A stretch of DNA of 64,000 bases from NCBI GenBank assembly GCA_004431415.1, contig QPMI01000496.1:496001-560000 (forward strand). The letters run 5' to 3'. Below are positions 1 through 64,000 of the stretch, piece after piece (positions within the stretch are counted from its first letter, which is position 1; each line of letters starts with the position of its first letter). The translations under genes were made by a program, and so were the position numbers. The stretch comes from Cyanophora paradoxa CCMP329. Its lineage: Eukaryota > Plantae > Glaucophyta. Below the pieces are notes generated by a model, which saw only the letters and a program-made list of their open reading frames with translations, did no database searches and was not told the origin of the DNA.

Positions 1-405
1 GCCCTCGGGGGGGATCCGGGGGCGGCGGGGGAGGCGGCGAGGCTGGGGGCCACCCTCAAGAAGCAGCAGGAGGAGTCGCGGCGGGCGGCCGAGGCCACCG
101 GCAGGGCCGCCGCCCTCGTGCGTCGTACCCCCCCCCCTCTCTCTTCGAGCGCGCGAGTGACTGGCGATCAGGACAAGAAAGCGTCCCGAGCCGAGGCGAG
201 GGCGCGGGCCCTTGTGGCCGCTCTGGGGCCCGGAGCCCCGCAGCCGGGCGCCGGGCCCAGCGGCGCCCCCGCAGAGAGCGCCGCAGCAGCAGGCGCTTCG
301 GACGTGCTGAAGCTTCTGAAGGCGCACGAAGACCTGGAGCGGGCGTTCTCGGCCCTGGCGACGCTGTACAAGATTGACGTGCCCCGCCTGGGCCCCCCGC
401 AGTAG
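1..405 (+). CDS. 3' end of a hypothetical protein gene (partial)
   Basis: Protein-like terminal exon ...DVLKLLKAHEDLERAFSALATLYKIDVPRLGPPQ* ending TAG at 403-405; the 5' end appears to lie outside the window. Confidence 0.45.
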   Translation, partial: ALGGDPGAAGEAARLGATLKKQQEESRRAAEATGRAAALVRRTPPPLSSSARVTGDQDKKASRAEARARALVAALGPGAPQPGAGPSGAPAESAAAAGASDVLKLLKAHEDLERAFSALATLYKIDVPRLGPPQ

Positions 406-465
406 ATTGAGCAATTCGAAGCATAGCTGATTCCAATAATTACACGAGGGACGTTCGAATTCGAG

Positions 466-3089
466 CTACGTGCGCCCCAGGGCCCGCGGGGGCCCGGCGA
501 CGGTTGGCGGCGCTGCGGGGAAAGCGGCGGCGGCGGCGATGGCCCGGGGCACGGAGCTGGGCCTCTTGGCCCTGGGGCTCGGGGTACTGAAGGACGCGGA
601 GCCGGAGAGGGCGGAGACGGCCGCCGTGGGCGCCGGCGCCGGCGCCGGCGCGAGGGCGGCCGAATTCGAAGCCACAGCGGCCGCCCTCGCCGCGAGCGCC
701 GCGGCCGCCTCTGCCAGGGACCGCGCTCCGTAGCGGCCCCGCTCCGTTCCAGCGGGGGGCGCCGGGGCCGGGGCCGGGGCCGCCCGCGCCTCCTTCGCGC
801 CCTCCTTCTCCGCCTTCTCCGCCCCAGGATCGCAGGTGGCCGCTGCTTGGGGCGCATCCTGCGCAGAAAGAAGCGCCTCAGGGGTGGGAAGGGGGGTGGA
901 GGAGGAGGAGCTGCGGCGAAAGGAAGCGTACCCCCTTCTGCAGCTTGACGGCCTTCAGCAGGCCGGCCAGGACCTTGGCCCGCTCCGCGGACTCCGATCC
1001 CAGCAGCTTCTGCGGGAGAGACGTGAGAAAGGAGTACGCGAAAACTCAAGCCGGGCGGGGGGGGGGGGGTACGCGAACCTTGGAGGCAAGGATCTTGAGG
1101 ACGCGCGTCGTCTCCCGCTCGCCCTCCAGCGCCGCAGCCAGCCCCTCCACCGCCTCCTGTACCCCCCTCGAACGTCAAACCGCGTACCCCTGCTGAGCAA
1201 TGCAAGGGCGAACGGTGAGGGCCGTGTGTCTTGCCGAAGACTCGGCGCGCAGTGCGGAAAGAGAGGCCTGCAGCGGAAGGGGAGCGAGTGAGATTTGGGG
1301 GGTACGAGAGGCAAGGGGGGGAATCAAAAAAGGAGGGGGTACCTGAAGGGTGTCAACGCGGTCGTGGGCCATCGCTGTACCCCGCGCGTTCTCCCGGAGT
1401 TCGCGGATCCCCCGCTGCGCCTCGCTCTGGGAAAGGGGCACGCGTGTGAGTGAGGGGGGGCGGAAGAGGGACGGCGGTCGAGAGAGGGGCGCGCGGACCG
1501 CCAAAGACGCGGCCCTTGCCACGCCCGCGTCAAGCTCTTCCCTGTACCCCGCCACGGCCTCCCGCAGCCGGTCGCAGCGGCCCGACAGGCCCTCGATCTG
1601 TGGAGAGGAGGGCCGTGCTCAGCGAGGCGCTCGGGAACGCCCCCCCTCCCCTCGCCGCCGCACCAGGGCTTCGAGCCTTCGCACTTCCGAATCCACCACC
1701 CCCTCCCTCGACTCGAGCTCCGCCCGCGCCGCCCGCCGCGCCGCGTCGCGCGCCCACCCCTCCGCGTACTCCTGCGATGGAAGGGACGTTCGACCGGGTA
1801 CAGCGATTCGCGAGGGAGGGGGGTACGCGAACCTTGAGGGCGTCGCAGTGCTCGCGGACCTGCCGCTCCAGCACGGCGCACGCCTCTTTCAGCGCCTCCT
1901 CGTGCGCCTCTGCCGCGCCGGCGTCAGCGTCCGGTTCGAGAACGGCGTACCCCAGGCAGCGCGGGGACAGCGTACCCCTCTCCCGCGCGGACTGCGCGAG
2001 GCGCCGCTCGAGGCCGCAGGCGGCCGCGGCCGTCCTCTGGACGTCCGCCGCCAGCGACGCCACCTGAACCCAATCGCTCGGCGGGCGCGCGGGGCGCGCG
2101 GGGCGCGGGGGGTACAGCGCGGGGCACCTCCTCCGCGATGCGCTCGTCCCGCTCGGCGGAGCGCGCCGCCTCCTCGCCCAGCTTCCCCTCGACCCGCGCC
2201 GCCTCCGCCCGCGCGTCCGCCAGCGCCGCCCGCAGCTGCCGCGGCGCGACCGATGCTTAGCCGCGGATCAAATGGCCCGGCGCCCCGGAAGGGCCGGGCC
2301 GGGTGGGCGGGCACCTGCGCGGCGACAAGCTCCGCAAGCTCTCCTCTGAGCCGATCCTCGCCCACCCGCGCCGCGCGCTCGCTGGCGGCCGCGGCTGCCG
2401 CCATCATGCGCTCCTCGAGCGCGTCCTCGTCGATCGGCGGCGGCGGCGGCGGCTGCGCGTGCGGCGGCGGCTGCGGCGGCTCGAGCCGCCGCTGCGCCGC
2501 CTCCTCCAGGCCCGCGACGCGCCTCTCCAGGCCCCGCGCCAGCTGCGTCACCGCGTTCGCGTTCGTGTGCAGCCTGCGCGGGGGCCGCGGCGGTCGGTTG
2601 CCGGGTCGGCCGCGGAGACAGAGTGCGGCGCGGGGCGCGGGGCGCGGGGCGCGCCTCCTGTCGAGCTCGGCGACCGCTTGCTTGGCCTCCGCATCGACGC
2701 GGCGCAGCTCGCCGCCCAGCCGGGCCTCGACCGAGCCGCAGCACTCGCCCAGCCGCTCCTCTATCGCCGCGCACCTGCGACGCGCGGCCGCGGGGCAAAA
2801 GCTAAGCTAAGGCTGCCGCGACCGCAGCGACGGCTTCTCACCTCGCAGACATCGTCGACATGACGCTGACGAGCTGCGCGGCGAGGCCGCGAAGGTCCGC
2901 CCTGAGCTCGACCACCGCGTTCCACCCGAGAACGTCGATCGAGAGCTGCTCGTTCTGGTTGCTCATCGCGCTGAGCGTCGCCGCCGTTTCGACGGCTCGC
3001 GGCAGCGCCGAGTGCGCATGCAGATCTAGCGGCGGCGTGTGGACCGCGGCCAGCTCGGACTGGTACGCCCGCGGCGGGCTGGGCTCCAT
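466..3089 (-). CDS. Multi-exon hypothetical coiled-coil protein
   Basis: ATG at 3089 ([17 protein letters not shown]...); heptad-like exons ([46 protein letters not shown]) separated by short introns. Stop position approximate. Confidence 0.55.
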
Positions 3090-3253
3090 ATCGATCCTTC
3101 CCGCTTGTCTTGCCGCGCGCAGGCCCGCGAGTAGCTGCTGGAAACGACTTCCCGCCAAGCCGCGGCAGCCGGGTACCGCAGGTTTGGCTGCTGAACTTGA
3201 ACCCCAGCGCCGGCCGGATAGCTGCAAGCAGACGGGGCTCGGAGGCGGCGCGG

Positions 3254-3942
3254 ATGGCACAGACCAGGACTCCCTATCTGCAGAACATACGGCAGGCCCT
3301 CAACACGGCGCTCTGTCTCCGCAACTTCCCGAGCCAGTTGGTCGAGCGCCACAACGTGCCGGAGGTCGAAACGATGTGAGCCGCGCCTCGCTCGCCCGCC
3401 GGAGTGTCCGGACCGCCCGTCGGCGCTGCTGAGCCGCGCACGGCGCAGAGGGACGGAGCTGTACAGCCCGGAGCTGCACCTGCCGCCCATTAGCATAGCC
3501 CGAAATGAGAACGAGAAGACGCTCATCGAGCCGTCGATAAACAGCGTGCGGATGAGCGTCAAGGTCAAGCAGGCGGACGAGATAGAGCAGATCCTCACGC
3601 GCAACTTCATGCGCTTCCTGATGCAGCGCGCGGAGGATTTCAGCATCTTGCGGAGAAAAGCGCTCCCGGTGAGCAGCTAACGACTTCCGCCTGCGTCCCG
3701 TCCCGCCTCGCCCCGCCCCGCAGCTCGAGCGCGTCTCACCGGCCGCGCCGCGCTCCGCGCAGGGCTACGACATCAGCTTCCTCATCACGCACACGCACAT
3801 GGAGGAGATGAACAAGCAGAAGCTCATCGACTTCATAATCGAGTTCATGCAGGAGATCGACCGCGAGATCAGCGAGATGAAGATCGACGTCAACGCCCGC
3901 GCCCGCACGATAGCCACCGAGTTCCTCAAGCAGTTCACCTGA
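3254..3942 (+). CDS. ARPC4: Arp2/3 complex subunit 4 (p20-Arc), 3 exons
   Basis: Spliced translation [39 protein letters not shown]...[23 protein letters not shown]...[10 protein letters not shown]...[16 protein letters not shown] closely matches the ARPC4 family; two GT-AG introns. Confidence 0.97.
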
Positions 3943-4234
3943 GGCTCGCTGGAAGATCTCTCGTCCAGCTTTGCTGTACAGGTCCTTAGGAGGCTAGCGT
4001 AGCTCTAGCGCGTAGGAATGCAGAGGGGCGCGTTTGAATTTCATCCCGATGGCTCGCGCTCCCAGGATGGACACACGAGCAAGGCCCAGGGCGGGGCCCG
4101 CTGCATTAAAGACCGCTATATATCTCTACCTTAGACAGACGGACGCTAAGCCTGATTCTTTCCTACGAGGTCTTGAAGGCGCCCGGCCAGCTTCAGCCGG
4201 GGCGGCGGGGCCGGGCCGGGGCCTGCGCGCCCGG

Positions 4235-4353
4235 CTAGGCGTCGTGGAGGGCGGCGTGGGCGGTGATGCCCAGCAGCCCGAGCAGCTCCTCCACGTTCAG
4301 GGCGGGGCGCCCGGCCCCGCCCACTCCGCCCCCTCCGACGCCGGCGCCGGCCG

Positions 4354-4385
<32 letters not shown>

Positions 4386-5684
4386 CGGCGGCCTCCAGGC
4401 GCCCCAGGCCGGCATCGGCCCTCTCGTAGCGCTTCTCCAGCGCCGCGCCGTACGCCCCCAGCAGCCCGCAGCGCAGCAGCGCACCCTCGCACGCCGACAG
4501 CACCTGTTCGGTTCGACCGGAATTCGATCCCGTGCGGATTCGAAATTTGATACGGGCGGCGGGGCACGGGGCGCGCACCGATCCAAGGGCGACGGCCTCC
4601 CGAATGCTGGCGGTGGTCCCGATGACGGCCGCGGCGCCCAGGGCCACCTGCGCGATCAAATAGTGAGATCAAATCCGCGCGAAGTTTCGGATTCGAGGGG
4701 AGGGCGACCTTGGCGCCGACGGGGGCGGCGACGACGCTGGCGACCCCCGCGGCGGCCGTCGCGACGGCGGCGACGGACGTCCCGGCGACGAGCGCCCGCG
4801 CCCGCGCGCGCTCCCCGCGGATCGACTCCGCGAGCTTCTCGAGCATGGCCCGGGCCGCGTCGAGCTGGTCCCGCGCCCGAGCCAGCAGCAGCCGCGTGGA
4901 CGCGGCGAAGGCCGGGATGCGCTCCTCGTACCCCCCCGACCCCGAGAACTGCGATAGAAACGCCGCCATGTCGGCGTCGGCGCGGTCCAGCGCCTCGCTG
5001 GCCCCGTCCAGCGCGTTCTCGACGCGCAGGAAGTCCGCCGCGCGGTGCCCCGCCGCCATCCTCCGGTACTCCGCCGCCGCCGCCTCGTACCCGTCCAGCT
5101 CGGCCCGGGAGAAGGCCTTGCCCAGCAGCTGGCTCGCGAGCAGAAGGAAGCCCGGGCGCACGGAGCCCTGCGAGGCGTCAGAGGGCGCGGGCGGGCGGGC
5201 GGGCGGGCGGGAGACGGGGCTCCCGAGGGCCGGCTCGCATGCAAGGACTCGGCGGTGGCCTTGAAAGCCGGCTCGAGGTCCGGCGAGTCCACCGGCGACA
5301 GCTGCTGCGAGAGCCGGATGACCGATGCCGCCCCTGCGCATGCGCGCGGCGCCGGCTCAGCCACGGCGGCGGTTTGAGCCGGGCGGTACGGCGCACATCG
5401 GATGATCATGCCTGCGTCCAATCCGGGGCAAACGCCGGAGAGCAGCCGCTCGATCAGCTGGCCTCCCACGAGGGAGGCGAGCTCGACCAGAGCGGGAAGA
5501 ACGACCGTCGCGCGGCACTGCCTCTTCGACGACGGCTGTTCCGAGCTCCTGAAGATGCCCGCGAGGTCGTCAAAGACCCTGGCCGTGCGGCCCACCGCCT
5601 CGCCGGCCAGCTCGCCCGCCGCCGACAGGACCGACCGAGCCGAAGCCGGCCTGGGCGGCGCCGACCCTGGGCCGAGGTCTGCAT
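4235..5684 (-). CDS. Hypothetical helical protein with a hydrophobic Ala/Val/Gly hairpin, multi-exon
   Basis: Exons such as YEAAAAEYRRMAAGHRAADFLRVENALDGASEALDRADADM and LVAGTSVAAVATAAAGVASVVAAPVGAK/VALGAAAVIGTT. Start and stop uncertain. Confidence 0.45.
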
Positions 5685-5932
5685 GGCGACAACAGGCTTA
5701 GCTAAACTCGAATACGACAACAGGCTTAGCTTAACGGGGGGGCCCGCCAGCGCTTCACACGGATCCGAACCTTGCAGGAGCTCCACGGGGACGCGCGGGG
5801 CGGAGCCAACGGATCCAGCGCTGCTAGGCCGCGAGCGTGCCGCAGCAGTCGACGCGCTGGAGCCCATCCGAAGAAGACGTGGGTCTCGGGCGGGTACAGG
5901 GAGTGTTGCAACTTGGCCCGTGTGACGAAAGC

Positions 5933-8900
5933 ATGCGGCCCAGGCAGGCCGGGGCGACCCGCGCCTTGCCAGTGGCGGTTTCCCTGTTGCTGCTGGCTTT
6001 CCTGGGCTTCAGCACTGCTCGCGGCGAGGAGGAGCACCTTGGACAAACAACCAGCTCTCGTACAGCGGGTCCGCGCGCGGCCCCGCCAATTCTCAGATCA
6101 CGCGCACACGTTAACGCTGATCGTGTGACCGCACAGGAGAGCGCCTGCCACCTCTCGGCGAAGCATACGCTGGCGCCCGCACCTGTGGATCGTCGTCGGA
6201 AGCCGGGGGGCTGGCGGGAGCTGCAGGCGACCCTAACTGCGAAGCACAAGCGCCAGAGGATCCTCGTGCGGCATCGGAGGTCTCCGATGGCGCGAAAGGA
6301 TCGCTTCCCGAAGCGCAGCAGAACAGCGCCGCTTCCGATCAGGAGAGCTTGAAGGCCGGTGGCGGCGAGACCGAGGTCGCAGACGATGCGGATACCGAGG
6401 AAGAGCTCCCAGAGCAGGTCAGCGCGGCGGAGGGAGCCCTTGGCACGTGGAGTTCGAAGCAGGAGCAATGTCCCATGCAAGCGGCGGCCAGAGCGGCGCG
6501 CAACGAGTCGGCGGAGCGTGCGGCAACGGAAGAGAATCCTCCCGTAGGCTGCGAGCAGCCCTCGGAGGACGAGCTTGACGCGGAGGACGAGGAGGAAGGT
6601 CCGGCCGCCCGCGCGTGCCGCTCTCGATGGCCCCGCGCCGACGCCGCGCGCCCGATCGAAACGCAGGCTTCGTGGGACCCATGGAAAGCCCCGTGTCCAG
6701 CGGTGCGCGGCCCCGATCGCGCCTCCGCCCGCGCCGCTCGGCCGCTCACGCCGCGCCGCCGCCGCGAGCAGCCTCGCCGTCCCTCGAGCCGCAGAGCAAC
6801 GCGCCCCTGGCGCCGCCCACGGCCCCGCCGCCCGCTTCCCCGCAGGGCGAGACCAGCGCGCCGAGCCCGGAGCCCGCGCCGGCGCCCGTGGCCTCCTCCC
6901 GGGCCGGGGGCGAGGAGCAGACGCCGGGACCCGACGAGGCGAGCCCCTCGCCCCCGGCGGACGCGAACGCCGCTTCTCCGCCTCCGGTACCCCCCGCGGA
7001 ATCCAACGGCACGGCCGCGGCTCCGCCCGAGGCCGGGGCCGAGGCGTCCGCCAGCCCGTCCCCGGCCGATGCCGTACCCCCCGCCGTGGAGACCCTTCCC
7101 CCCATCGATCTGGACCTCTCGGGCCTCGAACCCGGCCCCAGCGCGGGCGCCCGGCCGCCGACTCCGCCCCAGAAGCGTGCGCGGCGCTGCAACCCTCCCC
7201 GTTCTCTTCCCCCGTCTGAGTCGCTCTCTCCTTGCCGCAGGCATCCTGCCCCTGGAGCAGTTCAGGGAGGAGGTCATGCAGAAGGCGCAGCAGCACCAGC
7301 AGGCCGCGCAGGCCCACGCTCAGGCCCAGGCCCAGGCCCAAGCCCAGGCGGCGGCCGCGCAGGCCCAGGGGTCGCAGCCGCAGGTGCAGGCGTCCGCCGC
7401 CGCTGCCGCCACCGCCTCCGCCTCGCCGGACGCCCCCGCCGCCTCCGGCTCGCCGCCCTCCTCCGCCCCCTCCGCCCCGCCTCCGCCGCCGCTTCCGCTG
7501 CGGCCGCCCCCGCCTCCGCCTCCGCCACCCCTCAGGAGAGCGCTGCCGCCGCCGCCTCCTCCTCCCCGTCCCAGTCCCCCTCCGAGCCGCCCGCCGTACC
7601 CCCCTCGCCCTCCGCCTTCTCCTCCTCCTCCGCGGCCGTCGACGCGGCGGCCGCCGCCGTGGCGGCCCTCACGCGCTCGACCCTCGGGCCCTCCGATCCC
7701 GTACCCGACGCGGCCTCCTCCCCCCCGTCCGAGCCTGCGTCCGCCCCGGCCCCGCCGCCCGCCGCCCCCGCGGTGGTATCCCCCCTCAGCGCCGAGGCGC
7801 CGTTCCCCGCCGAGCGATTCAACTACGCGTCCTTCGACTCGGGCGCGAAGGTACCGTACCTCGCGTCTTCTCGGAATCTTCCTCGCCCGGAATCGAACCC
7901 GCGACCCGCAGGTCCTCTCGGCGAACCCGGAGGCGCAGGGCTCCTCCGCTGTTCTCGTCGAGGACAAGGACAAGTGCGTACCCCCTCGCCTTCCAAGGAC
8001 CGTAACCCCCTCGCCCCTCACCTCTTCGTTCGCCAGGTACATGCTGACGCCCTGCGGGGCTCCCGAAAAGCAGCTCGTCGTCGAGCTCTCCGAGGAGATT
8101 CTGATCACGTGCGTACCCCTTCCTATTTCGGTACCCCCAGCGCCCTCTGAAGCCTCTTCTCAAACAGGACGCTCTCCCTAGCGAACTTCGAGTACTACTC
8201 GTCTTCTTTTAAGGACTTCCAGCTCTTCGGCTCCAATACGTGCGCCTCTTGTTTGGCAGTCTCTTTCTCTTGGGGCGAGGTCGGCTCACTTTCGCTTCAG
8301 GTACCCCGTGCGGCAGTGGGCACACCTGGGGGACTTTCGCGCGCAATCTGCCAGGGGGGTACAGCGCTTCCTGGTCCCCCACCGCGCCTGGGTCCGGTGC
8401 GCTCGCATCGCGTCTTTCTTACCTCTCCCTTCCTTGAGGTTCCTCTCAGGTACCTTCGCATCCGGTTCCTGTCGCACTACGGCCGCGAGTACTATTGCAC
8501 TCTGTCCCAGGCACCGCCTCTTTCCCGTTTCTTCCCGCCGGGATCCGAAACCTGAACCCCCGCAGATCAAGGTCCACGGGAACACCATGCTCGAGGACCT
8601 TAAGAGCGGTGGGTCGACTCCGCCGGGGCCCTTTCCTCTCTCACCTCCCCTCCTTTCCTTCCTTCCGCAGAGATCGAACGCTCTTCCGAGGAAGTGCACC
8701 GCGTAAACGCCGCGATCGCGAAGACGGCGGCGCCGGCGCCGCCGCCCCCGCCGACGCCGCCCGTCGCGGCGCCCCTGCCGACCCTGGCGCCGGCCCCCGC
8801 GCCCGAGGAGCCGCCCGCGCCAACGCCCACGCCGGCGGCGGTCTTCAGCAGCGGATCGTTCTTCGAGCTGCGCTCCTTCATGCAGGGCTTCGGCCGCCTC

Positions 8901-11443
8901 CTCCGCTCCGTGCGCCCCTTTCTTTTCCTTCCTTTTGTTCCTTCCTTCCTTTCTTTGTTTTGTTCTTACGGTTCTTGCAGCCGCCGAGCCAGCAGGCGGC
9001 CGCGCCCTCGGCCACCGCTTCTCCAGCCGCGCCCTCGGCCGCCGCTTCTCCGGCCGAGGCCCCGCCCGCCGCCCCGGCCTCTTCCTCCCCGGCTGCCCCT
9101 GCCTCGTCGGCCCCGCCAGCCACCCCCGCCGCCCCCTCCTCCGCGCCTGTACCCTCCTCTTCGACCTCTTCCGCCGGGCCCAGCTCCTCTCCGGTCCCGT
9201 CCGCCCCCTCGAGCACCCCGTCTCCCCCGCCCGCTGCCTCCTCCGCCGGAGCCTTGCCGGCCGTCGAGACCCCCCCGCCGACCGCCGCCAACCCGCCCCC
9301 GCCGCCGTCCCCGGCTGCCGCCTCCGCCTCGCCTCCCCCGCCGCCGCCGCCACCGCCGCGCCGGCGGCCAGGCACGAGCCGCCTTCGCCGTCCCCGGGGC
9401 GCCCTCCGAGCCGCAGGGCGCCGTACCCCCTTCCGGCGGCCCCTCCGCCTCCCCGAACCCACGGGCAGCCCGTCCCCGCCCCCGCGGCCGAGTCGGCCGG
9501 GGGCAACGCCAGCAGCCCCGCCCCGTCTCCCCAGCCGCCCCGCCCCTCGCCGCCGCCTCCCCGCCCCCCGCCGCCCCCGCCGCGCCCGCCTCCGCCGCGG
9601 GCAGGGACCCCGTCTTCGGGGCTACCCCTCGGGCCCGTCCCTCTTCGGCCCGGCCTCCGCCGGCGCGGCCGCCAGCCCCGCCCCTGCGGCGAACGGCGGC
9701 GGCGCCCCGGCGCCCGCCGCGGCCGCCGCCCCGGCACCTCCTCCCCCTCTCCCAACGCAGGCCTCGTACCCCTCGCCCTCCTCCGAATCCATCTTCCGCA
9801 CCCTGACGAACAAGAGTGCGCAAATCGATCGCGCAACGCGACGAGACGCGTTGCGTTGCGCTGCGCTGCGATAAATCTGACGCCTCGCCCGCCCGCCCGC
9901 CCCCCCCCCCCCCCGGCCGCGCAGTCAAGTCGCTGGAGATCAACCAGAGCATCATCACGTCGTACCTCTCCGAGCTCAACGCCCGCTGGATGGACGTCTT
10001 CTCCGACCTCCAGGTTCGACTCCCGCCGGGTCCCTTTCTCCTGGGCCCCGGGCTCAACTCACCCCCCTACTTCCCCTTTGCAGAGCGAGCTGGAGCGGCT
10101 GCAGTCGATCCAGGCGGCGAACCACCAGCTCGTCGTCAACTCCTCCCGCCTCCTCGCCGCCGCCCGCCAGCAGGTCCGCAGTCCAGCACATCGCCGGCCC
10201 AGGCCGGGTCGCTTAGATCGAGAAGATTGGACGCCATCCCCTCACGAGTTCTGCTGACTCTTCCTCCACCGCAGTACGCGGGGACGGACGCGGGGCTGGC
10301 GCGGCTGCGTGCGGACATCGAGCGCCTCGCCGCCGACCTCCGCTCCGAGCTCGCCCGCTCCGCCGGCGCCGCCCAGGTCCGAACTTATTCTTCTTCTTCA
10401 GACCGAAGCCCGAACGCCTAAGAGCGAAGAGCCTAAACTGTTCGTCGTCTGACCCGCCCGTCCCTGCGCGCCCGCAGATGCAGTGGGCGCGGTACCAGCG
10501 CTACGACCGGTGGGTGGAGCACGGGGCGGCCCTCTGCGCCTCGGTGCTCATCTCCCTGGCCCTCGCGCGGCGCGCCGGCGGCGGCCGCGGGGCCGAGCGG
10601 CGGCGCCGCGGGTCCGAGAGCGCCAGCGACTCGGCGTCGGATCGCGGCGGCGCGGCGGCGGCGGCGAAGCGGCGGCGCGTCAAGGCGCGGCGCGGCTCCG
10701 GCTCGGGGAGCCGTGCCGGCTCGCGCCCCACTTCGTTCGCCCACAGCGTGCACTGGGACTGGGGCGCCGCCCAGGGAGACTCGCCGGCCTCGCTCGGGCC
10801 GTCGCCCCAGTGGGGCGACGACCCGTTCGAGTTGTTCGACCCGGAGGCCGCCGCCGCCTCCGCCGCGGGGCGGCCGCCGGCGTCGGTCTTCCAGCGGCGC
10901 AACTCGGGCGGCTCGTCCCCCCCGAACATCCCCCCCCTGGTCTCCCAGCGCCTGCTGCAGGCGGCGGCCGAGGAGGGGAAGCAGTGGCAGCAGCAGCAGC
11001 AGCCGCCGCGGGCGCGGCGGAGCTCGGGGCGGCGTCAGCCCTCGTTCGTGAAGGTCCTCGAGACGGCGCAGGAGGGCGCCGAGGCGGAGGAGGGCGCGCC
11101 GAACTCGGGACCGTCCTCCCCCGCGGCGCCGGCGCCGCCGGCCCCCGCGCGGGGCCTCCAGCACTCGCAGTCGGCGGCGCCCCTCACCCGGCGGACCGCC
11201 GCGAGCGCCTCGCCCGTGGCCCCTCCGCAACGGGCGCCGAGCCCGGGCACGTCTTACTCGGCCCCCAGCGGCGCGCCGGGCGGCGCCGGTGCGGCGGCGG
11301 GAGCCAAGGCGGGGCGGAGGCAGTCGACGATGCAACCGCGGGGGTCCGCGCCGGCGGCGCAGCTCCCCCGCTCCCGGACCTTCGAGAGCCTCGATTCGTC
11401 GGGGGGCGCCGGCCCGCCCCAGCAGCGATACAGCGCGACGTAA
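5933..11443 (+). CDS. Mid-SUN (Sad1/UNC-like) domain protein, SLP1/SUCO-like ER membrane protein
   Basis: Signal peptide (MRPRQAGATRALPVAVSLLLLAFLGFSTARG); spliced SUN domain RFNYASFDSGAKVLSANPEAQG...DKDKYMLTPC...VVELSEEILI...ANFEYYSSSFKDF...[26 protein letters not shown] at about 7815-8600; coiled coil ESIFRTLTNKIKSLEINQS; hydrophobic segment near 10520-10565; low-complexity linkers. Confidence 0.9.
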
Positions 11444-11555
11444 GCTCCAGGCAGGCAGGCAGGCAGGCAGGCAGGCAAAAGTGGTATTTCAGATATTATG
11501 AAGCAAGATCCGCGACGCCGGGGAGGGCGGGCGCGCGGGGCGACTAGGGAACAAG

Positions 11556-12515
11556 CTAGGCAAGGGCAATCTCGATCTTGTGGTCCTTGAGGCCCTCGCT
11601 GTTCTTCGGGAGGCAGACCTGCGTGCGCGCCGGGCGCGGGCGTCAGCGCTCGCGCGCCGGGGCGGGGCGGGCGGGCGCGTGGGCGCCCACCGTGATCCCG
11701 TCCAGCTCGGGCGTCAGCTTGATCTGGCAGCCGAGGCGCGAGCTGCGGCGCAGGCGCGCGTGAGCGGCAGGCGCGGAGCGGCGGGGCGGGGCGGGGCGAG
11801 GTTCGCACAAGGGGGTCGCGTCGACCTGCGGCCAGGAGAGCAGGTCCTCCTCGACCCAGTTCGGCTTCGTGAGCTTGGTGAAGAACTCGCGCGCGACGAT
11901 CACGTGGCACTCGGTGCACGCCGGGCCCTCGCCGTAGAACTCCGGGTCGCCGCCGTTGCCCTCGCAGCTGTTGACTGCGGCCGGCGGCGCGGGCGCGTAA
12001 GGCGCGGGCCTCGGGCGGCGGGCGGATCGCCAGGGCAGGAGCGCCGCCGCACCCCACATGTGGATGTTGTTGTTCTTCGCCACCTCGAGGATGGACTGGC
12101 CGCGGTAGCCCTGCGAGCCGAGTGGGTGCACAGGCGGCGCGCCGGGCCGCTGGGCCCGCTGCCGGGCACCTTGCAATCCATGCGTTGGCCGGTGGGCGAC
12201 ACGAAGGTCACATTGACGCTGCGGCGGCGGCCGATGAGCGGGGCCAGCCCTGCCGAGGAAAAGGCAAGGGAGCGTCGCACATGTTCTCGGTGGCGCTGGG
12301 CACGCCAACATCCGCGGCAGTCACGCCACCGATCCTCCGAATCGCTGTGCGGCAGGCGGGCGTGGTGTCAGAGCTCGTGCGGGCAATCCGCCGACGAGAA
12401 GGGAAGATCGCGGCGAAACGAGGGCAATTGCTCCGAACAAAGCGCGGGTGGTCTCACCCTGGCGGCGCGCCGGTGCCAGCGCGGTCGAGATGCGAGAGCT
12501 GGCGAGCCGAAGCAT
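11556..12515 (-). CDS. Mitochondrial 2Fe-2S ferredoxin, adrenodoxin-like with extended Cys loop (possibly complex I-associated NDUFX/C1-FDX type)
   Basis: Arg/Ser/Ala-rich presequence MLRLASSRIST; VNVTFVSPTGQ, GQSILEVAK, CEGNGGDPEFYGEGPACTECHV, SRLGCQIKLTPELDGITV; stop at 11556-11558. Confidence 0.85.
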
Positions 12516-12677
12516 GATTCACCGCCGCCTGTTGAACTCCAAGCTATTCGAACTGCCCTCCGCACGAAGGACTGCCCAGAACTCGGCTGGCGGGCCGAAC
12601 TGCGTTGAGCGAGGGGGGATACCGGGCGCGCGTGCGAGTGTACCCCATTCGTTTTGCGACACTTCGCGGCAGCAGCG

Positions 12678-13963
12678 ATGAGACCCGATCCAGACCGCTT
12701 TCACCTGCGCATCAACGTGGAGCGCATCGACGATTTCGACAGCGACGTCGAGCCCGACGAGCCCGCCGAGCAACTCGCCGACGCGACAAGCTGCGGCGTC
12801 CACAGTGCAGTTGAGCACACGCTCAACACCTTGGTGAGTTCGTTTCCCCGCCTGACGGCGGTGACATGCGCCTCCAGGGCTGCGTACGTGCGGCGGGGCG
12901 CTTGGTTCAGATCATCTTCCGCCATCTGCCCGCCAGCTATCCTAGGAGCGGGAAGGGAGCAGATTGACCCCTTTCTGTGGCTTATTCTGCGTTAGAACCA
13001 CCGCCCGTGCCACCCCGGCGTTTTTCAAAGCATTCGTCAGTTTTTGCGGGATCGTGCCGGCTGATCGCCCCTCGCTCCGTTTCTGCGCAGTTTACAGTGA
13101 TCTACAATGACGGCGGCCAGTTCTCTTCAGACTACCTGGTGCGGATGCGGCTCTTCTTTGGCAAGCGTTCGTCATGTGTGTCGCGTGCATGACCGCGGCC
13201 TCGCAGGTTGAGAACCTCCTCAGGACACGGGGAGTGTACTGGTAAGGCGATGCTCGGGCGAGCGCGCGGCAGCGGGAGCGCCGCGGCTGACGCCACATCC
13301 CCGCAGCTCGGAGAAGCAGGGCGACATCAACATTGTGCTGCGCTTCGAGCACCCGCAGAGCGCGCCGTTCACCCTCACGTCGCTGATGGTCGTGGCGCCC
13401 GTCGTCGGCTTCACGAGCCCTGTCGGCACCGGGCTCATCTTCGTCTCGTGGGACAAGCCCGACCTCGGTGCGGCCCCCGCCCTGCGACGCCCTGCGGCCC
13501 GCCCTGCGACGCCCTGCGGCCCGCCCGTCCGCCCGCCGACCCGACGACCCGCCGCAGAGGCCTGCAGACGGTGGGATGGCTGCACCCGGGAGCGCTTCGA
13601 GGCGCACCGCGCGGCCTGCGACCGGCACGGGCGGACCCCCTCCGAGTCCGACCCCGCGGCCTTTTTCGAGCTCGGCGCGCCCTTTCCCGGTTCTATACCC
13701 GTCTGCGCCCGCCTTCTAAGCGCCGGCCCCCCGCAGGCCGGTCCTCGAGCCGCTGCGTGGAGCTCTCGCCCCCGCGATCGGGCCGCTTCGTCCTGATCAA
13801 GCTCCTCCGCGCCAAGCCGGGCTCCAAGGTCCTCGCCCTCGAGCCCCTCTCAGAGTCTGCCTCTTATGTTCGAGCCGCGCAGGGGACGAACGTCGACTGC
13901 GAGTACGTGGGCCTGCGGGGCTTCTGCGGGGCGCAGGGGTTCCCCTGCGGCGAGTTGCGATGA
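12678..13963 (+). CDS. Conserved-looking hypothetical protein, multi-exon
   Basis: MRPDPDRFHLRINVERIDD...FTVIYNDGGQFSSDYL/VENLL...VLRFEHPQSAPFTLTSLMVVAP...SGRFVLIKLL...NVDCEYVGLRGF; consistent splice sites; family not identified. Confidence 0.65.
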
Positions 13964-15236
13964 GGGCCTAGGGCCTTCCAGCCCCTCCCTCGCCGGCGCC
14001 GGCGCCGCTATAGCCTAGCCCCAGTGTCTGTTTGCCTAGGTGCACCTAGTTCCTTGTAGTTGCGGCATCTTAGTCCCCCTTAGTCGTGGCCTCTTTGCTT
14101 TCACTCTCTTCTTGGGGATGTACAGCTGTAGTTGAGCTTTTTGGCGGGCTGTTTTCTTGAAGGGCAACGGGAGTCTGTTTGATTTACGTTTGACGTGTTT
14201 TCTGGAGCATCTCTTTAAACCTTACTACACTATATCTATATAGAAGGCAGTCTCAGATTTCAACAAGGCAGTTTCAGCAGGCAGCACTTTCGGATCCGAT
14301 CGTCGTCAGACAGTCAGTGCTCTTGTATGCGTAATTCACTGAGTTTTATTTCGACTCGAGTGACCACGGCTGGCCAGCGGCCATGACGTCGATGTGCATG
14401 TGGATCCCCGTGCCGTGTCGCCCGCCGCCAGCGCTAGTTTGATCATGAACGGTGCCCCCTAGGCCTGGCATGGCCAGGTGCCCCCGACCTTAGAAAGGCG
14501 CTGCCCCCTATATAGCTCGGCCCGGCTTCCTCCTATGCATATGCTATACCGGAGTCGAGTTGCGGACGTACGCGTCGACAAAATTACCTATGCATATGGC
14601 CGGTAATTTTTAGCTATAGGCTACATGTCCGGCCGATGCAAGGGGGGCGGGACTCCGGGAGCTCAGGAGTATATATAAATAAGAGGATAGCTATATTCAG
14701 CTGTAGGGGAGCTATACCTCAAATTCGGGGACACGCGTACTACGGTACGGTCCAGCCGGGTCGCTGGAAGCAGCGGGGCGCGATTATGGGGCAACCCCTC
14801 CCTGCCTGGCCGGACGTCAGGGCCTATCCGAGTAAAACCCGTTGCAATTGAACGGGCTGGACTGGTCCCCGGTGGCGGGGCCCGGCGCCGGGCAGGCGGC
14901 GGGCAGCCGGCGGGCAGGCGGCTGAGGAGACGGGGGGACGGGATCGCGCCCCCCGCCAGGCGCGGCCGATTGGTGCTGAGGGATCCGGGGCGGGGAGCGG
15001 GGCGGCCGGGCGTAACCTCCTCGGAACCTCCTCGCCATGCGCTCTGAGCGGCGAGGACGCCCGGGGCCTGGCACGAGACTCGGGCTTAAGCGGAGCGGAG
15101 GGGTACGGGAAGGCGCGAGAGGCGGACCGAGACAGAAGGAAGACAGGGGGGGGGGGAAGAGATGTAGGGGGATTGGGAGAGGAGCGGGGCAGTGGAGGGA
15201 GGGGAATCGGAAGGTGCGAGGGCCGGAGGGGCCCGT

Positions 15237-17467
15237 CACTCGGGCGGGGCCCGGCGCCCCGCGAACAGCGCCTCGACGGCTTCGATCGCCTCCTCCACCG
15301 CGCGCTCCGGATCCGCGGCGTCGTCGTCGTCGCTCGCTTCCCCTGCACCGAACCACAGAGAGTCATGATCAAGGGCTACTAGGCTTGGCGGGCGGGTGCC
15401 CTAGGCTAGGCTGGGCTGGGCTAGGCGCCCGCGAGGCGGGCCGGGCAGGAATCCCACGCCACGCACCCAGCAAAGCCTCGGTGACGACCTCTACCGAGAC
15501 CTCGAGGGACAGCTCCACAGCGACGCCGGGCCTGAGGAGGCGGTGGAGGGCCTGCGGCGGATTCGGTTGGATGTCGACAGGGATGGGGATAGAAAGGATT
15601 GGCGGGGAACCTCGTAGGGGCGGGTGAGCGGGGGGTACGCGAGCGGGGCGTCGACGCGGAGGCGGCGGAGTGCGGGCAGGGCGGCGATCGCCCCCGCCTC
15701 GGCCTCCGAGAGCGGGCGGGCGATGGAGAGGCGCAGGTCCGCGAGGGCGCGCTGGACGGCGCCGCTGTCGAGGAGGGCGACCGTGCCCTCGTCGCCCACC
15801 GGATGGACTGCGCGTGCAGCGGAGGTGAGCGAGCGGATCGAATGGGGCGGGCGGGCGGGCGGGCGGCGGCGGGCGGCGCCGGCGCACCGCAATCAAGGTC
15901 TAGCGTGAGCGTCTGCAGGCGGCGGAGGCCGTCGATCGCCTCCGCCAGGGCGCGCAGGGCCGCCGTGGTCGGTCCGCCGTCTTCGCCGCCGACGAAGCGC
16001 ACGACGACTTGCCGGAGGTTCGGGAAGCGGCCGAGCACGGCGGCGGGAGCAGCGTCGTCCTCGTCCGAGAAGACCTTCGAAGGCATCAGCGCGAGAGGAC
16101 GCGGCCACGGTTTGTTTGACCCTCGGATCGAATCGAATTTGATCTGGAGGGTGGAGAGTCGCACCTGCAGCGGCTCGATCGACTCCAGCCTTGGCATGCG
16201 CCCGAGGGCGGCGAGGGCAGCTTCATCGAGTACGCAGGCGGCAGCGGTGGCTGCGCCGACGTCGCGTTCCGGAAAGCCCCCCTTCCTGCGTCCGAACGGT
16301 GAGGCGCGCGAGCCTCGGGGAGGCCATCAAGATCTAGACGAAAGAGGCTCACTTGTAACACCCTCGTGCCGTGACGAAAGCAACGCTCCGAAGGCTCTGG
16401 CCCGCGGCGCCGTCGGCGAGCGCCGCCAAGCCGCGGGCGACGTTCGAGAACGCCTTGTCCACGACGACGAGCTCCTCGAGGTGCGCAAGGGGCGCCAGCG
16501 CCGCCAGCACCTCCGGGATCGAATTCTTGTTCGGCTGGAGGCTGAGGGAGCGGAGGAGGGGGCAGGCGGCGGCGATCGTTGCGGCCATCTTCCGGCTGAC
16601 GCCGTCCGAATCCTCGAAGAAAAGGACGAGGCGGCGCAGCGCTAGCTGCCCGAGGACTGCCAGGTCCGCCTCGAGCTCCCCGGCCATGGGCCAGCGGGCC
16701 CCCTCCAGCTCCCGCCCGCCGCCGCCGCCGCTGCTGCTTGTGAGGCCGACGCTGAGGCTCTCCAGACCGCTGGTCGCCGCGCCCTCCGCCGGCCGCAGCG
16801 CCCGCAGCACGCCGAGCAGGTAAGCCCTCACGAAGTTGCCGTCGACGCGGCCCCCGACGCAGGCAATGTCCACGACCACCTCAGGCCTGGTGGAGGGCAG
16901 GCCCGCGCTGCTGGCGAAAGCGGCTGCTGGGCGGCTGCGCCTGCTGGTGACGGCTGAGAGGACCCTGCACACGGCTGCGAGGCTGCGCTGATGGCTCCTG
17001 TCCACCGCGGCCAGGGTCTCCCCAGCGCAACTCGGAAGCTCCGTCCTGATAGTAACGCTGGCGCCGCCGCTGAGCCGCAGCTTTTTCTCCTCAACCAGCG
17101 TGGCTGCGATATCGAGGACATGGGTGTGCTCGCCACTCTGCTGCTTCGGCACCTTCGGTACGGCAAAGCTCGCCCACTCCGTCTCTTGGATGACCCGCCG
17201 CCACCGCCTGCGATCGTTTCGCGCAGTTAGCCGCGAACGAAGCGTAGCTATAGCGCATGCGAAGCCCGGCGCGGGCGAAGCAGACCTGCCCACGGCGCGC
17301 AGGGCCCAGCTCGCCTGAAGCCCGAGCGCCCTGAAGATGTCGCTCATGACCCCGTCCGGTAGCGCATCGAACGGCCCTGCCGCTTGCGAAGTCATGGCTG
17401 GCGGCCGCGGTGGCTCTGCAACGCGGACTCGCTTCTCCGCACGCTCTCCCAATGCGGGGCCCGACAT
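15237..17467 (-). CDS. F-box-like / leucine-rich-repeat-like protein
   Basis: F-box-like FDALPDGVMSDIFRALG...RAV/RRWRRVI; LRR-like CPLLRSLSL, LAHLEELVV, MPRLESI, LRRLQTLTL. 3' end approximate. Confidence 0.65.
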
Positions 17468-17559
17468 AGGGATCTGCACGCGGGTCCTGACGAACGCTGC
17501 GCCGCCGATATAGCTAGGCCGAGCGAGCCTGTAGCAACTGTCGTGAACTGGAGTGAAAA

Positions 17560-17924
17560 CGACCCCCGAGGACGCGAAAACGAGCGCCGGGGGGGAACGG
17601 GGCCCGGCGGGGCTGGAGGGGGCAAAAGTGCGCCTGCCGGGACTCGAACCCGGGTCTCTTCGATGGCAACGAAGTATTCTACCCCTAGACCACAAGCGCT
17701 GATGGAAAACTCGAATCGCTTGCCCCGCCCGGGTCCGCCTGCGCCGGGGGTACTGCCGCGCGGGCGCTCGGCTTAGCTAGCGGCGGCATCGTTGCATACG
17801 CGACCGCAGGCTAGCCCAGGTTGACCGGAACCGGCCGCGAACGCGCACAGCGAGCTTCGCGTCGGCGAGCTCGGACGAGCGGGAGCGCGAGGGCCCATGC
17901 TGAAGATTCGCGTCTCCTGCGAGG
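17560..17924. repeat. Left arm of a near-identical about 365-bp inverted duplication (partner 26672-27035)
   Basis: Reverse-complement match covering the tRNA, its upstream region and ATGCTGAAGAT[T/C]CGCGTCTCCTGCGAGG; weaker similarity extends to about 17484. Confidence 0.95.
17629..17699 (-). tRNA. tRNA-Gly(GCC)
   Basis: GCGCTTG...CTTCG-TTGCCAT-CGAAG...GGTTCGAGTCC...CAGGCGCA cloverleaf, 71 nt, followed by TTTT (Pol III terminator). Confidence 0.96.
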
Positions 17925-17987
17925 AACGACGTAGCGCCTAGAAGCAGTGAGACCGCAGTCAGCCAGCGCAAGCACGCTTCTGCGGCA

Positions 17988-20297
17988 ATGGCGCCGGCTT
18001 TCGTCGCGCTGGTCCTGGCGGTCCTGCTGTTCCGGCTGGCTATCTCTGCCACGCTCCTGCAGACGTACTTCAACCCGGATGAGTACTGGCAAGGTCCGGA
18101 AATCGCGCACCGCCTTGTCTACGGGTGCGGCCCCTGCGAGCTCGCGCGCGTACGCCCGATCGGCGAGCGGCTCGCCCAGGTACGGCTACGAGACATGGGA
18201 GTGGCGTGCGGCGATCCGCAGCTACGCGCACCCCACGCTCCTCGCACTCGCGTACCGGGCTGCCGAGCTCGTCCCGGGGCGGCCGGAGTGGCTCGTGGTG
18301 CGTGCGGGCCCCGCTAGCGCCAGCGGCGCGGCCGCCCCCACGGTCCGACGGCCGACCGCAGATCGAGGCGCCTCGCATCCTGCACGCCGCGCTCGCGGCC
18401 GTCGCCGACGTCCACGTTTCCCTCCTCGCCCGCCGCCTCTTCGGGCCCGCCGCCGCGCGCTGGACCATATCCTCTGCCCCGCCCGCCGCTGCCCGCTGCC
18501 CGCGGCCCGCCTCCCGCCCCGTTGCGGCTGCCTTGACCCCCTCGGCGCACCTCTTCTGCCAGATGACGCTCTGGTTCAACGCATTCGCTCTCCAGCGCAC
18601 CTTCTCCAACTCCCTCGAGGCCGTCCTCACGGCCGTCGCCGCCTCCCTGTGGCCCTGGCCTGGCGTATCCCGCACCCCGCACTGGCGCGCCCCGTTTTTA
18701 CTTTTCCGTCGCTCGTTCGCCTCCCGTCGGCGCGCCCTGACGGCGGCGCGGCGCAGGCGCCGGGACCGCGCGCTGGCCGCCGGGCTCGCCGCGCTCGCGT
18801 TCGTCGTGCGGCCGACGGCGGTGCTGCTGTGGGTCCCGCTGGGCGCCGCCCACCTCCTGCGCGCATCCGACCCCGCCCGATTCGTCGGCGACGTCGCCCT
18901 CGCCTCGTGCGCCCCTCCAGGGTGAACAGTCGCCCCGCTCTGCCGTCACTGATCACTCTCCGCAGGGGAACGGTCCTCTCGGCGACCGCTCTGCTCGATC
19001 GGGCCCTGTACGGCCGCTGGGTCCTCCCCCCACTCGAGTTCTTCCGCTTCAACGTCCTCCGCGGCGGCTCGGCCGCCTACGGCACCCACCCCTGGCACTG
19101 GTACCTCTCCCAGGTACGCCCCGTACCCCCCTGCCCTGCCCGCGGACCGCACCCGAGGCGCTGACCGCGCGGCAGGGGGGCCCGGCGGTGCTTGGGACAC
19201 AGCTGCCCCTCGTGCTCGCGGGCGCCAGGCTCGCGGGCCCCGGCCGCCGCTGGCCTGCGACCGCCGCCGCCCTCGCCGCCGCCGCCCTCTCCTGCTTCGC
19301 CCACAAGGAGTTCCGGTTCGCGTACCCCTCTTCCCCAGGCCTCGCACGATTTGATCCGCGGGGCAGGTTCCTGCTCCCCCTCATCCCCCTCGTCCTCCCC
19401 TACGCCGGCCTAGCCCTGGAGCGGGCCGCCCGGGCCGCTTACCCCCCGGCCAAGAAGGAGGGCGAGGGCGGGGGCGAGGGCGAGGGCGAGGGCCGGCGGC
19501 GCCCCCACCTCCGCCTCCGCCGCGCCGGTCTGGCCCTCCTCGTGTTCCTGCTGGTGGGCACCAACGCGGGGGCGGCGGGGTACCTCGGCCTCGTCCACCA
19601 GCGCGGGGCCGTCGGCGTCGTCGACTGGCTCCGCCGCGCCTCGCCGCCGCCCACCGCTGTCCACTTCCTGACACCGTGCCACTCTACCCCCCACTACGCG
19701 TCCCTGCACCGGCCCATCCCCATGCGCATCCTCACCTGCGACCCCAAGTGCGCCTCCTCGAGTTCGATTCAGTCCGGCTCCGGTTGTTAAACTGACGCCG
19801 TACCCCAGCTGGCAGGGCCTGAACCGTACGTGGCGGCAGGAGCAGGACGCCTTCTACGCGCAGCCCCTCAACTTCCTGCGGGGGTACTACGAGGGCGGCG
19901 CGCACGCCATCGGCCAGGCCCGCGCCCTGAACGCCTGGCGCTGCCTCGACAGCGCCGTGCACGGCCCGGAGCTGCCGGGGGCGCACCCCTGCGAGGCCTT
20001 CGCGGGGAAACCGCTACCCCCCGAGCCCGTGCCCTCCCACCTGGTCCTGTTCGACGACGGTATCCTCCCCATCGGCATCAAGCCCTTCCTCGACTCCTTC
20101 GGCTTCCGCGAGGCGCGTAACCCCGTACCCCCCTGCGTTTGAATTCGGCCGACCTCGGACCGCAGTGCGCGCGGCTGCGGCACGCGGACTACGTGCTGGA
20201 GTCGCGCCTGGGGAAGGAGGTCCTCGTCCTCTGCCGCCGGGTGGAGCGCGAGCGGCGGGCGCCCCGCAAGAAGAAGGGCAGCGAGGCGCGAGCCTAG
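17988..20297 (+). CDS. PIGB: GPI mannosyltransferase 3 (PIG-B/GPI10, GT22)
   Basis: QTYFNPDEYWQGPEIAHRLVYG, TWEW..IRSYAHP, RTFSNSLE, VRPT, YGTHPWHWYLSQG, HKEFRFLLP, HQRG, LTPCHSTP motifs in spliced exons. Confidence 0.95.
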
Positions 20298-20578
20298 CTA
20301 CAGCAAGAGGGACCTGCAGCTGTAATGTAATCATTGAATTATGATCCGATGATCAGTTGCCAAGTTGTTCTGAAACTGGAGATAGGAGGATGCGTGTGCT
20401 AAGTCCCGGACAATTGCAAGTGGCGTGGCCAGAAATCTCAGCTACGCGCACGTGCACGTGGCCGGTAGCGCGGTCCGGGGCCCGGGGATCCGGTCAGGTG
20501 AGGCAGGCGATTCTGAGGCGAACGCTGGAGCTCAGCTGCAGTGGCGAGCCGCTGAGCGCTCTCACACGCCGGCACGGG

Positions 20579-22385
20579 ATGTCTAGCGGCGAACGTAAGA
20601 GAAAGGAGCCGCCTGTGAGCGACCTCGGGGCAAGGAGAGGCGCAAGGAAAAGACCCCTCTCCGTTCTTCGATCGGCTGCCCGATGCGATCCTCGTGAAGA
20701 TTTTTGAGATCTTGGGAGTGCAGCGCGCGGCGGCCGCGCGCGCGGTCTGCGGCCGCTGGCGCGAAGTAGCCGAGACGATCCTCTGGCGCTCATTGGACGT
20801 GGAAGTCCAAAGCGTCAAGGGCGCTGATCTGCTCTGCGGTCAGCTGGTCGGGGCTGGCGATGGCCGGCGGTGGATCCTCGTCGTCCCTGGCTCGTCGCTT
20901 CGTCTGCGGGGAGCGCAGGTTGCTTCGGCGGTCATCTCTTCCGTTCTGTCGGCATGCACGGCCGCGAGCGGCGGCCTCGGCGAGGTCGATGTGGAATGCA
21001 ACGTGTACGCGAATCTCGCCGGCCTTCGGATCGGGGAGCTGCTCGGCGCCCTCGTCCCGCGGGGAGCCGCCGAGTGCCCCGCGCTGCGCAGCCTGTCCTT
21101 GAGGAGCCGGAGCTCGTACGCGCGCGGCGAGAACTCGTTCTTCGCCACGGCCGCGGACGACCTGGCGGACCTCCTCCGCCCTTTCTCGCGCCTCGAGCGC
21201 CTCGTACTCCCGGCCTGCTGCGCCGCCGATCGGGACTCCGCCTACGCCCTCGCCCGCGGCGTCCCGCGCCTCAAGCGGGTGCGCCCTCGAGCTTCAGCTC
21301 TCCCCCGCGCCCTTCCCCCCCACGCTCAGACCGGCTCGGCAGCTGGAGATCGCGCAGCGGAACGCGGAAGCGGCGAGGGGCCTCGCCTCCTTCCCGCGCC
21401 TCGAGTCTCTCTGCCTGAGGAGCCCGGACGACGGGCCGGCCCTGCCTCTGATCGGGGGCCTCGCCTCCGGGCCCCTCGCTTCCGCCCTGAAAGAGTGCGC
21501 GCGCGGCCCTCGATTGCTGTGCCGCGCGCCGCCGACTCGCCCGCGGCCGCAGGCTCCGAATCGACTACAGCCTGTGCCTCACCCCCGACGATCTGCGCGC
21601 CCTGCCGGGCCTCTCCGCCCTGCAGGCCCTCCGGGGGCCCTTCAGGGTCCGGCCCCCCCCCCCCCCCCCCCCCCCACCCCCCCCCCCCCCGGCCCCTCAC
21701 TGGGTACCCCCTGTCCTTCAGCTTGATTCGGACGTGGGGGGGGAGGACCTGGCGCCCCTGGGCTCCTGCCCCGCCCTCCGCAGCCTCGGGCCCCTCGACG
21801 CGTACCCCCAGGCCTGGTGGGGGAGCGACAGGCACCTCGCCGGCCTCCTCTCGGGCCTCGCGGCGGCCCTCGCGGCATCCCCCGCCCTCGTCGATGTCAG
21901 CCTGCGCTTCAGTGCGCGCCCCTTTCCCAGCTTTCCTTTCCCTCGTCTTTTCCTCACGCGGGAGCAGGCCTGCCGGTACCCCCGTTGGCGCTCGCTTCGT
22001 TCGCGGAGCTGGCCGGCGCGGCCCTCGGGCGCCTCTCGCTCGAGATGGAGGTCGACCTCGCGCCGGGGCGCCCCGCGGAGGTCGCCGCGGCGCTGGCCGA
22101 AGCCCCGCCGCGCCGCCTCGCCCTCACGGCCGGCGTCGACGAGGGCGCCCTGCGGGACGGGCGGCTTGACGGCCTCTCCGCCTTCGCCGGCCGCTGCCCC
22201 CAGGACGACCTCAAGGTCCGCTCAGGGCCCTCCTCCCCGCCTTAGGCCCTCCCCGCAACCCCCCGCAGGTCCGCCTGCGCCTGGGGCGGGGCGTGGCCCC
22301 GGAGGCCGCGCGGGCGGCGGCTGCGCGGGTCCTCCCCTCCGCCCGCCTTCAGCTCGCGATCGCCGTCCAGGACGTGCATGCGTAG
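20579..22385 (+). CDS. F-box-like / LRR-like protein
   Basis: FFDRLPDAILVKIFEILG...RAVCGRWREVA; CPALRSLSL, FSRLERLVLP. The ATG at 20579 needs a small intron to reach this frame, so the start is uncertain. Confidence 0.65.
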
Positions 22386-22886
22386 CTGCCTGCGGCTAGC
22401 GGCAAGCAGGGGCGCTCCAGGCCGGAGGCAGTCGCTGCTTGCGGCGCTTCCTCCGTTCTTCCTCCCCCTCCCCTCCTCCCCGTTCTTCCTCCTCCTCCCC
22501 CCTCCTCCTCATTCCCCCCCCCCCCCCCGCCCCTCCCCCCTCTCCATCCAGTTGTTCTATGTTCAGTACTAGTTGCGTTGGAGGAAGGATGTTTTGAGTG
22601 CCTGTTTTGAAATTGGAAGAAGGATGCATTACATAGCTATATATAGGACCGGGGGCACTTCAAAGAGGCGGACATCGATACCAGATACTTAAAAGAAGAG
22701 CTCGAGGTTGCATTATAGAAGAGGATCCGGAGATTTAGATAATTATAAATGAGCTGGAGAAGAAAAGCTTAAGCTTAAGGGAGAGGAGATAATTATAAAC
22801 GGGACATCTATAGAGGGCAGGGGACTACCGAGTAATCCGGGCCGGCCGCGCGCGGGATCGACGAGCGAGAGCGATACGTACGAGCG

Positions 22887-23392
22887 ATGAAGCGCGCTGG
22901 GGACGCCACAGAAGACCAGAGCGACAAGCGCCGTCGCATCAGGACGCTCCCCTTTGCGAAATCTGCGAGCTCGAGAGAGGTGCGACCTGTCACGCGTGCC
23001 TGCACGACGCGGGCGATGCCAAATTGCATGCAGGGGCTCTCGGGTCCGTGGTGGTTTCTCCGGACCCATGGCCAAACGCCGCGAGCGAGCCCCGTTGCCG
23101 CGCTTCGGCATCCGGTGCGCTCTACTTCGATTTTTGCGCCTGGGTCCGAGCTCGAGGCTCGCTGCGAATGAATTCGAATCTAATGATTTCACAGCAGCTC
23201 CCTGCGTTCAGCAGCTTCGAAATCGGCGACGCGATGTCCATGGAGTGCGACGTCGATGGGCGCGACGTCGGGCCCGCTTCGGCCCTTCCCCTCGATTTTC
23301 GCACCGCTGAATTCGAAGGTCCCGCTCTTCCCCTGGCTTGCGGTCCCGCTTGCAATTGGTCGCTGTCCTCCGAGCTCGAGCCGCAGCACTAG
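22887..23392 (+). CDS. Small 3-exon hypothetical protein
   Basis: ATG 22887; two GTGCG...CAG introns keep the frame through to the stop at 23392. Confidence 0.4.
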
Positions 23393-23799
23393 CTATATAG
23401 CGGCAGCTGCAGTAAAAGCATATGCCGCGGTGATTAATATTTCTATTTTCTTTGGGCACCTAGTCAGAATGTCTAGGGGTAGACACGTAGAGAGGCAGTT
23501 CGCGCAACGTCAACCACATCCTGTCTGATCATCCTGCATCATCCACGTGCAAGCCACAGATCCCTCCTGCGTGATCTTTGTGGGTGGGGACCCCTGTGAG
23601 GTTTCAGGGGCCCCTGGGGGGTTCCGGACCCCAACCCAGAAAAAACACCAAACATCCTCCACACCATGGCCAGCTACCGAATTCGAAGTACGTATACAGA
23701 CATGCAGCTAGCGTAGTTCAATCGAATCTCTCAAACCACTAATTAAAAACCTCGATCAACGCCGGCCAGGCGCCGCCGGCGTCCGCCGCCGCTGTATCG

Positions 23800-26699
23800 C
23801 TACGCCTGGGAGAGAAGGCCGGGCGGGGGGCCCTCCGCCGCGAGCGCCGCCACGACCCCCTGGACAAAGCAAATTTAGTTCAAATTTAAAACCGAAGAAG
23901 CAGAAGAAAAAGAAGCCGTCTTCAGGCGGACCATGTTGGGGGCGGCGACGGCGCGGTGGGCCTTGACGTGCGCCAGGGCCGCCTCGGGGGCCAGGCCCTG
24001 CGCCCAGCAGAGGTGCAGCACGACCACCGCCGGCGCCCTGCGCGAGGACGCTCAGCGGAGGGCGGGGGGCGGGTGGGCGGGGCGGGCTCGCCGGCCCATG
24101 CCGGCGGTGCAGTGCACGTAGACGCTCTTGCCGGCCGAGACCTGCTCGAAGGGGCGCGCGCGTAACTTAGTAAGAAGCAGAGCAAAGCGAACCAAAGCGA
24201 AGCGAAGCGAGGCAGAGCGGGGCGGGGCGGACCCAGGCGTGTGCGGTGTGGACGGCCTCGGGCAGCCGCTCCCGCAGCGATTCCCCGTCGAAGTCCCTGC
24301 CGGAGGGCGGGAGGGCGGGGCGGGGCGGATCAGAGCCGGCCGGCGGGCGGGGCTCAGGGCTCTCTACCGGGCCCGGCCGCTCGGGGCGGGCGGGGCGGGG
24401 CGGGCGGGGCGGGCCGCCGGGCGGACCGGATGGGGTGCCTGCGGACGGCGATGCCGGCCCGCGCGTACAGCTCCTCCATCTTCCCCCAGTTCACCTGCCC
24501 CGGGGGGGGGCTCAGGGGGAGGGGGGAAAGGAGAGGGGGGTACGCGCGCGCCATGCGGTGCGCGTGGTCCTCGTCCGTCTGAACGTTCAGCACCGCTGCG
24601 CGGGGGGGGGGGGGGGGGGGGTAATGAGATAGGAGAGGAAGGAGGAATAAAGGGGGTACGACGCACCGTCGACGCCGCCCTCCTTCATCGCGGTGACGTC
24701 ATCCTCGCACTGGCGCCAAGAGGGGGGGGGGGGGGGTGAGGGCCGGCGGGGGGCGAGGCTCTGGGAGGGGGCGGAGGGGCTCGCCTGGGGGTACGGCCCA
24801 ATAAAGAAACCCGCGAAGCCCGGCGCCACGCTCGGCACCGCGTGGAACTGCATCCCTGCGGATTCGAAGCGTGGGCCGCCGCGGCCGGGCACGCCTGGCG
24901 CGGAAGGAGGGGGCGGGGTACCCGCGACGAAGTTCACGTCTGAAGGGGGCGGAGAAGGTCAAACGGGTACAGGTGAAAGAAAGGCAGCAGGGTGTACCGT
25001 GAATGTCAAGACCGCCGGCGGCGCGGCCCTCGGCGAGGCGAGCCTCGTCGATCTCGCAGCGCCGGTTCGGCTCTGGCGGGGTACAGTTCAACGATCGGGA
25101 AGATCAAATTAGAAAGAGGACCGGGGGGGGGGGGGGGGGGGGGGGGGCGCACCCCTCTCCCAGATCGCCGATCCTGAGGCCTGCGGGGGCGCGGCAGCGC
25201 CGGCGTCGTAAGCCATACGGGGGCAAAGTGGGGGTGCGCCCGTACCGAGTCCATGGCGACGTATCGATACGCGAAGTACCCGGGGACCTGGGGAACGTTC
25301 GTATTCTAGACGTAAATGTGGGCGGCCTCGAACCTTCAGCCTCGTGAGGACGGCGTCGATCTCCCAGCAGCGGCCCTTGGCCCCCGTCTGGAGGGTACGC
25401 TCCTCCTTCCCCATCTGCATCCGCTGCGGCCCGAACCGCGCCCACCTTTTCCCCCGATAAGGGGCGGCGGAAGGGCCGGAGGGCGGCGGGCCAGGGGTAC
25501 GCACGCCCCGAGCTCGGGGGGGTCCCCAGTGATCGCGAGGTACTTGCCCTGAGGGGATACGGCGTTGGGATGGGGCAGGGGAGAAGCGGCGCGGGGGTGC
25601 AGCGCCGCGGGGGTACGGACCTCCGGAAGAGGGTAGTAGATCGAGAAGACGGCGCGAACCGACTCCCACACAGCGCGAACCTCCTCCTCCGCCCCGGGCC
25701 CCGGGGCAATCTGCAGGGGGGGTACCCTGTTAACCGAGGGGGGGGCAGAGAAGGCAGCGGGAGATTAGCGTACCCTGCGGTTGGAGCCGGCCTCCCACGT
25801 AGGCTTGCCGTCGGGCCCCACGGTGACGAACTTGAAATTGACCTCGCCGGGCTCGATGCAGGCCGCCGCCGAGTACGTCTCCCCGTCCTCCCCGCGCCGC
25901 ATCCGCTGCGCAGGATCGATCGAATCTCAAATCTCTCATCTGAGGGCTAGGCCCGGGGCGGGGCGGGCTCGCCAGGCCCTTGGCGGGGTCCCAAGCGCCC
26001 AGCTCCGGGGCGCTCCCAACCACGAGCGTCTCCTCGCCCGCCGTCGCCCCGCGGAACACAAGCACGAAACGCGCGAGCGCCGCCGCCGGCTGCCGCGGCG
26101 TCAGCGAGCGGCGGCCGCGCCGGCGCCTTAGGGTCGGGCGGGAAGCAGCGTCGGGGGCGCGCGCACGGCGCCGGGGGGGCGGAGCATGAGGTCGCGGGCG
26201 GGCAGAGCGGCGGAGAGCTCGGTGGCGCCCTCGGCGGCCACGCTCGCCGTCCGGTTCATGCACTGCTCCCACACGACCTCGCCGCCCGCGTGGATCGCCA
26301 CCACCTGCCGGCCGCGGGCTCAGCGCGCGCCCCGGGAGGCAGCCCAGCGCGGGCGAACGCGCGCACCTTGTACTCCACGGTGCCTGAATGCGCGCGCGGG
26401 CGGCGTATACGTGAGCGGGCGAGAGGATGAAGGGCCGGTAGGCCCGGGCGGGAGCACGAACCGGCGGGATGCCCGGCGACTTCTCCGATCCACGAGCCAT
26501 CCGGCTGCGCCGCAAGCTCCTGAGGCAACACGATCAACGGGTCGCTCTCGTACGATAGGCCGCTCGCGCTTGGGGAGCCGCGCACCGGCGCAGCGCTTGG
26601 AGCCCACGATCCTAGCGCGGGGGAAGATCCCACGATGCGAACATCGACCGGACGCGCCGGCACGGCTAGTCCCTCGCAGGAGACGCGGATCTTCAGCAT
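23800..26699 (-). CDS. Glucan phosphatase-like protein: three CBM20-like starch-binding modules + dual-specificity phosphatase
   Basis: Three CBM20 cores (IVGSSPALGSW..VEYK..VWEQCMNR; VVGSAPELGAWD..FKFV..WEAGSNR; ITGDPPELGAW..IWE/REPNR); DSP motifs FIGPYPQ, AVLNVQTDED, DFD, VYVHCTAGMGRAPAVV, PNM. Confidence 0.88.
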
Positions 26700-27035
26700 G
26701 GGCCCTCGCGCTCCCGCTCGTCCGGGCTCGCCGACGCGAAGCTCGCTGTGCGCGTTCGCGGCCGGTTCCGGTCAACCTGGGCTAGCCTGCGGTCGCGTAT
26801 GCAACGATGCCGCCGCTAGCTAAGCCGAGCGCCCGCGCGGCAGTACCCCCGGCGCAGGCGGACCCGGGCGGGGCAAGCGATTCGAGTTTTCCATCAGCGC
26901 TTGTGGTCTAGGGGTAGAATACTTCGTTGCCATCGAAGAGACCCGGGTTCGAGTCCCGGCAGGCGCACTTTTGCCCCCTCGAGCCCCGCCGGGTCCCGTT
27001 CCCCCCGGCGCTTGTTTTCGCTTCCTCGGGGGTCG
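26672..27035. repeat. Right arm of the inverted duplication (partner 17560-17924)
   Basis: Reverse complement of the left arm; includes the start codon of the CBM20 phosphatase gene. Confidence 0.95.
26897..26967 (+). tRNA. tRNA-Gly(GCC), identical to the copy at 17629-17699
   Basis: Same 71-nt sequence followed by TTTT. Confidence 0.96.
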
Positions 27036-28205
27036 GCTGCGCGCCGCGATCGCGCGCTGCGCTCTCGGAGTGCGTCCGCTCGCTCGGCCTAGTATAGCTA
27101 TACGCCGCGCAGCGTTTATCAGGACGCCGTCAGCTCGCGATCGAGCCCGCTCGCCGCCTCGAGCCCGCGTGATCGCGGGGCGCAGGTCCACGAGCTACGC
27201 GGCTGTCGCTTACGACTAGGCGCCCGCGCAAGCTCGATTGATCATGACATCGGCCCGGCGGCGCGCCGCCTCGAGCTACGTATACGCGTCGATGTCTTTC
27301 TAGATCTCGCTTACGAGTCTGCCCCCTAGGCCTAGGCCTGGCCCGTCGAGTCGGCGTCGACGTCCTAGCTATAGATCATGATTACGCGAGCAATAAATCT
27401 AGACGCCGCCGGCGCCGCGCGCCCCGCGCGCCGCGCTCCATAAATCACCGTCTGGGGCCGGGCCGGGCAGGGAATGCATATGAATGGCTTATTCAACGCG
27501 CTTCGAGCTCGGCCCGGCGAGGAGGCGAAGGCGAGGGCGCTCGAGCTCACCTGCGAAGCCTGCCGTTTCGTGATGCGCGAGCCCGTGCGCAGCCCGGGAG
27601 TCGAATCCGGCCCGCAGCTGGCTTCCAGTTCTAGATGTGATTAATATTAACATTATCGCTCTCTGCGCTCAGACGCTGCTGGTGTACCGGTGCCCCGGGC
27701 CTGAGCGAGCACGCGCTTTAATTTGCCGGACGTGCGTGGATCCGGAAAAGGCTGGCTCCCGCCGGGCCGTGATCATGAGCTCGAGGTCAAGTGCCCCTTC
27801 TGTGTCGACGGCGATTGCGAAGTCATCGGTGGCATGATCATGAGCGGCCCGATGACGTCGACTACTGTATAGCGCTGTCCGGATATCGATCCGTCGCGGC
27901 GTCGTGGTGGCCAGACCATGTACCACGGCCTGGCATCCCATGACAAAGATTCGCACTATACACGAGATTATATTGTAGTTAACGTTACGATGTGCACGTA
28001 CGCGCATTATCTTATGTTATATGCTTCTAAAGATACTTTTCGAATGCACTACGTATACGTATATATACTTATTTTCTCCAGGTATATATACAGTGATTTA
28101 GGGGGGGGGTAGTGCTCCGTTCAACTAATTATAAACCGTTCAACGGTTGAACAGCAGCGCCAGCGCTACATCAGCTGGTTATTCAGTTATATGAATGAAC
28201 GAATC

Positions 28206-31200
28206 TTAACGCAGGCTGCCGTGTTGCTGCTGCAGCTGCAGCTGCTCCACGATTGACGACAACCGGGCCGGGCCGACGGCCGCGGCCTCATTGCCCCCCG
28301 CTGACGCGATATCGATCTGGCCGCCACCGTCCATGGTCGTCTGCTCAAGACAGGTAAGCTTCAGCTAACGTCGGTGTCAACGCATGCATGTGGCGCAGGA
28401 GCAATTTTAAATGTCAAATTTTAATCGCATGCACATGGCGCCGGCCGGCTGCTCACCGCGACGCTTCCGGGGTTGAGAGAGCCGAGCTTCAGCAGCACTC
28501 GCGTGGCTTGCTGCTTGACGTCTGGCGGCACCCCTTCGGCCGCGGGCCCCTGCCGGAGCACGAAGCGGAGCGCCCGCACGCCACGCAGCCGCCCCTGCGC
28601 CGCGCGTCCCAAGCCGGCCTCTCATGAGCAGTCCGACGGTTGAGGTTCGCGCAAACCGGCTGCTACATCGATATCTAGATGTCGATCTCACTGATCCGGA
28701 GGGTTCGGGGCTCTAGATCTGGCGCACCTCGTTGAGGTGGGACTCGTCCGGGATCTCCTCGAGCGCGTCCAGCGCCCCCTTCAGCCTCCGCACCGCCTGC
28801 ACCCCAACGCGGGTGGCCGGAGCAGAGGCGTCCGTCAGCACAGAATGGAGGGAAGCTGGAGGGCGGCGTGGAGGGCCGGGCCCGGCGCGGGGCGCACGGA
28901 CTCGTCGAGGGCGGCGCCGGCGGCGGCGAGCGCCTCGAGCGCCTCCAGGTCCTCCACGCACGCCGCCAGCCGCCGCCGCTCGCCCTCCTCCTCCGCCCCC
29001 GCCGCCAGCGACACGGCCGCCGCGCGGATCTCCTGGGGCGCGGCGTAAGCACGATGCCGCGATCAGAAGAGTTGCAGGGTTCGACGGCAGTCGTAGAGTT
29101 CGGGATGGCGAATCCGCGCACCTCTACTGGGAGTTGGTGTTTTCGCTCCTCCAAATAATCAGGCCTTGACTCCGCAAAAATCCCTGCGTTCTGAACTCCG
29201 GATTCCCCTGAAGTTGCGTTCCCAGCTGCGGTCAGCGACCCTAGATCTGCCCGCGGAGCACAATCGCAGTGTTCAACGAAACCTTGGGCTACCTTGTTGT
29301 TGGTGGTGTTGTTGTTGTCGTTGGAGCTGCTCCACGATATCGATCGAAGACAACGGGGCAGGCCTAGGGCCGACAGCATGAGCGCCCCCAGGACCCGCGG
29401 CCGCAATCTGGCCGCCACTGTCCGTCGCCGTCGCCTGCTCAAGACAGGTGAAAAACTTTTAGCCACGGTCGCCGTGCAGGCGGTTCGAACTTCGGAATTC
29501 CAGCTCCAAGCCTAGGAACAGATCTGACTTCATACAAAGTGTTACTGCTCACCGCGACGCTTCCGGGGTTGAGAGAGCCGAGCTTCAGCAGCACTCGCGT
29601 GGCTTGCTGCTTGACGTCCGGCGGCACCCCTTCGGCCGCGGGCCCGTGCCTGAGCACGAAGCGGAGCGCCCGCACGCCGCGCAGCCGCCCCTGCGCCGCG
29701 CGTCCCAGCCCGGCCTCTCATGAGCAGTCCGACGGTTGAGGTTCGCGCAAATCGGCTGCTACATTTTCTAGATGCCGATCTCACTGATCCGGAGGGTCCG
29801 GGGCTCTGGCGCACCTCGTTGAGGTGGGACTCGTCCGGGATCTCCTCAAGCGCGTCCAGCGCCCCCTTCAGCCTCCTCACCGCCTGCACATGTGTCCCAA
29901 AACGGGCGGAGCCGACGCGTCCGTCAGCACAGAATGGAGGGAAGCTGGAGGGCGGCGTGGAGGGCTGGGCCCGGCGCGGGGCGCACGGACTCGTCGAGGG
30001 CGGCGCCGGCGGCGGCGAGCGCCTCGAGCGCCTCCAGGTCCTCCACGCACGCCGCCAGCCGCCGCCGCTCGCCCTCCTCCTCCGCCCCCGCCGCCAGCGA
30101 CACGGCCGCCGCGCGGATCTCCTGGCAGCCGGTGACGGCATCCATTGATATAACATGGGACCAGCAAAGGGATGCTCAAGGGCCTAGGCTATTCGCACCT
30201 CCAGAGGGAGCGGAGGGCGATCACTGGCTTCGGTAGCATCGTCGTGCGCGATGAGCGAAGGTTCGCTCGCCACGCGGCCGATGGCTTTGCGGCCGTGTCC
30301 GACTTCGCAGGCGATGAGACGCTCGAGGCGTTTGTCTAGCAGGCCGCCCTCCTCTGTGGGGCTGCGGAGCCGGCCGAGGGTGCCCGGAGGCGGCCGGAGG
30401 ACGTGCCCCGACGCGCGCTCAGGAAGGAACGAAAACGACTTCGATCTATGCTCGGCCCGCCATTTCCGCTGCTGCAATTCATGATCAGCCGCTTCTGCGT
30501 CTGCTTGTGCTTTCTGCTCGAGCTCGCTGGCCATGACGACTTCCCCGTGCTCGGGATCAATTGCAAGAGCACGATCACCGCCCGCCAGGGTACCGGTGCT
30601 TTCGACTTCCTCCTCGAGCTCCGAATTCGAATTCGAATCCTGATTCGAGCTCGGCTTTGCCTTGTGCCGAATCCACGACCGGTACCAGCGGCGCTTGCCC
30701 TCCACCCTGTCGCGGATCGCGTCCAGTATCTTCCGAAGCCGCCTCTCGCGCTGCGGGTCCATGCGCTCGCGGACCAGGTGCGCGGCCCAGAGGCTCTGCA
30801 CCCGAGTTGAGCAACGAAGACAGGACGTATACGTACGGATAACCAAAATATCGAGCGTACCCGGCTTGAAAAGAGGTAGGCGCTGGCGACGCGGCCGCTC
30901 TCTCTCCTCGTTCTGCGCACCGCGAGCCGCTGCAGCCGCCGGCTCTTGGCCATAGCTCCGGTCCAAAGGTCGTCATCCCGCGGCCGGGAGTCCTGTTCAC
31001 CCTCCTGATCGTTTCGTCGACGCTGCGACAGTTTGATTCGAACAAAGTCAGTCGATGTCCGAATGAGCGGCTCAAAAGATTTTTCGCGATCTTCGTTACT
31101 TGTGATTGAGCTCAGCGCGCACCTCAGAGACCTGCGACAGGAGATGTCGAATGCTGAACAGAACGTCCTCGTCGCGTTGCGAGCTCAATTTTAACGAGTC

Positions 31201-34200
31201 GCTGTGATTTTCCTCTTCTGTGAATGTTCCCTGCTTTCGCGCTATGGAGAGCAGGCGGGAAAGATCCCTTTGGAGCGGATTGGCGCTCAGACGCTTTCCT
31301 CGCACTTCAACTTGGACAACCTGCGCGAATACATATGCATGAGATGGCCGGGGTTCGGGTTTTAAGCCGGAGGGGGGCCGGGGGCGAGCGCAAACTGACC
31401 TCCGCCAGATTCCGAACGTAAGCCAGTAGGACGCGGCGATCCTCGATGCCGAGGCGGCGCCACCACGGGTCGATGCGCACGAGCATCTTGGGGTCGACGC
31501 AAGCCAGATTTAGACAGAGCGCGCGTTAAGACAAATCAGCATAAGGAGGTGAAGGGCAATATGGACGGCCACGGCACCTTGGAGTTGATGCGGATCTCGC
31601 CCTGGACGGCCTCGGAGAAGTCGTACAGGGCGCAACCGGGGCTCTCGTGGAACCAGTTGATCACGACGATGCGCAGCATGGAGAGGAAGCACCAGAGGTA
31701 GATCGCAAGGAGCATCGACATCGTCGAGATGATGGACGCATCGTTCAGGCCGCGGTACAGGAAGATCAGCGCCGAGAACGTCTGGAACATCTGCGCCATG
31801 ATGGACGACAGCTCGAGCCGGTTCCCCCGCATCTGACTGTACGGCTGCGGAGATCGAATGGATCACGATCAAAGGCGATAGTCGTGTCAAACATGGATTC
31901 GGTCTCTAGATCTGCGGACCTTATACACGGCCTGGAGAAGTAGCGCGGCGTATAAGAATAGGAAGTCCACGAGGGTCTGGAAAATTGGCCTGGAGTCACG
32001 ATTGCGAGATTAGATCTAGAGGTCTGCGGCAGCATTTCTCTTTATAATGAAGCGGCGGTGCAATATTACAGTTACCGTGAAACGTTGAAGACCGAGTTCG
32101 CTGCAATGCATGCTCGGCGGAAAAGCACGAGGAGGGACCAGTAGGAGTACTTGTGCCGGAAGTTGAGAACCAGGAATCCGTACAGGGCCTTGCTGGCGAA
32201 CAACTTCGACAGAGTCGACTTCGGCTTCTCATAGTCGCATCGAGAGCGGTCTTCGGGGCAAACAAGTGTGCGGGTCGTCATAATGCTTGCATCCCATCCG
32301 TCTTCCTTCATCTCATCCCATATGCTCAATCTCCGATAGCGAACAGCGGAGTAAATTAAGAGCAGTGGCACAACTGCGAGCTGCGGCGCGCAAGAACATC
32401 GACAACGTTAACATAAGATACAGCGGAATTAGCCTAGTAGGTAAAAACAAAGATCGAACTCGAAAGGTAGCGCACGTAAATCGTGGCCGCCGCGAGGGCG
32501 CCTGAGCGCAGCGTGGCGTAGTGGCCGTACTCGAGCGTACACTCGATGCTGGGCTCAGCGTACATAAACTGGCGGCCCGCCGCAGTCCTGCGTGAACTTG
32601 TACGTGAGAAGGCGTGCCGCCGTTCGTTCATGATCATCAGGGTCGCTCACTCAAAACACATGAAAGGTGAAAGAGTCATCTGCACAAGAAAGTAGAAGCT
32701 CAAACCTGCGCAAAGCTCGGCCCCCAAAAGGCTCGGGCTGCAAGCATGCGCGTGCGCGCGCACTGTAGAAGATAAGTGCCGACTGCACGACGATGAGAGC
32801 GTGCAGCGTCCAGAACCGCCTGCTGTTTCTCCACGCGATTGCGTACCACCACAAGCGGCGAACTCGCTTGAACCAGGTACCGAAGAAACGAGTAAGACAG
32901 TTGCCCTTTCGCGTCGAGAAGATGTCGTGTCGACGTTCGACGAGTTTGTACTTGCCGCAACCGCTCGCTTCTGCACTTCCCCTTTTACTCGCATAATCAG
33001 AGCCAGAGTCGCCGTTATCCGCCACGCCGGATTTGGAGCTGCCCGCTGGATTCGAAGCTGTTGAACCGCCGCACTGAACCCACTCGACCCCGTCTGGGAG
33101 GAGCTTGCTCTGGTCTAGAAGCAGGTTCCCGCATTCGAAGCACGCTCCGCGCCTCCTCCGTAGAAATGCGGCGATCGGAGTCCAGATAAGGAGCAGCAGC
33201 GACAGCGCGATCCCAGCGAGAAGGATGCCCGCAGGCGCGATGAGGATTAGCTTCCATTGCAATACGAATGCTTCGGTGCTGCCGCCAGTTCCGCCCTCCA
33301 ACGGCAATGCTGCGTGCGAAAGATAGAGCCAGATCTAGAAATGAGCTTCAAGCGACAAACTTATATACGTTGCCGCGCATACGCACAAGAGCATTCAGGC
33401 CTGGCGGTCTGCAAATTGATGTTCGTGATGGACAGCCACGTCACGAGTAGCTTGATGATGTCTGGCCAGTTCAACCGCTTCTGTCCGATGATACTGAACG
33501 CTGCGGGCGGCATAGAAATTCGTCAGGATCGGGGTGGCTTGTTGTGCCTTGAGAGCGACAGACCCTGGAGAAGCTGTATGAAGACGCTGATCATTTCGTA
33601 TGTGTCCACCATTTTGCTTGTCTGCATATTCGAAGAAATGAGCAGAGCCAAAACCTTCGCGATCGAATCATGAGCCGCTTTCGCACCCGCGAGAAGACGT
33701 AGGCGGAAAACAAACAGTAAATCCATACACCCGTGAAACCTAAAGCGATTAATGTGGAAAAGTACGGATCATTCCCCGAACATTCTGCGCCCCGCACGCG
33801 GACAAGTCAGATTGTGAAGTTCATTATGCCCGCTATCCTTATCCCCGCGGCGATTGCAACGCACGCTCGCACTGTCCGTTGATTCGGAAGAACCCCTTTG
33901 CGCACTGGCTGCATCGCAGGCCTCTGCGAATGCGAGTTGTCTTCTGGTTAGGTGTTCGGAGATTAAAGTAATGAAGTATAAAGCCAAGCATTGAAATTGC
34001 GCACGTGTATCCTCTTGAGCAAGTCTCAACCCCTCCAGGACAGGCCTCGGGCGGACTGCACTCCTGGGCGACCGTCGGGTTGGCGCTGTTTTGGGTTTAT
34101 TTTCCGACAGTCAGTCCGACAGGGATATTTCCGACATCTGTATATAAAGCGATGCCGAAGCAGGCCTAGGGATGTCAGGCGCACGTGCTACTCCACCACC

Positions 34201-37200
34201 CGGGAAGCGCGCGAGGGAAGGTCGTGTTCATCGAGGAACAGTCGATGCCCTTTTTGCACGGCGCGCACTGCCCGAACTCTGAGAACGCCTCTCCCCAGTA
34301 GCCTGCCCCGGACCGTCGGACTGTCCTTAGTGCGGGCTCGAACGCAGTTGCAATCACGAAGCAACTGACCGGAGGAGCACACGCATTGAGCTATCGAGGC
34401 CGCCCCCAGCAGCGCTGTCGTGGAGCCGTTTATGCACTTGTTACATCGCGTCTGATTCGTGAGCGGTTGGTACTCCCCGATCGGGCACAGGCTACATCTG
34501 GCGTCCTGCCCCGAAAGGGACACCGTCCCCGCAGCACACGGCCGACAGGAATCTAATAAATGCAAGCGCAAAGTTAATATAATAGTCCTGGTAACCGGTC
34601 ACTGCCACCAAACAACGTGCCTCTGTACGTGGATTGATATGACCCCGGAGGACAGGCTGAGTGCGATTGCAGTGTCGGATTTCGCAAGCGAGCGCTTATT
34701 GTTAGTATAAAGCTTTGCTACTCGCACCTGTGTAGAGCAGCGAGAACGTGGCGGAGTAAGGGCTCGCAAATGGAGCGCTAGCGATCGACGCGTCCCCGTC
34801 ATAGGTCACAGTCAAATTGCCAGTTCCGGGAGGATGGCCGTCCCTGTAAGTTCTGCTCGCACCCGCGAGCGTTCTCTCATTGTGATTTCAGTACGCATTC
34901 GATTGTGAGCACCTGCATATAATCCGTGTGCTCGACTCAAAATCAGAGATCACTTTATAAAAGACTCCTTCGGGGCTCGAGAAGAAGCACGGCATGCCGC
35001 GGACGAAGCGCTCTCCAGAGATGGTCACAGCTTGCCCTCCGATGGTGGAAAGTTCGAGTGGGATTGCAGCAGTAACCACGAACGGCTCTGGAAGAATGCA
35101 CATGTATTAGATTCACGAATTTAGAACACGTCGCAATCGATTCGAGCTTCAATTTGCAAACAGCGAATCGAGAAGAAAGAGAGCGCATGCGCACCGACCA
35201 CAACCAGCACGGTTGAAGAATTCGAGTATACAGAATTCGAGGCGGATACGAGGACTCTGTACGTTCCTGGATTCGACCACTGGTATGACAGAGCGTTCAA
35301 TGCCTCTTCGCCTTGGTACATGCTTGGCTTCTGCGATGCCGGGTCCGGATCGAGGATCTGAACGGAGAACCTGAGGGATCCTCCGCCGGAGGCAGCCGGC
35401 TTGAAGCGCAGCGCGTCCCGAAAGGCGACGACGGCGGACAGCGCCGGCGCCGTGGAGTTCACTTCGTCGAGCACGGTCATGCCGAGGCCGGCGATGAGCG
35501 GCTCGACGCGAACCGCCTGGCTCGCGCTCTGCGAGCTCAGATCGTTCCGCACAGTGACGACGACGACGACATCGCCAGGCGTGGCGAACTGGTGTGAGTG
35601 CCGAAGTCCGCTGGTGGTGACGTTCGCCTCGTCGCCAAAACGCCACTCGACGGACAAGGATGAGCCCCTCTCTACGAAAGCCACTGCTTCGAGGGCGCTG
35701 GCGATGCCGATCTTCGCTGGAATCTGCAGCTGAAGTCCTGCGATGGGCACCTGCGAGTCCGCATGCAGCGCGCTCTGCAGCGCAACCGCAGTCCCGCCCG
35801 CTTGGGCCGTAAGGGCGAGTCGAAAACGGCCTGCTGGCGGAGCTGTGAACGCGAATGTGAAGAAGTCGGCGAAACCGGCGGGCGAAAGAGCCAGCAAAGG
35901 TGGCGGCTGCTGCTGCAGCGCTCGTCGGGATTCCGACGCCACTAACGTCAGTGCGAAGTACGAAGAGTGCGCGTGAATGGCTCGGCCTCCCCTCCTGGGC
36001 TCCAGAGTGCAAGAAACTTCAGTCTGCGCCTCGAATGCGGTCCGATTGCCGCAAACAGTTGTAGATTCGTCGGGCTCATCTGACAACAAAAAGTCAGATC
36101 TCTTACATGCATGGTGACGGCGCGACAGCGATGAGCGCATGCCGCAGCGCGTGCTCACCAACAATGACGGCATGGTACTCTACGCGCGCGAAGCTCGAGG
36201 CGGACGAGTCGAGAGGATCTCCCAGGCGCACGGGGAGCGCCAGAACGAGGTCGCCGGTCCCAAGGCCGGTGGCCAGCGTGAAGGTGTGCAAGTCTCGGGG
36301 GAATCCGTCGGCCGGGGCGGCCCACGATTCCACGCGGGCTCCGACAGATCCGTTGCCTGCAAGCGTGATGTCTCCAAAGGACTGGAACAGCGCGAAAATT
36401 CCTCCTCCGTCCCTGACATTCTCTTAGGATTGCTGGGCATTGCGCAATTGGAGCTATTTGGCGTGCACCTGCGAGGAATAATGGAGCACAATATGCTTTT
36501 CCTTGCCCGCAACAAGCGACTGCCGTCTAGCATCGAGTCATTGCAAACAATCGTGGTGCTGTTGTCAGGAGCATCTGCACATCGGCGCGTTAGTGTTGCG
36601 ATGCCCCGCGGAAGAAATTGGATCTATGAAACGACGTACCGAAAACCTGAAGCGCGCAGGTGTCGAACGCTTGCGGTTCAACGCCTGCCGAGAATGATCT
36701 CAAGCTTGCAGGGCCTGTCAGCAGGTCCGCTGTCGGCAAGGAGAGCGCGATCGTCTGCGACGGATAGGGGCGATCGTCCCGCAGGAAGACTCCCGGAGAG
36801 CGGCCGCCTCGCGCGCCGAAGTCGACGCTGAGGTTCCCGACGGTCGAGGAGCCGGCAGCGGGCACGGCGACTCTGCCAAACGCCCAAGGCACCGTGTCCA
36901 CGGCCAGCCCCGCGCGCAGCGCCCGGTAATCGACGTCAATGGTCGAGGTCGGGCTGCGAAACACGAGAGGCGCCGGGCAGATGGCCTCGCTGGTGCTGTC
37001 TGGAAGTTCATAAACTGTGAATGCGCTTTCCAGGGTCGCAAAAAGGCCCGCAGGCTTGCGTGCGACTCTTAGCGTGCCCGAGCCGGAAGTATTTGCCAGG
37101 ATTTGAATTGCAAAAGAATTTCCTGTGGCTGTAGATTGCGGCTGGTCCAAGACCTGAAGTTTGTCCGTCAGCTGCAGCAATTTAATGTGCGCTGGAATAA

Positions 37201-38520
37201 TTCGAGTACCTGCACTGAGCCACGTGCCTCCGCGGCTTCGAAATACAAGCCGAAAAGCAGAGCGACGGATCTCGGGTTCTGCTGCGTTGTTTCCTACGTA
37301 TCGCAGCACGGGTTTCATGGTCAGAGAGCTCATAGCGCCGGCGCCGCTCGCAACGACAGATTGTTTCATTATCACGAGCAGTAGCGGACCTCGATGGGTG
37401 TGAGCGTGCAGGTTATTGGATCGCCAGGAAACAATGAAGAGGCTGGGCAAGAAAGGCTGGCACCGGCAATGACGGCTGTGTGATGCGGTAAATTGAATAA
37501 GTATAGGAATCATCATAGAAATCACATCGCGCACTTGTCAGTGTGATGGAGAAAAGCGTGTAGCTGCTGTTGCCAACGCTCACGGCGAGGGAGCTGCCGG
37601 AGAGGCCGGCGAGCTCGAACGAGACGAGCAGGTTGACCGTCCCTTCGTCGGTGAGGTCCGAGAGGGCGAGGGACGCCTCGAACTGGCTTCCGACCTCCGG
37701 CCCGGAGAGGGGGAGGGCCTCGGGGGCCGGGTACGAGCTCTCCTCGCCCTCCGCCACAGCGACGATCACCTGCGGGGGGTTGAAGGCGTCCCTCCGCGCG
37801 TAGACGGCCGCCCCGGACTTGCGCGGGTAGAGCGTGCACGTGAAGACGCCGGCCGAGGGGACGACGTACTTGTTCGGGCACGCAACTCTGCTTGTCAGGT
37901 CGGCATCGTCTGCGCGCGCGTTCTCGTGTTAAAGTCGTTTAAATCTCCATAAATGTTCACATGGCAGCGCGCGTGACGGACCGTAAACGAGGACAGAGGA
38001 GGAGAGACGAACGGTCGTCCCGTCCCTAAGAGCCAGCGCGAAAGATCCGTGCCCTGACGCCGGGCCCGCTACTGCGGTGAAGGTGATATTCGCTCCATCG
38101 GCGGCGCTGCCGCCTACGGCTGCGGACGCGAGCGCCCCTGCGACGGAGATGCCAACGACATCGCTCGCGCCTGCGATGGGAGCGCCTGCGCGGCGAAGGG
38201 CGACTGTCCCCGGGAGGGAGTCTCCAACCCGCACAAAGCCGCCGGCCTCAAAGAGAACTATACTCGTCTCGTCGGGCGTGCTTTCGAGCGGATCTGTCGC
38301 TGGAGCCGCGAACGCTGCGCACGCGCATTCCCCATTAATGCGATTCAGTGCGCATGAATATTGCAAATTGCATGCGCATGCCCCGTTAACGTGACCCCAT
38401 CAACGCGTGGATACGTCTCGCATGCGCACCTGTGTACAAACTTTCGCAAACCGAGAGATAGACGCAAAGCCAGCAGGCAATTGCAAGTCGCAGCGCTAGC
38501 CGAGTCCGCGAGATATACAT
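28206..38520 (-). CDS. Giant receptor-like multi-pass membrane protein A (signal peptide, beta-rich repeats, PKD, IPT/TIG, Cys-rich GCC2/GCC3-like, multi-TM, cytoplasmic tail)
   Basis: Signal peptide MYISRTRLALRLAIACWLCVYLSVCES; PKD-like WRFGD...HQFATPGDVVVVVTVRNDLS; IPT-like STIGGQAVTISGERF; CSLCPIGEYQPLTNQTRCNKC; TM region WPDIIKLLVTWLSITNINLQTARPEC and YGFLVLNFRHKYSYW. Many exons, boundaries approximate. Confidence 0.75.
28315..30125. repeat. Direct duplication of about 720 bp (28315-29036 and 29406-30125) of multi-exon coding sequence
   Basis: Near-identical blocks, e.g. CTGCTCACCGCGACGCTTCCGGGGTTGAGAGAGCC near 28449 and 29546; both end ...GCGCGGATCTCCTGG. Confidence 0.93.
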
Positions 38521-39138
38521 ATCTCGAACTCGTCTTGCACTATATAATATTCAGCTGTGTCTTGCATTCATATATGCATGATCAATGATCATGATGACAT
38601 ACATGCATAAAGATATGTGCAGGCTCTTGCTAGCAAAGTCGCGTGCTCATTGTCAGGCCACTCGAGCTCGGGCCTGCGGTGAGATCTACATATGCATGCA
38701 TATGCATATGCACGCGCCGACCGCAAATCTAGTCATCAAATTCGTCGTTCTTGCTAGCTATAGAGCTGGCGTACAGGCCTAAAGCCGATCGATATCGTTT
38801 GCAACACACCAGCACGCTGCAGCTGCGAAACTGAGGACCCGGGATAGCCCGAGGAATTCGAAATGCGGAGGAATGCTTCCACAAATTACCGTACCATGAC
38901 CGCAATGCATGCGGCGCCCTGCGCGTACTCTGCCAGAATGTGCGTGCGGTCACCGGGTGGCAACTTTTACTGGCTGCGTGACTGGCAAGTTACTGAGTCA
39001 CTGCCGCGGTCCGTGCCACTCCGTGGACCGTGGGCCGTGGCGGTGCAACACTGGCGCAGTCTGGCCGCCTGTGCCACGGTGAGCCCAGCTGCAGGCCCCA
39101 GGCCCCCAGGCCCCATCATGGGATTCATGGCCCCCATA

Positions 39139-39402
39139 CCGTGTAGAACAATATTAATTCGCACGATATTAGTTCGTTTTTAGACCCAGACCTCGACCAT
39201 AGTAATTAGTTCGGTCTCAAATTAGTGCGTTTTTTCGTTTCCAGTGTATGGGGCGAGGGGTACACACCGTACCCCTATGGCATTTTCTTAGCGTCCTTTT
39301 ATTAGTGCGGTCTCAAATTAGTGCGTTTTCACGGCAAAAAACGCACTAATTTGGTACCGAACTAATATTAAATTATGCGCGAACTAATAGTCTGTTGCAC
39401 GG
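39139..39402. mobile_element. Non-autonomous Tc1/mariner-superfamily-like MITE
   Basis: TA|CCGTG...CACGG|TA; imperfect TIRs; about 8 internal ATTAGT[T/G]CG motifs in both orientations; AT-rich, no ORF. Confidence 0.75.
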
Positions 39403-40705
39403 TAATCCGGGGCCCATTCTGAGTCATGGGCCCCGCGGCCTCATGGCATGTCCACAGTGGACAGTACTAGTACTGTACTACTAGTACTAGTAGTCCACTG
39501 CCAGCGCTACCGGACCTAGTAACGGACCGGTACCTTGGCGGCGTTGGCGCCAGTCAGCCATAAAAAACGCTGAGCGAGGAGGCGTCGCTGGCGGAAAACG
39601 CCAAGCGTAGCGGCCGCTGGAACCTCGCGAGCGAAGCGACAGCCAGCGACCACAGCCCTAGTACCGGTAGCCTGGCCGCCAGGCACGCCAGAGTCTGCGT
39701 CTCAGTCGACGTCTCAGACTCTCAGAGTCTGCGCTGCAGAGTCAGTGCAGAGTCACTGCAGACTGCACATGCCATGAATGGCCCATGATGCAGATCTACT
39801 AGGCTAGATCACAGCGATTCACAGGTACTGCAGCCTGCAGGCTGCAGCTGCAATCTGCAGTCCGACGTTCCGACTCGGCGACGGTCACCTGACCAACTTT
39901 GCAAGCCTTTGGAAGTTAATTTTGCATGCGGTAAAGACGATTTTAATTAATTCCGTCTGGTCACCTGACAGTGACTCACCGCATAATCCTAATATGCCAT
40001 GGACCATGGTGATACTGTAGTACTAGTAATCTCAGCTGAGGATTCAGTGGCCATGGGCCGGGGCACAGCTGCGCAGCCGCACAGGCTGCCGCCGGCGCCC
40101 GCCGCCTGCCGCAGTTGAGCGGCGAAGTTGGGCCTCTCAGGCCCCCCCCAGGCTCTCAGGCTCTGCCGGCCCGGCGGCCGGCCGCCGCGGGCCGGGGCGT
40201 TGTACTGTGTGAACTTGTACAGTGTACTTGTAGGTATGAGTTGTGCTTTAACTTAGTAATTGAAAGTACGTGCGATAAGCTAAGACAGTTATAAAGACAT
40301 AAGCTAAGCTAGCCCCAGCCGGCGCGGCGGCCTGCAGCAGCGCGCGACGCACTGAGTGCCAGTGTGCCACTGATCTTCAGCTCGCGCGCCGCTCGCCATC
40401 GATACATCCGCCGTTTATCTGGTCAGCCGTGCACTGCGCGCATTGCGCGCGCATGCAATTGCAAGCGCTGCAGCGGGAGATGAGAATGATCCTGAGACAC
40501 CTTTAAGCAAGCCTGCGCCGAGGCCGTATGCGTATATGCGTATGCGTGCATGCTTATATTCAGCCTTAATATGAGACGTCCACGGGCATGTACATATACG
40601 AGAACGCCCGTGCAAAGAGCTCTGTTGCCAGAAGAGCGTGGGCAGGCGGCGCAAATTCGACTTGCGCGTGTACATGTGGCTGCGTCCGGCTTCCGGTCCA
40701 GCGCC

Positions 40706-43700
40706 ATGTTCACGGGCTGCAGCTGTCTAATTGTTGCTGGAGTTCTTCTTTTAGCGTCGTTTACACTGGCTCAAGGTCTGGTCCTTACCTCCAGTTCCAG
40801 TTCCAGATTGATCGAATACAAATGCTTTAATGTTTATTGTCGCGATCGGCACAACTCTGACTGAGACAGTGCAGACTACGCGCTCAGCCTCACGGATCGC
40901 GGGTCCATTACGCAGACTGCGGGCTCCTTCCAAGCGCGAACCTTTGCCGCTGGCGTGGCGTACCAGGTCGAGGTCTCCCCGGGCCAGCTAAGTTATCGCT
41001 TTGCGGTCTTCGGCGGCCAAGGCTGGCAGAGTGGCGGCGGCAACAACGAAGAGGATTACAATGATATTTGGATGCTTAATGCTGGACAACAGCACCCCGC
41101 ATTCGGTCCGCGCTCGCCCCTCGAGCGCGTACCGCGTATATACGTAGCGCCACACGTTTATACGCTCGCGCAGGGGCTGGGGCCTGGACAGATTCAGGAA
41201 ACATGCCAGCTGCTGGTGGGCACTACTCATGCTCGTGGGACGGGTCGAGCTCTGCATCTACGTCAAAGATATACTGCTCAGGTGCGCATTACAATTATTC
41301 TTTCTTGCTTTCTGGATTCCCCTTGCTCGAGCTCATGCCCAGTCAACGGAATCTGTAGGTGGACAGTCCAGCAGTGGCCCGTGGTCGACTCGACTCTTCA
41401 GTCTGCCGTCATCGTCTCTAGCGAGTCGAGATTCGCTCGCAGCGATGCCGGTTGCGAGGGGCGGGCATTGCTCTACCTTCTACGGTTCGCAGTACTGGGT
41501 GAGCGCTTTGTACGATTAGCCTAGTAGTACTTGAGATCACGGCCGGCAGTAAAAGCCGGCCAATACAAACAGTACTAGTCGATTGCGCGCGCCCACTCAC
41601 TGCGAGCGTGTCTGGATCCGAACAGGTGTTCGGCGGCTCTTCGTCGACTATTGAGTTCCGAAACGACCTCCTGAGATACAGCGTCTCGTCCGATTCATGG
41701 ACCAGTGTCCAGGCGGACGGACAGAAGATCATACCGGGACGAAAGCACGCGGGATGCGCCCTTATCGGTGCGTGCACACATGCGTTGCAGGGATTCGATC
41801 GCGCCTGCAGCTGTTCAGGAACCGGCTGCGCAAACGCAGGGAATCAATGGTACATTGGCGGCGGGCAAACGGAATTCAACGAAGCATTTACCTTGTAGTA
41901 AGCCTCAACACATGTCATGCGTTTGTTCGCACGACGGCCTCGACTTAGCATTCGCAGCGCGGTGAATTTGGACTCGCCGACAACCTTCAGGGTTGTCTCT
42001 ACATACGGAGGCTCCGCGTACGCGTACGCCTCCAGCATACGCCTCGCGGCCTGCCGGGAGCTCCTGCTGTCTCTTTACTCGACCGGAGACCTTCTTGTCA
42101 TCAATCCTGCGGGTGTGCATACATGTACAATTGCGAGAGATTTTCCACGCACCCGGTTTATCTTTACTGTGCTCAGATGGCGCTGTGCTCGCCTCTCAAA
42201 CAACTAATTTCGCACTTGAGAATGCCGCCGTGGCCTCTGATCAGTCATCGGACACCTGCAGAATGTGCGGCGATAGCGATTCGAATTCGGATTTTCATTC
42301 TGCGCCTGTGATGACTGGGGTGCAGGTTTGTAGCGACGGGCAAGGATGTAGTGGAGTCTAATGCTCAAGGAATAAGCATTGCTAGTGCAAACTTCTACAC
42401 TGCCACGGGTGATTGATTTGTTAACCTACGACTTGGAGCGGTCTGTCTGGCTGGCTATATCTGACAAGAGCCTTGCTCTAGCCACGATACCGCCAATGTC
42501 GATCTCGTGGACATTTCCGTCTCCTGCCGAGAGCCCCGTCTCGTCCGTTGCGCGCGGCAGCGCTCTCACCCTGGTCTATTCGTCCGCCACGCGCACGTTT
42601 TCCTCTGCCACGGCTTCCCTCGTGCGCGAGAACTCAGACGGATCCATCGGAGCCACCCTCGTGCGCCAGCTAAGCAAAGGACGTCTCCGTTAACGTTGTC
42701 TGATCTGATGCAAATAAATGCGAGCAGTTTCAATTCCCGGACTCGATATCTTTTCTCGTCTCCGGTGGCACTATCTCTTTGTCCGTGCCATCGCGTGTGG
42801 GCAGCGGCCACTTCAAGATACAGATAACAACTCTGGCCCCCTCCAACTTGAATCTGCGCTCGCCGAGGCTCCACCTTCCTTCCAGTGAGCTTTTAAACTT
42901 ACGCCTTCACGATATTAATCATATGTGTACAATTTGCGGTCGAACAAATTTACGCCTTCACGATATTAAAAATAAGAGTACAATTTGCGGTCGAGCACGT
43001 GATCAAAACCAGATTCTAAAGGACTGAAACTGGATGCACGTGCACAGCGGGACTTCTAAACATTTCTTCCCCAACTGCTGGGCAGAAGGTCCCGCTGGGC
43101 TACTCTCTACTCGTCGCGTGGACAAACGCTTCCACTTCGTTCGCGGCATATGCAACCTTGCATCTCAGTGCAGGTGGCTCGATTCAGGTCCGCTGAACAT
43201 ATCACTAGATTTGCGTTGACGTTGGCGGCTGAGATCGCAAATTAAATTAAATTCGCTCATGGGCTGGCACGAACGCAGACATGGCAGGCGACAAGGAACC
43301 TGAACAGCTTCAGCGTGAGCAGCAGGAGCTCCAGCCTCTACTTGGCAATACCCACAGACCTCGCGCTGCGAGAGTACGCGATCATTGTCGAGGAGCGCAG
43401 CTCGACGCCATACGCACAGGAGATCCTGCCGTACTTCGTGCTGGCGGCCGCAGGTACGAGACACCCTCATGATCATGATTCAGTACTAGTAGTACCAGTA
43501 GAAGGTTTCCGAGCCTAAGAACCTTCGCGCGTGCAGAACCTCCAGCCGCACCGGTAGCCGTCAACAACACGCAGCTGCAGGTCATGAACGCCACCCAGGC
43601 CCAATTGACCATTGGATTCTCCCGTGGACAGGGCGTCTTATTCGCAACACTCAGCTGCACGAGTGTCCGGGGATCGTTCTCCAGCTCCTCAGCTCTCACT

Positions 43701-46700
43701 GACGCGGACGCCGGCGGAAAGCTGCTTGTCCTTGTCACGACACCCTCCTACTCCGGGAGCTTTGTGCTCTCGTGCAGTGTGGCCTTGAAGGGCTTCCAGA
43801 ATCTGCAGTCCTCTGCTCTCACTCTAACTCCGGCAACTATGCCAGCTGGTCCGCGTAGTGGATTGCGTAGCCTGATTTTTAATCTCTTGGTTGAATAACG
43901 ATGTGCGTGCTCTCAGCTATCCCATCGGCGCCATCCTCTTTCATGACGACGGTGCTTTCGGCTACTGTCCTTTCAACTTCCTTCAAGTTCAATAGAGAAG
44001 AAAGCGTCTCCTCTGTCGAACTGAATTGCACTGGGTTCGGAGGACCTTACTCAAAGATCACCCCCGTCACGGACGACGACGCAGCAGGAAAATCCATCAC
44101 GCTTACCACTGCGCCTAAGTACGATGGCGAGTACAGTCTTTCATGCAACGCTGCAGTCCGCGCAATTACGGGCCTCCTGTCACCAAGCGTCGTCCGAACT
44201 GGAATCACGGTCCCCTCAGGTGCACAGTTCGATGCTTGTTTAAAATGGATAAATCTGATGCATTATTACACGCAGAGACGCCCTCGAGCCCGTCGCTGGT
44301 GTCCGTCTCCGTGCGGAAGAGCACGGGGCAGACGCAAGTCCTCATCACAGTTGCATACGCCGCCGGCCAGAACGTTACGAGCGCGACCGTGACGTGCACC
44401 GGCTTTGGCGGGCCGTACAGCAGAACGATCTCAGTCGCGGATTCGAGCTCGGCAGGCGCGAGCCTCACCCTCGACGTCGCTTCTACTGATGTCGCGGGGA
44501 CGAGCTATGTCCTCTCCTGCTCTGCACAAGTGCGGGCCGTCACCTCCAAATCTTCGTCCCTCTTGGATATCGGGCAGATCACTATGCCTGCGGGTGCGAG
44601 CCGGATTTCTCATGATCAAAGCGATGATCAAGTCCGCGCTCTCGTGTAGAAATTCTCACGTGCGCGTACATGCGCAGAGCCCGACTCGACATCACAAATT
44701 TCATGCGCGCGGCGCGGCGTTCTCGTCGGCCCAGGGACGCAGCTAAACTGCACCTTCACGCCGCGCAAGGTCGGCGTGAGTGCCGTGGCGGACGTTAGCT
44801 ACATCCATCTGGTTGTAGAAGGGGCCGCGGCCACCAGCCTCCTCCCGCGCACTCTCGCGAGGAACTTTACTTTCTCCTTGCATCCCGGCTCGATGTCGAG
44901 CGTGTTCCAAGTCGCCGCACACCTGCGCTGGAATGGCGTCAACACGACCGTGGCAGCGTTCAATTTCACGGCCTACGATGTCCCGTCGAACAACGCGACG
45001 AATCTTGCCTGCGCTCCGCACATTTTAAGAAGCTCGCCGCAAGCGTGCACGGTCGCTTTCCGCAAGAGGGTCAACCCGAACACTTCCACGCAAGTATATG
45101 CGCATCTGGCAGAAGTGCTCCTCACGCCTGCTGGGAACGGAACGGCCATGGTCGCCGGCGGATTTGACGAGTACGCAAGCGTTATCAATCGCTCTTTACT
45201 AGTCGGACCTGTCATGGGCGTATCTGAAACCAAAGTGGATCTACCTGCCGACGGAGGCACGGTCAAATTCATTACAGACGTCTTTGAGGAGCCCGACGAA
45301 ACAACTAACATTGCGGTGCCCCGGTTTGCACCTTCCAACCCAAGGCCTGCTCCTTTCAGATTAAATATCCCGACACGCATTCCACGGTCTCAGGTCGACA
45401 TTACTCCGCGGGCGCTCGATGAACGTGACTGTGATTCCCCGCTTTGCCGGGGAGCGCATCTACGCAAACTGCTCGGCCCTCGTGCTCGACCCGGCCCGCT
45501 TCGCGAACCTCGATCTGCAGATTGAAGTCGCTTTCGGGCGGGACGCGTTCCTCGTAAACACGACGTCGGCTCAGTCTCCAACCACGTTCTGCAGAGAGTT
45601 CTTCGTAACGCGTGCGTGTTGCATGCATTGCACGGCTTGATGGCCACGCTCGCTGACCTCTGGTCGAATTGAATAGTTGGGTCTATTTCTCTGCAAGCTG
45701 CGACCGACCAGAAGCTACCGACCTCCACGGGCTACGTGGGAGTGCGCGTCTTGATGGCCAGCAGCAGATTTAGTAATATGTCGACCGTCGCAGTGTTTGC
45801 CTCGCCAGGTGGGTAAATAAAGGATATCGATGTTGAAAGGCGCGATCGACTATAAGAGAATCTCAGATTCGCAAACGGAGCTTCGCTGTCCCTCCGTTGT
45901 CACCCTCTCATCGAACACTCAAAATAGCTTCGTGTGCACACTCATTCCAAAGTTTGGACTCGGAGGAGATGTCGTGCTTGGTGCTCGAATATTCGATTCT
46001 CAAGCTCGAGCTCGTCTTGACTCACACAACCTGAGAGTTTGACATTTGCCCGTGCACGCAGCCGCTTTGAGCAACTTCCGGGCCGAGATTCCCGAGGGCT
46101 CCACTGTCGTCTTTCCGAGAGCGCGGCTCGAGGGGAAGACAGGGCGCCTTTACGGCAAATCGTTCTCGGTTATTGTGGACGTCGACGCCAGCGCCAGCGC
46201 AGCAAGCACATCAGCCGTCCGAAGTGGAACAATCGGCATGAATCTGCTAAGCATGTTCCAGGGCTGCTGCCAGGACAATTTCCAGAGCTGCTGCAGTAGA
46301 GACATTCTTATTTATCCCGCCGCCGACGAAACTTCGCGCGTCGAGTGTGCCGACAAGTACATGATTCAGGGCAGCTCGTTGACTTGCGACGTGGTTCCGC
46401 TGGCCGCGGTGCGCGACATCACGGCTCTTGGTCGCTCTTAAGCTTTTATTGTGAATGACTACGAACTGCGCTGTTTTCGACTGCGCAGAACACGACCGTT
46501 GTCGTCCCGCGATCGAATTTGGGCGTTCCCGTTGTCGGAGGGGCATTGCAGAGCGCGTCAAACTTTTCCGACGCGAGAACATTCGACAGCCGCTTCACGT
46601 TTTCAGTGACGAGCGCAGCCGGAGCCGTAGGCGAGGGGTATGGGGCTGTGCTTCTCAGCGAAGCGCTACCCGGGACCATCTCGCTGAACTTCTCTGTGGA

Positions 46701-49700
46701 CGTCGTCGCGAGACCGAACGCGAGCAGCGAGGTCGTCTGCCCGGCCGCGGACTCGAAGCACGTCGTGCATCACTCGTCGATCGTGAACGTGAGCGTCAAC
46801 ACGGGCGTTACCACCATCCCGAGGTAAACGTTCGCGCACGATGTTCTGTCCCGTGCTAGTGAGTTGCATTTGATTGCAGCCGTTTGCAGCGCATTTGCAG
46901 CACCTCGCATCGACAACACTTCAGTTCAAGCTTCAATTGTCGGGTCGTTTCCGGCTTCTATTTTCACTTTTTCTATTGGCCTCAATGCGTCGAGCATCGC
47001 GACCGGGCTGCGGACCCTGAGAATGTTCCTTGCATCTATCTCGGATTCGAACTCCAACGCAACGCATCAACTTTCGCCGACATGCGACCTTCTAGTGTAC
47101 GGTAATTGCTGTTCATTTCTTCTCCCCCTCCAAGGTTACATGAACGGGCGGCCGATCGCGAGTACTCTCCTATCGTCAGATACCCCCGATGGAGGCGCGG
47201 TCGAGTGCACTGACCATGAGATGGAACTGACGGACGCCATCTCTTCGGCTCTGTGCTGGGTGCGGCCGCTCAAAGCAGGGCGCGGGATCTATGGGATGGC
47301 CAGATTCTTTGGGGCACCCCGGTCGAACGACACTGCGACTCTTTCAGTTGCTTCGGACGGGATTGAGTGGATTGACAACGCAAGCTTCGAGCCAAGCGAT
47401 CGATTTCTGTTTCGCGTGCAGCCCGAGCGAACGGGGCCCGCCGAGCTCGTTGTGCCCGCTAATTTCAATCCGCAAGCCGCTCCCGTCTTCTTGACCAGGA
47501 AGCTATGGGTGTTCGCCACCCCGGACAACGCGTCCGTGACATGCTCGAATGAGGGTTTTGCAACGGTGAACCAGACCGTGTATTGCAGGTGCTCGCAAGC
47601 CTTCAACCTGATTTGTTCGAATGCAATTAGGCTAATGCAGTGCGGTCCGCAGCGTCACTCCGATGCGACGTGGGCAGCCCGTCTGGGCGCGAGATTCTTC
47701 CGTCAGCCTCTCGCTGCGCTTGCTTCCTCCCGCGACGACGCTGGCCCGACATCTGCTCCAGGAGCCCCAGCCGGTCATGCTGAGCGCACTGAACCGCGGT
47801 ATTCAGGACGTGTTCGTGTACGAGTTCCTGCCCGCCACTACTGGCGCGATGGAGGTGTCCCTCCAAGTGGAAGACACCTCCTTTGTCCAGGCGATCGCTG
47901 CCCGTGCGCGCTTGTCGCTCGTCAGCTGCAGTGCATGTGAATTGCTGCAGCTGGTAATGGAGAGAGTCCGCAGAGGTCCCGATCGAAGGATTCGCCGTTG
48001 ATTTCCCGCGTTTGGTCGTCGAGGCCAGCGCGTTTTCCGCATCTGCAAGCGTGTCTGCGGGATCTGACGTGGAGTACACCTGGTGCATGTCTCTCTAGTT
48101 ATAAAATTACTTAAATTCAAACTCGTTGAGCTGCGCGCACGCACATGCACGCAACTGCCACTGACCGTACTGTGCGTGCGCAGGGATGTCGGCTATCCAA
48201 GCTCGACGCCCGTCGTGCTCACCGGCCAATACGTGTCTTTCGCGTACCCTGAAGCCGGCCTGTACACGGTATCCGCCCGAGCGCGCAACGGCATCTCAGC
48301 AAACCGTACCAGCTTCAGCGTGCTGGTCGAGAGCCCGTTCAAGGACCTCCGGCTCGACGTGTGCCCGGAAGTTTCCCACAGGTCGGAGTGCGCGCTGCGC
48401 GCTTCGGTGGCGGCCGGCAGCAACCCGCGCTTCGCGATGACGGTCGAGGGTGCCGTTAAGAACGAGACCCTCGTCCGACACGCCTTCTCGATTCAGCGGG
48501 GCTACGCGGTTACAACGTGCGCATCATTATAGACCTATATATCGTTATCGTTATCCGCCCCACATGAACATAGACCTGAAATGAGTCCGACGCTCGCCTG
48601 TCTGCTCGTGCCCGTCTCTGCAGACACACTGTCGCCCTCAACGTCTCGAACGCGCTCTTCTCCGCGAGCACCTCCGCCACCGTGACCGTGTTCCCGCCGC
48701 GCGTCCTCTCGGTGACCCCTGCGGCGCTGCCCGCATTCGAGAGCTCGCGGCGGGCTGTGACCATCGCCGGCGAGCGGTTCGGCGGAGCGAACTCGACGGG
48801 GCGGCTCCTTTGCTACTTCGGCGACGCGATGGCGGAGGCCGAAGTGCTCTCCGAGACGCTGGCGACGTGCCGCCCGGCGCCGCACACGCCGGAGACGGTG
48901 CGGCTTGTCTTGGCCTACGCAGAGGACCTCGAGACCGGGACCACGCTGGCCGACCTCGCGTCCCTGGGAGCCGATTTCGAGTTCGAAGGCACGCGCCCTC
49001 AAATTTGAATGCATGATCTCGTTCAAGCTTAAGCGCTGAGCGGCCTGTATTAATATTACTCTTTGAAAATTGTCCCCGCAGGATGCCCCCCCGGCCACTC
49101 CACGAAAAACTTCCTCGAGGTTCCGTGCACTCCGTGCGAGGCCGGTGCGCTTTGTTATTCACGAATGTAACCCCTGAAAGTCTCGCATTTGATCCCAGCC
49201 CAACGTGCTCTTACATTTTGGCCAACATTGCAGGCTTTTTCAGCACGGGCGGCAAGGTGGAAAAGTGCAGTGCGCAACCTTCGTTCTTCCCCGCTACTAG
49301 AGCACCTATATTCGGGTCTCTGACTTTAAAATACTCTGTGTCTGTCTGCAGCTCCATGCGCCGCGAACTCGTACCAGGACCAGCCGGCGAGCACGTCGTG
49401 CATCCCCTGCCCGGCGAACTCGGAGTCGTCGGAGGGCGCCTCATCCCGCCCGTTCTGCGTGTGCCGCCCGGGCTTCTTTGGCGAGGCCTTCAACGGCCGC
49501 GATTGCCAGCAGTGCCCTCTCGAGAACGTGATCTGCAACGCCGCAAACATGACGTACCCCGTCGCGCGTGCTGGGTTCTACGTTTCAACTCAGACGCCGT
49601 CGGAGGTCTTTCAATGTGATCCGTGCGCCGCCCCTGCCTGCAGCGCTTTCCGTTTCGCACGTTTAGAAAAACGATCAGACCCGAGGCCTGCCTTGAAGGA

Positions 49701-52700
49701 ATTGAAACCTGCGCGGAAGGGTACAGGTGAGGCCATGATGTACACGTACTTTGCACATGGGACGGGACGGTGCTGACTAGTATTGCGGGCATTTGCGGCA
49801 GCGGTTCGCGTTGCGCCAACTGCCTCAAGGAGAATGGCCTCGTCTACTATCGGCAGGTTCGATGTTGATCAATATGGCATGAGAGCTCGACCGGTCGCAC
49901 CTGCCATTTCTCGGAACTGACTAGCCCGCTTTTTGATCATGATCAGGGGCTTCAGTGCTATCGCTGTCCAGGTTAGAGGGCTTTTAAATCCGGAATTTGT
50001 AATAAACAAAATCTGATGATGACCGGCCGTTTCTGCCCGGGCCGCATGCGCAGAGGGCGTCAGCGTTGCGCTCATCCTCATCTCCCTGTTCGGGTTCCTG
50101 CTCCTCTTCGTGGTCGCCGTCCTCTCGGCGCGGGTCAGCCAGCAGCGCATCAACGACTTCGGGCAGCTCGTCCGCGTCTCCATCAACCTCGTCCAGGTCC
50201 TCACCGTCTTCGCCCGCATGCAGCTCAAGGTTCGAATTCTTTTAAAATTAAAAGCTTAACGTATCCACGGACATTAAACTCGCTGTGCTGTGCAGTGGCC
50301 GGCTGCGGTCTTGACCGTGCTGAATGCGCTGAGCTTCGTCAACCTGAACATTGAATGGCTTCGCCCGGAGTGTACGGGCGCGTCAATTTGCATTGAAGCT
50401 GTTTCCACGAATATTAATCCTGCGAGTAAGCTGAATTTAGAGCGCAGTGCGTGGAAACACGTTCGTTCTGAAGTGGGCGGTGTCCCTTGGCCTCCCTGTC
50501 GCGATGGCCTTTTTCGGTTTCCTCGTATGGCTTCTGGTGCGTATCCCGGATCGGATTTCTATTTATCGCTTGAGTTCACTTCGGTTTGCACCCGCTAAAT
50601 CGCATTACGCGTGCAGGCGATCGCGTATTCTCCAGTTGGGCGAAAGTTGATGAAGGCGCGCTCTAGATCTGCGGCCATCAAAAGGAAGGATCAGGAGCAA
50701 TCGATGGCAGTCTCGAGCGCGGCCCTCGATCGCACGCCGTCTAGAGTCGAGCGCTTCAAGAGCAGGCTTTGTCGGATGAACGTCGCGACAAGGCTCGTTA
50801 GCGCGGTGGTGGATGCCGTGATATGGCTCTTCACGTACCATCTGCACCCAGACCCTGCACATGTTGGCGACCAGACGCAATCATTACAGACGCCGGAAAA
50901 ACTCGCCGGCCGCCATTCCATCGCGAGCACGCGGCAGACGTGCACGTGCGGAGACAATAAAAAGATCTGCTGCGAAGGATGCTGCGGGAAGGAGCGCTGC
51001 TCGGCGCGGAACCTCGCGAAGCTCTACGGGCACGCGATGCTGCTCGGCCTGTCCACGGCATACGTGCTCGTCGCCCAGGCCGCCCTCTCAACGTTTGCCT
51101 GCGTCCAGTTCGTCGCTCGCAAGCTCATTGCAACAGACGTAACCAACGTTAGCCATCTTATCGCGCGCGCAGGGACCCAGGCTCCTCGAAAGCGTACCTT
51201 GTGACGGAGCCCTCCTTCGAGTGCGACATCAACGGCATGTGGGGCCGCGTGCTCGTCCCCATCGGCTCGCTGGCCGTCGTCCTGTACGTCTTCGGCGTCC
51301 CCTTCGGCCTCCTCTGCATCGCCGTCTACGGCAAGCTCAAGAAACGGAAGCTCGAGGGGGCGAGCTCGAAATCGAACGAGAGGACGCACGAGAACCTCCT
51401 GCGAGACGACAAGTTCATCCGAAGCTTCGGATTCCTTGTGCTCCAGTACAACACGAAGTACCCCTGGTGCGCGTGTGCCAGCGGTCCAGATCCCTCGATT
51501 CCCATTGCATCTTTGCGTTTGATTCGCATCATCGAAGGTGGGAGTGTGTCATCATTTTAAGGCGAGTTTCGAATTTGGTCGAGAATGATTTATATCGTGA
51601 TAACTGTCTTCCATTAATCGAGCGCTCTGCAGAAAGCTCGCCATCGTCATCAACACGCTCTGGCTCGTGCGACTCCCCGTGCTGCAGGTGCGCACTCCCC
51701 CCTCTGCTCTGTGATCGTCGTTGACGTTTGAGCCGATCGCCGCGCGCGTGGGGTGCAGAGCATCGTGGCGTTCATTGTTTTGTTCGTGGCGGCAATCGCG
51801 CAAATCAGCCTGAAGCCGTTCACTATTGTTCGTTCTTTGCGGTTCTCGAGCGTGTGCGCAGCGCTCATGATCACGCGTACGTCATCTTTGCGCACACGCA
51901 GCCCCGCATCAACATGCTGGAAGCCCTCTCCCTTACCGCTTCAATGGTGCATCACCTGTGCATCAATTTGGCTTGATCTGTAGATCTGATTCAACTGACT
52001 GCTTCAATTTGGCGCAGTTTACGCTCTTCGCGGGACTTGTATTTTTGAACTCCGCGGTCACGGATGAAGTTGTCATCTTGATGCAGGCCCGCCTCCCACC
52101 TGCTTATATATTGCTTATGCTCCTCACATTTCCTTTAACAGATCCTTCTGCTCGCGCTTCTGAGCGCCTTCGTCATCTTCGTGATAATCGTGACCTTCAC
52201 AACCTTTTGGTTCAACGGAGAGAACCAGGTCAAACGGATCCTTCAGCATGAGGCGCGTGGCATTTCGCACATTGACATAGGTACACGCGCGTGCATACAT
52301 ATTTACATTGGGGATCGCGCGCCTTGGGCGCGGGCAGATCGGAGTGGACTTCCAGCTAAACTCAGGAACGATCTACGTGGTCGACCGCTGGTTCACGAGA
52401 GCGATGGACCCGAGCTCAAAGTTAGCGCGCGAGATGCGCAGGAATCGCGAGGTGCGCACCCGACAAATGCAGCTTGCGGATGGAGAAGAACAATCGCCCC
52501 GCAGAAAGCGCTGAAGAATGCAAAGACGCGTATGGGGATTGGCGAAGACGTCGACGTCGACGACTCGAAGTCGACCGCAGTGCAATTCTGGCAGGATCGA
52601 TTCCAGAAGACTCGGGCTCCACTCTCTGATGAAATTCAGTTGCATCGAAATACACCTGCCAAGGTGAGGAAAAGAAGCGCCAATCACGCCTGCCTATATA

Positions 52701-53587
52701 TATATGCCCCAATCCCCCTGCGCAGGAGGCTGCAGCGTCGCAGTCGCGACCGCCATCGCGGCCAACCGCGAGCTCGGCCTGGAACTTCGACGGGCCGGAC
52801 TCCGAAGCGCTAGCGCGGGAGAGCCTTGAAGACCTCGAGGTGTTCCTCGACTATGCTGCAAGCCTGTCTGACCTGGCCAAGCACTACGCCAATACGTGCG
52901 CTCGGTGCTACGTTTCATTCATTCCGGTAATGAGATTCTGCACTGCGGCAGGGGCAAGCTGGAACTGAGCTACCTCTTCCGCGACGAGGAGCCCTACATC
53001 GCCCACAAGCTCCTCATGGACGAGCTCAAGCTGGTCAGCGGCATGCTTCGAACGCAAATCGGATAGGCGCCGATGCAACCGCCCTCGTCCTCATGCAGGT
53101 CTCGGAGAACCCGAACCGGGAGCGCCGCTACATTCGGAACGTGGCGCGGACGCACGACGAGTGCGAGTGCCCGCCGGCGCATGAGGACGTCGCGCGCCTG
53201 CTGGAGAGCCTGGGCCAGTTTGTCGAGCGCGGGGTGCGCGCGCGAGGCTGGCCTGTGTAGGCGAGGCTGTGAGCTGACAAGATCGTGAGCAGGACCCTCG
53301 GTTGAGTTTCTACCCCCTCCGGAGAATTGCGTCAGGCTATATGCCGCCCAGATCCAAGGTGCTTAAATGTGGTACATTTCTTCCTACGTATACTGATTCA
53401 GAATTGCGAATTGTGCGTGATCATATGCATGCGATAGCTGCAACGACTTCGACACTTGGTCGCAGCAACACCCACGCCAAAGTCAAAACCGACATCCGAT
53501 GCATACGGTCACGACTCAAAAGAAGATTTCGACCACGGCTCCGGCCCGTTCGCGATAACGATGGTCGATGTGCACATGAAAAGCTGA
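40706..53587 (+). CDS. Giant receptor-like multi-pass membrane protein B (signal peptide, Kelch-like repeats, beta-rich repeats, PKD, IPT/TIG, Cys-rich GCC2/GCC3-like, multi-TM)
   Basis: MFTGCSCLIVAGVLLLASFTLAQ; Kelch-like FAVFGGQG...YNDIWMLN and VFGGSSSTIEFRNDLLRYSVSSDSWTSV; PKD-like YPEAGLYTVSARARNGIS; IPT-like VTIAGERFG; CAANSYQDQPASTSCIPCPANS; WPAAVLTVLNALSFVNLNIEWLRPEC; FGFLVLQYNTKYPW. Could be more than one gene. Confidence 0.75.
42899..42994. repeat. Two-copy 51-bp tandem repeat, probably intronic
   Basis: TTACGCCTTCACGATATTAA...GTACAATTTGCGGTCGA twice. Confidence 0.85.
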
Positions 53588-53782
53588 CGGTGCCGCTGTA
53601 TGAAAGCAGACTGAAACCATATGCATATAGTGCACTGTGTGTATGTATTTACGGAAGGAAGTAAATGTTCGATTATTGCGTGCAGATGTATTGTAGTCTC
53701 TCTAACGATTGCGAATTGTGCGGAACCTCCGAGTTATGATGCTGCCCCATTGCTAGCTATAGAGTGGGTGTAGCTGCCCCAT

Positions 53783-53832
53783 CGGGGTGTAGCGCAGTTT
53801 GGTTAGCGTAACTGTTTTGGGTACAGAAGGTC
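53783..53832 (+). pseudogene. 3'-truncated bacterial/organelle-type tRNA-Pro(UGG) fragment
   Basis: CGGGGTG TA GCGC AGTTTGGTTA GCGT A ACTGT TTTGGGT ACAGA AGGTC gives the 5' acceptor strand, D arm, anticodon arm (TGG) and variable loop; T arm and 3' acceptor strand are absent. Confidence 0.75.
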
Positions 53833-54175
53833 GAACCTATTGTGTATTGGTTGTACTAGGGGCCCGGCCGCGTTTGGCGCGCCGGGGGTGCAAGGGGGGA
53901 ACCGGGATCTAATGAAAGAGTCGTAGTGGCACGGACATGAACGGGGCAGATCTAGATCGACCCCGGCCCAGCGCGCGCGGCAGGTTGAAGTGTAAAGGTA
54001 CACACAGAGTATATGTGTTTGAAAAAATAGAAAAGGCCCATTAAGCAGATGCTGCGATCAAAGCCTCAATGAGAGGCCAGATTCAGCGCACTGTATATGA
54101 AAGATTGTTCTGGAGTGAAAAAACGCTGCGCATCAACTGTGTTCGCACGGCCTACTGCTAACCCTGAACAGCTGG

Positions 54176-55265
54176 CTAAAAGATGATGGTGCTGTCTGCA
54201 GAGGGCTCGCCGTAAACATAGGCGATCCAAGCCTTCTGGAGGGGGTTGGGCCGGAAGTCGAACATGGGGGTGAGCGGCAGCCAGCGGCGCCGGTCCTGAA
54301 GAGAGCCGTCCTGCGAGAGCATGGTGAGGCGGCCCGCCGCCTCGAGTGCTCGCAGAGCGACGCGGCTGGCGCGCTGCTCGCTCCCGCCGCGCATCTGGTA
54401 GACAAGGTCTTGAATTTCGATATCCGCGAGGCCGGCGTCACGGAGGCGGTTGAGGACTCCCATGTGGAGGTCCTCGATCGCAGGCCTGTCGTGGCAATCA
54501 TGAACAGAGGTTAGCTATGGGCGGTCCACTTGAATGAATTTTCGCGCACCCGACAAAGCGAACGACGAAGCGATGCTGCCGGGCAGCCGCGAGTGCTTCG
54601 ACTGTCGCTAAAGCGAAGGCGACGGCTTGCTCGCGCGGGGGGGGGGAAGCCAGGGCGGTCGGGGAGCTCGCGGACGAGGATGAGCAGCGGCTTCTCAGCC
54701 GCTCCGAGCACGGACACGATACCGCCGACGTCGGGGGCCGCTCCAGACGGCCAGGTGGACGCGGCGTGCCGGTATCCGTCCGGCGGGAGCACAAACGCGA
54801 CGGCGCCCGCACAAAGCCGGCCGCGCGCGAGGCCGAGCCAGGAGGCGTCTTCGGCGGAGGAAACGACGAGCCCCCCAACCGGCAGAGGCGGTCCCGAAGC
54901 CGGCCGCGACATCACGTAGCTGCGCAAGACACTGCTGGCCACCTCCATTGCGAAGGGGAGCTGCGGGTGGTTCAGATGATGCTGACTTCAGAGACGGAGG
55001 CCGCTCGGCGGTCGCACCTGGTTCGACGCGTTGCACTTGTGCTCGAGGTCCTCGAAGCTGCGCCGGCGTCAGCTTCGCTCGCTCCTCTTGGTGTCAGGCT
55101 GAGGGATGCGCGAGTGCGGCTACAGAAATGATTGCGCGCCGCGGCTGGGCAAAGAAGGCAAAGCCCGCCGTTGCAAGCCCCAGTGCTGCAACGCTCTAAC
55201 TGTATGCTCTCACCTTCAACGATGCCTTCAGGCAGCTCTGGAGCAGCTTTGCGTCCTCGTCGCAT
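54176..55265 (-). CDS. Possible hypothetical protein or degraded gene
   Basis: Protein-like segments (MGVLNRLRDAGLADIEIQDLVYQMR...; VASSVLRSYV...KPLLILVREL) but no coherent gene model or family. Confidence 0.3.
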
Positions 55266-55686
55266 GTTAGCTTTCTCTTGTTAGCTGCTGAGGCGCTTTC
55301 TCTTGCATAAGCTCAGTGCCGAAGCTCAGTTCACGCCCGGATTCTCGTGCACGTGCATGCAATGATCTCGCTTACTCACTGTTCACGCGCTGCAGCTGCA
55401 CACGCGCCGCTCTTTGTTATTCGCAACTCGAACGCTCGCGATCGGTTTGCCGCTGATGCGCTCGCAAAAGCTGGTCAGCTCGCAAGACCGCCCGGCGCGA
55501 AGGGACAGCGGCCGGGGCGCCAACGAGGTCGGCGCAGCGATGCGGCTGCGAGCAGAGGCTTGATTGCGAGGAAAAGCTACGCGGTACGGGCCAATCCGGC
55601 CCACGGGCTGCGCGTGCTTCGGTGCACGTGCTGCGGTGCAATTTGCAAGCTTGGTGCAGTCAAAAATAGTCCAGGCGGTACGGGTA

Positions 55687-56108
55687 CCGTGCGGCGTACG
55701 CGGCGCACTGCGAGGAAGTGGAAATCTAGAGGAGATCGAGCAAGACAGCTAGGGAGAATTTCTACGAAATTCCGTGCGGCGTACGCGGCGCAGTGCGAGA
55801 AAGTGGAAATCTAGAGGAGATCGAGCAAGACAGCTAGGGAGAAGTGGTTCCATGCAGAACCGCGCAACGAAGAGCAAGGCGTACGCGACGCACTGCGAGG
55901 AAGCCGAAATCTACAGGAGACAGCTAGCTATAGGGAGAACTGGTTCCATGCAGAACCGCGGAAGGAATTCGAAGACCGGAATGAGAGAGAAGTTGGTTTC
56001 CAGGCTTCAAGTCGAGGAAACTGGTCTCCGCTAGAACCGCGGAAGGAATTCGAAGACCGGAATGAGAGAGAAGTTGGTTTTCAGGCTTCAAGTCGAGGAA
56101 AACTGGTC
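55687..56108. repeat. Compound tandem repeat: 85-bp period unit x2 (plus a degenerate third) followed by an 81-bp period unit x2
   Basis: CCGTGCGGCGTACGCGGCGCA...CAGCTAGGGAGAA at 55687 and 55772; AGAACCGCGGAAGGAATTCGAAGACCGG...GAGGAAA at 55952 and 56033. Confidence 0.9.
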
Positions 56109-56678
56109 TTCGCCCTCGAAAACCTTTTTTTGCATGGACGGCCGCAGCGACAAACACGTGTCGCTGCAACAGAATTTCGGCCCATTTTTTTCCCGCGTTG
56201 CATACTGGACCTCGAAAACGGCCTCATAGAAGAATTTTGGCTGAAGCGAGGGAACGGGAAGCAAGGGGGGAAGACCTTCGGTCTTCTTTCCCCCCTTGCA
56301 ATAAACGTTAATATGCATCGCCAAGTAGAGTATATCTATTCGCAAGCGAGGCGCAGATATTCGAAAGGGCTGTGCTGTTCTTGGTTTTGCGAACATGACG
56401 TCTCAGATGTGTTGGGGGGGGGGGGGGCTAGTGTTCGTGATCATGAGTGGACACCGGGGGGAGGGGGGGGGGGGAAGGGGCAGGGGCCGGGCCGCCGCGG
56501 GCGGGCGGCCGCGGGGTCTGGGTGACCGGGGCACACGGCTGGGCTGGGCTGGAAATCGAGGGGGGACATATGCATGTGGAATGCGTCTCATTTACAAAGA
56601 TTGAATATTCGGAGACAAAGATATCGGGGACAAACCTATTCGGAATATTCGGGGAGATCTAGAGACAAACGATAAGAG

Positions 56679-57563
56679 CTAATTGAAAGCCTCAGCTATT
56701 TGGAGCGCAGCTTCTGCGTTGAGCACCTCGCCGTTCATAAGTTTCCTCAAGGCCACTACATGCCTGCCAGCGAGATTTTAGAAGCTGTCAGAGATAAAGA
56801 GTAATATGAATTTATTGTCACCCGCTGAATGAGCTGTTGAGAACTTGCAGCATATTCCACACCACGGGCTTAATGTTAGCCGCTTTGCCGAAGTCGGTGC
56901 AGATCTTGAATCGCACTTCTCCATCCTTGAGGTCCATCTGAGTTCGTACACGCGAGTCAAACTGCCGTCAGATCCTTCCTTCAAGTGGGGAGTGCCCGCT
57001 TAAGCTCGAGTGAAGCAGCGAGACGCACGCACCTCCAAGTTTCCGCAGAGCATATCGAAATTCGCGCGAACGAGGTATTCCGTCACGATTGGCCGCTTGT
57101 GTTCGGGGATCTACGCGCACCGCGCATTAATATTATTTCCTGTTCGCGACACCAATAATCAATTAACACGGACCGTGAAGTCCGCGATACCGTACAGGAT
57201 AACCTGATGATTATGAAATATGAGCGTAATATATCAGCAATATACAGCATTTAGGGGGGCCCAGCGGCTGAAACGCGCGGCGCATGACCGGCATTACCGA
57301 TGTTTGCTCTTCTCGACAAAGCATGGCAACAACGTAGGCGCCCTCATTCTTAGGCATCTCGAACATCGCCACGATTGTTTTGTCATCCTGCGCTATATAG
57401 TTCATATGCATATGCATGTGGGAAGACCTGTACTATGATACGCGCTCGCCCGCAGCTTGAGAGATTACACGAAAGCGCTGGCAGCAAGCTCGAGAACCTT
57501 GGGAATGAACTTCACGTTCTTGCTCTGGAGAAGCTGCTTAATTTGTTCAGTGTAGCTCGGCAT
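56679..57563 (-). CDS. Stand-alone YbjN-like domain protein (T3SS-chaperone-like fold), 6 exons
   Basis: Spliced: MPSYTEQIKQLLQSKNVKFIPK/DDKTIVAMFEMPKNEGAYVVAMLCREEQTS/VILYGIADFT/IPEHKRPIVTEYLVRANFDMLCGNLE/MDLKDGEVRFKICTDFGKAANIKPVVWNMLQVLNSSFSG/HVVALRKLMNGEVLNAEAALQIAEAFN*. Matches the YbjN-family pattern (PxxKRxxxxExxxRANxxxxxGNxExDxxDGEVRxK) as I recall it. Confidence 0.8.
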
Positions 57564-59065
57564 TGCGGATTGTTCAGTGTATATAGTCTCTGTCGAGCGC
57601 AAGGCTTCGCTGTTCGTGTGCGTGGCTCCGCGGCTGTGTTTCGTCTGCCTGGCTGGGGTATCCCAGCGTGTGGTAGCCCGCGACGGCGCGCAGGCCTGAG
57701 CCTTGAGGCCCTGAGGAGCGGCACTCGCTTGAAGGATGTGCCGTACCACTTCGAATTGTAGGCTACGACTCTAGCCTATTAGTCAAACGGTCCCGGGTCC
57801 GTAGTACCGTACTACGGTACGGCAGCCCGCGACGGCGCCCGCGGGGGCCGGACTCCGGGGATCCGGAGCTCGAGTACTGTATACTATATATATATGGTAC
57901 CATACTTTACTACAGTAGTACGAGACTGTAGAAGTCACTCAAGTCAGTGCTAGTCACTGAGTCACTGTACCGTACGCGTAGTACTCAGTACAGATCTAGA
58001 CCGTCGGACGGACCGTCGACGGTACTACCGGGTACTCCGCCGCCCGGGCCGGGAGTCCGGGTCCCCGGGACTCCGGCCCAGTCCGAGTCTGTCCGACGGT
58101 CTCCGGGTCACGGCCCCACGGGTATCCCCGCCGATTCTCCGGACTATACCGTAGTACCGCACTACTAGTATTAGTACGACTCGGCGACTGCACACTGTGC
58201 ACAGTAGTATGTACTGTAGTACTGTATGTACGACGGTATACCGTAGTACGACAATACTACGACTGTACTACGGTACACCGTGGCACTGTGACAGCCTATA
58301 CTAGCAAGTTACCGACCGTCGGACAGCCATGGCCAGCCGGCACCTGACGGTCCGATGACAGGTATTTGCAATTTTGAGTTAATTCTCCTAATTCGGGTTT
58401 AAATGTCCGACGATCACCTGATGGTAAGTTACCGTAGCGCACCGGCCAATCGTGATCTGCTGTCACCTGAACCTGCTTTTTAGCTTCGATTCAACCGTCG
58501 ATCAGTGATCCAGACCGTCGGACAGTGACCATGAAAATCAGAACCTGATGATCAGCCTGTGACTGTTTTCACAGCGGCGATTTGCCTATTGGCCCGGAGG
58601 GCCGGAGTCACCACTGACTCACCAGGTGGCTCAGTGACCAGGCAGAATCCTGGCCGTGCCGCGGGCCACGGACCACGGTGGCAGTGGCAGATCCAGTGTC
58701 TGATCCACAGGACAGTGGCAGGACTCCAGTGTCACTCCACTGCCAGTGGCAGCCAGTCTCCAGCCTGCAGCCTCCACTGGGCCACTGGCACCCACTGCCA
58801 GGCAGTGCCAGCGGCCGGGCCCGGCGGTCTGCCGCACCAGCGCCGGTCCAGCGGCCAACTGGTGCTTCATAATAAAAGTTTATATAATTTCCTGTCACCT
58901 GACCTATTTTTTCCTTGGCCAAATAGTTGACTCGTCGATCGTTTCCTTTTTTCCGTAATTATTAACGTTGACTTGTTGACTCTGGCCGAGTCCGCCGGGA
59001 CTCCGCCCCCAATCGGGCCCCATGGCCAAGTTTGGGGGCAACTTGGGGCCCGGGGCCCCAACGTA

Positions 59066-59294
59066 CCGTAAAACACAATATTAAGGTCTGCACTTTATTA
59101 TAGACATAATAGGAAACGACATAATAGGGCGTGCTTAGTCTTACCCCCCCAATTTACCGCCCCATACAAACCTGAAAATTTCGTGACGACATATAATTTG
59201 GGGGTGTCATATTTTGCATAGAGAAGGGTCCGGTTTTATAACGGCATAACTTAGTAAATTTGACCGTCATATTATTGTGTTCCGAGTTCTACGG
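59066..59294. mobile_element. Second Tc1/mariner-superfamily-like MITE
   Basis: TA|CCGTAAAACACAATA...TATTGTGTTCCGAGTTCTACGG|TA; AT-rich interior, no ORF. Confidence 0.7.
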
Positions 59295-60003
59295 TACGCA
59301 TCATGGCATGCAGCGTCACGGCCCGACTCACGGGTCCAGCGGCTCCGGATCCAGCCTGGCAGCTTTCGGGCTCCACTGATTATAATTATCAGCCTCCAGT
59401 ATATATTTTCCTGTCCAATATTTTCGAGGGGGCACTCAGTGACTGGGCAGTGGGCACTGTGGCGGCAGTGCTGCTGCCACTGCCTGCCAGTCTGCTAGCC
59501 GGCGCCCGCCTGCCGGCGTGCTGCTGCAGTGGCACGGTGCCACGGTAGTGGGCAGCCTACGTACCAACATACTATACTTATAGTAGCTAGGCCTGACCCT
59601 CGGGCCTCGGGCCCTATGAGTCCCCCCGATTCATGACTCAGGGACCGGGCCCGGACTCAAGACTCGAGACTCCAAGCTCAGGACTCAGGAGTCAGGACTC
59701 AGGAGTCAGACTCAGGACTCAGGAGTCAGGACTCAGCTGCAGCCTGCACTGCAGCCTGCAGGCTTCAGCTCAGCCTACCAGCGGCTGTAGGTTGTTTCGA
59801 GGACCGAAGATCAGGAAATTTAGGCCCTTAGGCCTGCGAACGCTAACTGGGCAGGGCGCTACAGCACACTCATCAGCGCAACTCGGCAGCGCCGCCCGTC
59901 GCCAAGGTTCGGCTGCAACGTTTATTCCAGCCTCCGATCGCAAGTTACAATTGCAAGCTTAAGCCTGCGCGCGTGTACCAGGGTTGCCGAGCCTGCTTCG
60001 TAA

Positions 60004-63000
60004 ATGGCGGACGACTCGTGCTGCAATTCCTGCTGTTGCTGTTGTTCCGATGAGGAGCCTCCCGTGAGGAAGCAAGCGTATCAGGCGCCGGCGGCGGCCT
60101 CAATACATGCTTCTCCTGCGTATACACCTGCACCGGCACCCGCCGCTCGCGCTGCACCGGCACCTGGAGTAAGTTATATATATACATATACTCCCAGCGT
60201 TGTCCGACGGTCTGCAGCTGATCATGACATGTGCATGTTGCACCAGATTGCGCCGGCGCCGTTGCAGATGGTTGCCCCCCGGGCGACTGCAGTCGTGAAG
60301 CCTTCGGATGTGCAGGTCCAGCTTCCGGATCCGGGGATGGTGCCAACCAGCGTCGCAATCCCAGCGGCATTCTCTAAGCGCCGGGCATTCATCCGGAACG
60401 TCGCTGCCATCGAGCGCTACCTCAAGGAAACTGAGGCGCGCTTGCAATCGCGCATTACGGCACTGTAGCACATGTACACGTCCTTCCAGATTTTGCTCTG
60501 ACACTGCCGCGGGATGGATGCGACAGGTGAAGTATGACTCGGCCGAAGTCGACGCCAAAAAGTACTACGGGCCTGGAATACGCTTCTCGGCTAGCTTCTC
60601 CGCAGAGGCGGGGCGTTTTCGAGCTGACTATTACTGCCGTGCCAGAAGCGCGAGTGAGGTGCGCGTATTCCTTCATAATCATATAATGCCGATGTTGGCT
60701 ACACGCGCTTATTTGTCACTCCGCAGGAAGATATTGGTGTAGTCATTCACTTTCTTAATAGCGATGGGAGCTCCGTCAGTGCCAGGAGCGATGATGACAA
60801 AGCCAAGACAGCTGTTGCGTGTGCTCTGGCCAATTTCGGGCTTCTTTACGGAGCATTTCACAGTGATCTGCGGGACGGTGCGCAAAATTCATGATCAATG
60901 CATTTGCCATCTTCAGGTACAAAGTGTTTTAAATTCTGAGTCCGCGGGCCTGCAGGTGAAACGAGCTTCTCATACTGGGTGCCCATGACGGGCGTCGATG
61001 ACGATCGCGATGCGATGGAGATTGTCGGTCGAGCTTTTGAGAGATCGATTCGGATTTTCCAGGAATATCACGAGGTTTGGGTTTTTATCAATAGAATTGT
61101 GTCAATGCGCCAGCGCTCACATATACATGCACATATCCGCATTCGTAGACATTCCGCAAACTCCTATTATCGAGCTCTGCGAGGTGAATACTCTCGAATT
61201 GCGCTACGAGGCCGCGTGACCGAAACTGATCTCCGGATCCTACCGTGGCTTCTTAGCGGGAGAGGAAAGACTGTTTTTGAGATTGTGAAAGGATTTGCTG
61301 CGAAGTTCGCGCGATCCGACATTGAACAGAAGTTCGATGTCGACGAGCACCTGGCTATCGCCTTCGTCATCCGAGGAGATGGATATGCGTTCAAATCCTG
61401 TGCGTTCTCCATTTATTCATACAACTATGTGCATTCGCCATTTTCGTTTTCGATCATCTTATTTTCAGCACAGTTGTGCGTGTTGAAGAACGCCAGACGC
61501 ATCTCTTTATCCAATTCGCAGCTGTCGCGCAAGAGACGGTGCAAGCATTTTTATGCAGTCTCACGACACCGACTTTCGTTCAATTGCAAGTTGATTACAT
61601 GTCGAACAGGTCGAAGATCCGCGATGGAGGATGACCATCGCTCGCTTCTGTTGCCTCGCGAATCACAATCTCCACCGCGGAGCTGTTAAATTCGATATGC
61701 GTGATGGCGAGGTATGTTCAGCTCGGATCTAATCTATTCTCGAAACTTACGTGCAAGCGTCCTCACAGATGGCGTTCACGAACACGGTAGCGCTAGGAGG
61801 CGTGCCGGACGAGGATATAATTCATTACCTGCAGCCGCTTCTGGCCACCGGAATAAGTGCGTGCAGTTGAGATATATCTTAATGAAGATGGCATTGTAAA
61901 AAGCTCGCAGCAACCGCGGCCCGGTACTTCCGGGGGTTGCGGATGATTTTGCACGAGGGCAAATCGCCAGACGACGCTTGCGAGATCTGCGATCGCTGGA
62001 GCCCGGAGAGCTCGAGCTCTGCGGAGAGCATACTCGCGAAGGCCTTGATGCTCGGCTTTCTGCAGCAACTCCTGGAGCAAGGCGGCGGCCTGCGCGACCA
62101 CCTGCCCCATCAACCGGCGGCGGCAGCCGCGCCGCAACGAGCTCCCAAGGACGTCGCCAAAGCCGCACAGCTCCGGCGCACCCAGTCGAGGGCGCACGAG
62201 TTCAACGAGCACCTCCGGCACACAGATATCTTCAAGAAGATTGAGGGTATAGATCACCCAGGTCTTATTCCCGTATCGCACCTTGAAGTTGATTTCAACA
62301 ATGAGAGGTACAGGAGCGCTTATATAATTAATATTATTATCATTGAGCGATGCGATACACTCGTGCATACAAATTCGGCAGGAATCGTCTTGGTAAAGGA
62401 GGTATGGGAGAAGTCTTCAGAGGGTTTTACAAACGATCGCCGGTTGCTGTCAAGCGGGTCCGTTCGATGACAGCGCCGCAACTGGTTGTTTCCTACGGAT
62501 TCTTACATTTTCGCCGTCTGCAATATATAGATTACTGGGGGCGAAGTTGACACTTTCAAAAAAGAATTGAATCTGATGAGGTGCCATATCGATCATGACA
62601 TAAATATGAATACCCTCGTTCACGTGCACGAGCACTTGATTGATTATCAGTTGCACAACGCAGCAAAATTTCCTTCCCTCACATCGTTCAGGTTTGGATT
62701 TCGGACCAGTTTCTTCTGCATATGCGTATTAAAAATGATAATTCGTTATTCGTATATATGGCGAGCCGTTAGACTCGTATTCAATCGTAATGCCGACCAT
62801 CGTCGCAGTTCTACGGAATTGCAATCAGTGGCCGAGATGTTCTTCTCGTTTGCGAACTCTGCGAAGGTCAGATTTATTTGGAGTTGTCCGTTGCAATTAG
62901 CGTATTCACATTGATATCTGACGTTGGGGGCAGGAGGGAGCATTGATGCATTTTTGGACGGGGCCAACTCTGCGAACAAAGATTTCGACTTACGCAGGCG

Positions 63001-63895
63001 CATCGCAAAGCAATCAGCCCAAGGCATGGCTTACCTTCACAGCCTCAACATTGTCCACTTTGATCTGAAAGCAGCAAATATTCTGGTGTTCAGATCTCAT
63101 TACCGATCTAGATGTTTCTGCTAATTTAACATTCTTGCAGCTCACGCGGGACTACTCGGCAAAAATCGCTGATTTGTGCGCCCCTTATTGCAGCACATGC
63201 CACCTTATCGATATCGGCTTGTCCTAGAAGCTAACTCATGACGCACGCGAAAAGTGGTTTGAGCAAGGTCGTCAACAACACGGGGGTGACCGAAGTCCTC
63301 GGCGGGACGATCACGCACTTGCCGCCTGAGGTGATGAGGGGTGAAATGGCCGGCCCCCCAGCGGATGTCTACTCCTGGGCTCTTGTCTTCTGGCAGGTCT
63401 GCCCAGTCTGTGAGCTCCGACGCGGGCCCCGTTCGGCTCTGACGCGGACCCGTTCGGTATTCTCCCTGCTGCGTCTGCCATTGACTGCGGACCGGATGTA
63501 GCTCTTGACAGGTGAGCGGGATCTGTGGAGGGAAGAGTTGGCGCGATTCCTGGCGGAGCATGGCGAGCACGCACATCCTCTCCTTTTCCGTGAGTTTGCT
63601 CTCCCTGTGTGCGTATCTTGGCTCGAGGCGTGTGTCACTATTGTGCGCAGATCGGTATTTCCAAGAGAAGGTCATGCTTCAGCAGCGGCGGCCTCCGATC
63701 CCGAAGAACTCGTCTGTTCCCCTCGAATACTTCCGATTCCTTGAGGTTACTGTTATTCAAGCGTAGCACCTTCTCTTACTCTAACTCTGGCAATCATCGC
63801 AGGATTGCTGGCAGGACAATCCCAGCCGACGTCCCACATTCGATCAAATCGTGGACAAGCTCGAAGCTCTCGAGGAAAAATATCCCACCCGTTAA
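60004..63895 (+). CDS. Poly-Cys N-terminus + two YbjN-like domains + tyrosine-kinase-like (TKL) protein kinase, about 20 exons
   Basis: MADDSCCNSCCCCC; domain 1 ALANFGLLYGAFHSDLRDGETSF; domain 2 RMTIARFCCLANHNLHRGAVKFDMRDGEMAF...RYFRGLRMILHEGKSPDDA; kinase LGKGGMGEV, VAVK, FPHIVQFYG, GMAYLH, HFDLKAANIL, KIADFGLSK, GTITHLPPE, DVYSW, CWQDNPSRRPTF; stop TAA 63893-63895. Confidence 0.82.
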
Positions 63896-64000
63896 GCAGG
63901 TTCCGTAGCTTCAGCAGTGATTTCCGGATTCGAGATGCTTTCCGTCTTTGAAAACTATTTTCTCCTTGCCATGCCATTGTGTCCTCTAATATCATGATCA

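Follow-up and report, generated by a model that had tools for sequence, protein, structure and literature searches.

Does this locus of Cyanophora paradoxa join a bacterial type of domain to a eukaryotic protein kinase, and is the small gene beside it a free copy of the same domain? The window, i.e. the whole stretch of 64,000 nucleotides that was analyzed, harbors two genes in divergent orientation that lie 2.4 kb apart, a small gene (S) at 56679-57563 on the minus strand and a fusion gene (F) at 60004-63895 on the plus strand (Table 1). The best overall explanation, to which we assign a probability of roughly 0.5, is that F combines tandem orphan domains with a TKL kinase in one gene, accompanied by the single-domain neighbor S, and that it serves as a partner-sensing kinase.

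Hand splicing of F yielded 18 exons encoding 816 codons without an internal stop. The reading frame extends from the ATG at 60004, which is immediately preceded by an in-frame TAA, to the TAA at 63893-63895. Its 17 introns are 46-185 nt long with GT..AG borders, which are found in 21 of 21 introns of S and F together. The initial annotation had described a continuous plus-strand frame carrying two signature copies followed by a complete kinase, and this is borne out by the 816 open codons and by exon 9, which bridges the two parts. The intron claimed at 61184-61256 is part of the model as well, with the flanking 35-nt exon 5 as a model choice. A single 397-nt exon runs from the last part of repeat 2 into the first part of the kinase, so that the fusion can be read straight from the DNA. 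For the junction of exons 1 and 2, a 25-nt GT..AG intron and a GC-AG intron at 60460-60526 were set aside in favor of a canonical 127-nt intron at 60400-60526. The chosen intron joins ..IRN to VKY.., parallel to ..SKN VKF.. in S, and is still a model choice. Contigs of three DNA runs, contiguous across the introns, showed no base differences over the compared stretch; the only deviations were three indels of a single base, each seen in one contig of low depth. Judged from its sequence, F is a nuclear, intron-rich gene joining two copies of an orphan domain to a complete TKL kinase, and represents a real sensor-kinase variant that is probably functional.

Table 1. Exons of the two divergent genes and the region between them (positions in the window).
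Feature	Position	Strand	Content and remarks
S exon 1	57471..57563	-	ATG; putative N-terminal helix, ...SKN VKF...; donor GTGTAA
S exon 2	57298..57387	-	beta-rich, TIVAMFEM..AYVVAMLCRE; borders CAG / GTAATG
S exon 3	57033..57110	-	first half of signature, ..RANFDMLCGNLE; repeat-profile positions 17-24
S exon 4	56822..56937	-	second half of signature, MDLKDGEVRFK..; repeat-profile positions 28-34
S exon 5	56679..56763	-	C-terminal helix; stop codon inside
Divergent intergenic region	57564..60003		2.44 kb; low-complexity repeats, GGACTCA x12 at 59653-59736
F exon 1	60004..60399	+	Cys-rich N-terminus (CCNSCCCCC), Pro/Ala-rich linker; 60400 as donor is a model choice
F exon 2	60527..60658	+	N-terminal half of repeat 1
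F exon 3	60727..60877	+	signature of repeat 1 (ALANFGLLYGAFHSDLRD-G); z 8.7 in comparison with exon 7
F exon 4	60956..61074	+	repeat 1, post-DGE strand and C-terminal helix
F exon 5	61149..61183	+	35-nt micro-exon, uncertain; alternative is in-frame read-through 61075-61256
F exon 6	61257..61428	+	N-terminal half of repeat 2; residues 6-16 helical in a fragment model of poor quality
F exon 7	61610..61711	+	repeat 2 signature (CLANHNLHRGAVKFDMRDGE)
F exon 8	61769..61856	+	repeat 2, post-DGE strand and start of C-terminal helix
F exon 9	61911..62307	+	397 nt, open; end of repeat 2, ~90-aa linker, kinase start; physical fusion point
F exon 10	62382..62484	+	kinase Gly-rich loop (GKGGMGEV), VAVK lysine
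F exon 11	62531..62623	+	kinase helix C (FKKELNLM)
F exon 12	62809..62866	+	kinase strands 4-5 (FYGIAIS..LVCELCE)
F exon 13	62934..63085	+	catalytic loop HFDLKAANIL (non-RD); PF00069 36.4 bits, PF07714 35.3 bits
F exon 14	63141..63175	+	KIAD-F of DFG motif; Phe codon split
F exon 15	63255..63396	+	GLSK.., activation segment, PPE, DVYSWALVFWQ
F exon 16	63502..63589	+	kinase C-lobe, LLTGERDLW..
F exon 17	63651..63745	+	kinase C-lobe, ..RRPPIPKN..
F exon 18	63803..63895	+	DCWQDNPSRRPTF.., TAA stop; PF07714 positions 238-258

The kinase is TKL-like, catalytically complete by sequence and of the non-RD type, with HFD replacing HRD. The catalytic-loop exon alone exceeds the cut-offs of PF00069 (31.7 bits) and PF07714 (23.1 bits), and three further kinase exons gave weaker, collinear matches to these families. 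The catalytic residues read GKGGMG, VAVK, FKKE, HFD, N, DFG (across a splice junction) and PPE, and all are intact except the R of HRD. The best solved (PDB) matches of the catalytic-loop exon were A-Raf, C-Raf, LIMK1 and B-Raf, ahead of DAPK1, and the C-terminal exon of F matched the end of PF07714. These nearest solved structures and the C-terminal match place the predicted kinase in the TKL group. As in Raf, CTR1/EDR1-like kinases and LIMK, a Raf-like catalytic domain with a CW..P..RP.F tail is located at the C-terminus. F also shares the layout of TKL kinases with N-terminal sensor or adaptor modules, consisting of a modular N-terminal domain, a linker and the kinase. It differs from them by an N-terminal module that is orphan in sequence and occurs twice, and also by its HFD catalytic loop, its Cys-rich N-terminus and the adjoining free paralogue-like gene. 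IRAK1 and plant XA21/FLS2-type receptor kinases are non-RD kinases of innate immune signalling. Like these, F contains no Arg before the catalytic Asp, but neither a receptor ectodomain nor a death domain or LRR was observed in it.

The gene structure and the kinase residues bear on the alternative of a silent or decaying locus, or of an erroneous hand-built model, in which case the repeats and the kinase would be separate genes or a pseudogene. The initial annotation had proposed one transcript across 60004-63895, and none was found in 17 contig-level runs guessed to be RNA. In a word search confined to F, each of these runs contained about 0.00 of the words, and nothing aligned when one run was mapped to the locus. 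The low GC3 of 0.61, compared to an overall GC of 0.72 in the first half of the window, would also fit this alternative, as would the uncertainty of the exon 1/2 junction and of exon 5. However, little weight attaches to the absence of the locus from RNA runs at contig level. The open frame is maintained over all exons with canonical intron borders, the catalytic residues are preserved but for a single Arg, and a single exon bridges repeats and kinase with no in-frame stop between them. A silent locus or a wrong model is quite improbable.

The N-terminal half of F, which precedes the kinase, has a Cys-rich tip, followed by a Pro/Ala-rich spacer and by two domain copies of ~120-130 aa in tandem. 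Both copies harbor an 18-residue signature, AN-x5-G-x4-D-x2-DGE, which a six-frame regular expression search located in exactly three places of the window: the matches at 60829-60879 and 61658-61711 in F, and a third one in S with DLKDGE at 56917-56934. The signature exons of repeat 1 and repeat 2 are highly similar (z 8.7, p<0.0005), and the exons after the signature are similar with a p of 0.02. In exon-wise alignments the N-terminal halves of the repeats showed no measurable similarity to each other or to S. The demonstrably repeated part of F is only the ~50 residues around the signature. Structure prediction for a 57-aa fragment from exon 6 gave a poor model (pLDDT 51, fragment query), in which only the first helix was predicted.

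S was spliced by hand into five exons with GT..AG at every intron border, giving 153 codons without an internal stop. This agrees with the ~150-aa spliced minus-strand protein of the initial annotation. Its further claim, that the locus holds three copies of one domain, stands for the signature, which is present at all three sites, but not for the rest of the domain, as similarity of S to the repeats is measurable in the signature only. This common part is divided by a splice junction, with the peptide RANFDMLCGNLE followed by MDLKDGEVRFK crossing from exon 3 into exon 4. It is unlikely that S is unrelated to the repeats and that the signature match across the junction arose by chance. Such a coincidence would be in line with the exon-wise ranks of the two S pieces, which came just 28th and 37th when 1803 pieces of the window were scored with the repeat profile, and with the remaining S exons, which beyond the signature showed no significant alignment to the repeats. 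However, the two pieces are on adjoining exons and match adjoining halves of the profile in order, and exactly at canonical splice sites they become gap-free and collinear over profile positions 17-27 and 28-34. In addition, S and F are neighbors and their domain lengths agree.

It is plausible that the orphan domain belongs to the bacterial YbjN/secretion-chaperone type. The YbjN family (PF10722), which includes E. coli YbjN, Erwinia AmyR (5FR7), Deinococcus DR1245 (4H5B) and a cyanobacterial protein (2PLG), is part of clan CL0097, which unites type III secretion chaperone-like families, and both family and clan are predominantly prokaryotic (PMC13466201). YbjN, AmyR and DR1245 comprise 150-158 aa and have the topology a-b-b-b-a-b-b-a (PMC3575483, PMC5398634). 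S with its 153 aa corresponds to this length, and a single domain of ~150 aa is a trait it shares with the family. The order of elements was read by eye as helix / V-K-[YF] / strand-strand / helix ending in N / hairpin-DGE / long helix. This apparent order resembles that of the family, in which a helix is followed by three strands, a helix with a conserved Asn end, a beta-hairpin and a long C-terminal helix. The spacing N-x10-D-x2-D, a pattern selected and relaxed after the data were seen, occurs in 110 of 120 enterobacterial YbjN sequences as well as in both F signatures, in agreement with the enterobacterial branch. In the window translation of 118,828 aa it was found at just 6 places, two of which are the F repeat signatures. 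The D-x2-D part of this spacing sits in a loop that is unusually long in AmyR compared to most YbjN proteins (PMC5398634). Domain size, order of secondary structure and residue spacing are no more than suggestive signs of YbjN.

Family searches did not recover the YbjN membership claimed in the initial annotation. Exon by exon, neither a Pfam hmmscan (E<=10) nor NCBIfam gave a match to PF10722 or YbjN, and exon searches of PDB profiles returned antibody and repeat-protein noise only. The profile queries were single exons of 26-71 aa and HMMER filters drop weak matches, so the power of these searches was low. With hhalign, the exon alignments reached probabilities of 0.2% and 0.1% against a narrow alignment of 16 enterobacterial YbjN sequences with 32-84% identity to E. 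coli YbjN. E. coli YbjN as seed returned close enterobacterial relatives only, and the plasmid search reached Aeromonas at the farthest, which limited the breadth of the YbjN profile. The locus also differs from the family in that it is eukaryotic, is interrupted by introns, carries the domain in tandem on a kinase and gave no profile or sequence match.

Wider searches gave a similar picture. HMMER with the region 60940-61686 (exon 4 and exon 6 in one open frame, no signature exon) returned 0 matches among 1.84 billion representatives, not even the locus itself. The signature exon of repeat 1 gave no candidate in a word-indexed search, and a tblastn search of plasmids with the repeat 2 exon gave two chance-level matches to hypothetical proteins. 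Scanning bacterial genomes with a 50-aa exon yielded 600 pattern sites, 0 of which were confirmed. In these exon-wise searches of little power, the repeat domain appears as a sequence orphan with no detectable relative in any of the databases searched. For the proposed horizontal or endosymbiotic origin, no bacterial relative or donor emerged from HMMER, word search or genome scan.

The negative searches fit the alternative that the repeat domain has a fold specific to this lineage and not related to YbjN or secretion chaperones, that F is one more TKL kinase with assorted N-terminal modules, and that the likeness to YbjN is a short-motif coincidence. The same genome contains other sensor-TKL fusions, namely GAF-TKL and ALIX-TKL, and the short extent of the demonstrable repeat points in the same direction. 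However, single exons of 26-57 aa were compared with a family that is known to lack an overall consensus (PMC5398634), and size, element order and spacing agree with YbjN. A lineage-specific fold is a possibility to be taken seriously, though not the one we favor.

TY-Chap1-3 are TY-chaperone domains in bacterial conflict systems, and TY-Chap2 has two domain copies per protein (PMC9503650). If the YbjN-type fold assignment holds, F resembles these proteins, by description and not by sequence, in having a chaperone-like peptide-binding module in a signalling or defence context. Unlike the algal F, they are bacterial and phage proteins of ADP-ribose systems.

If F is a partner-sensing kinase, as we prefer to read it, the two tandem domains might form a built-in pseudo-dimer that grips an extended stretch of a partner protein, and whether this site is occupied would determine how active the attached kinase is or which substrates it chooses. 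This working of the tandem pair is a tentative and rather doubtful proposal. Being non-RD, the kinase may act independently of activation-loop phosphorylation. The Cys-rich tip could anchor F to a membrane through S-acylation, and S may compete with or complement the binding surface of the tandem pair. The roles put forward in the initial annotation, a pseudo-dimer sensor with the co-regulated free gene as adaptor or inhibitor, or a decoy for bacterial secreted effectors, are likewise speculative. A long shot is that F represents the first eukaryotic tandem YbjN/type III secretion chaperone-like pseudo-dimer on a non-RD TKL kinase, accompanied by a free paralogue of one domain within a low-GC island that borders TIR genes. 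Such a protein would be a putative innate-immune sensor that catches extended peptides, for instance from bacterial effectors, and responds through phosphorylation.

Should the repeats adopt the YbjN/secretion-chaperone fold, a predominantly prokaryotic scaffold would enter the kinase signalling of eukaryotes. Within its clan, YbjN is both the most widespread and the least understood branch, and the fusion, if true, would give a functional clue to it in the form of partner capture with a readable output. Even with a new fold, the locus would add a duplicated orphan sensor module to the mix-and-match TKL kinases of this glaucophyte. In addition, it points to a gene island of unusual composition that has neighbors of immune type.

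Judged from its sequence, the plus-strand fusion gene F encodes a putative sensor-kinase whose N-terminal module is a sequence orphan present in two copies. The gene model comprises 816 codons without an internal stop, begins at an ATG directly preceded by an in-frame TAA and contains 17 introns of 46-185 nt, all with GT..AG borders, including the intron at 61184-61256 proposed in the initial annotation. At the junction of exons 1 and 2 a canonical intron (60400-60526) was chosen; the helix-like ..IERYLKETEARLQSRIT.. segment would be kept by either of two alternatives, a GT..AG intron of 25 nt and one with GC-AG borders. Exon 5 (35 nt) is likewise a model choice, as in-frame read-through of 61075-61256 is also open. 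The predicted protein starts with a Cys cluster (MADDSCCNSCCCCCS, 60004-60050) and continues with a Pro- and Ala-rich segment of about 100 residues. Both repeats and the kinase had been assigned to one reading frame, and the sequence bears this out. The 397 nt of exon 9 form one uninterrupted frame that leads from the C-terminal helix of repeat 2 into the region of the first kinase strand (..IPVSHLEVDFNNE), the Gly-rich loop and VAVK follow in exon 10, and no in-frame stop occurs between repeats and kinase. The fusion can therefore be read directly from the DNA.

Coordinates of the two genes and of other features in the window
Feature	Position	Strand	Basis
F, 18 exons	ATG 60004 to TAA 63893-63895	+	hand-built from sequence
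Repeat 1 signature (F exon 3)	60829-60879	+	six-frame pattern search
Repeat 2 signature (F exon 7)	61658-61711	+	six-frame pattern search
F exon 9	61911-62307	+	F model
S, 5 exons	57471-57563, 57298-57387, 57033-57110, 56822-56937, 56679-56763	-	hand-built from minus-strand sequence
S signature part DLKDGE	56917-56934	-	six-frame pattern search
tRNA-Gly(GCC)	17628-17699	-
tRNA-Gly(GCC)	26897-26968	+
Piece beside first tRNA	17703-17777	+	profile scores on translation
Piece beside second tRNA	26819-26893	-	profile scores on translation
Alg9-like/F-box-like genes	17947-19161, 20694-22166	+	PF03901 (Alg9-like)
PKD open frame	35121-36170	-	PF00801
Tandem duplications	55687-55843, 55952-56113
GGACTCA array	59653-59736

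By sequence, the kinase domain of F is a complete TKL-type, non-RD kinase, in agreement with the TKL assignment made initially. Single exons match PF00069 at 36.4 bits (cut-off 31.7) and PF07714 at 35.3 bits (cut-off 23.1), and three more exons give weaker, collinear matches, which take in the final 21 positions of the PF07714 profile. The best solved relatives of the catalytic-loop exon are A-Raf, C-Raf, LIMK1 and B-Raf. Sequence reading identified the motifs GKGGMG, VAVK, FKKE, HFDLKAAN, DFG, PPE and CWQDNPSRRPTF; the Phe codon of DFG is split by an intron, and the Arg of HRD is replaced by Phe (HFD).

The signature AN-x5-G-x4-D-x2-DG(E) occurs in the six frames of the whole window only in the two repeats of F. 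The signature exons of repeats 1 and 2 align with each other at z 8.7 (p<0.0005) and the exons directly following them at p 0.02, while exon-by-exon alignment of the N-terminal halves detected no measurable similarity. The small minus-strand gene S, which has GT..AG borders at every intron, is open over 153 codons and closed by a stop. The peptide quoted for it in the initial annotation was recovered across the junction of exons 3 and 4 (..RANFDMLCGNLE / MDLKDGEVRFK..). When the two F signature exons were combined into a profile and run against all 1803 stop-to-stop pieces of the window, the two pieces of S ranked only 28th and 37th. They nevertheless match profile positions 17-24 and 28-34; the exons that hold them adjoin each other in matching order, and joining these exons precisely at the canonical splice sites makes the two matches collinear without a gap. 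S is probably related to the F repeats, the signature being the only evidence for this. S has an intron six codons before DGE; in repeat 1 the intron splits the Gly codon, and in repeat 2 it directly follows DGE. Since these positions differ among the three copies, either the introns postdate the duplications or the duplications themselves are old.

The domain had been assigned to YbjN (PF10722), a family of the type III secretion chaperone-like clan, and none of the formal tests, all performed exon by exon, returned this membership. Neither Pfam (E up to 10) nor NCBIfam matched the domain, exon-alignment profiles yielded only noise against all PDB sequences, and hhalign against 16 YbjN sequences (E. 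coli, Proteus, Aeromonas and others), a narrow alignment rather than a broad YbjN profile, gave a probability below 1%. A HMMER search of 1.84 billion representatives with a 249-aa open stretch containing F exons 4 and 6 had zero matches, the signature exon of repeat 1 gave no candidate in a word-indexed search, and no relative turned up among 185,579 scanned genomes of bacteria and archaea. The power of these tests is low, because pieces of 26-71 aa were compared with a family for which its structural papers emphasize the lack of an overall consensus; DR1245 and AmyR share 10% identity (PMC5398634). Fold prediction of one 57-aa exon recovered the first helix only (pLDDT 51). Three features are suggestive of YbjN at the sequence level. 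S has 153 aa versus 150-158 aa in YbjN-type proteins. The elements discerned by eye come in an order (helix, V-K-[YF], two or three strands, helix ending in Asn, DGE hairpin, long helix) consistent with the a-b-b-b-a-b-b-a topology described for DR1245 and YbjN (PMC3575483). The spacing N-x10-D-x2-D, a pattern picked after seeing the data, occurs in 110 of 120 enterobacterial YbjN sequences; in 118,828 aa of translated window it was found just six times, and two of these occurrences are the repeat signatures. The loop that holds its Asp residues is described as unusually long in AmyR compared with most YbjN proteins (PMC5398634). We estimate the probability that the domain adopts a YbjN/type III chaperone-like fold at roughly 0.55-0.60.

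The clan is predominantly prokaryotic according to a 2026 review (PMC13466201), and no eukaryotic YbjN-kinase architecture was found in the literature searched. The horizontal or endosymbiotic acquisition suggested initially gained no support, as the HMMER, genome and word searches pointed to no bacterial or cyanobacterial donor. YbjN proteins, like class I chaperones, dimerize and bind their partner proteins along extended stretches (PMC5398634, PMC13466201). By analogy, the tandem repeats of F might act as an intramolecular pseudo-dimer and control the kinase according to its occupancy; being non-RD, the kinase would be regulated by this module and not by activation-loop phosphorylation. The CCNSCCCCC tip could be S-acylated and provide a membrane site, and the free S protein might either complete the binding surface or compete with it. 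This chain as a whole is tentative and less likely than not, and an immune or decoy role, argued partly from the non-RD kinase, is improbable.

Contigs of three DNA runs from one sample cover 56650-62649 (6 kb) with zero base differences. Only three single-base indels deviate, each confined to one contig of low depth; the one at 61055, a base missing within F exon 4 (run X3, depth 5.9), is probably a contig error, because the remaining runs match the window there. In contigs of all three runs, 57948-57968 is joined to 59749-59770 (21-nt stretches), skipping 1780 nt, before unlike sequence follows; longer contigs cross the region intact, and a dispersed short repeat is a more probable cause of the joins than a deletion allele. 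Each of the 17 listed runs presumed to be RNA contained about 0.00 of the words of the locus, which as contig-level data is weak evidence of silence, and one such run compared with the locus matched nowhere, so the locus has no transcript support.

The window is eukaryotic and intron-rich. Its GC content is about 0.72 in 1-28000 and 0.51-0.60 from about 32 kb to the end, where S and F are located (F exons 0.55, GC3 0.61, versus introns 0.475); this half may be a compositionally distinct gene island. It also contains a PKD domain (E 8e-13), and the long open frames adjoining it have no Pfam match. The GC-rich half harbors two ordinary eukaryotic genes with an Alg9-like mannosyltransferase domain (E 2e-23) and an F-box-like motif, and two inverted tRNA-Gly(GCC) genes about 9 kb apart. 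As the translated pieces adjoining the tRNAs have identical profile scores, their flanks appear to be duplicated too, and the arrangement looks like an inverted duplication. Downstream of S are two near-perfect tandem duplications (96-97% matches), one with an 85-nt and one with an 81-nt unit, and the heptamer GGACTCA is repeated about 12 times in the intergenic region shared by S and F, about 270 nt upstream of the F ATG.
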